From Vitrella brassicaformis CCMP3155 (taxonomy: Eukaryota; Protista; Chromerida), in NCBI GenBank assembly GCA_001179505.1, contig CDMY01000309.1, positions 63,479 to 127,478 on the forward strand: a DNA stretch of 64,000 nt, read 5' to 3'. The notes below the pieces were generated by a model. It saw nothing but the letters and a program-made list of their open reading frames with translations, ran no database searches and had not been told where the DNA came from. Shown one piece after another: positions 1 to 64,000 of this stretch (its first letter is position 1; every line of letters starts with the position of its first letter). The position numbers and the translations under genes are program-made.

Positions 1-50
1 TCTGCTCTTTTTCGGGTCTTTCCCTCAGGGATTTCCTGCATACGCGCCAT
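1..50 (-). CDS. Possible 5' end of a gene running off the window (MARMQEIPEGKTRKRA...)
   Basis: ATG at 50 on the minus strand opens a protein-like frame to the window edge; no homology can be judged from 16 codons. Confidence 0.25.
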   Translation of the reverse strand, partial: MARMQEIPEGKTRKRA

Positions 51-380
51 TGGTGTGTTCTTCTCAGTTGCCCACACAAAATGGTCACGCCGTGACGATT
101 GGCGAACGACCGATTTGTCGGTGTCTGTGTGGGCGTCGGTATCGTGTGTGACCGGGTGAAATGGACGGTGGTTAACTTATGTGTGTGACGCGTGTGATGC
201 GTAAGTAGGTGGCTAAGTTAAAACGGACACGTCAGATGGACGAAATTGAGTATTACTCACCAAGTAATGCTGCTTACACACACAAAGAACCAGCCAATAC
301 ATCATCAATCAAGAGTTACCCACCCACACAAACCAAACACACAGACGTCCGACCACCGACACACTCCTAAACACATCTAT

Positions 381-2898
381 CTAGCCGCGGAACAGGGTGC
401 CGATAATCTTCTCCCCGACGCGTTTGGCCTTCTCCCACGTGGGCCGCCTCTCCAGATTGCGTGGATACTGCTGTCGTCTGTCGTGCCGCTCCCTGCGGGC
501 CACAATGTCGTCCGACCTGATCTGCGTGGCCTCGCTGAGGATCTGCTGAATGTCGTGCATCGGGAAGTGCTGAATCGTCTGCACACACACAGACAGACAG
601 GCAGGCAGGCAGACGGTACACCGGGAGCTTGTGTGTGTGTGTGTGTGTGTGTGTGTTAGAGCTTTACCCTGAGCACCTCCTCTGCCGCACACAGAGAGAG
701 GCACACCACACACAGACGAGACAAATGAGGGGTGACCGGCTCGCTGGTAGTTTGTCATTTTGGCCCGTTCCCTTCACCTCTGTCATGGAGACTCAGCAGC
801 TGGGACCGCAGCTCAGGCACACGCAACACAGCCACCTGCACACACACACATGCACACACACACACACACACACACACATCACGCACCATTATCACGTGCA
901 GTGGAGCGGTCTGTATTATGTCATGTGTTTCGTTCTCTCTCTGTGTCTCTTTCTCACGGCGATGTAGAAAGCCGTAGGCAGTGTCTGGAGTGATGTGTCG
1001 ATGTCTGGGATGGCTATGGGGTTGTCGGCCAGGATGGTGTCCCATATCCTTATCACATTCGGGAGCTCCATGTCCTGTGAGAAACCCAACAGCAGCCAAC
1101 GCAGCCTACAATGTACCACACACACATACGCACAGATGGCCTGTAGGGGCCCCCCGTCCATCTGTGTGCTCACACACGTACTTACATGTACAGGTGCGGC
1201 TCGATGTGCATGTGGTCGAGGTGCTGTGCGAGCTGCGGGTCCCGCTGGTGCAGCAGGCCGGCATACTGCTCCAGCGTGTCGTCGAGGGTGGCCGAGGAGC
1301 GACCGTCGAGAGCCAGAAAGAAATCCTGTATGTGTGCCGATATATCGACACATACACACGCACAGCAGTCAGTCGCCATGGTGGCCAACTGGTGTGCTAG
1401 CTTGTGTTGTTTGCTTGTGCTTATTCACCCGTTGGTGCACCATGAGTGTGACGAAGAGGAAGAAGGCCTCGGCCTCCAGCAGCAGGGGGTCCTCATCGTG
1501 GGCCTGACAAACACACACACACACACAGACACAACACACACAGATACACGCAATGATAAATGGATGCGTGGCGTTGGTTGGTGTCAGTCACGTCACAAGT
1601 ATTGCAATGCATACCGACCGACCAGGGGGTCAGAGTGCACCACGAAGTAGAGGACGGCCAGCAACTCTGCACACACAGACAGACTGCCTGTGTCTACGAC
1701 TCAATCCTGCAAGCCGTATCGGTTTCCGCCACGGAATCGCAATCAATCGTACCTACCATTCATCCCCTGTATGTAGCCGAGAGCAGGGTTCAGCCTGTCA
1801 GTCAGACCACACACAGCACAGGGCAACCAGGACTGTTGGTGTGCGGTGCGCCAGGCAACCCCCCACCCACCTGGCATAGACGAAGAGAATCCTACTCATC
1901 CTATCCACATGGCTGCTGGGGCGGGTCAGCCGCTCCACGAAACTCACTGGACCTGGCCCCGACGCCGCACCATTGCTCGTCGCTGCTGCTGATGTTCCTG
2001 CAGCGGTGTGCCCATCAGCAGCAGCGTCAGATCCACCGTTGGCCGACCCCTGGGAGTCAGGCAGTGACCATGACTCGCTTCGAAAGAATGCCAGATCCGT
2101 GCTGCAGACACAAAAGAATGCATGTCATCATCCAGGTCATGGGATGCGGTGTGGTGTGGTGTGGCAGCCAGGCCTCACCGTGTCCTTGACACATCCTTGA
2201 CAATGGTGCCGAACAGCTCGCTGCCCTCAAACAGCCGATGCCACGCTCCCTGGCGGTCACGGTTGAGCGGATGGTCGCTCGCTGGCCGGGACTCGGACAG
2301 CGATGCCCTGCCCTCCCTGATGCTGTGGGCTGAGGCGGCGTTGGCATCTCTGGGCCCGCCGACTTGTGCCTTCTGCATGATGTTTGGGTCTATGCAGTCG
2401 TTGATGTAGCCCTCGTACTTGTCACGAGTGGACCTGAGCTCGTCAGGCCACCTCTCGGTGTGCTTCCGCACAAACACACACAGACGAATTACAGGCAGGC
2501 AAAGTGAGGCGGTTAGCTTCTTGTGTTGGGCTTACTGGTGAGAGCACACCCAGTAGAACTGAAGGGACAGAGTGATACATACATGAATGCTATCAATCCG
2601 TGCGTGCGTTTGCCTGTGTGTTCTGCCCTGCTGTGAGTGATGTTCACTTACTCATCCAGTAAATCTTGCGCAGCGGCGTGACGTCGGGAAGGCCATAGAA
2701 GCACACAGATCTCACTTGTTCGAGGGAGAGCGTCCCTGGCATGGTCAGCAGGGACACTGCCACCTCAAGCTTCTCCGCCGCAGCGCTGCTCACCGCATTC
2801 CTCCCCGCCTGCAAACTCTCGACGAATGCTTGCAGCCTGGCCAGCGAATGGGATGCTGGGAAGGCCTGCTGGCCTCCAGCTCTGCCGGAAAATGCCAT
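381..2898 (-). CDS. TBC-domain Rab GTPase-activating protein (TBC1D13-like), multi-exon
   Basis: Exons give VRSVCFYGLPDVTPLRKIYW-MILLG, LFGTIVKDVSRTR (IxxDxxRT arginine-finger motif), LLHQRDPQLAQHLDHMHIEPHLY, SQDMELPNVIRIWDTIL and C-terminal LQHFPMHDIQQILSEA...; GT-AG introns; stop at 381-383. Confidence 0.88.
626..656. repeat. (TG)n microsatellite, representative of many intronic CA/TG, GTCT, GAGT and ATGG tracts across the window
   Basis: Direct reading; similar tracts at ~840-880, 22540-22630, 27880-27900, 33750-33780 and 48670-48695. Confidence 0.95.
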
Positions 2899-3291
2899 CA
2901 GAAGGGCGGGTACATGGGTCGTCAGCAAGAGAGGCGCATCGTCCGATCTGTGTGCACGTCTAAGCTCGCAGGGCTTGAAACCCTGCGACCGCGGAGCTGA
3001 GGTTTTTTCCCATTGCACGTGCCCATGAAGGCTGCTGCCGTGCTCATCTGAGTCCTAGTGAGACGGGAGGGGAAGCTCCCAGCGCAAATACTACAGAGTG
3101 CTGCCCCACCGCCCTCATGAATACGCTCCCCGGAGAGCACACGAGGCTGCGACCCCTGTAGGCAAGAGGACGGACGACGCAAGGATGCATGCCCTTCACG
3201 CTGTTTGTGATGCAGAAAGGAAAGAGAGCGCGGCCGTCGCAGCCGCGCTGCCAACATCGCCTCTCCCCACGTGCACCGCCAAAGACGCCCG

Positions 3292-3904
3292 ATGTCCACT
3301 CCGGCCGGCCTCACACGGCAGCGAGCCACCGACAGGGTAAGGAGCATCACTAGGAAACGTGCTGTGTCATTGTGCTGTCTGTCTGCTTTGGCACAATGCA
3401 GAGGCTGCCAGCCACAGGAGGGGTACCGCTGACTTGGGAAGGGGTAAGATACGAGCTGCTCCGCATCGAGAAACAGCAGCATCAGCAGACGGGAGGACCG
3501 AACACCCAACAGGGAGGTAGGCAACGTAGCACCAACACACACGAGAGACGAGGGGAGGGGAGGCAGAGCAACGACAGATTGAGCACACCCCCTGTTGGTC
3601 TTTCAGGCGGTATGAAGCTCCAGCCGGCTGGCCGTTCTCCTCGTGCTCGTAGCGGCGGCAATGGGCGCGGCAGCCGTCGTGGCGGCGGAGGGTCCAAGAG
3701 CCCTCGTGGCCCAGGCGGCCGACCTAGTGTCGCACGCAAGCCGTCCAAGCAACTGCCACAGCGACAGCAGCAGAGACAACAGAAATGGTCGCTTCCGCCG
3801 ACACAAGCTGGGTAGGACCGGGAGAGAAGCAGGGGACACGTGTACATGTCTGTGTTCCTCTCCTTCCCGTCTGAAGGCCAAGGGCAAGAAGACAAGGCGA
3901 TTGA
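3292..3904 (+). CDS. Hypothetical small basic Gly/Arg/Gln-rich protein
   Basis: Exons near 3292-3336, 3400-3517, 3608-3811 and 3877-3904 splice in frame by eye (MSTPAGLTRQRATDR-RLPATGGVPLTWEGVRYELLRIEK...GMKLQPAGRSPRARSGGNGRG...). No family recognised and other frames are possible. Confidence 0.3.
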
Positions 3905-4103
3905 TTGTGGTCCTCGAGACCATAAACGAAGAGACGGGCAACAGACATTTGCCTGCTTGGTTGGGATGGCTTGCTGGGCGTCCAAGAGAGTCCGAAGACT
4001 GAAGGCGAGTGCCGTGATGTGGTTTCATGTGTGGTGCCAAAGTGGTGTCGGTGTGTTTTTGTGTGTGGGCTTTGAGCCTATTCCTTAAGACCCTCGGCAG
4101 TGC

Positions 4104-6180
4104 TCAATGTTCCTTGCGGACAAACTTGAATGTATGCAACTCAGCACCGAAGAGGCACATCGGTCTGATACACGACTTGACGATATAAAATGCAGCCAGC
4201 AATTGTTCGCCAGACATCGATTGCCACACACAGACACGCACCTGCAGCGGTGAGTACTCTCTCTCTACTGTCATCACTGCCTCACCAGTCGCTTGAGCGG
4301 TATCAGCAATGAAGTTGCTCACTTCTGGTCCCACTGGAGGAGGCAGGAGGGCGATTGGAGGCAGGAGAGGAGGGGGTGGCGTCATGTGGTCGGCCGAGGG
4401 GGGTGGGGGGTGGGGGGAATGGTCGGTCAGGGGCCAGCGCGTGTGAAATCTGCTGAACAAACAAACAAAAGAAGGGAGATGAATCCAGCAGATGGAGAGA
4501 CCATCAAGATTCCTGCCTGTCTGACCTTAATGTTTCTCGAGGGCATCTCGTTCGCTCTGGCAGCCGCCTCGTTGGGTCATCGACAGAGGCCAGAGAGGCC
4601 GTGGATTGCCGACAGCATCACGCACCACACCATGCCACTGCCGCAGCACACGCCTGGCGAGCATTGTCCTCCACACCTCCGGATCCCCGATGGCAAACCC
4701 GCCCTGAACGAGGCACTCGGCCGCCTGAGAAAACAACCAAAAGTGTACCACTCGGGCACTTGCCGGCAGATCTCTTCCCCCTTTTTGTGGCGTACCTGAG
4801 TGTACCAGTCACTCGCGCCGGGCTGTCGGCTACGTTCGTACATGGCGCCAAAGAAAGGGAGGTACTCCTGCGGCTTGAGACCCTGTGGCACCAAGATTTC
4901 GTCCCGGGTCCGGCGAGCCAATGCCACCGGCGCAGACACCAGCCGCCACGGCAGGACCTATAGAAACAAACATGGATTCATACGATACTACGCATTGCCT
5001 TGCTCCCTTATATCCACCACTCGCGCTTACCGCGTGGTGTGTTGTAGTGGTCTTGTAGCCAGGCTAGCACCTTGGGCGGATACGAGACACGCAGGAGGTT
5101 GATTGTGGGAGACCACTTGTGCACAATCTGTACAGTACAGATGACTTGTGCACACATCCAGGAATCGACGCCATGCAAATCATCTGTTGCCGCCCTTGCG
5201 TACCGTCACTGACTGCTGTGCTGCGGGGGTCACCAGCAAACACCACCCACCAGTCCTGCTCCTTCATCTCTGGCAGCTTGTCCACCAGCGGCCGCAATAT
5301 GTCATGATCAGCCTCGCCGGGCACCTCGGGTGGTGCGACCACAATATTATGGCGGCCGCGGAACCACTACACGCAACGCACACACACACACACACACACT
5401 GACAGGAGAGACATACAGATGCCTCTCCGTCCGTCCATCTGCATGTCTCTCCTGTCAGTCTGGGCGACTTACTTGACGAGTTCATTGCTGCCCCTGTCGA
5501 CCCGTGATGAAAGACACGGATGGAATCTGTATACCGACAAGACAAACATCATGATGCACAGGTAGATACGCAGGTCTCCGTGTGTGTGTTTGTGTCGTCA
5601 ATCCACCCACCCACCTGCTGGCGAGCCGGTAAAGAGCGAGAACGGCGTCCGCCGGCCGAGCGTCGCCTTCTGTCCAAACAGCCAGACCTCGAATAATCCC
5701 GGCTTGAAAAAGATCAGAGAGATCGATAGCAGCTACCGTCGGTAGGCACATGAAACGCAGGCAACGCCCCCCCTCCCGCTCCTGAAGGCTCAGCCTGATG
5801 ATCTTGAACAGCTCGTCTGGGGGTGCCGGCAGCGCGAGGTTATCACTGATACGTGCACAGCGAGATCGATGTAGTCCACGATCCGATGGATATAAAATGC
5901 AGACAGCGATCGTAACCACACATACAGCCGGACCCGCAGCTCGGGGCAGGGCTGCGGGCCCCATATCGTCACCAACCGCGTATGAATATCCATCTGCAGA
6001 CAGGCAGGAAGGTAAAACACACCAGACACACCCATCATGCATTCACACACGTATGGATCTGTGGAGGCATCTGCTCACTCGTAGTTGTAGTCGGCGCGTG
6101 TGTGGATGACGTCACCCGTGAAGTTAAGATAGTCTATGATATGCGGCAGGTAGTAGTCCAGACGGAGGGTCTGCAGGGAC
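4104..6180 (-). CDS. Hypothetical multi-exon protein
   Basis: Protein-like minus-strand segments separated by CA-repeat introns (TLRLDYYLPHIIDYLNF; LALPAPPDELFKIIRLSL; PEVPGEADHDILRPLVDKLPEMKEQDWWVVFAGDP; Pro-rich ...EVSNFIADTAQATGE; EQLLAAFYIVKSCIRPMCLFGAELHTFKFVRKEH*). Exon joining is uncertain. Confidence 0.45.
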
Positions 6181-6329
6181 CAAGAGACACAACAAACACA
6201 TCCATTACGCGTCGATGGCTGCACGTACTCGTCTGTGCATATTGGATGGATGGATGCACTGCTATCTGCTCATTCACAACTTACCACGTGTGTGTTGCTG
6301 TAATGGTGGCGGGCCGAGAAGTGAATGAC

Positions 6330-9300
6330 CCACCTATAGCAATCCCTATGGTCCCGGAATGACAGCCCCGCCACCGTATAGCCCGTCCTCACAATGATGG
6401 CGTTTGTGGGGACGGGCGTGGTGGCAGGGTTGGTGCCGCAAACTCCATCCTGTTGGCTATTCGGAAGCCATCTGAGGGCGGCATGGCGCCTCAGTACTCC
6501 TGCCGGCGGCTCCGGACCGGCGGATGTTTTTTTTTCTTTTGTGAGGGGGAGGGGCGGGGGGGACGGAGCGGGCGCAGACTCGTCAAATCAGGCGGAGATT
6601 AGCTGATTCTGACGATGCCGGCGAATGCGGCGCGCGATCCACTCGACCTGATCACGCAAACACGGCGATTGGGCAGCCGGACACCGCAATTGGGCCACCG
6701 TATAGCCCGTCCTCACAGCGATGAAACGCTTCTCTGGTGGCAAAGGTGGTTCTCTCAGTCAGGACGTGTCAGTGGGAGGGAAATCCACTCATCAGAATAT
6801 AAAATGTAGGCAGCAATCGACATGTCTACATCGACAAGGACAACAGGGAGACATAACATAGCGAGAACCTTTTCTAGAATTCGGCTGTCGTTACTGTTCT
6901 TTTGCCTCGAAATCTGCCTGCATCTGCCGGAACTTGAGATGTCATAATGTGCCGCACCTGCTCCCGTGAGCGTCCCATCGAGCAGCTCTCTTCGAAGAGC
7001 GAGCTCTTGTTATGGAGAATGCGGTGCGCGCAGTCGATCTGTACACACATATATACACATCGATCCCACCCCATTAAAATGTTCAATCAATAGATAGGTG
7101 TCGCGTCGTGTTGCACTTGCCCGGAAGTAGAGTCTCCCCTGCGAAGGCTCAGCATGGATGTGATAAGCATGACGACCAATGGACTGAAGCTGCACATGAC
7201 ATACACCAGCCAATTTTGTGTCAGAGAGGGGGAGTGCCTACATTGCACTGCTTACGTCTAGCTGACATGGCACGGCACACACCGCACGCATTCCATGTGC
7301 ACTTACTTCGGCTCAGTGATTGTTTTCGTTTTCGTGTGAACGTGATCGTTTGCTGCTGCGGGCTGGTCCTTTCCTCAGGCAGTGGTGAGACGGCAACGGT
7401 GATGGGCGCGTCGATCGACGGATTGCTCTCCTTGCTTCTGCTTGCACCTTCGATCAGGACACTTTGCGCTTCTTGCTCCGCGTGTGGTACCGATGCGTCG
7501 GCTCAGCAGCAGCAGGCAGGGTGGTCTGCTGGCCGGTGGGGATGTGGGGCGCCGCACACACCACGGCAACAACAATAAGGCATCCGTATAGCCATCTGTC
7601 CATGTGTGTGTGGTGTGGCGTACCGTGTTTTGGCTCGCCCGCCACATCCTTCACGTCGAAGGCGTTGCTGTTGGCCTTGCGCGTGGTCGTCACGGCCGCA
7701 CCGGCCCCCGCAGCTGCGTTGCACACATCACACACACACACAGACACACGTGAGAGAGAGGCGCAAGCACCGTGTGTCTGTTGTGTGTGTGGCGGCTGAC
7801 CCTTTGAGGCGTCGGCATCGATCTCCTCATCCTCCGCATCCGCCGTGAGCTTCAACCCCCCCACACGCTCCCCGGGCGGCAGGAATTGCCACTTAGGGGT
7901 CGCCCGGTGCTCGAGCTTCACACCAGACACATTCTGGCCAGGACCCGTGTGGCCACAAGTGGTTGTTGCTGCTTCCAATCCTGGAAGGACTGTTCGCCCC
8001 GCCGCTCCNNNNNNNNNNNNNNNNNNNNNNNNNNNNNNNNNNNNNNNNNNNNNNNNNNNNNNNNNNNNNNNNNNNNNNNNNNNNNNNNNNNNNNNNNNNN
8101 NNNNNNNNNNNNNNNNNNNNNNNNNNNNNNNNNNNNNNNNNNNNNNNNNNNNNNNNNNNNNNNNNNNNNNNNNNNNNNNNNNNNNNNNNNNNNNNNNNNN
8201 NNNNNNNNNNNNNNNNNNNNNNNNNNNNNNNNNNNNNNNNNNNNNNNNNNNNNNNNNNNNNNNNNNNNNNNNNNNNNNNNNNNNNNNNNNNNNNNNNNNN
8301 NNNNNNNNCCACCCATAATACTCCCTATGGTCCCGGAATGACAGCCCCGCCACCCTATAGCCCGTCCTCACAATGATGGCGTTTGTGGGGACGGGCATGG
8401 TGCCAGGGTGGAGTTGGTGCCGCAACTCCACCCTGTTGGCTATTCGGAAGCCATCTGAGGGCGGCATGGCGCCTCAGCACTCCTGCCGGCGGCTTCGGAC
8501 CGGCGGATGTTGATTTTCTGTGAGGGAGGGGCGAGGGGGACGGGGGATTGAGGAAGGGGGATGCGGGCGTCGCACAACTGGACGCGAACTCGTCAAACAG
8601 GCGAGAATTTAGCTCTTTTGACGATGGCGGCCGAAGCGGGGCGCGATCCACTCGACCTGATCACGCAAACACAAACATTCATTCGAGTCGTGACTTATCG
8701 TACCTCTCTGACGCCATTGCATCGATGCCGAACATTCCGGCAGACACCACACGCATACCAAGAGCTCTGTAGTCGCTATGTGCACTTGCTTCAGTTGAGT
8801 GATTGTTTTCGTGTGAACTTGATCGTTTGCTGTTGCGGGCTGGTGCTTTCCTCAGGCAGTGGTGGGACGGCGACGGTGATGGGCGCGGCGTCGATCGACG
8901 GATTGCTCTCCTTGCTTCTGCTTGCACCTTCGATCAGGACACTTTGCGCGTCTTGCTCCGCGTGTGGTACCGGTGCGTCGGCAGCAGGCAGGGTGGTCTG
9001 CTGGCCGGTGGGGATGTGGGGCGCCGCACACACCACGGCAACAACAATAAGGCATCCGTATAGCCATCTGTCCATGTGTGTGTGGTGTGGATGTGGCATA
9101 CTTGAGCCACTTGTCGAGGACCACGCCCGCCACATCCTTCACGTCGAAGGCGTTGCTGTTGGCCTTGCGCGTGGTCGTCACGGCCGCACCGGCCCCCGCA
9201 GCTGCGTTGCACACATCACACACACACACAGACACACGTGAGAGAGAGGCGCAAGCACCGTGTGTCTGTTGTGTGTGTGGCGGCTGACCCTTTGAGGCGT

Positions 9301-9498
9301 CGGCATCGATCTCCTCATCCTCCGCATCCGCCGTGAGCTTCAACCCCCCCACACGCTCCCCGGGCGGCAGGAATTGCCACTTAGGGGTCGCCCGGTGCTC
9401 GAGCTTCACACCAGACACATTCTGGCCAGGACCCGTGTGGCCACAAGTGGTTGTTGCTGCTTCCAATCCTGGAAGGACTGTTCGCCCCGCCGCTCCTC
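6330..9498. repeat. Local duplication around an assembly gap: ~6330-6670 resembles ~8309-8670, and ~7300-8008 resembles ~8790-9498
   Basis: Direct reading: the stretch ending ...GGAAGGACTGTTCGCCCCGCCGCTCC occurs at 7980-8008 and ~9470-9498; CCCTATGGTCCCGGAATGACAGCCCCGCCACC occurs at ~6345 and ~8323; the ORF track shows duplicated peptides. Confidence 0.9.
8009..8308. other. Assembly gap (300 N)
   Basis: Run of N. All three gaps in the window are exactly 300 N, so this is probably a placeholder size. Confidence 0.99.
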
Positions 9499-10420
9499 AG
9501 CCTGATGAAGGCAAGTCACCACACATGGACAGCGGCAAACACAAAAGGGTGGATGCGGTGCCCTTGTGTGTCAATGGTGTGTGGTCGGTAGCTTACCTCG
9601 ACAGCTGCCGTCACCCTCGGCCGCTTCTTGCCGGCGCCCGCCTGGTAGTTCTTCTTTCGCGCCTTTCCTCGTCGGGCTCAGTGTCCGCCGCCCTCTTGTT
9701 GTTGCTGGCGGCCTTGCCACGACCAACACCAAGTCACCTGCACGACACAAAGAGAGAGAAGGCGGACAAAGCGATCAACACACACATGTGGATGTGTGTG
9801 TGCCAACCAGCATTCGAGTCGCCCACCCGCCCGCCTTGCTGCTGATGCTCGAGGCGGGGGAGAGACCGCGCCGGGGGAGGGTGAGAGGGCTGAGTTCGCC
9901 CAGCTGCCGCTGCACCTGTCCCAGCGGTGTGACAGGGGTGCCTGTCTGCGAGTGGAGGGACGGGGTCGAGGATGCTCGGGGGTGGAGGGGCGGAGGGAGC
10001 CGGATGACGAGGGAAGGAGACTGGCAGGGCGACGGCACCAGCGACGGCGGCACCGGCAGCAGCTCAGGCGTCGTGAAGCCTGCAGTAGAGCCAAAGGAAC
10101 ACAGAATGCATGCATGCATGAGTTGATGCTTCGAAAGGAAGGGGGTGCAGTCCTTGAATGAATTGTCGGGGTGTCCCGTCTTATCTGCCTTGGCCTACCT
10201 GTGGCCTCGCGAGCAGGGCATTAGTCGACAACGCCATCCAGACGCGGCTGCATTGCCCTCGAGGGCGGCGGTGGCTGTGTGAGGCGAGGGATGAGGGCGA
10301 ACATAGGCAGCCTCTTGAAAGGGGAGCATCCCCAGGTCGACGTAGAAGCGGCTCACCATCACGGTTTTGTAGTGCTTCGGAAAACTGCAAAAAAAAAAAG
10401 CTCGCCGTCTCCTCGTCTCC
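8790..10420 (-). CDS. Hypothetical Pro/Ser/Thr-rich low-complexity protein (3' part duplicated at ~7300-8008)
   Basis: Minus-strand open segments (GFTTPELLPVPPSLVPSPCQSPSLV...; GLKLTADAEDEEIDADASK; AEQDAQSVLIEGASRSKESNPSIDAAPITVAVPPLPEE) separated by intron-like CA repeats; no domain recognised. Confidence 0.4.
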
Positions 10421-10438
10421 ATATCTCGACGCAAAAAA

Positions 10439-12137
10439 ATGGCCCTTCCCTCCCCCTCTTCTCTTCTCCTTTTTGCTCTGCTCGCATCAGCGACGGCACG
10501 TCTTCCCCTGAAGCACCTCCATCGGCATAACCTGTCCTTCCACGAGCTGGTACCAACACGATACGTTCAACACTTCCCCCAAACAACCGAGCCCTCTAAT
10601 GCGCCGCCTCTCGCCACGGTGCTGAACGATGTGTATGCCAGAGTGTATGGCAGGGCTCTTATTCCGCCCCGGCCCAGATACTCGCCAGAGCGCATCGATT
10701 TCCTGCCGTATTTGAAAACGCCGTCTGGAGTGCTGCCCATCAGTGATTTTGGGGGCGACCCGACAGGCAAGAACGACAGCAGTGCTGCGTTTGAGAGAGC
10801 CATCGATGCGGCGCTGCCACTGTGGAACGGCCGTCACTTGGCAGAGGGCATTAAAGACCTTGGTGGCGCGACACTGACGCTCGACGGTGGAATCTATCTC
10901 ATCTCCCGGCCGCTATATATCCCGGGTGGCTATGGCAACATGGTGCGCAAGAGGAGTGGACCACACACATAGATACATGCTGAATGATGGCATACAAGCA
11001 AAGGGAGTGCGTGTGTTTGCTTTCAGCACTGGAGGGATGGCAGCATCGTGGCGTCCGAGAGCTTCCCTGCCGACGGCTTCATCATCACTGTAGGCGCCTC
11101 GCCTGCGCCACACTTCGACACCGAGACTGCGACGCAGGCGAGGCGCCTACAGATTGGCGACCGCAATCAGTTCATGTCATTCTCGGACCTCTATGTCGAC
11201 GGAAGGGATACAGCGAGCGGCGTGCTGCGGTTCACGCACACAATTGGGGCAGTGGTTGGCCCTGCCAACCTCTTCATCGGCTTTCACGATGCGGGAGTTC
11301 TGATTGAGGGCGGTCACGAGGTAGGCGACACCGCATACAGACGGACACACAGGATATTCAGCTCGTGTCTCATGTGTTCAGATCAACATCTTTGAGTCAT
11401 AGCTGGGTCAGTTCTTCTTCGGCGATCCGCGGAAGCCATCACAGCAGACGGCCGCCGCGATTCGGCTGCTCGGCAACGACCACGTGTTGAGAGATGTGGT
11501 GATCTTCAGCGCTAAAATTGGCGTGGAAGACCGCGCAGGCGCCAACACCCATACAGGCGTACACAGTTGGAATGGCAGCGGGACGGCCATGTTGGTCACG
11601 GGCTACTCGACACGCATCCTGGACTCATACCCCGACTTCAACAGTATTATCGTGCAGAATCCGAATGCAGTGACCATCACTGGCGGCTTCTTCCTGGGCG
11701 GCGCCCAGATCATCCTCAGAGCCCACGGCAGCGAGCCGACATGCAAGGGCCTGCTCGTGAGGGACAACCAGTTCTCATACACCGATAGAGACACGGTGCG
11801 AGTTGAGGGCAACTTCACGAAAGTCGTCGACACATTCGTCGGCGCGTCCACCATCGGCCGCTCGGCTAAGCTGAAAACCACAAGAGCAGTGCGGCAGCTG
11901 CACAAAGAGAATGCGACCGAATGGCTCTTCGATTTCAGTGATGTGCTGGTATCCCCGTCGATTGCTCGTGTCATGTATTCGATGGAGATTGAGGGGGACG
12001 GTGTTTTTGTGCGTCATGCATCGAGGCCTGCCGACGGGAACAGGGTGCGTGTGGAGACGGATGTGGCCGTGACGGCGACAGTGATTATGGAAGTCGACCA
12101 AAGCGAACTGTTGCAGGGAGGGGTCATGAATGTGTGA
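10439..12137 (+). CDS. Secreted pectin-lyase-fold protein, QRT3 (QUARTET3) polygalacturonase-like; in-frame TAG at 11400-11402 or alternative acceptor
   Basis: Signal peptide MALPSPSSLLLFALLASATA; DFGGDPTGKNDSSAAF, GIKDLGGATLTLDGGIYLISRPL, GGHE, LLGNDHVLRDVVIFSAKIGV match motifs recalled from plant QRT3. Exons ~10439-10942, 11027-11320, 11382(or 11403)-12137. Confidence 0.8.
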
Positions 12138-12355
12138 ACACTGTACTGGATTGTTGATGGTGTCTCTGTGTGCGTGTGGTGTGTGGCGTGACCTTGGACT
12201 AATGACATGGCTGCTCGGTGCCATTTGTCAAGCAACTGAACACAGTTCAATAAGAGTAGAATTCTGTCTGTCGTTGTCTCACGATCAGAGACGGCCCCAT
12301 CCACACACACACACACACACATCCCTCCCTTCCTTTGTACACCTACTGCACTGCA

Positions 12356-13952
12356 CTACATATCGATCTGCTGTCTGCGCATGACGTCTCTGTGCCCCCC
12401 ACTCACAACCGCCTTCCTCAGCCCCGCATTCGGCAAGACATCCGGCAGCCGGCCGAACTTCATGTAGAACACCTTTGGCCCTTCTTCCTGCATGGCCTCC
12501 TCCTCGTCGATGTCGCACTCGATGCGCGCCTGCAGCCGCTTGGCCACTTCCTCGACAGACGGCAGTGCGAGATCCCTCTTGGCGCCATCCACTCGCTCCA
12601 TCTCGTGCGCTCGGACCACCTTGAGCGAGTCGAAGATAGAGGGCGGCGGGCCAGCGGCAAAGCCGTCATGGTAGGAGCCGTAGTAGCGCATGAACTGGTG
12701 CTGGTGCAAGAGAATGCGCGACGAGTCGTTGGGGAGGGGCGGGGCGGCGATAAGCTGCGGCAGATAGAAACCCTTCTCCTTGCTGTCAGTGGTGGTGCCG
12801 TCTCTGTTGGCGGCTGCCTCGTCTTCTTGTTCCTTCAATCTCTTCTGTTTGGCGGCCTCCTTGGCCTTGAGCTCCTCCTCAGTGTAGTCCCACATGGTGA
12901 CCCTCCTTAGCCTCGCCAGCTCAGCCGCCTCCTCGTCAGTCAGATTCAGCTCCTGCAGTCGATCCCCATCGGCGATCCGCTCGTCGGCCTCACGCACCTT
13001 CTCGTCAGCCGACCGGTCCGTCTCGTGGATGGCAATGCGGCGGTCTCGGTACCTGAAGGTGTTGGCGTTGAAGAACTGCTTTGTGTCGCGGCCCTTGATG
13101 GGCAGCCCGTAGGAGGGGTCCAGCTGGGTGGCGTAGTGGGGGTAGGGGAGGCAGCTGTAGAACAGGGGGGGCGACTGCCGCCGGATGGTCGACAGGACGT
13201 CGTAGGTGAGGAACTCGCTGTCCGTCACGATGTGCAGCTCGGCGTTGTCCATCATGGTGGCCGCCAGCGACTTGAGGAACTTGGTGCGGATCAGGCGAGA
13301 CTGCAGGGTGCGCAGCGGGTGGCGCGTCCGCTCCGTCTCCTTGTCGGTGGAGGGGTAGTTGACGTACGCAGCCCTCACGAGCTTCTCGGGGATCAGCCTG
13401 TGCAGGCAGAAGGCATCTGCACAGAGGATCCGCACATTGGGGAACCGCACAAGGGCGTCGGGGTGCACCTGGAACGCCCTGACCAGACCGATGGAGCGAC
13501 CGAACACACACATGTGTGCACGCCAATATCCCGCTGGCTGCGTGTGTCTACCTGCAGCATTTGTGCAGTGCATTGAAGACTCTCCTGTAGTCGTTGTCGA
13601 TGGCAATCCAGTTCTGGTCGGGGTTGTGCAGGGCGTGGTGCAGCGCGAACTCGGCGTCCCCACACCCGATGTCCAGATAGCACTCCTCGCCCTCGCGGAA
13701 ATACCACTGCTCAAGTGCCGGAGCCATCCCAGATCTGAACCAAACACACACAGAGCCACATTTGCCAGTGCAGTGCAATGCAGAACATCCCACCATCCAT
13801 CAGTGTGCGTACCCGTCTCTTCCAAACAGGAGCCCAGGAGGGTCCCACAGGTAGAACTGGGTCATCTCTGCCCGGTGCAGGTACCACTGCCTCAGCTGTT
13901 GGTTGAAGAGCCGCTGCAGGGCGGTGAACGCATTGGCCGAGTGAACACTCAT
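12356..13952 (-). CDS. SAM-dependent methyltransferase, tRNA (guanine-N7) methyltransferase TrmB-like, with long charged C-terminal extension
   Basis: YLDIGCGDAEFALHHALHNPDQNWIAID, NVRILCADA, AYVNYP, ELHIVTDSEFL resemble the TrmB motif series (LEIGCGxG..A..P..N.IGIE; NV..DA; ..NFP; L...TD). The start is taken as the ATG at 13952 and could be further upstream. Confidence 0.7.
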
Positions 13953-14173
13953 CGCAGCTGCACAAGACGGATTCGGCAGATCAACAGCAAAAGGACATAG
14001 AGCAGGCAATGGAGAAGACGGGAAGCTCAACAGAGAACGACGGAGGGATGTGAAGAGGACGCACCTTTTCGGCAGCAGCGATTTCAGGGAGCACCCTAGG
14101 CGGCCTTTTAGAAGGCGCAAGTGGGGTCTGCCGAGCGGGAGTATTTGGCACTCGTTATCAGTATCAGTACCGA

Positions 14174-14926
14174 ATGGCGATGCCAGATGCAGTCGATGAG
14201 TTTTGGCCGTCAGAGCCGGAGCACGGCGCACCGGCTGCCGACCAGCCTCACGTCGCCATCGAGGGAGAGGAGGTGTCGGGCGACGGCAAGACCATCCCGC
14301 TGGACCGGCTGTACTTCCTCCTGGCTGCCGCTGCCACCATCCTCGTCGCTGCCGCTGTGCTATCGCTGTGGTAAGAAGCAACACTCCGCTGCTGCTGCTG
14401 ATGCTGATGCTGATGCTCACTCTCTTACTGCACTGCTCTGCCCTTATATGTGTTTTCAGGTATCGGTTCAAGCAGTCCCGTCAGAGGAAGCGGGACGAAC
14501 AGCTGGACCGGAAGAGGGAACAAGCACGGTACAACAGATGAAGAGCATCCATCCATCCATGCAGCCCTCATTCGTGTGTGACGTCATGTTCTCCCCTGCT
14601 GCAGGCTTCGCCAGTTGGCTCGTCTGGAGGAGGAGGCCGACCACTTCAAACACACGGTGGAATACGAGGTAGGTGGGTGACCCAGGCAGCCAGCAGCCCG
14701 CCTCTAGGGTCTATCTACCGTGCATCTTCCCTTTTCTCTCTTTCAGCGCATGGAGCAGGAGGCCAAGGAGCGTGACAAGGGCATCACGGCTGAGCACCGG
14801 CACACGATGGACAAGGCGGAACACTACGGCCCTGGCCTGGACAGCCCCTTCTTCGACAAGTCTATGCCAGGTTACCGGCCGCAGCGCAAGGGACCTGGCA
14901 TGAGGGGTGGTGGATGACGGCGGTAG
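14174..14926 (+). CDS. Selenoprotein S/K-like single-pass membrane protein ending ...GYRPQRKGPGMRGGG-U-RR*
   Basis: Four exons (14174-14370, 14460-14528, 14605-14668, 14747-14926; 510 nt, in phase). TM helix LYFLLAAAATILVAAAVLSLW, then a coiled coil, then a Gly/Pro/Arg tail with in-frame TGA at 14915-14917 followed by CGG CGG TAG; SECIS-like hairpin downstream. Confidence 0.82.
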
Positions 14927-15139
14927 ACGCGGAGGCAGCCATGTGTCAGTCGCACACATGGGCCTTCGGCGACCGATGTCCGTGCATACGTACGGACATC
15001 CGTCCGCTCTGACTTGTGTTTTTCCGTGTACAATTCAACCAAGGGGCATCGGGGGAGATGTTGATATGTATCCGGGCAATTCAATTGCGGGGGAGTGTCA
15101 TCGCAATATGCATGACCGCAAGTTGATGAGTGAGTGCAT

Positions 15140-15214
15140 GAGTGCTGTTCGAGTGACGGCTGGGGGGCAGAAGGCCCGTTGCGGTCCGCTCACAGCCCGA
15201 AGGAAACGGCGCTC
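15140..15214 (+). promoter_or_regulatory. SECIS element (GUGA-type core, apical mini-stem) in the 3' UTR of the selenoprotein gene
   Basis: Helix I GAGTGCTGTT/AACGGCGCTC pairs fully with G-U; core GTGA (15153-15156) opposite GA (15199-15200); helix II GGCTG/CAGCC; unpaired AA at 15171-15172; apical CCG-TTG-CGG mini-stem; outer GAGTGAG/CTCACTC extends the stem. Confidence 0.8.
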
Positions 15215-15732
15215 TGCTCACTCGCCAACTCGCTGCATGCGTGCATGGCTTGGCTGGCTGGCTGCATTTATGAGGGTGGCAGACGATGATAGCTGTCTGT
15301 CTGTCTGTGCAGATGTGTGGAGTGACGTACGCCTGTGAGCGCGGATTCATGAATCTATTGCTGTGTTCATTGTGTTCACGAAACGTCATCGGTCGAAGAA
15401 ACGGATCACATCGAGGTATAGCTGACGCGTTTTGATGCTTTTCTCGTTCCCTGATCTGTACAAGTCCAGCAGGCAGGCAGTCACGAAACACTACACTAAC
15501 GCATGATTGGGTCAGTCCACCCCGGCCAGCCAGCCATGAGAGCATCCCTCCGTCACGACAGCCCTCTGCCATCCCCTAGGCCTGCACAATCCTACACTCC
15601 ACGCATCCTCCCTTGGCAAGAGTGGGGCGACCGACCTGACAGACAAGAATGGGACCCCACACACAGCATACATGCAGCACCGGTGGACAAGCCCATCGAC
15701 GGAGGAGACACAAACCGTACCTGTCCTCCTTG

Positions 15733-17992
15733 TTAGGTGTCGAGTGCTTTGAGAGTGAGCGTATTCGGACGCCGCCCGGGAAGTCCCCCCCAACTGATGC
15801 GAAACCGGCCGTCAACGCCTTCAATGGCGTCGCCGTGGGTCCGCTCCTCCACCAGCCGCCTAAAGCTCTGACCTCCAACTGGCCGCAACAGCGAGAAGTG
15901 GAGCTCCTTGATGCCTCGGATCGTGAGCAGCGACCTGACGCAGGCGATGCCGAACTCGCCAGGGCATCGCCATCGCCCAAATCCCGAGGAACTGCAGACA
16001 GACAGACAGACATAACATCCAATGGGTTGGCGAGCGAGAGCTGCCGATTGGTTGTCTGTGAGGAGGCGATTGTCTGCAGCTCACCCTCTACACTACTATC
16101 CAGTACTGTGATGGTCGGCAGCTGATCCGCCATGTCCCCCCACGTCAGCCCCCCCTCACCCACATCCGTCACGCTTGTGGCCTCGAAACACTCCAACTCC
16201 CTCTCCCCACCAACCGCCTGCAACACCCCCACTGCTTGCTCCTCTGTCGAGTGCCACAGCTCAATGCGTTTGACAGCCGGCATCTTGGTCAGCAGCTTGC
16301 GAGCAATCACGTGCCCGTTGCTGTCGTGGATGGAGAGGGACGACGCGGCGGGGAATGCGTTGTTTGGCATGCTGTCGATCACAAGTGGGTCAGCATCCAG
16401 ACCCACTTGTGATCGCATGACCTCCACCCTCTCCGCTTTGAGGAATGTCAGGGACTGAGCGAGGGCGATGGCAGCGGGGCTGGGCGTGTCCAGAGGGTTG
16501 GTGGTGTGGTTGGGGAGGATGGCTGGGGACACTGTGTGGGCTTTGGCTGCCAGCTGCTGGATGTGTTTCTGCACGAAGGGGGAGGGCTCCGGGCGCGTGG
16601 GGACCCCACACAGAAGGGAAAGGTCGAAGGCGTTACTCGTGTCGAAGATACTGATGTCGACGGGGATGTCGGGCCTCACAGAGACGGCACGGGCGAAGGT
16701 CTCGATGGCCGAGAGGGTCGCGAAGATGTGGCTGTCGATAAAGGAGTCCTTGAGCTTCATGCTGAGCTTCTTGATGGAGCGGCAGCCACGGTCGACAAGA
16801 ACGGCCTGCACAAAGACACACGTACATCGCAAACAGACTCTCACCCACTCTCTCTGATTTTGTGTATCTTGTGTAATCCGTCGCACACCTGAAGGCGCTC
16901 TAGACCCCTAGCGCTCGCGCTCGACATTCTGAGTGTGCCGACATCCTCCAGCTGCGACAGCGACCCCGGCTGGCCGGCCGCTGCCACCGGGATCTGCGCC
17001 AGCGAGTTGGCCGTGACGTCAGGATGGCATTCCACGTGCAGCTCCTTGAGGCACCGCGACATCCCCACCAGCCCCTCCAACACCTCCAACACCCCATCGC
17101 CACACACGATCCCTCCCAACTGGACTGCCTCCAGTGACGGCAGCTGCCAGTGGCGCCCGCGGCCGGGATAGGAGAGCTCATATCCCTGCACCGTGATGGA
17201 AGTGAGGGATGTAAGGGTGGGGGGCGGGTCGAGGCGCGAGAGGAGAGCCACCGACGGCTCCGTCGCAGCTCGGATATCGCGATACTCGTCCTCGTCGACG
17301 ATGACGGTCGATCCGCCGCTCTCGCCGTACTCGATCGACTCAAGCGTCCCCCGGCCTAGTTGGCCGGCTGCTGTGGCCGCCTCGGCTCTCCGCCCCTCAC
17401 TGTGGCCCTCCACCGATGCCGTGACGACCTTGTGGATAACCGGCGACAGAGGGATGTAGTCAATAAAAGCGGGCGGCCCTCTTGAGATGAAGAGGTTACG
17501 GGGATGCTTGACGACGATTGACTTGAGCCGTGTGAGCTGCCGGCCCCACTCGAAGGCGTCAGCGAATGAGAGGCCGCACCAGAAGCGCCGCTCGGCGGTG
17601 TCGTAGGTGTCCATGACCAGCTGGGTGATCTGGCAGCCGACGTGGCGCCACAGCCGCTGGGGCAGCGCCGCCACCAAATGAAGCGACACGAACGAGAAGA
17701 CGTAGGCAACAACAACCGGCTGAGTGTTTCTCTGACAACACACACCACACAGACACAGAGAGAGGAGACAATGAGGATGTGTGTGTTTGCCAGTGGTTTG
17801 GTTTGGTGCATCTCAGCTTACGATGTGGCTGAAGTGTTGAGCAAAGGCCTGCAGACCTATGCTGTGGGTGGCGTGCGATGCCGTCGCCTGCTGCTGGTGC
17901 TGCGGGCCGTCGGTGTCCATCATGGCCTCCTCGTGTGCATCGTCCTCCTCTCGCTCTGCCCGCCTCTGTCGCTTCGACGCCGACTCACTCAT
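15733..17992 (-). pseudogene. Lineage-expanded family, copy 1 (MSESASKRQR...DTYDTAERRFWCGL...TPSPAAIALAQSLTF...); 1-nt frameshift in the last exon
   Basis: Same exon structure and peptides as the copies at 38135 and 44598. GATGCC-CTGGCGAG at ~15963 lacks one G relative to GATGCCGCTGGCGAG in the other copies, which shifts the conserved GEFGIACV tail out of frame. Confidence 0.7.
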
Positions 17993-18249
17993 CGCCTGAC
18001 CACGTCAATCATCTACCAAACAAGCGGACCGGCGCCGCCCCAACACCATCTATGGCTGCACAGATGGACATGGATGACGACAAATGCATTCACTGTCCAT
18101 GCTGTATCTACACATCTCGCTCATCTGAGTGTCCTGGCTGTTTCCTCCCTCTTGGCTCACCTGTGTGCCTCAAGGATATCCGCCGCAAAGGGTTTGAATA
18201 ACGGCTGCAGCTCGCACTGTACTCTGTGATTCGTCTCTGCTTCCCCGGG

Positions 18250-18630
18250 ATGCTGTCGGCTGTGTTGTTGGCCTTTCTGTCGATAGGCGTAAGTGGCGCC
18301 CGTCCGAAAGCCCACCCCAGTGTGGTGCTGAGGCAGCTGGAGAGCCATGACAGGCAGCAGCAGATGAGAGCTCTTCACTCGATCTGGCATGCGCAGACAC
18401 GCCAAACAACCAGCTGCAGAGACACACAGACGGGAAGGGAATGAGTGGTCGTTTCCTTGAATTGTCTGTCTGTCTGTCTGCATGTCGGTTGCTGACTCGA
18501 CGGCTTACGTCATATGGTACAGCATCTGTGTCCGTCCTCGACCTCGTCCACGGGATCTATGAGAAGATGAATCAGTTGGGTGTGCTATCAGAGGCGAGAT
18601 TCATCTGCCTCAAATGCTCACAGAGCCCTG
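18250..18630 (+). CDS. Possible small secreted hypothetical protein
   Basis: MLSAVLLAFLSIGVSGARPK looks like a signal peptide; a further open segment LLTRRLTSYGTASVSVLDLVHGIYEKMNQLG follows. No homology recognised. Confidence 0.22.
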
Positions 18631-19334
18631 TGAGGTCTTATGTAAGTATATGTGGGCTCTGTGATGATGTATTCACCTGCCTGCCGGCACGTCTCTGCCT
18701 GTCATATGCATGAAGGAGCGCGTCAGATCTGTCCGGCTGCCTGTCTGTGGCATCGTGCCAGCACCCGTCAATGTCAATGCAGCCAGTAAGCACTGACTAA
18801 GATCTTGATGCACATAACCTACACGACGTCAATCAAGGAAGCACAGCACATCTACTATCCCAACAAAATTCATCCCACCTTATGGAATCAGCCAAAAACG
18901 TGTGTGTGGAAAACTGTTGTGGAGCTGACTAACCTCCTTCCTTCCCATCCATGTGTGCCCGCAGGTGGATATCAGACAAACAGACAGACAGCCTGGCCCG
19001 CCAGAGTGCACCCTCTCACGCAGCACTGCCCAACGTTGCCTAATGCCTAACCAAAAGCCTCCTAGAAAAGAGCAACGTGTGTGTGCGTCGACACACGCTG
19101 CTCAGTCACTCGTTGGTGGGCACAGCCATGAAGCGGTCGCTATCTCGTTGGGCGTCATGTGTGGTGGCCATGCTCGGACGCTCGCCGCCGCCTATGCCTG
19201 CAGCAGCCACATCTCCAGCTGCCGCGGCGTGCTTGTCGCTCTCTGGTGCAGCAGCTGCATCCTGGACGACTACGTTGACCGCATCTGGCTGAATTCCCAG
19301 TGACACGGAGCTGGCATGATGGAAAAATTCACCT

Positions 19335-21856
19335 TCACCGCGACCAGCTGCAAGCGGGCAAAGACAGAGGGCAAGCTTCTCTCTGTGTCTCTCTCTTGTG
19401 TCTCATGATCGATGCTAGCCGATGCTCACTGAAGTCCTCTTCGAACTGGTTCTGTTCGGTCTTGCTGAGTTCCGACGAGAGCTTGGCGATCAGCCTGACG
19501 CGATGCAACGTCAGACACAAAGGAAGAGAACGCAGGACATGGTTGGCAATCATAACACGGTGTTGTTGCGTATCTCCCTCCCTGGCTCACTTGTTTTGCT
19601 TCTTGCGCAGCTGCTCTGCGTATTGGGCGATGACCTTGTCTCCGTTCAAAAGCTTCAGCCACACGACGAAGAAGATGATGGCCAATCCGATGATGGCCAC
19701 AATGATGCTGCCACCAATCGTGAGGCCAGGCTGTCCGTTCTCCTCCTCGAACATTTGGCACAGCCCGAAAAGGGCGAATGGAATCAGGAAGAAAACCTGC
19801 ATACAACGCGTGCATGCATCTATACACATGTCGTCTCTTGTATGTATCCTGACTCGCTTACAGTGACTATGTAGGCGATTGGGAACCAGCGGAAGTCAGC
19901 CGTGATTTGGCCGAGGGCAGTGGCCATGCGGAGCGGCACACGGCGCATCATGGGTATGGGGTACCAAATGAGGATGCCGAATATGTTAAAGAAGAGGTGG
20001 CACATGGCGATCTGCATGCCCTCGGGCTTGTCTGACACTAACGCCGCCATCACAGAGGTCACCGTCGTCCCAATCTGCACGTAAGGAGTGATAGGGAAAT
20101 GAACGTGTGACGGCCTTCGTGTGTGAGGAACTCGGCTCGCTCACGTTTGCGCCGAGTGTGAGGGGGTACATGTGGTGGAGGTCGATCCCACCCAGGCCCA
20201 CAAGCGGCGTCAAGACAGATGTCGTGATCGAGCTTGACTGCACGAGAATCGTCAAACCGCAGCCGATCAACATGGCCACATAACCTACACACACGTACAC
20301 AAAGGGACAGATGGCAGATGGAGAGTGGCTGGGCTGGAGCCTCACCCACCGTGTCCCGGATAGGTCTGATAGACCACGCGCTCAAACGTCTCCTTAATGG
20401 TGCCGATCAGGAGGTAGCGAAGCACCTTCACCTGCAGGCCAGTGACAGGGAGTTCATCGACTTTTGCTCACATGTATAGTCACCATCACTGTGAGAGCCA
20501 CGAGCAACAGCACCAGACTGACGACGGCGTGAATACCCCGTATCGGAACTCGCCATCCGCCCAGTGGTCGCCGGTCTCAGTGGGGCCCAGCTCCCCGTCA
20601 ATCTCAGGCGTATGCACTTTCTGAGCACATGAAGGGAGGGGGTGAGGTGTGCAGCAAGTGTATGTTGTGTGTCTGTCGTATGCGTCTCCCTGCCTGCCAG
20701 GCCAGGCCCTCGAGTATGAGGTGGTCGACATAGGCCGGGCTAGTGACGTTGCGCGTGGAGCAGCCCAAGGTGCCGCTGGCCACACCCTTGATCACTTTCT
20801 TGTCGGCCACCAGAATGTGCTTCGTCACCATTTTGACGATCTTGTCAAACGGACCTTCCCACTTTTCGCCCTGATGTTGTGGAGCGGAACGACCAGACAC
20901 ACACAGAGACATCCACTTCTCGCCTGCTCCATGCATAAATTGACCAATGCATCCATACCGATGTGAGCTCCATGCTATCCTTAATTGCATCACTGAGGTG
21001 TTCCAAGACTCCTGAGACTATCTCCACCGGTAGCAAGACCGCCACAGAAAGCAAATTAAAACAGTCATGTACCTACAATCATGCATGCGCGTGCAGTGAG
21101 CGAGACACGCTCATGACACATTCTCTCTCTCTCTCTCTGTGTGTATCTGTGTGACATACCGTGGCCCCCGCGAAGGCCCGCTTAAACTCCCCAAGCTGAT
21201 GTATCTGCCCTAGACTCACAATGGTGTTCGTCACCGACGTACCGATGCTGCATGAGAGGGCGTCACGTGCAGAGAGACAGAGGATTGAATGTGTACCCGT
21301 CTTAGTGTGCTTACTTGGCTCCCATGATGACGGGGATTGCGATGTGGACGCTCAGAAGCCCGGAGCCGACCAGCGACACGACGATGGATGTTGTCGTGCT
21401 GCTGCTCTGCAGGGTCACCGTGGCCAGTATTCCTGATGCATCCATGAAGAGTCAGGCGGAAAGGAGAGGGGTTCAACCCTAGTAGTTCATTCCAAGAGAT
21501 GCGTACCAGCTGTGAGGCCAGAGATTGGGTTCTGAAGTTCGCTGAAGAATTGGCCCATCCCACAGCTGCCAATGGTCTTGAAGCTGCAGCCGGGAGGGAC
21601 AGAACCATATGCAGAAATCCATGCCTCGACATGACGGGGCGTCACAGACGGACCTCTCTCCCATCAGTTTGAGCGCGATGAGGAAGAGATATAGGGCCCC
21701 CACGAGTACGACCAGCAGAAGGGACACCTTGAGCCACTCAAGCCACTTCTTCGTCGGCGAGGCCTCACCACCCTCAGCCTCGGCATCATCCGGCCGACGA
21801 ACAACCTCAGAGTCCGGGGCGACGTCAGGGGCGCCTGCCTGGGGAGACTGGGCCAT
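19335..21856 (-). CDS. Sodium-dependent phosphate cotransporter, SLC34/NaPi-II (NptA) family
   Basis: [12 protein letters not shown]; [17 protein letters not shown]...[18 protein letters not shown]; second repeat [19 protein letters not shown]...[15 protein letters not shown]; [20 protein letters not shown]. The duplicated QSSS signatures define the family. The 3' end is approximate. Confidence 0.93.
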
Positions 21857-22092
21857 TGCGGGAAGAGGAAAATGTCAAAATTGGGTGAGGGGGAAGAGAA
21901 AGAAGCCCAAGTCGAGAACCCTGCAACCCGAACCCTGACCAAACGATTTTTTGTTGTTGGACTTCCCATGATACTTGCTGTTGGACTTCCCATGATATAC
22001 ATTTGGCGGCAGTCATTCTCCCGCGCATCATTGAACCGCAGCCACGCACTTTGAACCGCAGCAGGCACCAAATAGGTCACTAAGGCAGAGCC

Positions 22093-22598
22093 ATGATTGC
22101 ATCACCGTACCGCTCAGCGATGACGTCAGCTACATCACTCGGCTGTTGGGCATTGTTCGTGGCAGAGATGACCGCAGCCATTCCCCGCTCAGCTGATCCG
22201 TTGGTACAAGACGACGCGCTGCAGCTGGCGAACGAAATCCGTGACCGGTCCCCAGAGAGCTGGAGCCAGTGGATGCTGGGTGCTCACTATTCGAGGAAGC
22301 TGCAGAGCAACGACATGGACCAGCAGCTTGACGCGTTGTGGGCGATATCTGTCATGCTCGCCAGCAGCGTTGACCCTGCAAGTGACGCTGCTGGATTGGT
22401 TGAGCTCTTCCGGCCGGCCCTTTTCGCCCTCATGAGAGACTTTCGGGTGGACCGATCTGTTCAACTTGAGGCGGCGACAGTCTTGCAGCAGATGGCAGAG
22501 ACCGGCGACCAGGCCACCGATGCTCTCGCGGGGTGAGTGAGTGAGTGAGTGAGTGGCTGATTGACATGAAGCTGGAGGCTCACTCACATCAATTGTCG

Positions 22599-22629
<31 letters not shown>

Positions 22630-25405
22630 AGAGCTGGTGCCCTTCCGTCCCTCATTGAAACCCTCAGGCGCACTAAGGGACTGCCAGAAATCGACATCCG
22701 AGACATCGCGAGCCGCTTGGCTGTCGTCGTGGATCATCTGCAGTGGGTGGAAGGAGCAGTGCTCGAGACATCTAACGTCTTACCGACGGTCATTCAGCTG
22801 CTGGATCATGACCATGAGAGCATCAAGATGACCGCAATGTCGATGCTCGCCTTCTCCGGTATTTGGATGCACCAGTCCCGGCATCGCCACTGTCCAGATG
22901 TGCAACTCGGTGTGGCCGAAGTTTTAGTCAAGCATGAGGTGGTGACGAAGCTCTCGCCCTCCCTGTTGTCAACGAACCCGGATCTCAGGAGGACAGCCGC
23001 CTCCACGATCCTTATTGTCCTTCTCACGGTGCTGCCAGGTGTATGCGGGAGCGAGAGGAAGCAGGAAGGGGGCACCGTCAGTCTTCAGGAGATAGTTGAC
23101 ACTAATGTGTTGCCCAACGCTTTCAACGCCCTCAAACGTGCCGAAGTTGATGGCTCCTTGGTTTATGCTGAGGGTCTTATTGATGTGTCTTACTCGATCC
23201 TGATTTGGGCCACGTGCAGCTCGCTTCTATCAGAGGGAAACGAGCAACAGGTATGCCGGACATTTCAGCCAGGTTAACAAGGGTATTTTGTTGGTTCCTG
23301 GATCCTCTTGTTTGTGCAGCGTAGATATGCGGTGGACAATTTATGCCCTGACCAAGTATGTGGACTTTGCCCCCGGCGCGATGCGCACGATCCTGTTGTT
23401 CTCACGATGCTCACGTCGCTTAATGAGATACTCCGGTATGCAGCAGAGCGCTGGTTCTCACTGTCACTGTCATTATGATTGGTGGCATGGTGTGTCGATC
23501 AGGAACGATGCTGTCTTGGGCGAAGAAATTGCCGATATCATATTCAGCAGGGTGAGGGCTCATTCGCTCGCCCATGCACTCATGGAGCAGAGAGCTTCTT
23601 TTGTCTGTTCTGCTTGCGACTGTAGGAAGGATGCCATCGGACGATCGAGAGCCTTACCAAGAGCTCCGGACCTCGTTTTGCTGCTGCGGCCAAGGAGCTT
23701 ATGCGTGCACTGTCCAACCACGCGACGAGGCTACATCCCCTGCCAAGAGACGACGGAAGGGTACGACACATACGCGCTGTGAAGCGTCTCCATGAATGTC
23801 TCCATGAATGTCTCTCCCTTTCTCTCTTGCCTGCAGCCGTCCTCTCTCTCGACGTCACCACCCTGGGTTGGAGGCGGCATGTTCCTTTTTGTGGTGGCCC
23901 TGTCAGGGCTGTGGTGCTTCGTTGCCCATCCCTGGCTGCAGCGTCGCCAGCTGCGCCAGGACGAACGGCAAGCGGATCAAGCAGCAGCGGAGCTTCCTCG
24001 TCAAAGAAAACAGGCGAAGGGAAACAGCGACCACCAGGGCCAGGCACAGGCGGCCAACAGACAGCCGGGGACTCACCACACGGCAGCCAACCAGCCCCTG
24101 TCAGCAGCCCCTGTCCCAGCGAGACAGCAAAGCAAGAGGAAGAAACCCAAAGAGAAAGGAGCCAGCCGTCAAGACGAGGTCAAAGGAGCACCAGCGTCTG
24201 CTGCAGCTGATGTCGATGGGAGTACTTCTTCCACTGTCACACCCAGCGGCAGCAGCGACTGCCTGACGCCCACCAGCCCTGCAGATGAAGTGGGCGCATC
24301 GGCTGGTTCTCATCAGCAGGACCAGGAGCGTCAGCAGCGGGAGGTGGCGACAGCAGATGGTGGCGGCCAGTGGACTCAGGCGGGGGCGAGACACCGAAAG
24401 AAGAAGGCCACAGGAACGGGGTCGAGCAGGGAGGACGCATCTTCACGACAAAAGGCTGGCCAGGAGACCCCCGAGGCATCTCGGCAGACGGTGCCCGCAC
24501 ATCAGATGCCCCACCCCTTGAAGCCGCCCAGCAGCTCTGCAGCAATGAGGAAAGGTGGCGGAAACCACGCGCGTGGCGGTATCAGCAGTGCCACCTTGAC
24601 GGCCGACCAGGCGCCACGCCATACCACGCCGGCAGTGACCAATGGTACGACAACAAGGAGGAGGGCCGCTGGGAGGGGCCTGGGGCTGCCAGCAACTATA
24701 CCACCACCACCAGGCGCGTTCCCTCCCAATCCCTTGCTGTCGTGGACGGAGGAGGTGGTCAGCAGCTCGACAGCTCAGCGGCCACCCACACCCACACCCA
24801 CACCCCCGCCCCCTCCGCCCGTCCCGCGTCAGGTCTCGTGTGATGCTCGTCAGGCGTCCTCACCGGTGAGCTCCCCGCCACTCGTGTCTTCGGTGTGCAG
24901 CGAGACGACACCATCTGCACCGCACCGCCGCCCACGGTACGCACTAGCCAGACAGGCAGACAGACAGACAGAGACTGTTGGATGTCGTTATGTTGTTTGT
25001 CTATCGCTGTGCTGATTCAGGGACGGGCGGTCTCATGCCGTGCAGCTCGAGAGAAGTGCTGCCAGCAGAAGCAGTGTGGCTGCGGGAACGGTAGACTGTC
25101 TCATTTGTTTCGGCGAGCACGGCCCTGCGTCCGTCATGTACATCCCCTGCAGACACATGCACACCTGCACCAAGTGCTACGCTGACCGCAAGAATGCATG
25201 GCAGCAGAGCCTCCCCCGCATCAAGGCCGAGAATGCCCGGCGGGCTGAGGAGAACAAGGAGCGCATCAAGCGAGACGAGGAGCCGCTGCCATTGCGACCC
25301 GAGGGATACCAGTGCGAGCAGTGCAACACCGAGGTGGTGTTTACGGGGTCGGTGGATGCGGTGGCCCGCTGGGCCACCAGCCCATTCATGTCACAGCCGA
25401 CCTGA
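22093..25405 (+). CDS. ARM/importin-alpha-like repeats + transmembrane helix + low-complexity linker + C-terminal RING (C3HC4-like) finger; putative membrane E3 ligase
   Basis: ARM-like helices (KLQSNDMDQQLDALWAIS, VQLEAATVLQQMA, VLPTVIQLLDHDHESIKMTA); in-frame splice ...RDDGR|PSSLS... into GMFLFVVALSGLWCFVAHPWL; splice at ~24937/25021 into CLICFGEHGPASVMYIPCRHMHTCTKC...YQCEQC. Confidence 0.65.
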
Positions 25406-26198
25406 CTGAGTGGAAGTTTCATAGCACAAAGGGGTGGGTGGGATGGGATGGGTGCATGGCATGGCTGTCGGAAAGACAGGAGCATGTTGCCTGCCTGCCT
25501 TGTGTGGGTATGCATGTGTTTACGTGTGCATTGAAGGTGACTGACTGGACTGACTATGAGCATCCTCGATGCAGGTGCAGGCAGGTACAACACAAATAGG
25601 TGTCATATATGTCGAGAACGAAGTAGGTCGTGTGTGTCTTGCTGCGCATCTGACCCTTGCATGCGCCTCGTTGCGAAAGTTTGAGAAGCGTGTGCCCTGT
25701 ACGAACTGGTGGCAATGTGGCATCAATTGCATGGTAGACGCTTCAGGGGATTCTGAGCATGTTGAGTTGAATGAGAGACGCTTTTTATCTCGCACGCACC
25801 AGATCTGACCGTACGTCCCTGCTTCGAATTTGTGACCGTCATGCAATTCGAATTATGGATGAGTCACGGGATGACACGCACCCTCACACACACACACACG
25901 GCACACACACGCACGCACACTGCACATACAGGCCTTCCCCCCCTCCCTCTCTGCGCGTGGACCCCTGTGGACGTGAGCCTGTGTGTGAGTGTGTCTGTCT
26001 GTCTGCCACGCACTGCTGCACACGCGCATCCACCAATTTCGCAAACCCTACGCATAATTAGGGATTAGCTGGGCACGTCAGCCGCCGCCCGGCCCCCTTG
26101 CAATGGAGAAAGCCTCCCGCGCAGCGATCGGCAAAATGCGAGCTTAGACGTTTCACCCCCTCCTCTCCCCCCCACGGAATCTATCGTCAGTTGTCCAC

Positions 26199-27701
26199 GT
26201 GGTGGTCATTGCACGTCGAGGAAGATGTTTTGATTCTTTGATGGCTTTCACATCGACACATGGTGCTGCGCATTCATTCTTTGTGGCGTCTATGTGCTGC
26301 TTTCTGGGTGCGCGTCTGTCACTGGCTGCCGAGCAAAAGCTGAGACCACTGCTTGGCTTCTGCAACGGGCCACAGAGGCGGCGGCGAGGGCCGACGTGCT
26401 TCGCTGCCGCTGCTCCCGAATACAAGGTACGTACCGCATCACGGGAAGGAGGCACCTGTGCACTGTCCTCTGTGTCATGGCTTTGCCAGCTTCTGGATTT
26501 GGTGAAGATCTTCGGCCGACTGGTGAGTACTGAACAAGAGGCAAGTTTGGCCTGCCCTCCGTTGCTTCTCGTCTGTCCATCCATCCCTCAGGCCGAGCAT
26601 GAGCACCGCATCTCCACCCAAGCGCTGCTGACGGCCCGATACGCACCTGAAGACCTCCAGGGTAGATTCGAACCATACAGCACCGGCATCGGTAAGAAGC
26701 AAGCAAGAGAGAGCAGACAGACGGACGACAGGATTGTCTGCGCAGCTCCTATGGTGGACTGGCCTGATGGCAAGAGACCGCACTCACGGTGGCATCTGCT
26801 CTATCGAGTGGGCGATGAGGGCATCACCCGACAGAACTTCTTCGCGAGGCTCCCGCCACTTGCATGTAGGCGAGTCGAGCCACTTGTGCTCGATAGATAT
26901 CTTTTCCGTCATTCCTTTGTGGTGTGTGTCACTTGTCAGTCAAATGGCCAGTTGACATTGATGGCGACATCATCGCACCGGACGCCGTCCTGCAGCTGGC
27001 ATCGAGGCGGCGCAATCTGCAGCAGGCGATGGCGAAAGGCACACACGCCCAGGAAACCGAGCAAAGCCAGTGGGCCGAGGAGATGGGCGGCATCCTCGAC
27101 AGCCCGGAGGAGGAAAAGCGGCGGCAGCAGCTGCTCGAGACCTCCGAGATGGACGCAAAGACGAAGGACAGGGGGCCGTTGTTCCCCTTCTTGTGGCCGT
27201 TCTGGGAGGATGACGGTGGGGAGTCCCAGACGGATGCGACGGCGGAGGGAAGGTCGGTGCCGTCCACATCGCCCTTCAGACGGCTGCTGAATGCTGAGGT
27301 GTCGAGAATGCCCATCTCTGCCAACGCCATGGCTGCCGTCTGGACGACGTAGGCGCAAAAGACAAGGAAGACCAGGATGCTTGGTGCGTGACATGGATGA
27401 GTCTGGGTGTCCATGGATGTGTGCAGGCTGAGCCGCGGTGAAGTGTACCTAAGCCGCGAGCAGGTCGCGAGACGGCTCAGGCGCATCAGCAGAGGTACTT
27501 CTGTTAGTGCGGATGTGTTTCGTTGCGGAACCATTATGGATCTCTCGTCTTTGTGATGCAGGTGCCCCTTTGCTGGGGTTGGACCAGTTTGTGCAGACGG
27601 TCTTGGAGGAGACGTTCATTCCTCCGTCATTCGGGTTGGCTGACCTGAGGCGGGCCAAGGACGCAGAGGGTGTGGATGACCCGAGGCTTGGTCTGTTGTA
27701 G
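26199..27701 (+). CDS. Hypothetical protein, possibly with N-terminal targeting sequence
   Basis: Exons give AEHEHRISTQALLTARYAPEDLQGRFEPYSTG, APMVDWPDGKRPHSRWHLLYRVGDEGITRQNFF, IDGDIIAPDAVLQLASRRRNLQQ..., APLLGLDQFVQTVLEETFIPPSFGLADLRRAKD...LL*; hydrophobic then Arg/Ala-rich N-terminus. Confidence 0.55.
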
Positions 27702-28106
27702 ACTATGAGGATGTGGCTAACAAAGGACAAAGGATACTAGCTTTTTGTCGTCGTGTCTGTGTACAGTTGTCATGTGTGTTTGACTGTGTGAATACTCATA
27801 TGCTTTTTGGACGGCAACTGCCGTGGCTTAGACGACACCGACCTCTCTCTCTCCTTTTCTTTCGTCGCCTGTGTCGGTTGAGTGAGTGAGTGAGTGAGTG
27901 TGAAATGGACGACACAGACGGATTTCTGGTATCACTCCATCGTTGAATCGATCGTCGGTTCACACACTGTGCGAGCGAGTCTTCTCAGTCAATGACATTC
28001 ATTCGCCTACCCTCCATAATCGCGTCATACACAGACAACACACCAACCAGAAAGACAGACAGGCAGACCTCTCACCCCCACCCTCTCCCACCTCCCAATC
28101 ATATAA

Positions 28107-31100
28107 CTACTCGAAGGTCAGTGCGAGCAGGTTGTTGTCCATCGAGTCAGCCACAGTCTGCAGCCACCCACCCCTGGCAGGCATCGAGCCCCTCCTCCCA
28201 TCACGAGACTGAAGCCTCTGAATCCGCCCTTCAAAGGCCGTCAGGTACGCACCACCACCAGCAGCGGGGGGCAGAAGGTAGTCGTTCCTGCCCCGTCCCA
28301 CTCGCTCATTCGCCGTTGTGTAGGAGGTGCGGTAGAGGGGGCTCGGCGATGGGGCGGTGGCCGCAGCAGCGGCGCCAGCAGACGAGGGGCGCTCTTCCTC
28401 CTGTCTCGCGGTCCTCTTGGCTGCTGATATCCTGGATGACGACATGAATCGTGAGAAGAAGCCTCCCTGCCGCTGCTGTGTGGATGCGGACGAGGGGGAG
28501 GATGGGGCGGGAGAGGACGGCACGTACCTGGCGGAAAGGTCGGCTGTGTGCTTGTCAAAAAGTGTGTTTCTCGTGTGTACATGTTGGTGTCTCTTCGTGT
28601 GTTGCGGCTGTTGATGTCATTGACGAGGTTCTTGAGGTCCAGGTTGGCGATCTCCAACGAGGTCGCCCGGACCTCTGACTGGGCTCGGACCTCCTCTGCC
28701 TCCAGCAACCTGCGAGAGCACAGAAGGCACACTTGTGGCCCTTGTTGGGTCGGTATGAGTGTGTTGTGGCATACTTGGCCTCGAGCTGGTGCATCTGTGC
28801 GCTGAACCGCTCGGCACGCTGCTGCGCCTCGGCGCGGTCGTCACTGAAACGACCGATCCAGCCAGGCAACCAAGTTTACACTCCGCATACGGCCATGGTG
28901 GACGTTCGCGAGTTTGAGGCCTTGTGGGCTTCCGGTGCTTACGCGCATTTTCTGTTTGCTTCGGCCAGTCGTGTCTCGAGTTGGTGCTTGGTCTCCTGCA
29001 GACGGCTCACCTCCATCTACACGCAGAGAGACACAGAGAGACAGAGACAAAGACGTTGACCATAGGCATGACCAGGGCAATGATCGCTGCCTACCTCCAG
29101 CTCCTGAGCTCGCCTCTGCACCTCGTTGAGGCTGCCCCTCGCCCGACGCTGCTCAGCATCCAGCTGCCGGCCCTACACAGCACACACACCCATCTCATCA
29201 TTGGGCCGTGTGTGCCTTCATACGTACGGCCTCGTCGCGGGTCTTCTGCAGCTCCTCCTGCACCCTGCATTTGTTCACACACACATACAAACATGCGACA
29301 AGACAAGACAGACATGCTCCCATGTACGTGTCATGAAGGGCCTTGAGCTGCTGATGCGCGACTTTCTCAGACATATACTGTTGCCGAACCACCTCAAGCT
29401 GATTGAGACATACACCAAGACACACAGACGAGCCCTCAGTTCATATATTGTGAAGAGATCTTCCACACTGAGACACTCATACACACACACACACACACAC
29501 CTCCTGCAGTTGTTCCTGGCTGGCGTCCAGCTGTCTGCGGAGGGAATCGTTCTCGCGCTGCAGCTCCTGCACGAGGCTCTCAGCCGCCCTCAGCTGGCTG
29601 TGCACCCCAGCTGTGTCACGTGCGTCCATGTGCACGCCGTTGATCTGTCTGCCGCCCTGGCGCAGCTCATGCTGCATATCCTCGAGACGCTGCTACGGTA
29701 GTAGTAGGAGACACATTGACACCGATTGCAGGGGGATGTGTGGTGAGATGCGCTGTTACCTTGAGGGTGCTGTTTTCTTCTTTGAGAAAGGTGTTGTCCC
29801 GTTCGGCCTTGTTGAGCCGCTGGCGCCACAACCGGCCTTCCTCTTCCGCATAGTTCTGCATACACACACACAGACAGATATGTACAAGCATCTGTACGCC
29901 TGCTGCCTGCCTAATATTTGTTTTTGCCTTTTCCTGGAGAACGGCCCTGAGCCGGTCGGCCTGCCCCTGCAGGCGCCTCTCAAAGGTTTCCTCGGCTGTA
30001 CGAGCCTTCTTCTCGTCCTGCATACAGGTGATGTGTGCCCATAGATGACCGTACGAACCAGCAGATGACCATTCTGGGCTGGCCCACCTGCATCTTCTTG
30101 GCATTGATGGCATCGACGCGGCGCCGCAACTCACCCAGATGCTCCTGGAGGTCCTCAGCCGAACTGACATGACGTGGACGCACCGCCCCTCATCCATCCA
30201 TTCTCGTATTGTTGTGACACCCACCCACCCATACACACATACATGTATACCTTAGCGGCGTTTGAGTGCCATCCATCCTGTCTTCAGGATTGGTATGGGC
30301 CCTGTTGTAAGCATTGGGAAGAGGAGAAGGAGACGCGAAGGGGTTGGGGGGATCGACCGTAGCGGAACGATACACAGACTGAGCAGAAGGAGTAGCAGCA
30401 GCGGCAGGGGCGGCAGCGGCGGCAGGGGCACCCCCATCCTCGAACCGCAACTGAACAACACCAAAGAGCGAACAACGAATGCGCCACATGCTTCCCTGCT
30501 GTTTCTTCATCGCCTCACGTACGCATCGAGTGGTGGTTCTGGCGATGTCCTGTCTGTGTCTCCCCTGGCCCGGCTCCATCTCCACCTCTGCCCAGCTTGT
30601 CGCCCTCTGTGCCCTCCCCCTCGGGCGGACGTCCTCACTTGACCGACCTGGCTTCACACCACCAGACCTCCGCTGACGCTCACCGGGCCCCCTCGGCGAC
30701 GAACAGGCCGAGAAGGACGAGCAGTGCATCCTTGCCGAAAGCAGTGGCGGGTGGGGATCGACGTGGGCTGCTCCCGGCTGCTGCGGGATGACCAGTGGCT
30801 CCTCCTCCCTAATGGCCGACAGGTCTGGCAGCGGCGGCACGATCCGAGTGGCGGGTTCGTGACTGAAGGAGGGAGACCTGGGCAGCAGCGAGGCAGCAGC
30901 TGCCGATGGGCTGACACGGGGCGAAAGCACACCGGGGTAGAGCAGCGGCGGACACACCGCTGGCTTCACGCAGGTGTCGAACAGGGCGCACCTTGAGGAG
31001 CTATGCTGGCTGAGCCTCGTCTCTGGCGACAGCTGAATCTGAGGCTGATGCCGACGGGCAGCCGAATATGACGGCCGCGGGCTCAGAAAACAGAAAGGGT

Positions 31101-31443
31101 TGCTCCGCGGCCTCGTCCGCGGCTTGCTGTGGAACACCAGGTGCTGTGAGTCGGTGCTGTCCGTCTTGGCGTCACTAGGATGCCTCTTTGCAGTGGTGCA
31201 GGGGAGCCGCAGAACGATCGGCGGCCGACAGGTGACTCGCGCCACACTCTCAGCAGCGCAGTTTGTGGGATAACTGAGGAGGGGAGCTGGGCATGGCGAG
31301 GGAGGCACCGGCAAGTGGGGGACGGAGGCGCTGGGCGGGATGGAGACGTACGGCAGGAGGGGCGAGGAGGGGCCGCTGCAGGACGGCGCGGGATCCCCTG
31401 CTGCCGACGATGTGGCTGTTGCTGTCAGTGCAGAAGCGCTCAT
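28107..31443 (-). CDS. Large protein: Pro/Ser-rich N-terminus, multi-exon coiled-coil region, low-complexity C-terminus
   Basis: The long ORF 30190-31584 contains ATG 31443 (MSASALTA...). Downstream exons are heptad-rich (EDLQEHLGELRRRVDAINAKK; QELQRENDSLRRQLDASQEQLQE; LEAEEVRAQSEVRATSLEIANLDLKNLVND); ends ...DNNLLALTFE*. Confidence 0.7.
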
Positions 31444-31714
31444 TCCTTCTCTTGGGGGCTGAGACTGCTCCGAGCTCGCACACGACGATTTGCATCTCGC
31501 ATCGCCTCGCCCATCCGCGCCTGCAATCCCCCGCTGCCAGACAGTCAGGCAGGGGAAGACGACGAGCTGCTGTACGAACAGCATGTCTTAGATCAGTGGC
31601 CGCTCGACGTCGAGCTCTCTGACTAGCCTCTGGGTGTCTTGCCTATGTCTGGCTGTCATTCTCATATACCTGCAACCGTTGTCGACAGCGATTTTCTGAC
31701 CATCATAGGGTGGC

Positions 31715-32014
31715 NNNNNNNNNNNNNNNNNNNNNNNNNNNNNNNNNNNNNNNNNNNNNNNNNNNNNNNNNNNNNNNNNNNNNNNNNNNNNNNNNNNNNN
31801 NNNNNNNNNNNNNNNNNNNNNNNNNNNNNNNNNNNNNNNNNNNNNNNNNNNNNNNNNNNNNNNNNNNNNNNNNNNNNNNNNNNNNNNNNNNNNNNNNNNN
31901 NNNNNNNNNNNNNNNNNNNNNNNNNNNNNNNNNNNNNNNNNNNNNNNNNNNNNNNNNNNNNNNNNNNNNNNNNNNNNNNNNNNNNNNNNNNNNNNNNNNN
32001 NNNNNNNNNNNNNN
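31715..32014. other. Assembly gap (300 N) flanked on both sides by ATAGGGTGGC
   Basis: ATAGGGTGGC at 31705-31714 and 32015-32024. Confidence 0.99.
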
Positions 32015-32226
32015 ATAGGGTGGCACGTGCGTGTCGAGTGGGTGGGTGGGTGGGATGGGGAGACAGGCCGTGTGCATGCTTCTATGCATGTGCATGCTGC
32101 TAGTTTAGTGCGTGACCTGGACAGGATCCCCTCGGGGTTACAGACACGAGTCTCGTTAAACACAATAACCAACCAACCAACCGCTGACGCTCCTCGTTTC
32201 TCAGAAGCGGGATCTGAAGTGCAATC

Positions 32227-35048
32227 ATGCCGATTTCAGAAGAGCGGCTGTTGGTGAAGCCAGCAGAGCAGGACTCAACAGCCGTCAAGAACGCGGCCGT
32301 CGCGCGCAAGCTGGTCGTCGCATCACTCATATGCGTCAGCCAAAGACACAGCACTGACAGCAAAGACAGCTAGACGATCTGCGCCCATTATCATTTGGCA
32401 ATGTGTGTGTGCCTGTGTTGGCGCAGCTGCTGTTCATGATTGTGGAGGTCGTGGGCGGCTTCCTGGCCCGCTCGCTGGCCCTCATGACCGACGCTACGCA
32501 CCTGCTGTCAGATCTGGCATCAAACCTTATCGGGTCCACCACACATAAGCAGAAACACGCATCTCTCTAGTTTTGCACCCGTCTGTGTTTGTGTTGGTTT
32601 GTTTGTTTCTCTGTGCAGGTTGTTTGCCATATGGTTGGCGAGCAAGCAGGGGACGACCAGCCTGTCGTTCGGCTATCACCGAGCTGAGATCCTGGGTGCC
32701 CTCGTCAGCGTGTTCATCATTTGGGGCGTTACAGGTCGGTAGGGGGACGCACAGACAGGGATCGATGCACTCATGTTGGTCGGAATGGTGGATAGATGGA
32801 TGAATGGATGGATGCACTTATTGCCGCCTGCATCGTTGTCAGCGTGGCTGCTGTGGGAGGCTGTGGATCGAGCCATCAACCCAACGGCGGTCGACGGCAA
32901 GATCATGTCAATCACGGTAGGTATTGCGGACCGATCCCATCACGTTGTGTGCCCTATCATGATGTTGGTTTGTGGTTTGGTCAGGCGCTCATCGGCCTGG
33001 TGGTCAATCTCATTCTCACACAAGTGCTGCAGACACACAGGTGCGCATTTGCTGGCCTGCAGACAACATTCTAAAGATGGACACCCACCCCTCTCTGTCT
33101 GCTTGTGTCTGCTCAGTCACGGTATCGGACACCAGTGCCACGGCCACTCCCATGACCACGGCCACACACACACCCACACACACACCCACACACACACCGA
33201 CCACCTCAAGCACCACGAGGATGGCACCCACGCCCATCACCCACCACACACAGCAGCAGGCCACCCCGACCGGAGCGGCAAGGTCGGCATCACCCCCACC
33301 TTCCCCGTGCACCCTCATGCCGGCGACAGCCTCCACAGCAGCAGCCAGCAGGTCAACGGCCACCCCTCGTCGGGCGTCAACGACAGCTCACACAACAGCA
33401 GCAGCGGCGGGGGCCAGAGCAGCGGACAGAGTGGGCAGAGTGTTCTGGGCGGGAGAGGTGGGCGTGTGCCGCCATCAGCACGGTCGGCGCCCTCGCCGTC
33501 TCGGCCGGGGATGCCCCTCTCTGCTGATGATACATCGCACTGGTGAGCGAGAATATATGGCACGAGAGGGGGGCGAAGTGCACGGCACCACTGTTGGTGG
33601 TGGGCGGTGCGGTGAGATGTGTGTGGATGTGATGTGTTTGTGCGCAGGCGGTCGACAGTGAGTGAGGAGGTGTGGGACGGCGGGGGGACCTCGCCACACA
33701 TGCCATCACCCAACTCGGGCCCATCGGCCATCCCTGAGGTCTGAATGAACCACACCACACACACACACACACACACACATACGGGGACTCATATGCTCTC
33801 TCTGTGTCTGTGTGGTGCACACTTGTTTGCAGTCCAACATGTCTCAGCGGTCGTCGCCGATTCTGGAGAACGGTCAGGGCGTCGGCAAGAGGGCAGGCGG
33901 ACATGTCTGTGGCGGCCACGGGCAGCACGATGGCCACCACCACAGCAGGGGTCGCGGTGGCGGTGGGAAACAGAAAGACCAGCAGCACAGGAGCATGAAC
34001 CTTCAAGTAAGCGACCGACAGGAGAACAGCAGGCAATCCATAGCCAGCTGGTGAGGGGGCTGGTCAGTTAATGTCTGTCTGTGTGTGTGTTGGTAAATGA
34101 ATGGTCAGGCTGCGTACATCCATGCCTTGGGCGACCTCCTGCAGAGCTTGGGAGTGCTTATCGCCGCATTGTGCATATGGTAGGTCACCCACCGCACTGC
34201 ACTGCACTGCACTGCACCTTACCTACACACACAAACAGATGGATGCGCGAGGCGTCAATCCATCAGGTACAACCCCGGCTGGCACTTGGCCGATCCCCTG
34301 TGCACTTTCATTTTCTCGATATTCGTCATGTGGACCACATTCGGGATCATCAAGGAGGCCACCAACGTGCTCATGGAGGGCACGCCAGAAGGGATCGACC
34401 TCGAGGACCTCCAAAGCGACCTCAGCGCCATACCGGGAGTCGTGTAAGCCACATCACATTCAACCGTCCATACTCTCTCTGTGTGTGTGTGGGTGGGTGG
34501 GTGGGTGTGTCAGTGAGGTGCATGATCTGCACGTGTGGTCTCTCTCGATCGGCCACCCAGCCCTCGCCGTGCACATCGTCACTGGTGAGATGAGAGAGAC
34601 GCACACCTGCCCTGCAGTCAGTGCCACATACATCAGTTAGTTCTATGTGTTCGTGTCTTCCGAATGGTTTGAACAGCCGAGGAGCCGCTGGCCCGTGAGA
34701 TTCTGACGACGGCCACGGAGATCTGCCAATCGAGCTACAACATCCTGCACACAACCATACAGGCAGGCACAGCCCCTGTCAGGCAGGCACCTCATAACGA
34801 AATGGCACGCCCACGCCCGCGCCCTTCTGTCTCCCTGTATTTCCTTTCGTCAGGTGGACTTTTCGATGGGCAAATCAGAGTGCGGGACGTCAGCGCACCG
34901 CAAGTGCCACGACCTCCTCAACGGCTCAGCGGCGACAGCGACCCCGCCCGTCGACCCCCCACTGCCCCGGTCACACAGCGACTCGAGAGCCACTGTCCCC
35001 CACTGCTGCTCACACAACCACAAACATGGCGCCGACCACAAGGTCTAA
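32227..35048 (+). CDS. Cation diffusion facilitator zinc transporter (SLC30/ZnT2-like) with very long His-rich loop
   Basis: VEVVGGFLARSLALMTDATHLLSD, SFGYHRAEILGALVSV, His-rich loop GHSHDHGHTHTHTHTH..., SMNLQ-AAYIHALGDLLQSLGVLIAA, LADPLCTFIFSIFV, VLMEGTP, VHDLHVWSLS, HTTIQ: the canonical ZnT motif series. Confidence 0.95.
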
Positions 35049-35530
35049 AGCACTGGGGGGTGCGTTGAGGTGCTGCGGACAGCTGCATGTGTGTGTGTGT
35101 GCGTGAGGATTGTATGTGCGTATCGCACTCTCGGCAACTCACTCAAGTGATTCTCCAGCTGTCGTGTATCCCACATGCATGGCATGCCTGAAGCCAGACA
35201 GGGGTCATGTCATCATGGACAGACATGGACATGATTGATGCAGCAAAACTGCCAAACACATTCACCCATGACCATAAAAAGCACTTCTGCACACACTGCC
35301 TGCCTGCGTGCCGCCCGTCGAGGACATAGAGGCAATTGAGGGAAAATGATTGCAGGCAGGCAGGCAGTCAGGCAGGCAGGCATGACCCCTTCGGCTGTAC
35401 ACACAAAGAGGAGGCGTGGATGCGTCCATCCATCAATAGAACATACTGCACTCACTGCTCATGTATCGATACTAGGTGGATGGATGGATGGAATGCGATG
35501 GATGTCATCTACACAACATCATCTCATTGG

Positions 35531-37888
35531 TCAGCCCTTGACCACCGCCACAGGCCGCAGCTTGACACACATCTGGGAGATGCCCGCATCATGACAAGTC
35601 TGGCACACCACACACAAGACACGCAAACGCAAAGAGACAGACACTTCGCCGCTGCCAGTGACCACCCATTCCTTCATGGGCAGCTGGCTGGGTGTTTCAG
35701 CTGACCTGCACGACTTGTGTGACGTCCTTGTACGAGTCGGGGGCCTCCTCCATTATCAGCTTGGGAGACGCCACACGCACCTGCAGGTCAACCAGAGCGT
35801 CCGCACACACATGTACACAACCAGTGAGTGCGTCAGTCAGGTCGTTCATTTAATGCAATGCGTCCGTGTGTGGGCAGGGCACAGCACAAGATACTCACCG
35901 ATATGCCCCTGTCGTAGAGGTTTTGCAGCACGGTCTCGTAGCTCAACTCGTTGCGGCTCTTGTTGCGGCTCAGCGCACGACCTACACAAAACACCCCCGG
36001 AGACCAACAATCCCATGCATGCATCAGCCCTTCCTTCCCCATGATCGAACGTTCATTGGTACCAGCGCCATGGCACGTGCTGCCGAAGGTCTCCCTCATG
36101 CCCTTTTCGGTGCCTGTGAGTACGTAGCTGCAGGTGCCCATGGTGCCGCCGATGAGCACCGGCTGCCCCGTCATCTGGTAGTCCACCGGGATCAACGGGT
36201 GGTGCGGCGGGAAGGCCCGGGTCGAACCCTTCCGATGCACCAGCAACTGACGCAACTGACCGTCAACCAAGTGCTCCTGACACACACACACACACACATA
36301 GGCCGTTAGTGTCTCATCAGGTGGCCGGTGGTCGCTGCTAGAGTGTGCAGCCACCCACACACACCTCAATCTTGGCTATGTTGTGTGAGACGTCGTAGAT
36401 GACGTGCATGTCGAGGTCATCAGGGGAGGCGCCAAACACCTTCGAAAACGCCTGCCGCGTCAAGAACGTCATGCTCGACCTGACACCACACACACAGACC
36501 ACACAGACACACACACATAGACGGCAGGTAAATGTATGTGACGGATAGCTGGAAGCCATTGTGCGGGCCCACGAGACGTCATGCCACGCACCTGTTGACC
36601 CATGCGTAGTTGGCTGCTGCGCTCATGGCCTTGAGGTAGTTCTGCCCCTCGGTGGACTGAATGCGGGCGCATGCCAGCTGCCGGTCGTTGGTCTGGATGC
36701 CGTCGCGGCCCATCGCACGCTCCATCTCGACCAACGCATCGGTCGCTACCTGACACACAGACGAACAAATGAACACGCAGAGAGGGAAGATGTCATGTCG
36801 TTGTGTGGGTGTGGTGTCTGGAGTGGTTTTGTGTGTCTCTCTGTGTGTGTGTGTGCGTGTACCTACCTGGTGTCCGAGTCCCCTTGATCCCGAGTGGATC
36901 ATGACGCACACCTGACCCTTGCGATCCAAACCCATCTTCTTGGCCGCCATCTTGTCGTAGATCTCGTCTACAACCTGACACCACACAAACACCACACAAC
37001 ACACGTGTTCGTTTCGTTCCCTCCCTGCCTGCCTCCCCCCTTCGATCCATCCATCCATTCATTCGCCCATCCCTCTCTTCCCCACCCCAGGCCACCGCCC
37101 CACCCACCTGTATCTCAGCGTAGTGGTTGCCTGCCCCGAGTGTGCCCATCTGCGGCAGGCCCCTCTTCTTGGCGCGGCTGGACACCTTGGTGGGGTCGGC
37201 CACCAGCATCCGCCCGTACTCCTCGCAGTGCTCCTTGTCCTCCGGCCAGGCGTACCCTTCCCGCATCGACCAGTCCACCCCCAGCTGCAGCGCCTCCTCC
37301 AGGTCGTTGGGCTTGCACGGGATGATGCCCTCGCTACCGACTCCCACAGGGATGTGGTCGAACAGCGCCTGGGTCAGCCGCTCCTTCCGGTCCGCCAGGT
37401 CCTTCTCGGTGACGTTGGTGCGGATGAGCCGCACCCCGCAGTTGATGTCGAAGCCCACGCCGCCCGGCGAGACGACGGCCTCCGGCTTGCTCATGTCGAA
37501 GGCCGCGATGTTGCCGATGGCGAAGCCGTAGCCGCTGTGCACGTCCGGCAGACCGATGGACCGACAAACGATGCCCGGCAGACTCGCCACATTGCCTGCA
37601 GGGAGGGAGGCAGGGAGAACGAACGAACGAATGCATGTGCGTGTGAGCTTGTGCGTGTGCGTGTGCGGCTGGCTGACCGATCTGCTTGACAGCGGGCAGG
37701 AATCCGCCTCTGTCGGAGGGGGCGCGGCAGTAGTTGCGGAGCTCGTCGAGGATGAGTTTCTCGAGTTTGTCGTTGACGTAGAAGAGTCCCTCGACGTTCA
37801 TGTTTGGCACGAAGCCCTTCTTGATGCGGTAGGACGTCCCATCTACTCGCTCCAGGTAGCCGCGCTCCTGCTCGAAGTTGCGCTTCAT
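35531..37888 (-). CDS. rtcB: tRNA-splicing RNA ligase RtcB (HSPC117)
   Basis: [108 protein letters not shown]. Confidence 0.97.
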
Positions 37889-38134
37889 CTCACACACAAA
37901 GTGACGACAGAAATCCTGCAGCACACACGTACACGAGATTCAAGGAATGGCACATCAGAAAGGAAGCAGCCACACGCGCTTTCTCACCTGAGTTAATTCT
38001 GATTTTTTCTTGCTGTTTTGGCAGGGTCTGCGGGGTCAAGGGGTTTCTGCGGGGTCACGGGTTTTGGCAGGGTCTGCGGGAACTCGAACCCCGAATAGAT
38101 TTCCCGTAGATCTGGACAGATCTCGTCGCCGTCG

Positions 38135-39690
38135 ATGAGTGAGGGGTCGAAGAGGCAGCGGGTGGCAGAGGAAGCCGAGGACGCACACCGCGAGGACGAG
38201 ATGGACGCTGATGGCCAACAACAGCAGCAGCACAGCAGCAGCAGGCGGCGCACGCCACACACAGCATAGACATGGGGGACTTTGCGCAGCGCTTCATCCA
38301 GATCGTAAGATGAGATGCACAATCCAGTGCCGACGACCAACACCGGAATCCGCACCGTCCCTTGTTTGCGTGGCGTGGGTGTGTCGGTGCAGCCAGCTGT
38401 GATCGGTTGCGTCTTCTCGTTTCTGTCCATCCACCTCGCGGCAGAGTTGCCCCGGCGGCTGTGGAAACACGTCGGCTCCCACATCCTGAACCTGGTGGTC
38501 GACACCTACGACACGGCCGAGCGACGCTTCTGGTGCGGCCTGACAGGGCTGGCATTCGCTGATGCCTTGGCTTTGGGTCGGCTGCTCACACAGCTCCGGT
38601 CCATAGTCTTCATTTACCCGAGGAACAGCCGCGTCAACCCGCGCAAACCCTTCCCAGACTTCCCAGACCGCAGACGGGGCTACTGGGCGACCAGGGGAAA
38701 CTGGTGGGGCTTCATCTCGCCGCTGAGCCACGCGCATGACGAACCATTTCACAAGGCTGTGCTGAGTGCGGGGACCGACATCATCGCCGTCTTGGTGGAG
38801 GGGCACTGCGAGGAGCAGAGAGCCGCGGCGGTGGCTCCAGGGCCGCCGGCACGCGGCACGCTGGAGTCGATCGAATTCATCAAGGGCGGAAGGACACTTG
38901 TCATCGAGGAAGATGAGTACGACGAGCTCACCTCCATCCGACGGCAGGCTGCAGCCGACGGCCTCCCCGCCCCCCTCGACCCTCCTCCCAGCCTCGATGC
39001 CCTCTCGACCATCAAGGGCATCGGCCACCACGACTTTTATCGCCACGACCGACATTGGCAGCTGCCGTCCCTCCGCTGCCTGAAGGACCTCCGATGCACT
39101 CCCAACAGCCTGGCTGGTTCCCTCGCGCGGATCTCCGTCGCAGAGGCGGGCCAGGCGGGCCCCCTGGCGCAGCTCGAGGACATCGGCGTGCTGGACATGC
39201 GGGACCCGCGTAATGGAGACGACGGTATTCTTGCGTACGGCAAGTGGAAGGAGGGGTTGGATGGTCTGAAAGTACAGAGGCAGAGGGAGGAGGGAGGGAG
39301 GGAAGCAATGGCGATGTTGCCATGAGGTGTGTCCATGTCTCGACATGCAGACCGTTCTCGACGACCGAGGCTGCCACTCCCTCAAGAATGTGAGCGTGCG
39401 CTTCGAGAGCATGTCATTCGATACCGACTTTTTGGCGGCTCTGTCGGCCATCGAGACCTTCAAACAAACCGTATGTGTGTGCGCCGCCGACATCCCCGTC
39501 CACATCAAGATACCCGTCTTCGACCTTTCTGTCCTCTGCGACGTCGGACTCTCCACCCGCCCCGAGCCCGAGCCCTCCCCCGCCGTCGAGAGGCGAATCC
39601 AGCAGATGGCAGCCGACACACCGTGGGCGGCCTTCTTCGTCGCCCCCCACCACCTCACCACCCCTCTTGACACACCGAGCCCCGCTGCAA
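38135..39690 (+). pseudogene. Lineage-expanded family, copy 2, 5' part (frameshift in the exon-1 CAG run; interrupted after TPSPAA)
   Basis: MSEGSKRQRVAEE... shifts frame at ~38231 (CAGCAGCAG-CA-CAGCAG); DTYDTAERRFWCGL, RHWQLPSL, LAQLEDIG, DLSVLCD, LTTPLDTPSPAA match copies 1 and 3; homology stops at ~39690. Confidence 0.7.
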
Positions 39691-39889
39691 GCACCAGGTG
39701 TGTCTCTGCTACCAGCGTGGATTCAATTGATGGGTTTGGCTGGCACCAGGTTTTTCTACTATTCGCGCCTCGGCGAGCCATGGGCCCACGCCATAGCGAC
39801 TCTCGACTTCTCAGGCAGACAAGCCGCAGAAGACAACACGGCATCCATGTATGACCTCGTATGTTGGGCACCTTGTTTGTGTTGTCAGG

Positions 39890-41550
39890 GTTGAGCAAAT
39901 GCGCGCAGAAAGATGCGGCGCGTGGTATCGTCCCGTTGATCGGTGCGGCAGCCGGTAGTCAACTTCGTGCGTACTTCGACGCCATACATCTGACGGGGCC
40001 GCCTGGAACATTGGCCAGGGCCTGTGGCCACGTGCTCTGGCAGGAGTTCAAAGGGTGGTCCGACATAGAAGCAGGTCAGCAGGAGCCGATGACAGTGCCG
40101 GTGGTGTGTCAGCCCGTCGCCTGCCCGTTTTTCTGTCTGTGTCCAGGCGGCAAGGTGTTCCCGATCGCAGGTGCTTACTACGACACGCCTCTGGATCCGT
40201 GTATGACGCCCGCACGATCCCCTGGTGACTTGACGGGAGAGCGGCACACCACAGACACGGTGTACCTTTATCTGCAGCTGGCCTCGACCCACGCATGCCC
40301 ATGGGCCTGTTGCAGCACATCCTGAGACACCCAACAATGTCGGCCAAGCAGCATTTCTGGCTGTCGTGGTTCTCTCAGAGGAGCTGGCTGTGGAAGTCCT
40401 TCGATCGCGACGAAGCACTGGCGGCCTCGCTGGATTACGTCGACATGCCCTACAGAGAAGTGAGATGTCTCCCGTGACACGAGGCCGATGTGACTGGGTT
40501 CTGTGCTCGGCTGTGTCAGTGGAAGTATGGCATCAAGACTTACGACATTGAGACCAAGGAGAGCATGGCACCCCGCATCAGCTCGATGCCTTTCCTTTGG
40601 CCTTCATTCGACCCAAAAAAACAGGTGTCCCTTAGCAACGATAACACGCACATCCAGTAGCATTTTTCTGTCGTTGCGTGTGCACGATCAGCGGTTGATC
40701 TTCCAGCGCAAGACCTTGCTGCCAACGCCCTCTACGGCAAATATGGCATTACCAAGGAGGGCAAATTCAGGCTGTACGTGAGTGTGGCGGCGCACGGGCC
40801 GGAGGACGCTATCTGGATCATGGACAATCTAGCTTTTGAGATGGCTCGTGGCGGAATAGTCGATTCACACGGGGTGAGGTGGTGCAGCATGGGAGTGAGT
40901 ACGTGTTCCACCGCCATGCTTCTGTCTCTTCTGTCTCTGTCAGGGCACCGCCAATGCGCAAAAGAACAAGGCACTTGCCCGTGCTCACGAGCGGGGAGGG
41001 CTGGCCATGTGGAACGGCATTGGCTACTAGTACCCTCATGCAACACACACTCGATGGGTGGATGGGCGATTTCTCTGTGTGTGTGTGCAGTGAAAAGAAC
41101 TTCGGCCAGAAAGAAAAGCAGGGCGGGTACCTCTATCTTATCCGCTGTCAGCCCAGCGCCATGTCTGACAACAAGGAGGTGCAGCGACAGATCGTGCGAG
41201 TGCTGGATCCATCCTTTTCTGGAGACAAGATTCCGGCCAGGAAGTTTCTCTATCCGAAGGGTCTGCTCGACCGCTTTGGCCCCAAGAAAAGTGTGCGTGG
41301 TGCCAGCGAGCTGGACAGGGTCCGCGCCGCCTGGAAAAACGTGAAGCTCGCTATCCTGCGTGTCAAGAAAGGTAAGACACAGACACAAGCAGCATTTGCT
41401 GATGCCGGAGAGGCCACTCGGGTGCGTGTCTCTTCAGATGGCAGCTTGTTGGTCTCGACCAACCCCACGGCGTTCAGGGAGAAAGACGCCCTCATGAAAG
41501 AATTGCGGGGAGACCAATGTGACGGCTCGTGCCAAGCCGACAGCTTCTGA
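39890..41550 (+). CDS. Unrelated intron-containing hypothetical coding sequence lying inside family copy 2
   Basis: Exons splice in frame by eye: ...WQEFKGWSDIEA|GGKVFPIAGAYYDTPLDP...|AGLDPRMPMGLLQHILRHP...SLDYVDMPYRE|WKYGIKTYDIETKES...; later ANALYGKYGITKEGKFRLY... and EKNFGQKEKQGGYLYLIRC...KFLYPKGLLDRFG. No family recognised. Confidence 0.45.
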
Positions 41551-41679
41551 CACACTTTTCACTTCTTTGGTTGGTGGCTCATGGGTCGGCGAGACACTTC
41601 TTTCGAATGTCGGCAAAGGCGACACTTTTCACTTGCAAACAGATAGGGGGAGTGAACTGGCCTTGTGTTGGGCTGTGTG

Positions 41680-42393
41680 TGTGCCAAGGCAGTCGAGGTC
41701 AGGGAGGAGGAGCGTTCCGTCCAGGTGGGTTTCCCCAATGCCGCCGACGGAGCGGAGCCCCAGGACCCCGACCCGCTTGTGATCGACCTGATGCCCCTCG
41801 ACGCGTTCCCTAACGCGTATCGCTTTGAAGTCAACCACGAGAAGGGCTCTGTGATCGGAAGCAAGCTGGTCACCAGAATGCCCGCCGTGAGAGAGATGGC
41901 GCTGGGTAAGATGAATAAGGGCAGCGCAGTGAGGCTGCTGGAGGCGCTGGGGGGGACAAGGCATTGGAATATTTCGAGGCCAAGTGCGTGACTGGTGTGT
42001 GTGAGGGCGGACTTGCGTGGGGCGACCGTGCCGAGCAGCTGCCGACCATCACACGGCTAGATGTCAGCGTACTGGGTGAGTCATAGGTTCTGTCTCTCAT
42101 CTGAACTGCCCATCCCATGCTGCCTCTCTTCGTGTGCCATTGCCTGTGTCACTGCTGCAGTGCCTCGGGATTTGGGTGATGGCGATGCCGCTGGCGAGTT
42201 CGGCATTGCCTGCGTCAAGTCGCTGCTCAAGATCCGAGGCATCAAAGTGCTCAAGCTCTGTGTGCAATCTGGCGCCTTCAAGCGGCTGGTGGAGGAACGA
42301 ACCAATGGCGACACCGTTGAGGGGCTGGAGGGGCGATTCGAGTACATTGCTTGGAACGTACACAACACTCTCATGGTCAAGCCACACGAATGA
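41680..42393 (+). pseudogene. Lineage-expanded family, copy 2, 3' part (G-run frameshift at ~41950)
   Basis: DPDPLVIDLMP, KLVTRMPAV, WGDRAEQLPTITRL, VPRDLGDGDAAGEFGIACVKSLLKIRG correspond to the C-terminal half of copies 1 and 3. Confidence 0.7.
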
Positions 42394-42929
42394 CACCTAG
42401 GAAAGACCGACTAGAACAGTCAGTGAGTAAGATCATCCTGCAGTGCTGCTGGTTGTGTGAGATATTTTGTGGGTCATCCATCCATTCATTGATCTGTCAG
42501 GTCGCCGTGTGTCGGCCGATCAGTAGTAGTTGATTTGTGCGACTGTAGGAATGGGGATACCGTCATGCAGACTTGGTGTGGTGAGTGTGTATGTTCAATG
42601 GGCTTCGCTGCGATGTGCGGCCTCTGCACCAATGGCGTGCCATGCCACGTGCCATGTATTATACGCTCATTTTATGTGGATTTTGCCGTGAGTTTGTCCT
42701 GGTTGCGTGTGGGTCCTGGTACGTGTCCGCGTTATGCGCGTTCATCGGGACGATGTGTGGACAAGTGGACGAGTGCTGGATGCGATCGGTTGATTATCTC
42801 TCTCACGCGGCCGCCCGCCCTGAGGCTAGGCTGGAGAATGTCAGTGTGTGCGCCTTTCATTCATTGGGGGGAGAACTGTCATTAACCGTAACACTCGTCT
42901 GTGTGTCCGTGATACTCATACAAATACAG

Positions 42930-44290
42930 TCCCATCAGCACGCAGACTCAAACAGGCTCAAGGGGAGGAGGGATCAATCCCCGCCCCATCAGCACACCCC
43001 AGTCCCGCAAACCCTCCCCTCCCTCCCCCACGCAGACAGAAGCTAGTCGCACGCGCGAGGGCGATAGACAAGCGAGAGCGAATCCATCCAGACACATGAC
43101 TGAACCCCCGACCCTTCCACCCCTCCTTCTCCAACAGCGCATGAGCCATGTGGGCGATGAACACGTTGGCATCGTGTCCCCACACACCGTCACACGTCAC
43201 CACCAGAGGGCAGAAGGTCACGCGGGAGTCGCAGACGGCCGAGCGGTNNNNNNNNNNNNNNNNNNNNNNNNNNNNNNNNNNNNNNNNNNNNNNNNNNNNN
43301 NNNNNNNNNNNNNNNNNNNNNNNNNNNNNNNNNNNNNNNNNNNNNNNNNNNNNNNNNNNNNNNNNNNNNNNNNNNNNNNNNNNNNNNNNNNNNNNNNNNN
43401 NNNNNNNNNNNNNNNNNNNNNNNNNNNNNNNNNNNNNNNNNNNNNNNNNNNNNNNNNNNNNNNNNNNNNNNNNNNNNNNNNNNNNNNNNNNNNNNNNNNN
43501 NNNNNNNNNNNNNNNNNNNNNNNNNNNNNNNNNNNNNNNNNNNNNNNGCTACCACCCGGCGGTCGATGTGCGGCAGGGCGGCCTCCCTCTTGGTCTTGTG
43601 GGCGACGTCCTGCTGCTGCTTGCTCCGGGTGAGGGCGTGGCGGATGGTGGCACGATGGTCGCCAGGGTGGAACGGAGCCTTGCCTTGGACGGACTTGGAG
43701 ACCACCTTGGTGCTCGCGCGGGAAGCGGGGTAGGCGGCTGCGGCACGGTCGAGAGGGTCACGTATGCCGGTGCCGCCATGCCGGGCAGGCAGCAGCATCA
43801 GGTCGACCTCGGACGGCGTCACAGGGCCGCCGAGGAGGGCCGGCAGCAGCTCCTTGGCGATGGCCTCGCGGAGGGGGCTGAGAGCGCACTCGTCGGTGAG
43901 CACGACGCGAAAGACGTAGTCCCACTCCATCTGCAGAGACCTCGTCATTGCCGCGTGGGCCGTGTGTGGGAAGTTGCGGGCAGCAGACGTGAGCGCGCGC
44001 ACGCCGCGCACCCACCCCTCGACCTTCTCGCAGAGGAACGCCGCCCTTCCCCCCTCATCGCCCACGTAGCCGCCCAGGAACCTCTTGCCCGTGACGATCT
44101 GCACCCCCTCGGGCTCGAAGAGTTCCCTTGCGATCTGCTCGAGCTCGGGTTTGACGACGAGGAAGGACTTGGCGGTCTCTGGGTGATAGCCGTATGAGGG
44201 ACCGATGCGACGCAGGGCTCGAAACCACACGAGGATGCCGTGAAGTTTGCCGAGCGCCGACGAGTCATCCGCATACCAGCACTGCCGCAG
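42930..44290 (-). mobile_element. 5'-truncated non-LTR retrotransposon, CRE/R2-like (RT C-terminal half + restriction-enzyme-like endonuclease tail), spanning a gap
   Basis: Intronless QCWYADDSSA (YADD RT catalytic motif), GPSYGYHPETAKSFLVV, RFLGGYVG, LPARHGGTGI, then FCPLVVTCDGVWG...HVSGWIRSRLSIALARATSFCLRG, typical of the REL-domain C-terminus. RT motifs upstream of YADD are absent. Confidence 0.85.
43248..43547. other. Assembly gap (300 N) inside the retrotransposon
   Basis: Run of N. Confidence 0.99.
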
Positions 44291-44597
44291 CGGAGCGCTA
44301 GATGAAGAGGCCGACGGGGCCGACGAGGCCGACAAACTCTCTTCCTCACCAACTCCAACACCTTCTACATCAGAACACACACATACACCCGCACCATCCC
44401 CCTCTGCTTCTGGTGGCGTGTCACTGGCTTCTTCTGGCCTCTCTTTCATTCATTTTATTCAAACGCTTTCGTTTAGTGTCACTTGAGAATGTCGAAGAAG
44501 ACGTCCGAGAGCGTCGAACACGCCATCGTTTGTTTCATGGATGCCATGTGCCAGGGTTGAAACCCACACCCTAATTGTCGCCTGGTGGACAATCGGG

Positions 44598-46745
44598 ATG
44601 AGTGAGTCGGCATCGAAGCGGCAGAGGCAGACGGTCGAGGGAGAGGAGCATGGCTTGGATGACGGACACCACGAGGCCGTGATGGACACCGACGGCCGGC
44701 AGCAGCAGCAGCAGCAGGAGGCCACGGCATCGCACACCACACACACCATAGATCTGGAGGCCTTTGCACAGCGCTTTAGCCAAATCGTAAGCTGAGATGC
44801 ACCAAACGAACCACTGGCAAACACACACATCCTCATTGTCTCCTCTCTCTGTGTCTGTGTGGTGTGTGTTGTGCACTCAGCCTGTTGTTGTCGCCTACGT
44901 CTTCTCGTTCGTGTCGCTTCATTTGGTGGCGGCGCTGCCCCAGCGGCTGTGGCGCCACGTCGGCTGCCAGATCACCCAGCTGGTCATGGACACCTACGAC
45001 ACCGCCGAGCGGCGCTTCTGGTGCGGCCTCTCCTTCGCTGACGCCTTCGAGTGGGGCCGGCGACTCACACAGCTCAGATCCATTGTCGTCATGTACCCGA
45101 GTAACCTCCGCGCGGACAGAGAGCCGCAGCGGCCACAGCAGCCGGGCGGCAGGCGCCAACCACCTTGGAGTCCATCGACATAATCAAGGGCGAATCGGCC
45201 ATAGTCGTCGACGAGGCCGAGGGCCGCGATATCCGAGCTGCTAGAGAGCGGTTGGCGGCTCTCCCCCCTGCCCTCGACCCGCCACTCACCCTCACATCCC
45301 TCAGGTCCATCACAGGTGTCCCGGGGGGATATGAGCCCTCCTACCCGGGCCGCGGGCGGCACTGGCAGCTGCCCTCGCTCGAGAAGGTGCAGGTGCGGGG
45401 GATGCTGTATCGCGGTGAGATGTTGGGAGAGCTAGTGGGGACGTCACGGCGCCTCAAGGAGCTGCACGTGGAATGCCACCCTGACGTCATGGCCAACTCG
45501 CTGGCGCAGATCCCGGTGGCAGCGGCCGGCCAGCCGGGGTTGCTGTCGCAGCTGGAGGATGTCGGCACGCTCAGAATGTCGAGCGCGAGCGCTAGGGGTC
45601 TGGAGCGCCTTCAGGTATGCGACGAACCACACAAGCTACACAAAACCAGAGAGAGTGGGCGAGAGCTTCCTTGTGATGTGCGTGTGTCTTTGTGCAGGCC
45701 GTCCTTGTCAACCGCGGCTGCCGCTCCATCAAGAAGCTCAAGGTCACGTTCGAGGAGCTCTGGACCGACAGCAGCATCTTTGCACCCCTGTCGGCCATCG
45801 AGGCCTTCAGACGTGCCGTCTGTGTGAGCCTTGATATTTCCGTCGCCATCAACAGCAACCGAGGCTTTGACCTGTCCCTCCTCTGCGACACCCCCATCCG
45901 CCCGGAGCCCTCCCCCTTCGTGCAGAAGCACATCCAGCAGCTGGCGGCCAACGCCACCACGGCGTCCTTCTTTTTCGGCCCCGAGCACTTCGCCACCCCC
46001 GGGCCTCTCGACACGCCCAGCCCCGCTGCCATCGCCCTCGCACAATCCCTGACCTTCCCCGAGGCGAAGGAAGTGGTCGTCGGCATTAACGTCGAAGAGC
46101 TCGACGTTGATGCTGACCAGCCTGACCCACTTGTGATCGACAGCATGCCACACAGCGCATTCCCCGCCGCATCGCGTCTGTCGATTCAAACGAGCGAGGT
46201 GCATGCGGGTGGCCGCAGGCTGCTGACCAAAATGTCCGTCGTCAAGAGCATCGATCTGGATGAGCCCACAGAGGCGGATGCGGCGGGTGTGCTGGAGGCG
46301 GTGGGGGGGGAGAGGGAGTTGGAGTGTTTCAACGCCAAGTGGGTGACGGGTGTGGGTGAGGGGGGGCTGACGTGGGGCGACCATGCCGACCAGCTGCCGA
46401 CCATCACACGGCTAGAGGCCAGCGTAGAAGGTGAGCCATGAGATCTGTCTCCTCCCATGATGTCTCTCGTTGTGTGTCCTTCCCCATGTCTCTGCAGTGC
46501 CTGAGGATTTGGGCGATGGCGATGCCGCTGGCGAGTTCGGCATTGCGTGTGTCAGGTCGCTGCTCAAGATCCGAGGCGTCAAGAAGCTTCGGTTCGCGCT
46601 GTGCCGAGGTGGAGGGCAGAGCTTCAGGCGGCTGGTGGGCGAACGGACGCATCGCGATACCATTGGGGGGCTGGAGGGGCGGTAGGACATCGAGTGGTGG
46701 GGATATCGGGGAGATTCCCTCACTCTCAAACGGCTTGACACCTGA
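44598..46745 (+). CDS. Lineage-expanded family, copy 3 (most intact; TAG at 46683-46685 ends it about 20 codons before the stop used by copy 1)
   Basis: MSESASKRQRQTVEGEE...; intron 1 and the start of exon 2 are nearly identical to copy 1; the tail downstream of the TAG (SLTLKRLDT*) aligns with copy 1's NTLTLKALDT*. Confidence 0.7.
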
Positions 46746-47298
46746 CGAAAGACGACAGGTGCGTGCGGTTTGGCTACCTTGGATCGATGCGCGCGCTTGT
46801 CCACTGCCGGGGGTGTGTGTTCGGCTGTCTGTTTACCTGTCAGGCCGGCCCGTCAGTAGCTCATGTGTAGAATGGGTTGCAGAGGGAAGGTGGTTGAGGT
46901 GCTGCCACGATGGAGGGATCCTCTCGTGCGTGGCTGCTGGACTAATTGAGCCGCAGACATCCAGCTGCAGACTAATAATATGATCACGGATGTCTGCGTG
47001 CTGGACAAAGCATCGAAGGCTGAAAGTTCATCGGCCGCATTTTCTCTGATTGCTGCAGTGGCATGGCCATGGACAAAGATAGCCACATTCACATGCTTCC
47101 ACTACCAGTACCTACCAGTACTATGTCCCTGCCCGTAGCTCTTAAGTTTTGAGCGGCCATCCATGCATTCATCGATCAGCATCCATCCATTCATTCATCG
47201 CTGCAGCTTCCCTTCCGTGGATGCCTCTCTCTGTCTCTATCTCTGTCTCTGTGTCTGTCGTTCCTGCCTTCCCTGGCCTGGTCCTTCTTTCCTTCACG

Positions 47299-48348
47299 TC
47301 AGCGCATGGCGTGTACGAAGCCTGTGTGCCGCGCGACCGCAGTCGAGTACAGACTCGCAGTGTTGAGAACGGCTCCCTGACCAACACAACACATCACGTC
47401 ACGAGACACATTGATGGATGTTGTCTTATGTGTGTGTTAGGCAGGTGTGCTGGTTCGCTGTGAGTGGGTGGATGATATCATGAGTCACGTCTTTTCCCAG
47501 ACTGACGAGATAGTTGTGAAGCGTCAAGTAGTCGGTGTGCTCGGCCGGCAAGTTGATGTGGTCGGTCGACAAGGCAAAGACTCTTATTACGATGCTGTCG
47601 AAAGAACAGACAGAAAGCGGAGACAGACAGAGCAGAGAGTGTCCGTCCATTGTGTGATAGAGAGAGTGTGGTTTCTTCCCTCCCACCCACCAGTTGAAGG
47701 GTCGGGTAGATGAGACGTGCGGACAGGGTCCTGTGTACGGTAGAGCCACCTTCGCCCCTGATTGCATCGCATCGCATCGCATCAATCAATGGATGCCATT
47801 GATGCGATGTGTGGCACATTCATGTCATTCATGTGGACTGACTGCGATTGACTGATTGATCGTACCAACCAAGTGCATTGAGGTCTGTCGAGTCTGATAT
47901 TGCTGTGACGGTCTTGGGGAGGTCGTAGACAAGCATCAGGGGCTGAGGGGCGTGTTGGTCATACTGTGCCTCACACACATCACATACATACATATATATC
48001 ACACCCATCATCATGTCTCTCTTTTTTTCTGCTCTTACGGCGATGAGAACGAACGACTTGGTGCCGCTCGGTGCATCCTCCCAATACAGCTGAGGCGTCT
48101 CGTTCTTGTCTCCACACTCCAAGCCGTAGTATCTATCAGGCAGTGCCAGAGACTTGTCGTCAGGCAGCTCACAGAAGGAGCTGCCGAATTCCCGGCAGTC
48201 GAGTACACGGAGAAGGCCTACACAGTCGACTGTGACAATGAGAGTGACAGTTTTGTTTGTTTGTTTGACCGACCAGGGCATGGTGGTGGTGTGAGACGAA
48301 GCAGCAGACGAGCGACACGACGAGGCACTGCCAGCGAAGCAGCATCAT
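47299..48348 (-). CDS. Secreted PEBP-fold protein, YbhB/YbcL (Raf kinase inhibitor-like) type
   Basis: Signal peptide MMLLRWQCLVVSLVCCFVS; LPDRYYGLECGDKNETPQLYWEDAPSGTKSFVLI, LMLVYDLP, YTGPCP, IRVFALSTDHINLP, GAVLNTASLYST follow the YbhB pattern (N.SP.L.W...P.GTKSF.L; Y.GPCP; F..YAL). Confidence 0.8.
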
Positions 48349-48360
48349 GGTGCTCGATGA

Positions 48361-48887
48361 TTGATTGATTGATCGATTGTATCCACAGCTTGATGCGATG
48401 CAGCAAATTGCCTTCACACACGCGCACGCCAACGCGACAGTCAGAACAATCAATCACGTACAGACGCATACGAATAAACGACAAACAGACACACCAACAA
48501 ACAGACAGACCTACAGTGTCCCACAACTCGACGACATACACACATACGTACGGCAAATCAATTGCAGTCAGTCATCAGTGCACTCTCTGCATGACTGACT
48601 GACTACGGCAGCTGCAGAGCCATCGATCATTGATTGATTCATTCCTCAGTCTATGGAATGCATCCATGCATCCCATCCCATCCCATCCCATCCATCACTC
48701 CTCCCCCACACGGGACTTGTGCACCACCTCCGCACGAATCGCACCGCCAGGCTTCACCTGCACAGCACACGGACAAAGAGAGGTGGATGTGGTCTATGAA
48801 GGTGAAGGCGTGTGTGAAGGCCATTTGCTGAATCAATCGCATCAAGTCAAGCTGTGCGCGCATACAAGCGATCAATCAATCAATCAA
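48361..48887. repeat. Imperfect inverted repeat, arms ~48361-48423 and ~48808-48887
   Basis: Arm 1 reads TTGATTGATTGATCGATTGTATCCACAGCTTGATGCGATGCAGCAAATTGCCTTCACACACGC; arm 2 reverse-complemented reads TTGATTGATTGATCGCTTGTATGCGCGCACAGCTTGACTTGATGCGATTGATTCAGCAAATGGCCTTCACACACGC. Confidence 0.75.
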
Positions 48888-49954
48888 CGTCGTCTGGTTG
48901 GGTGCCATGCCCCATCACACTATCCATCCCATCACAGCCTTCCACCAGTACGGACCACTACCCGCGCGCCCACCCACCCACCTTTGGGTCCACGGGTTTG
49001 ATTTGCTCCCTCGATATCGAGGTTGCCGGTTGCTTGGGCATCATGGCGGGCGAGTCGGCTATGACGGAAGGCAGCCGGAAGTTCTTGAGCTGATCGGGAG
49101 TGGCCGGCCAGAACTGCAGGATCGTCCTGGGGTTTTCGAAGCGAGAGGCCCTAATGGGCAGATTGACGGGCTTGGCCAGGTCCTTGAGCTCGGAGCAGAT
49201 GCGCTGCGTGCGCTCGATGGCCTGCTGCGCCGTGCCCCTCTTGCCCCTGAGCAGCTCTATCTCGAGGCGGTGGCCCTTCTTGAGGAAGTCCCGGCACTGG
49301 CGCACCTTTCTCTCGTAGTCCTGCTCGGCGGCCACGCCGCTGATGCGCACCATCTTGACCTTGAGTCCTGGGTCGAATGAGTACTGCCCCTCGAGCGTCT
49401 TCTGCTGCCTCTCCTCCTTGCTGACGATCTTTCTGGCCTTGGTGCGGACCTCCTCCCGGTAGGTCTCGATAGGCACAAGTCGGCAGAGCGGCAGCGGGTC
49501 GGCCGAGGCCTTGAAGAGGATAAGATCGGTGGAGCGGGAGCGGGCCAGCTGGACGCCCACGGTGGACGACATGTCGCCCACGAAGCCCTTGTCGTCGATG
49601 ACACGGATGTGGTCGTACACCGGGGGGATCTGCTCATTCATTATCACGTCCGCAGACGCCTGAATCAGCCGACCAGTCAGCCATCACACAGGGCTGCAGT
49701 GACATGCACAACTCTGTGTGACCCACCTCTGTGTCATCTTCAGCAGTCAACGTTTCTTCAGCTGCACGAGGTCCTGCTGCAATCGAAAACGGCTGGCACT
49801 TTATCAAGCAGGGACTCGCTGGACGAGCTGGAAGGGACAGATGGAAGTGCCCAGTTCGCTCAGGCGCAGCGGTGCTTCCAGGCGTCGGCGCATGACAACA
49901 GAGTGATGCCGCCAGGCGACCTCGTCGCACCAATGCGCGGAAATGGCTCCACAT
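48695..49954 (-). CDS. infC: Organellar (probably mitochondrial) translation initiation factor IF-3
   Basis: MNEQIPPVYDHIRVIDDKG, DLILF, PLCRLV, KVKMVRIS..AEQDYERKVRQCRDFLKKGHRLEIEL match IF3 N- and C-domains; Arg/Ala/Leu-rich presequence MWSHFRALVRRGRLAASL; probable last exon VKPGGAIRAEVVHKSRVGEE*. Confidence 0.8.
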
Positions 49955-50025
49955 CAAAAAAGAATGCGAGCCGAAAAAAGCGATCGGTGGACGATATAAT
50001 GACTCACAGCTGATTTTTCAGGTAT

Positions 50026-56419
<6,394 letters not shown>

Positions 56420-56530
56420 CACGGATGAATGGACCAACCAGATTCGCTACGCGTTCAGACGGGCGGGGAGAGAGGGCCGGGGCGATCGGGGGGCACATCA
56501 GGCGCGGCCGCCAGCCCCCCGTCAGTCGTC

Positions 56531-59500
56531 ATGTCGACGCCATCCACCATCACAGTTCGCCCTCCCGATGTCCGAGGGACTGCTCAACAGTTCAGTGCCG
56601 TCCAAGGATCATTCGAGCCGCCAGGTCAGCTCTTTATCATGCTTTCCGGAAGTGGATCTTGTTTGCCTCATTGCTCGTTGTTTGCTTCGACCAGATGTGC
56701 CTGCATCTACCTCAGGTGGGGCGCACGATTCATGTGAGGCCACATCGGACTCAGCCTCTTTCTCTCACTCTCTCCCCCTCAGGTGCACACACACCCGTCA
56801 CTCCCAACTTCTTCGAGCAGCCCGACGCAGAGGTCATTTCGAGAGCCATCGCCACGAGGTCACTACCGGTACTCAACCACGAGCAGCTGCATGACTCTCC
56901 CTTTGTTCGCAGGGTATCCTTCAACCGTCATGGGTTCGTCCATCAGAATGCCGGCAGCGTTTTTCATTACTATGATATCGACAAGGATGCGAAGCTGGGG
57001 TGATGGAACATACAGTTCACAGCATGAGACATGGCCATCCTTCTTTTTGTGTGTGGCAGATCGGGATCGTTTGGTGAGGTCTACATTGCTCGGTCTCGCT
57101 TCTCTGATGACCGGATAGCGATGAAGAAGATACCGCGGTCGATTGTCACCAATTTGGACAGATTCAACAAGGAAATGAGGATACTCAAAGTGAGCACGAG
57201 ATCCATCGCGCTGCCGTGAGGAAGGACCTGTCTGCGCCATGTCTCTGCTTCTTTCCAGGAGCTGGATCATCCCCACATCATTCGTCTGTTTGAGATCTTT
57301 TATGATGCGAGACACGTACGTAAGAATGATGTATGTCTCTGCATGTCTTTGTGTTTGGTCTCATTCGCACTCTGGTCTCTCCCACCGGCTGATTCGTCGC
57401 TTCTTTGCAGTATTATCTGTGTCAGGAGCTGTGTGAGGGCGGAGAGCTCCACTCATGGCTGCACAAAAGTAAGACAAAAAAGCCGAGTCCCATTCAGTCG
57501 ACACCTAATTCATCGATGGTGCAGGTGGCGGGTGTGTGAGTGAGGCCCAGTGGGGCCGGTTGCTGCCTCAATTCCTCTCAGCGATCACATACATGCACAC
57601 AAAAGGTCAGCACCATTCATCAAAGGCACATGGCCTGACGCCACTCCGCAACAGGGATTTGTCATCGGGATCTCAAGTTCGACAATGTGCTGTTCGTGGC
57701 ACCTGAACAAGACAATTTCATCATCAAAGTCAGTATTGGTCGCATAGAGATCACGAGACGCGTAGGAGAATAATCCCCTGTCTTCTTCAGCTGGTGGATT
57801 TCGGTTTTGCCAGTGAGTCTGTCGACCGGGATGAGGGAAGGAAACTGTCAGCCAAGAGCCGAGACCCGAGCATGCTCCAACTGGTACGCACACATGTAGC
57901 TCTCCCAAGCCCACTCGCTTTTCCGTTCGCTCGCTTGTCTTCGTTGTTGGGCATGCTAGATCACTCCGCTTACAAGCGGACCTGTGAGTCGCTATGCTGC
58001 CAAGCCCGATACACTGCCTCTACCCCTCAACTTCTACGCAAAGACGTCGGCGCAGCAGCATCAAGACGACACAACAGGCAATCTGAAGAGACTCATGCAA
58101 AGGTAAAGCGAGAGCGCCGCACAATCGATCGGCACTCGTTTGTGTGGGTCTGTCCAGTCGTGGTCGCGCCGTGACATTCGGCGAGGGGATTGAGTCGGAG
58201 CAGGATGAGGCGGACGCTAAGGAACAGGAGCAGGGTGGGCGGACTATAATGAACACAAGAGCAGAGTCATGGCTAGACAAAATGATGCACTGGCACTTAT
58301 ACAGAGGAGTACTTCGGTCGCTCCCAGCGCTTCCGTGCGTCGTTGCGCAGCCAGGCGCCCATCACGGGTGGAACATACACGGACATCGAACATCCGGCTC
58401 ACAGCTGCGCCGCCCCCGAGTACCAATTCACGATACAATTCACCGATCGCTGCGACATGTGGAGCCTCGTGAGCCGGCCAAGAAGCAAATGACTACAAGC
58501 GGAATGTAGGGGTGTGTGTTTGCAGGGAGTAATGACGTATGTCGCTCTCAGCGGTCACTATCCATGGGGAAAGGACTTTGATCAGTCGGAGGTCTCCAGG
58601 TAAATGAGTGAATGAGTGAGTGTGTGTGCGTGTCTGCTCATTGTCTCTGCTTTCAGTACGAAGATTCATTGGGATGACTTCCAGCTGACATTCGATGACG
58701 ACAAGTGGAGCAAGGTGTCCAAGGAGGCCAAAGACTTCATTCGAGTACATAGAAAGGCACAACACGACAAGAATTGCGCTTTGCTGGTTGCGGGTACGGT
58801 ACCCAATTGCCTCAGCGCCTCGTGCAAGTGGATCCCTCACAGCGTCTGTCTGCCCGCGACGCCCTGGACCACCCATACGTGAAGAAATACAAACCAAAAC
58901 ATGACATCAATGCGTATGTGATGCAGCCAACAAGAAATTGCTACTACTGTATGCCTGTCTCTTCAGCTTGACCGATGAGATCGTTGCCAGCATCCTGGAA
59001 TGGCCCTTTCACTCGCAGCTCAAGAAGGCGGCACTCACCGCCGCAGCCTGCTTCTTAAAGGAGCAAAAGCTGGAGGTGCCAGGAACAGCTTGGCGCCTGT
59101 CTGTCTCACAGCAGTGCCTTTCCTCTGCACCTGTTTATCTCTTGAGTGCAGAAACTCCGTTTGGCATTTCAATCAATCGATCTGGACAACGATGGCTTCA
59201 TCGAGTTCAAGGAGTTCGAAAAAGTCAGGCAATAAATCACCAAAACGAAAGCGTCACGTCGATCCATGCCAGCTCGCTTTCAGGTTTTCCGCAAGCGTCT
59301 CGACGCCCTGCTGGCTCTTCCTTCTCGCAAAGGCACCCTCGGAAACCACCTGGAGATATTCGCCGAGGACGTGCAGCAGAACAGCGAGGAGATGAAGGTG
59401 AGGCCACACAAACGCCTTCTTACTCGTGTATCAGTTCTGATTCCCAATCAGGTGATTTTCCACAGCATTGACACGAATGTGGCGTCGCACATCGAGTTTA

Positions 59501-62500
59501 AGGTCATCATGACCGAGACACAGTGCAATGTTTTCTCGTTAGCGTGCTGCTGCTGTCTTCCAGGAGTTTTCGGCCGCTGCAATGGGCAGCGACCTGGCCA
59601 CCAATGTCGAGCTGTGCAAGGCTGCTTTCAGGTGCTTCGACCAGGTAAGGAAGAAGGCGGCGGTGGCGACACGGAAAAGGCGTGTGTCTTTTGTCTCTGA
59701 CAAGGATGGCGACGGTGTGGTCAGCCTCGAAGAGCTGAAAGAAGTCACAGAGGGACCAAGACGGTACAACTCCCTTCACCCACGAAACCCGCTCACATTC
59801 GTCTTGTGTCTCATCTAATTCCAGCCGCATTCGCATCAACGCATCCTCCTCACCGTCCAGCCCGCACCACGAGCCGAGCTCACCAGCAGCAAAAAATGTC
59901 ATGTCACCCCTCAGCAGAACTAGAAGCTTCATGTCTGCCCCGGGGTCGCCTGAGGCGGAACAACAGCTCCCCTCGTTCCCACCAATGCATCGCGAAAAGC
60001 TTAATTTCATGCCTGCGGGACTGCGGTCGATCCAGAGACACATTGGACCGACCCTGCACGCGGAGACACTCGTCAAAATCGTGAGACCCGGGCAGGCATA
60101 GGTGGATTGCTGGTTGGTATTTTGTGTGGCTGTGCGTGTGCACGCGTACGTGAATGCAGGCTTTGGGAGATGATGATGACGAGCTTGAGTATGAGGATTT
60201 TGTCAATCTGATATCGGAGAAGGTCATGCTGCGGTGTTACTATGAGGTGGGGCACGGACGGGCCTCGTACCTCTTTGCACACGAAGGTAAGCAAACAAAT
60301 CGCACGAGCCGGCTGCATAGCCTCTATTACACTGTCAGGCAACGCTTATGTTTTAGACCCCGAATGGAACATCTGGCAATACGTCAGAGACCTTCAGGTC
60401 AGGCACACTAAGCGAGATGGGGCAATGAGCCTTCCACAGGAGATAAGCCTTATACGATCTCACTGGTTCTCTTCTCACGTTAGCATTTCAACCTGTCCCT
60501 GAAGGGCATTCTGCTGACACACATGCCCCTCGACAGTCTATCAGGTGCGTGAGTGATTCGGCAGCAACCCTTCCTGTGTGAATGACTATCCTCGTCCCTC
60601 TATTCAGGGCACTACGAGTTGAGCCACGTGACGGGCTGTCCAGTGTATTTCAGCAGAGAGGAGGAACTCCTCCAGGGAACGGCGCCACCAAAAAGGGAGA
60701 CTTGTGTCTCAAACAATGCCATATACAAGTGAGCAGCAGACGATACACGACAGGTCTCTGTTCAATGCAGGTGTCCCCTTCTTTCAGGATATCTAGTCGG
60801 TTTGTGTGGCGGGTTCTCGAGACGCCCGGCCACACACCGGGGGCACTCACGTGGCTGCTTTGCAGGAACAAGGGGAAGGAGGTAAGCAGAGGGGAGGAGG
60901 CATCACTTCTGTCATTCGTGTGCCTGTGCATGATAGGCCGGCACTCCATTAATCGGCTTCACGGGAGCCACTCTACTCAACGGAGCCGTCGGTCGCACTG
61001 ACGTCGGCGAATCGCTCCTCAACAAGTGGGCTTGAGACACACAGGGAGAAGCGCGGTAATGAACACTGTGCTTCTGCTCTCAGGCCTTCCAGCAAGAAGG
61101 GGAAGCGTAGCCTGGTTGAGAGCCTGTTTGAGTCCCTGCAGCAGCTCGATACTCTCTTGCCCGCGTCAATCGATATTTACCCCGCCTATGGCCCAGGCAG
61201 CCCCGTCGCCATACCCGAAAGCTTCTGCCTTGATCTCAGGACAACGGTGTGTGAGCACACGCACATACAGGTCCCGCGACCAAGCAGCCTCTCGCCTCGC
61301 GTGCTCCTTGTGTGTGCTTAGCTGGCAGAGCAGCGTCAGCAGAATGAGTTCTTCAGGGCAAAGAACAAGGAAGCCTTCACTGAGCTGATGGACAGGCTGC
61401 TAAAGCAGGAGATATCTGTCGGGCGTACACGACTCTGCTGGGATGAGGTGAACGCACAACAGACCACAGGAGAGGAACGGAGAGACACCTGTGGGCGGTG
61501 GCTGCTTTTCTCAGGTGGTTCGCGAGAACAGCATCAAGTGGGATGAGCGCAAGAAGATCCTCCCAGCGCCACCAGCCTCAATCGAGGAGTACCACCCAGC
61601 AGTTCTCACACAGCGTTTTGGCGGCGCCTTGCCCTTCAAGGCTTTTCTCCAAAGGCTGATCAGCCTTGAAAGCAAACATGGCCGGGACTCCCTGATCATC
61701 ATCGACGGCAGAGACTGCGACAAATTCGCACAGTAAGGGTTGCTTGTACGTCATCGCGTCGTTTTTTCCACAACAAGTGCCTGTATGTCGATGCCTTACT
61801 GGTTTCAGGTGCCATCTGCAAGGTTCTTTGAATGTCCCTGTGCACACCTCAAGTCCGGTCGAGGACTTTTGGGGCATCTGGATCGTCTCCATGATCAAGA
61901 CCCTCAACGCGCCGCCGCCCACACGGGACAGCAGCTCCCAGAAGGCACCCAAATCGGGCACGTCGTCTGCTCGCGGCAGTTCGACGCCATCTCCATCGCT
62001 GAGCAAGACGCCTTTTCCGTCTGTGAGCAACACGTCACTACCAAGTGATGGGGCGGGGGCCACGCGAGACAAGGAAAAGCTGTTGGTGGTCGCGCCGTCA
62101 GAGCAACTAGAGGAAATGCTCATGTGAGAAGACGATGGACAGGGTAGCATCACACCAATGGTGCGAACTCCTTCATGTCCGGCCTTTTGCAGGCGCCTGG
62201 CTCAGATGGGATTGGGGGATAGGATAGTCGCTGCCACGGGATGCGACCTGGAGATCGCCGCGGACAATAAAATGTACCCGCGAAGGTAGCCAAGACGCAG
62301 AGGCAAAGCTGTCGATTCACGATTCTCACTGCCCTTTGTTTAGTTCGTACGACTTGTTGGAGATTCCAACTGAGTCGACATTTTTCCCGTCAGGCAGCGA
62401 AGACGGGGACGATCAGGCGGACGGAGGAGGTATGGCACTACGACTTGGGTTGTGGTGGAAGCCTTGTCCACAGGAGTGGCGTGTCTGTGTGGCAGAGGCG

Positions 62501-62979
62501 CCATGGCTGTACCAGAAGGACATGCGTATTCTCGACGTCCGGACCCCACCCGAGTTCTTCCATCCAACCATCGGAAGAGTCAAGGGCAAGCCGGCGGATC
62601 GAATTGACTGACTGCTATCTGCTGGGAGCCTGTTTTGCTGTCTGGTTGCAGGTTCTGAGCTGATACCTCTCGATCAGCTCCCCTCTGTCGTCCACGGTCT
62701 TGACGCAGCTTTCAGGTGCTGTTGGTTCTCTGTGAGTATATGGTGTCTCCTCCCTGTTTGTCGATACAGGTATCTGCTTCTCTGCAAGTGCGGCTTCCGT
62801 TCTTCAATTGCTGCGTCTCTCCTACTGAGAAAGGGACTGAGGCCGATTCGCTTGCAGGGAGGGTAAGTAATCCAGCAACCCATCCCATGAGTGCCTGTTG
62901 TCACAAGCTCGTCCATTGCTGCAGACACGATCAGCTGCGCCGGCTGCGGCCTGACCTTTGCGTGTATGGGGCGCCATAG
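56531..62979 (+). CDS. Calcium-dependent protein kinase fused to a CstB-like metallo-beta-lactamase (degenerate)-pseudo-rhodanese-rhodanese module
   Basis: Kinase motifs LGSGSFGEV, AMKKI, HRDLKFDN, DFG, APE, DMWSLG; EF-hands DLDNDGFIEFKE and DQDGDGVVSLEE; exon 60160-60286 reads ...ELEYEDFVNLISEKVMLRCYYEVGHGRASYLFAHEG without a stop; then VLDP, THMPLDSLSGHYEL, TPGHTPG, FTGATLLNGAVGRTD, IYPAYGPGS, IIIDGR..HLQGSLNVP, ILDVRTPPEF, LCKCGFRSSIAASLL; stop at 62977-62979. Confidence 0.8.
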
Positions 62980-63376
62980 AGAGGGAGAAGGGAAGGGGCA
63001 CGTGGCCAAGGAGAGGGATTCTGTATGCGACAGCAGTTACTGTCCCCCCTTGTCTTTTTGTTCCTGGATGGCAGCACGTGCTGCCCTTTGCGTTTTTGTT
63101 GCGCTGTTGCTTTCCTTGGACTCCCTGGACTGCGTGTCATGCGCATACGTACATTTGCTGTTTTGTGCTGGACTGCTGATGCAATTTGCCGCGCAGCAAC
63201 TGTTGCGCTGGGCGGGGAATGGCTGGGCGAGGCATTCAGGAGCCTCTCCGCCTGGGGACGAGAATTGTTCATGGAGACATGCGACAGTGACGTGCGTCTG
63301 TGTTGGGCAATATCATTCCTCATGCATTTCTCAAAGGAAGAGAGAGAGTATACACAAGTGAAGGACCCATGGCAAT

Positions 63377-63649
63377 CCATTCATCTTGTCTCATCCCTTT
63401 CATTGTGTGTCCGCGTCTCTCCTTCGGAGAATCTGTACAGCGCTGTACTCTGTCGTGTCACCCAGCTGTCTCGTAGCGTCTGTCCGCTGGAGGCATATCC
63501 AGTCGCAGCCCCACGGCCAACGAGACCCATACGTCATGGCAGTCCATTCATTTTGTCTCACCCTTTCATTGTGTGTCAGCCTGTACTCTGTCGTGTCACC
63601 CAGCTGTCTCGTAGCGTCTGTCCGCCGGAGGCATATCCAGTCGAAGCCC
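63377..63649. repeat. Imperfect direct repeat (63377-63511 and 63544-63649)
   Basis: Both copies carry CTGTACTCTGTCGTGTCACCCAGCTGTCTCGTAGCGTCTGTCCGC.GGAGGCATATCCAGTCG.AGCCC; copy 1 has an extra ~28 nt internally. Confidence 0.85.
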
Positions 63650-64000
63650 GTCCCAAGCCTCTCACGCAACCGCTTGGTCACACTGCATGCGACAGCGTGA
63701 ATGAATCACACAATGGATTCGGGCTTGTGTCTTACTACACACCGTGATGTGGTAGCATTCTGTAGCGGTTTCACAGGTTTCAGCAGCGGCGCGACTGGCT
63801 GCCTCCGTATCGGTGGTTAGGGGGTAGCTCAGATCATTTCCGACAAAAGTAAAAAATAACCGCGCAGATGGTGTGATTCAATCGGGTGTAGTAACCGGGG
63901 GTCCACTCGCAAACGTCGAGAATCTCGACATGCAGGCCCCATTTCGCATGTGACCCCCATATAATGAAATTGCAGAGAAGCAGCCCACCCAGATTATGTG

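What the first reader, a model, noticed from the sequence alone, without database searches (positions are those of the whole stretch)
60484..62800. The fused MBL domain looks catalytically dead while the terminal rhodanese keeps its active-site Cys
Seen: the HxHxD metal motif reads THMPLD (second His replaced by Pro, 60517-60534), the bridging Asp of FTGD is Ala (FTGA, ~60958-60970), and the distal His of PxHG is Tyr (PAYG). The first His, the Asp and the TPGHT His remain. Rhodanese 1 has no evident Cys loop. Rhodanese 2 has L-C-K-C-G-F-R (Cys at 62783-62785, second Cys at 62789-62791). Known: MBL persulfide dioxygenases need these His/Asp iron ligands, and CxxGxR is the rhodanese catalytic loop. 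Inference: a pseudo-dioxygenase used as a scaffold or sensor, plus a live sulfurtransferase; the neighbouring Cys could form a redox switch.
Basis: partly seen in the sequence, partly recalled or inferred. Interest (0 to 1): 0.72.

Follow-up and report, generated by a model that had tools for sequence, protein, structure and literature searches.

The report
Dead dioxygenase, intact rhodanese on kinase
In the alga Vitrella brassicaformis, a calcium-dependent protein kinase carries at its tail a bacterial-type sulfur-detoxifying module whose iron-dependent oxygenase part has lost key catalytic residues while its sulfur-carrying end domain is fully conserved; this points to a new link between calcium and reactive-sulfur signalling, but it has not been tested.

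Summary
The stretch is the 3' half of one spliced, transcribed gene of Vitrella brassicaformis CCMP3155. The public record is CEM01770.1 / A0A0G4EU28, 1343 aa, unnamed. Its order is kinase, EF-hands, then a CstB-like three-domain module: MBL/persulfide-dioxygenase (PDO), Cys-less pseudorhodanese, and rhodanese.

I aligned it with S. aureus CstB (PDB 3R2U, E 5e-17) and about 100 bacterial homologues.
- **PDO domain, kept:** two of the three Fe(II) ligands (H801, H864).
- **PDO domain, lost:** the third ligand (CstB D145 is A891 here), two near-invariant His (P803, Y945), and the CstB C201-G202 substrate loop (V951-A952 here).
- **C-terminal rhodanese:** it keeps 11 of 11 near-invariant family residues, including the C-x-x-G-x-R loop. 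The PDO domain keeps only 31 of 48 (Fisher p = 0.015 one-sided, 0.024 two-sided).
- **Cys-less first rhodanese:** this is ancestral to the CstB family, not a local decay.

Splicing and letters agree between the genome, a JGI transcript and contigs from three studies. Pfam misses the MBL domain. No other kinase fusion of this module turned up in three searches.

Function is inferred: a PDO-dead scaffold with a persulfide-competent rhodanese. The Cys-x-Cys redox switch is speculation. The scan holds three first-reader notes on this same stretch and none on other DNA.

The parts
56429..58913 (+). N-terminal region and protein kinase domain. G-loop GSGSFG, the Lys of A-M-K-K, HRD, DFG and APE are all present. 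There is an insert in the activation loop.
   Evidence: Pfam Pkinase E 2.8e-44 on P0107. Exons 57791-58913 are confirmed by transcript L001. Exons upstream of 57705 are inferred from the reading frame and splice sites and from P0107.
58967..60219 (+). Junction region and EF-hand (calmodulin-like) domain. A low-complexity insert of about 100 aa (59825-60080) separates EF3 from EF4. The exiting helix of EF4 runs straight into the MBL domain.
   Evidence: Pfam EF-hand_7, EF-hand_1, EF-hand_5 and EF-hand_6. Exons are confirmed.
60220..61447 (+). Degenerate MBL-fold persulfide-dioxygenase domain (P0107 747-1006). Exons: 60160-60286, 60339-60397, 60484-60544, 60608-60728, 60788-60881, 60937-61025, 61084-61246, 61322-61447.
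   Evidence: phmmer to CstB 3R2U at 5.4e-17. Family HMM at 2.5e-41. AF2 pLDDT is 85-97 in this part. Foldseek hits 3TP9, 3R2U and ETHE1. Pfam Lactamase_B gives only 12.8 bits against a cut-off of 22.7.
60520..60537 (+). Motif H-M-P-L-D-S, where the family has H-x-H-x-D-F/Y. H801 is kept (it matches CstB Fe ligand H56). The second His is Pro803. D805 is kept.
60831..60833 (+). H864 of T-P-G-H-T, kept. It matches CstB Fe ligand H119.
60967..60969 (+). A891 in F-T-G-A, at the position of CstB Fe ligand D145.
61187..61210 (+). Y945 replaces the His of P-x-H-G. V951-A952 replace the Cys-Gly (CstB C201-G202) of the mobile substrate loop.
   Evidence: PMC12934615
61515..62429 (+). Middle pseudorhodanese homology domain with no active-site Cys, as in the whole CstB family. 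It holds a disordered Ser/Thr/Pro-rich insert of about 55 aa. Exons: 61515-61732, 61809-62123, 62193-62285, 62344-62429.
   Evidence: Pfam Rhodanese is weak, E 0.0099. The family column has no Cys. AF2 pLDDT is under 50 in the insert.
62496..62979 (+). C-terminal rhodanese domain through the stop codon (62977-62979). Exons: 62496-62585, 62652-62715, 62770-62862, 62925-62979. Intron 62586-62651 is GC..AG.
   Evidence: Pfam Rhodanese 27-39 bits against a cut-off of 22.2. 11 of 11 near-invariant family residues are kept.
62783..62800 (+). Active-site loop C1300-K-C1302-G-F-R1305, a six-residue loop of the sulfurtransferase type. C1300 matches CstB C408 and R1305 matches CstB R413. C1302 is unique to this protein.

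Best explanation
The stretch encodes the C-terminal 600 residues of a Vitrella brassicaformis calcium-dependent protein kinase. This part is a module of bacterial CstB type: persulfide dioxygenase, then pseudorhodanese, then rhodanese.

The dioxygenase domain keeps its fold but can no longer carry out the CstB/ETHE1 reaction. It lacks one of the three Fe(II) ligands (Asp to Ala), two near-invariant active-site His (to Pro and Tyr), and the Cys-Gly loop that CstB oxidises.

The terminal rhodanese keeps every near-invariant residue. It most likely still accepts a sulfane sulfur on C1300 as a persulfide.

The inferred role is as follows. The dead dioxygenase and the pseudorhodanese serve as the structural platform, and possibly the oligomerisation platform, for a live sulfur-accepting domain. 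That domain either senses persulfide or thiosulfate for the kinase, or transfers sulfur under calcium and kinase control.

Shown: gene structure, transcription, homology, which residues are kept and which are lost, and differential conservation. Inferred: loss of Fe binding and activity, rhodanese competence, and any coupling to the kinase.
For: - **One spliced mRNA with one open frame.** Joints and a 5296-nt contig. Exon sums match. An independent transcript, L001, confirms every intron. The public protein P0107 is identical over residues 339-1343.
- **Family assignment.** CstB 3R2U at 5.4e-17 and 3TP9 at 2.3e-12 by sequence. Foldseek gives 3TP9 at 1e-32, then 3R2U, 5VE3 and the ETHE1 structures. 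The AF2 model has mean pLDDT 77, with the MBL part at 85-97.
- **Roles of the residues in CstB.** Fe ligands are H56, H119 and D145. C201-G202 is the self-sulfonated loop. C201A and C408A are both inactive. R370 and R413 steer the substrate (PMC12934615).
- **Column counts.** Second His: H in 96 of 99, Pro here. His of P-x-H-G: H in 102 of 103, Tyr here. Asp: D in 86 and G in 17, Ala here. Rhodanese Cys in 102 of 103, G in 101 and R in 103 of 103, all kept here. Loop Cys present in all 72 aligned homologues, Val here.
- **Differential retention of columns at least 90% conserved.** PDO 31 of 48, pseudorhodanese 6 of 10, rhodanese 11 of 11, one-sided Fisher p 0.015. With 98 homologues the counts are 34 of 52, 7 of 12 and 11 of 11.
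Against: - There are no biochemical data.
- Two triad ligands (H801, H864) and the Asp of H-x-H-x-D (D805) survive, so an altered metal site cannot be excluded.
- A bacterial subfamily lives with Gly at the Asp position, so that single loss is not proof of death.
- The protein sits on a very long branch (3.79 changes per column). No orthologue exists against which to measure selection, so slow decay of the whole module is not ruled out.
- 11 of 11 against 31 of 48 is significant only at about 0.02.
- Nothing links the module functionally to the kinase beyond the fusion itself.
Confidence: 0.6

Rival explanations
1. The whole CstB-like module is non-catalytic. It serves only as a folded docking, oligomerisation or localisation domain of the kinase, or it is decaying. 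The rhodanese Cys loop is retained without being used for sulfur chemistry.
For: - The branch is very long.
- 17 of 48 conserved PDO positions and 4 of 10 pseudorhodanese positions are lost.
- In CstB the PDO and rhodanese sites are tightly coupled and each is useless without the other, so loss of one could free the other from selection.
- No orthologue is available to show constraint.
Against: - All 11 near-invariant rhodanese residues, including C, G and R of the loop and the D-V-R motif, are kept, while a third of the PDO ones are lost.
- The frame stays open over 15 exons with intact splice sites, and the gene is transcribed.
Confidence: 0.22
2. The MBL domain is still a metalloenzyme or a metal sensor. 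It uses a changed ligand set (H801, D805, H864, with or without another residue) and has a new substrate or a sensing role, rather than being dead.
For: - H801, D805 and H864 are kept, as are the T-P-G-H and G-R-x-D motifs, which are invariant in the family.
- A natural bacterial clade lacks the Asp ligand but keeps the rest.
- The fold is predicted with high confidence.
Against: - In that bacterial clade the second His, the P-x-H-G His and the loop Cys are all kept. Here all three are gone as well.
- The E of T-P-G-H-T-P-E and the R-D of D-P-x-R-D are also lost.
Confidence: 0.12
3. The fusion or the odd residues are artefacts. Possible causes would be two neighbouring genes merged by annotation, wrong splice sites, or sequencing errors.
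For: JGI gene calling on transcript L001 splits it into two genes at 1662/1743.
Against: - That split is caused by a 10-N scaffolding gap with a 4-base duplication in L001.
- The exon lengths implied by the 5296-nt Logan contig give a continuous frame.
- The motifs lie inside exons and are identical in the genome, the JGI transcript and contigs from three studies, with no variant letters.
Confidence: 0.03

Closest known systems
Staphylococcus aureus CstB (PDB 3R2U; multidomain persulfide dioxygenase-sulfurtransferase)
   Same: - Same three-domain order: ETHE1-like PDO, Cys-less pseudorhodanese, C-terminal rhodanese.
- Best sequence match in PDB, at 5.4e-17.
- Fe ligands H56 and H119, the G-R-x-D motif, and the rhodanese C408/R413 loop all have counterparts here.
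   Different: - Fe ligand D145 is Ala here.
- The second His of H-x-H is Pro.
- The P-G-H-G His is Tyr.
- The C201-G202 shuttle loop is Val-Ala.
- There is a Ser/Thr/Pro-rich insert of about 55 aa in the middle domain and an extra Cys in the rhodanese loop.
- The module is the tail of a eukaryotic kinase, not a free bacterial enzyme in a cst operon.
Alicyclobacillus acidocaldarius MBL + rhodanese protein (PDB 3TP9)
   Same: It is the best structural match over all three domains (Foldseek E 1e-32, TM by target 0.73). The sequence match is 2.3e-12.
   Different: 3TP9 keeps H-x-H-x-D, G-D and P-A-H-G (alignment). It is a stand-alone bacterial protein.
Two-domain PDO-rhodanese fusion BpPRF (PDB 5VE3) and single-domain PDOs ETHE1 (4CHL, 2GCU, 4YSB)
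   Same: Same MBL fold of the PDO type (Foldseek E 1e-15 to 1e-18, TM by target 0.76-0.82 for the ETHE1 structures).
   Different: They have no middle pseudorhodanese and a complete metal site. Sequence similarity is weak (4CHL E 0.085).
Calcium-dependent protein kinases (CDPKs) of apicomplexans, chromerids and plants
   Same: The N-terminal 745 residues are a kinase domain followed by EF-hands.
   Different: - I found no described CDPK with a C-terminal MBL/rhodanese module (paper searches).
- No such protein turned up among the long relatives.
- EF3 and EF4 are split by a 100-aa low-complexity insert.
Other fusions of the same module: bacterial-type sulfite-oxidase + MBL + rhodanese (P0115, P0116) and transporter (OATP/MFS) + MBL + rhodanese (P0117)
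   Same: The module is used as a fusion partner elsewhere, which shows that it is portable.
   Different: The partners there are sulfur-metabolic or transport domains, not signalling kinases. I did not check the state of their metal sites.

Membership tests
CstB-like three-domain PDO-rhodanese fusion proteins | Domain order: MBL/PDO, then Cys-less pseudorhodanese, then rhodanese with Cys | tested here: met
   Alignment to 3R2U and 3TP9. Family columns. Foldseek over all three domains. Architecture as described in PMC12934615.
CstB-like three-domain PDO-rhodanese fusion proteins | Fe(II) 2-His-1-carboxylate facial triad (CstB H56, H119, D145) | tested here: not met
   H801 and H864 are present. 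The Asp position is A891.
CstB-like three-domain PDO-rhodanese fusion proteins | Cys-Gly of the mobile loop (CstB C201-G202), the site of self-S-sulfonation | tested here: not met
   V951-A952 here. Cys is present in all 72 aligned homologues.
CstB-like three-domain PDO-rhodanese fusion proteins | Rhodanese catalytic Cys (C408) with the loop Arg (R413) and a second steering Arg (R370) | tested here: inconclusive
   C1300 and R1305 align with C408 and R413. The Arg of the conserved D-V-R motif is kept, but I did not map it to R370 residue by residue.
CstB-like three-domain PDO-rhodanese fusion proteins | O2-dependent conversion of thiol persulfides to thiosulfate | not testable with these tools
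   This needs purified protein.
Metallo-beta-lactamase superfamily (Pfam PF00753) | Profile match above the curated cut-off | tested here: not met
   12.8 bits against a cut-off of 22.7. No hit on P0107:745-1010.
Metallo-beta-lactamase superfamily (Pfam PF00753) | MBL alpha-beta/beta-alpha fold | tested here: met
   AF2 model with pLDDT 85-97 in the domain. Foldseek matches to PDO and glyoxalase II structures, with TM by target up to 0.82.
Rhodanese (Pfam PF00581), sulfurtransferase type | Profile match above the cut-off, and a six-residue C-x4-R loop (not the seven-residue Cdc25 type) | tested here: met
   36-39 bits against a cut-off of 22.2. The loop is C-K-C-G-F-R.
Calcium-dependent protein kinase | Ser/Thr kinase domain followed by EF-hand calmodulin-like domain in one chain | tested here: met
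   Pkinase at 2.8e-44 and EF-hand families at 1e-11 to 1e-14. Calcium dependence itself was not tested.

The most novel reading that the evidence does not exclude
The kinase uses a persulfide-accepting rhodanese, mounted on a dead dioxygenase platform, as a built-in sensor of sulfane sulfur (persulfide, polysulfide or thiosulfate). Persulfidation of C1300 would change kinase activity or substrate choice; this might be resolved as a C1300-C1302 di- or trisulfide. Calcium and reactive-sulfur signals would then be integrated in one protein, which would be a signalling principle not described for any kinase.
Probability: 0.2. Interest if true: 0.8.

Novelty: new variant of a known kind. Interest (0 to 1): 0.58.

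Why it matters
Persulfide and H2S signalling is an active field, but direct protein sensors that feed into phosphorylation cascades are few. A kinase carrying a CstB-type module, with the oxygenase switched off and the sulfur-accepting site preserved, would be a natural and testable candidate for such a sensor.

It also gives a clean example of a pseudoenzyme domain retained beside a live partner domain. It shows that a bacterial sulfur-detoxification module entered a eukaryotic signalling protein in the lineage closest to apicomplexan parasites.

There is a practical point too. The MBL domain is invisible to Pfam, so the public record, which names the protein only as an unnamed kinase, hides the architecture.

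Tried and rejected
- **Pfam on single exons** gave nothing. The exons are too short.
- **The 1.84-billion-protein representative search** with the 72-aa exon 61515-61730 found only the gene's own product plus two spurious repeat proteins. It served to obtain a protein id, not relatives.
- **A metagenome-contig scan** with the 587-aa module found no relative. It did not even find the gene's own transcript, so that blank says little.
- **The tree of 100 homologues** could not place the query. It has a 3.79 end branch and falls in a starred set that mixes both subfamilies. HMM scores favour the Asp-bearing group (183 against 148 bits), but the groups differ in size. I therefore make no claim about the donor lineage.
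- **The idea that the Asp loss was inherited from the bacterial 'Gly' subfamily** was considered because of the shared G-A-V-G-R-T-D stretch. It is left open.
- **The two-gene reading of transcript L001** was rejected once the N-run was seen.
- **dN/dS could not be computed.** There is no orthologue and no polymorphism in four runs.
- **The exons upstream of 57705** rest on reading frame, splice sites and kinase motifs only.
- **No spliced sequence was typed into any tool.** Spliced references were obtained through L001 and P0107.
Full report
**What the stretch is**

The window is eukaryotic, with 55-60% G+C. No frame in this region is open for long, which points to many short exons. I laid the contigs of four public runs on 58001-64000 and obtained 29 joints. 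Fifteen were listed; they skip 54-86 nt, and all are GT..AG except one GC..AG at 62586-62651. One 5296-nt spliced contig (X6 record 15) runs from about 1.8 kb of spliced sequence upstream of 58304 to 63472.

The unlisted joints were recovered from the contig's own coordinates. Between 59825 and 61084 exactly 807 exonic bases are required. Only the pair of solutions 186 + 183 nt keeps the frame open and respects a 53-nt uninterrupted piece seen in run X7. Between 58469 and 59223 a single chain satisfies the length, the frame and the expected kinase and EF-hand motifs.

The resulting frame is open for 1005 codons from 58305 to a stop at 62977-62979.

**Independent confirmation and identity**

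A search of 1.84 billion representatives with one 72-aa exon returned a 542-aa protein, P0001, that is 99% identical. Its encoding contig, L001, is a 3773-nt JGI transcript that matches the window exon by exon and confirms every intron from 57729 to 62924.

The JGI gene calls split L001 in two. That split is caused by a 10-N scaffolding gap with a 4-base duplication.

The 90% cluster of P0001 also holds P0107. This is CEM01770.1 / UniRef100_A0A0G4EU28, 'unnamed protein product [Vitrella brassicaformis CCMP3155]', 1343 aa. Its residues 339-1343 are identical to my model. The gene model is therefore public but uncharacterised. Earlier notes of this scan had named Vitrella, and verifies it.

**Architecture**

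Pfam finds Pkinase (2.8e-44), several EF-hand families and one rhodanese (36 bits) on P0107, but no MBL domain. The MBL part alone reaches 12.8 bits against a cut-off of 22.7.

Other evidence shows what Pfam misses:
- phmmer against PDB aligns residues 749-980 to S. aureus CstB (3R2U, 5.4e-17) and to the A. acidocaldarius MBL + rhodanese protein (3TP9, 2.3e-12).
- About 100 bacterial proteins of roughly 465 aa with MBL + rhodanese are 26-33% identical.
- An AlphaFold2 model built on 72 of them has mean pLDDT 77, with 85-97 in the MBL part.
- The model's best structural matches are 3TP9 (E 1e-32, all three domains), 3R2U, the BpPRF fusion 5VE3 and the ETHE1-type PDOs.

CstB is described as PDO, middle pseudorhodanese, then C-terminal rhodanese (PMC12934615). 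The tail of the Vitrella kinase is this same three-domain module. It is joined directly to the last EF-hand helix.

**The metal site**

In CstB the Fe(II) facial triad is H56, H119 and D145. C201-G202 in a mobile loop acts as a glutathione mimic that is persulfidated, S-sulfonated at the iron and carried to C408 of the rhodanese. C201A and C408A are both inactive, and R370 and R413 steer the loop.

I counted the 3R2U chain with its 24-residue tag offset against the alignment. The table shows how the CstB positions map to this protein and how conserved each is among the homologues.

| CstB position | Here | Family conservation |
|---|---|---|
| H56 | H801, kept | H in 99 of 99 |
| H119 | H864, kept | H in 103 of 103 |
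| D145 | A891, lost | D in 86 and G in 17 of 103 |
| second His of H-x-H | P803, lost | H in 96 of 99 |
| His of P-x-H-G | Y945, lost | H in 102 of 103 |
| loop Cys C201 | V951, lost | Cys in all 72 aligned homologues |

Further near-invariant PDO residues are also gone. These include the E of T-P-G-H-T-P-E and the R-D of D-P-x-R-D.

The 17 homologues with Gly form one clade (SH-aLRT 99). They keep both His and the Cys. Loss of the Asp alone is therefore not proof of inactivity. The combination seen here has no counterpart among the homologues examined.

**The rhodaneses**

The middle domain has no Cys at the loop position in any family member.

The C-terminal loop reads C-K-C-G-F-R-S against a family consensus of C-K-S/G-G-Y-R-S. 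C is present in 102 of 103, G in 101 of 103 and R in 103 of 103. With four residues between Cys and Arg it is the sulfurtransferase-type loop, not the longer Cdc25 type. The second Cys occurs in none of the 103 homologues.

**Differential conservation**

I took the columns that are at least 90% conserved among the 72 aligned homologues and counted how many the Vitrella protein keeps.

| Domain | Kept (72 homologues) | Kept (98 homologues) |
|---|---|---|
| PDO | 31 of 48 | 34 of 52 |
| Pseudorhodanese | 6 of 10 | 7 of 12 |
| Rhodanese | 11 of 11 | 11 of 11 |

PDO against rhodanese gives Fisher p = 0.015 one-sided and 0.024 two-sided. This is the main argument that the rhodanese site is still under selection while the oxygenase site is not. 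The evidence is modest. There is no orthologue for a proper rate test, and the protein sits on a very long branch (3.79).

**Artefact checks**

The motifs lie inside exons. The genome, the JGI transcript (P0001, L001) and contigs from three studies agree. No variant letters were reported inside the gene (table 3). The refutation condition 'correct splicing or resequencing restores the motifs' is not met.

**Distribution**

- Among proteins of 739-2350 aa, the module (region 745-1343) found only two sulfite-oxidase + MBL + rhodanese fusions.
- A repeat restricted to 745-1105, which avoids the low-complexity insert and in which all 3248 candidates were scored, found only a transporter + MBL + rhodanese fusion.
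- The exon search without a length filter found only the gene itself.
- The ESM Atlas neighbours are all bacterial or archaeal MBL + rhodanese clusters.
- Paper searches for a CDPK with a rhodanese or MBL domain, for the accession numbers, and for Vitrella CDPKs gave nothing relevant.

Within the sensitivity of these word-based searches, the kinase fusion is so far unique to this species. The module's relatives are prokaryotic, but the tree does not resolve a donor.

**Mechanism**

Shown:
- one transcribed gene with this architecture;
- homology to CstB;
- which catalytic residues are present and which are absent;
- stronger retention in the rhodanese.

Inferred from the CstB mechanism:
- without the Asp ligand, the second-sphere His residues and the Cys-Gly loop, the domain cannot perform Fe/O2-dependent S-sulfonation;
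- with C1300, R1305 and the D-V-R Arg intact, the rhodanese can probably still carry a persulfide.

Speculative:
- the module reports sulfane-sulfur status to the kinase, or is controlled by it;
- the Ser/Thr/Pro-rich insert is a phosphorylation site;
- C1302 resolves a C1300 persulfide.

I put 0.6 on 'dead PDO plus competent rhodanese', 0.22 on 'the whole module is non-catalytic', 0.12 on 'an altered but live metal site' and 0.03 on an artefact.

**Verdict**

The gene is a new variant of a known kind: a CstB-type module with its oxygenase disabled, recruited as the tail of a calcium-dependent kinase. It is a worthwhile experimental target but not a demonstrated new mechanism.

Noticed in passing
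window 57469-57654: The public protein model (P0107) jumps from '...HSWLHK' to 'ICHRD', which implies one 186-nt intron. An in-frame 81-nt exon at 57525-57605, flanked by introns 57469-57524 and 57606-57654, would supply the normal helix before the HRD motif. It would also bring the spacing to about 35 residues, as in other kinases. The public model probably skips this exon, but no read evidence was available here.
   Followed up: partly
L001:1595-1604 (window about 60255): The JGI transcript contig carries a 10-N scaffolding gap with a duplicated TGGG. This shifts the frame and made the JGI gene caller split one gene into a 553-aa and a 542-aa product. The 542-aa product starts at the Met inside T-H-M-P-L-D.
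   Followed up: yes
homologues P0071, P0078, P0082-P0086, P0088, P0089, P0092-P0094, P0100, P0101, P0105: This is a well-supported bacterial clade of MBL + rhodanese proteins (names point to Acidimicrobiales and Chloroflexi). It has Gly in place of the Fe-ligand Asp (F-T-G-G-S-L-L) and H-x-H-N-D-Y. It keeps both His, the P-T-H-G His and the loop Cys. How these proteins bind metal is unclear.
   Followed up: partly
P0115, P0116, P0117: The same MBL + rhodanese module occurs fused to a sulfite-oxidase-type molybdenum domain (852 and 862 aa) and to an OATP/MFS transporter (933 aa). I did not check their organisms or the state of their metal sites.
   Followed up: no
window 62586-62651: This is a GC..AG intron among otherwise GT..AG introns. 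The joint is seen in three runs.
   Followed up: yes
window 59825-60080 and 61890-62070: There are two disordered low-complexity inserts. One, of about 85-100 aa and rich in Ser/Pro, lies between EF-hand 3 and EF-hand 4. The other, of about 55 aa and rich in Ser/Thr/Pro, lies inside the pseudorhodanese (AF2 pLDDT under 50). Either could be a phosphorylation target of the kinase itself.
   Followed up: no
window 57884-58304: The kinase activation segment between DFG and APE carries a long insert of more than 100 residues, spread over three exons (57791-57883, 57959-58102, 58158-58234). The exons are confirmed by transcript L001.
   Followed up: partly
window 63386-63700: In the 3' UTR region just past the gene there are two near-identical direct copies of a segment of about 30 codons; it reads '...LYSVVSPSCLVASVR.RHIQS..' in one frame. 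In this region run X5 shows very high contig depth and variant letters near 63836-63893, which suggests a dispersed repeat.
   Followed up: no
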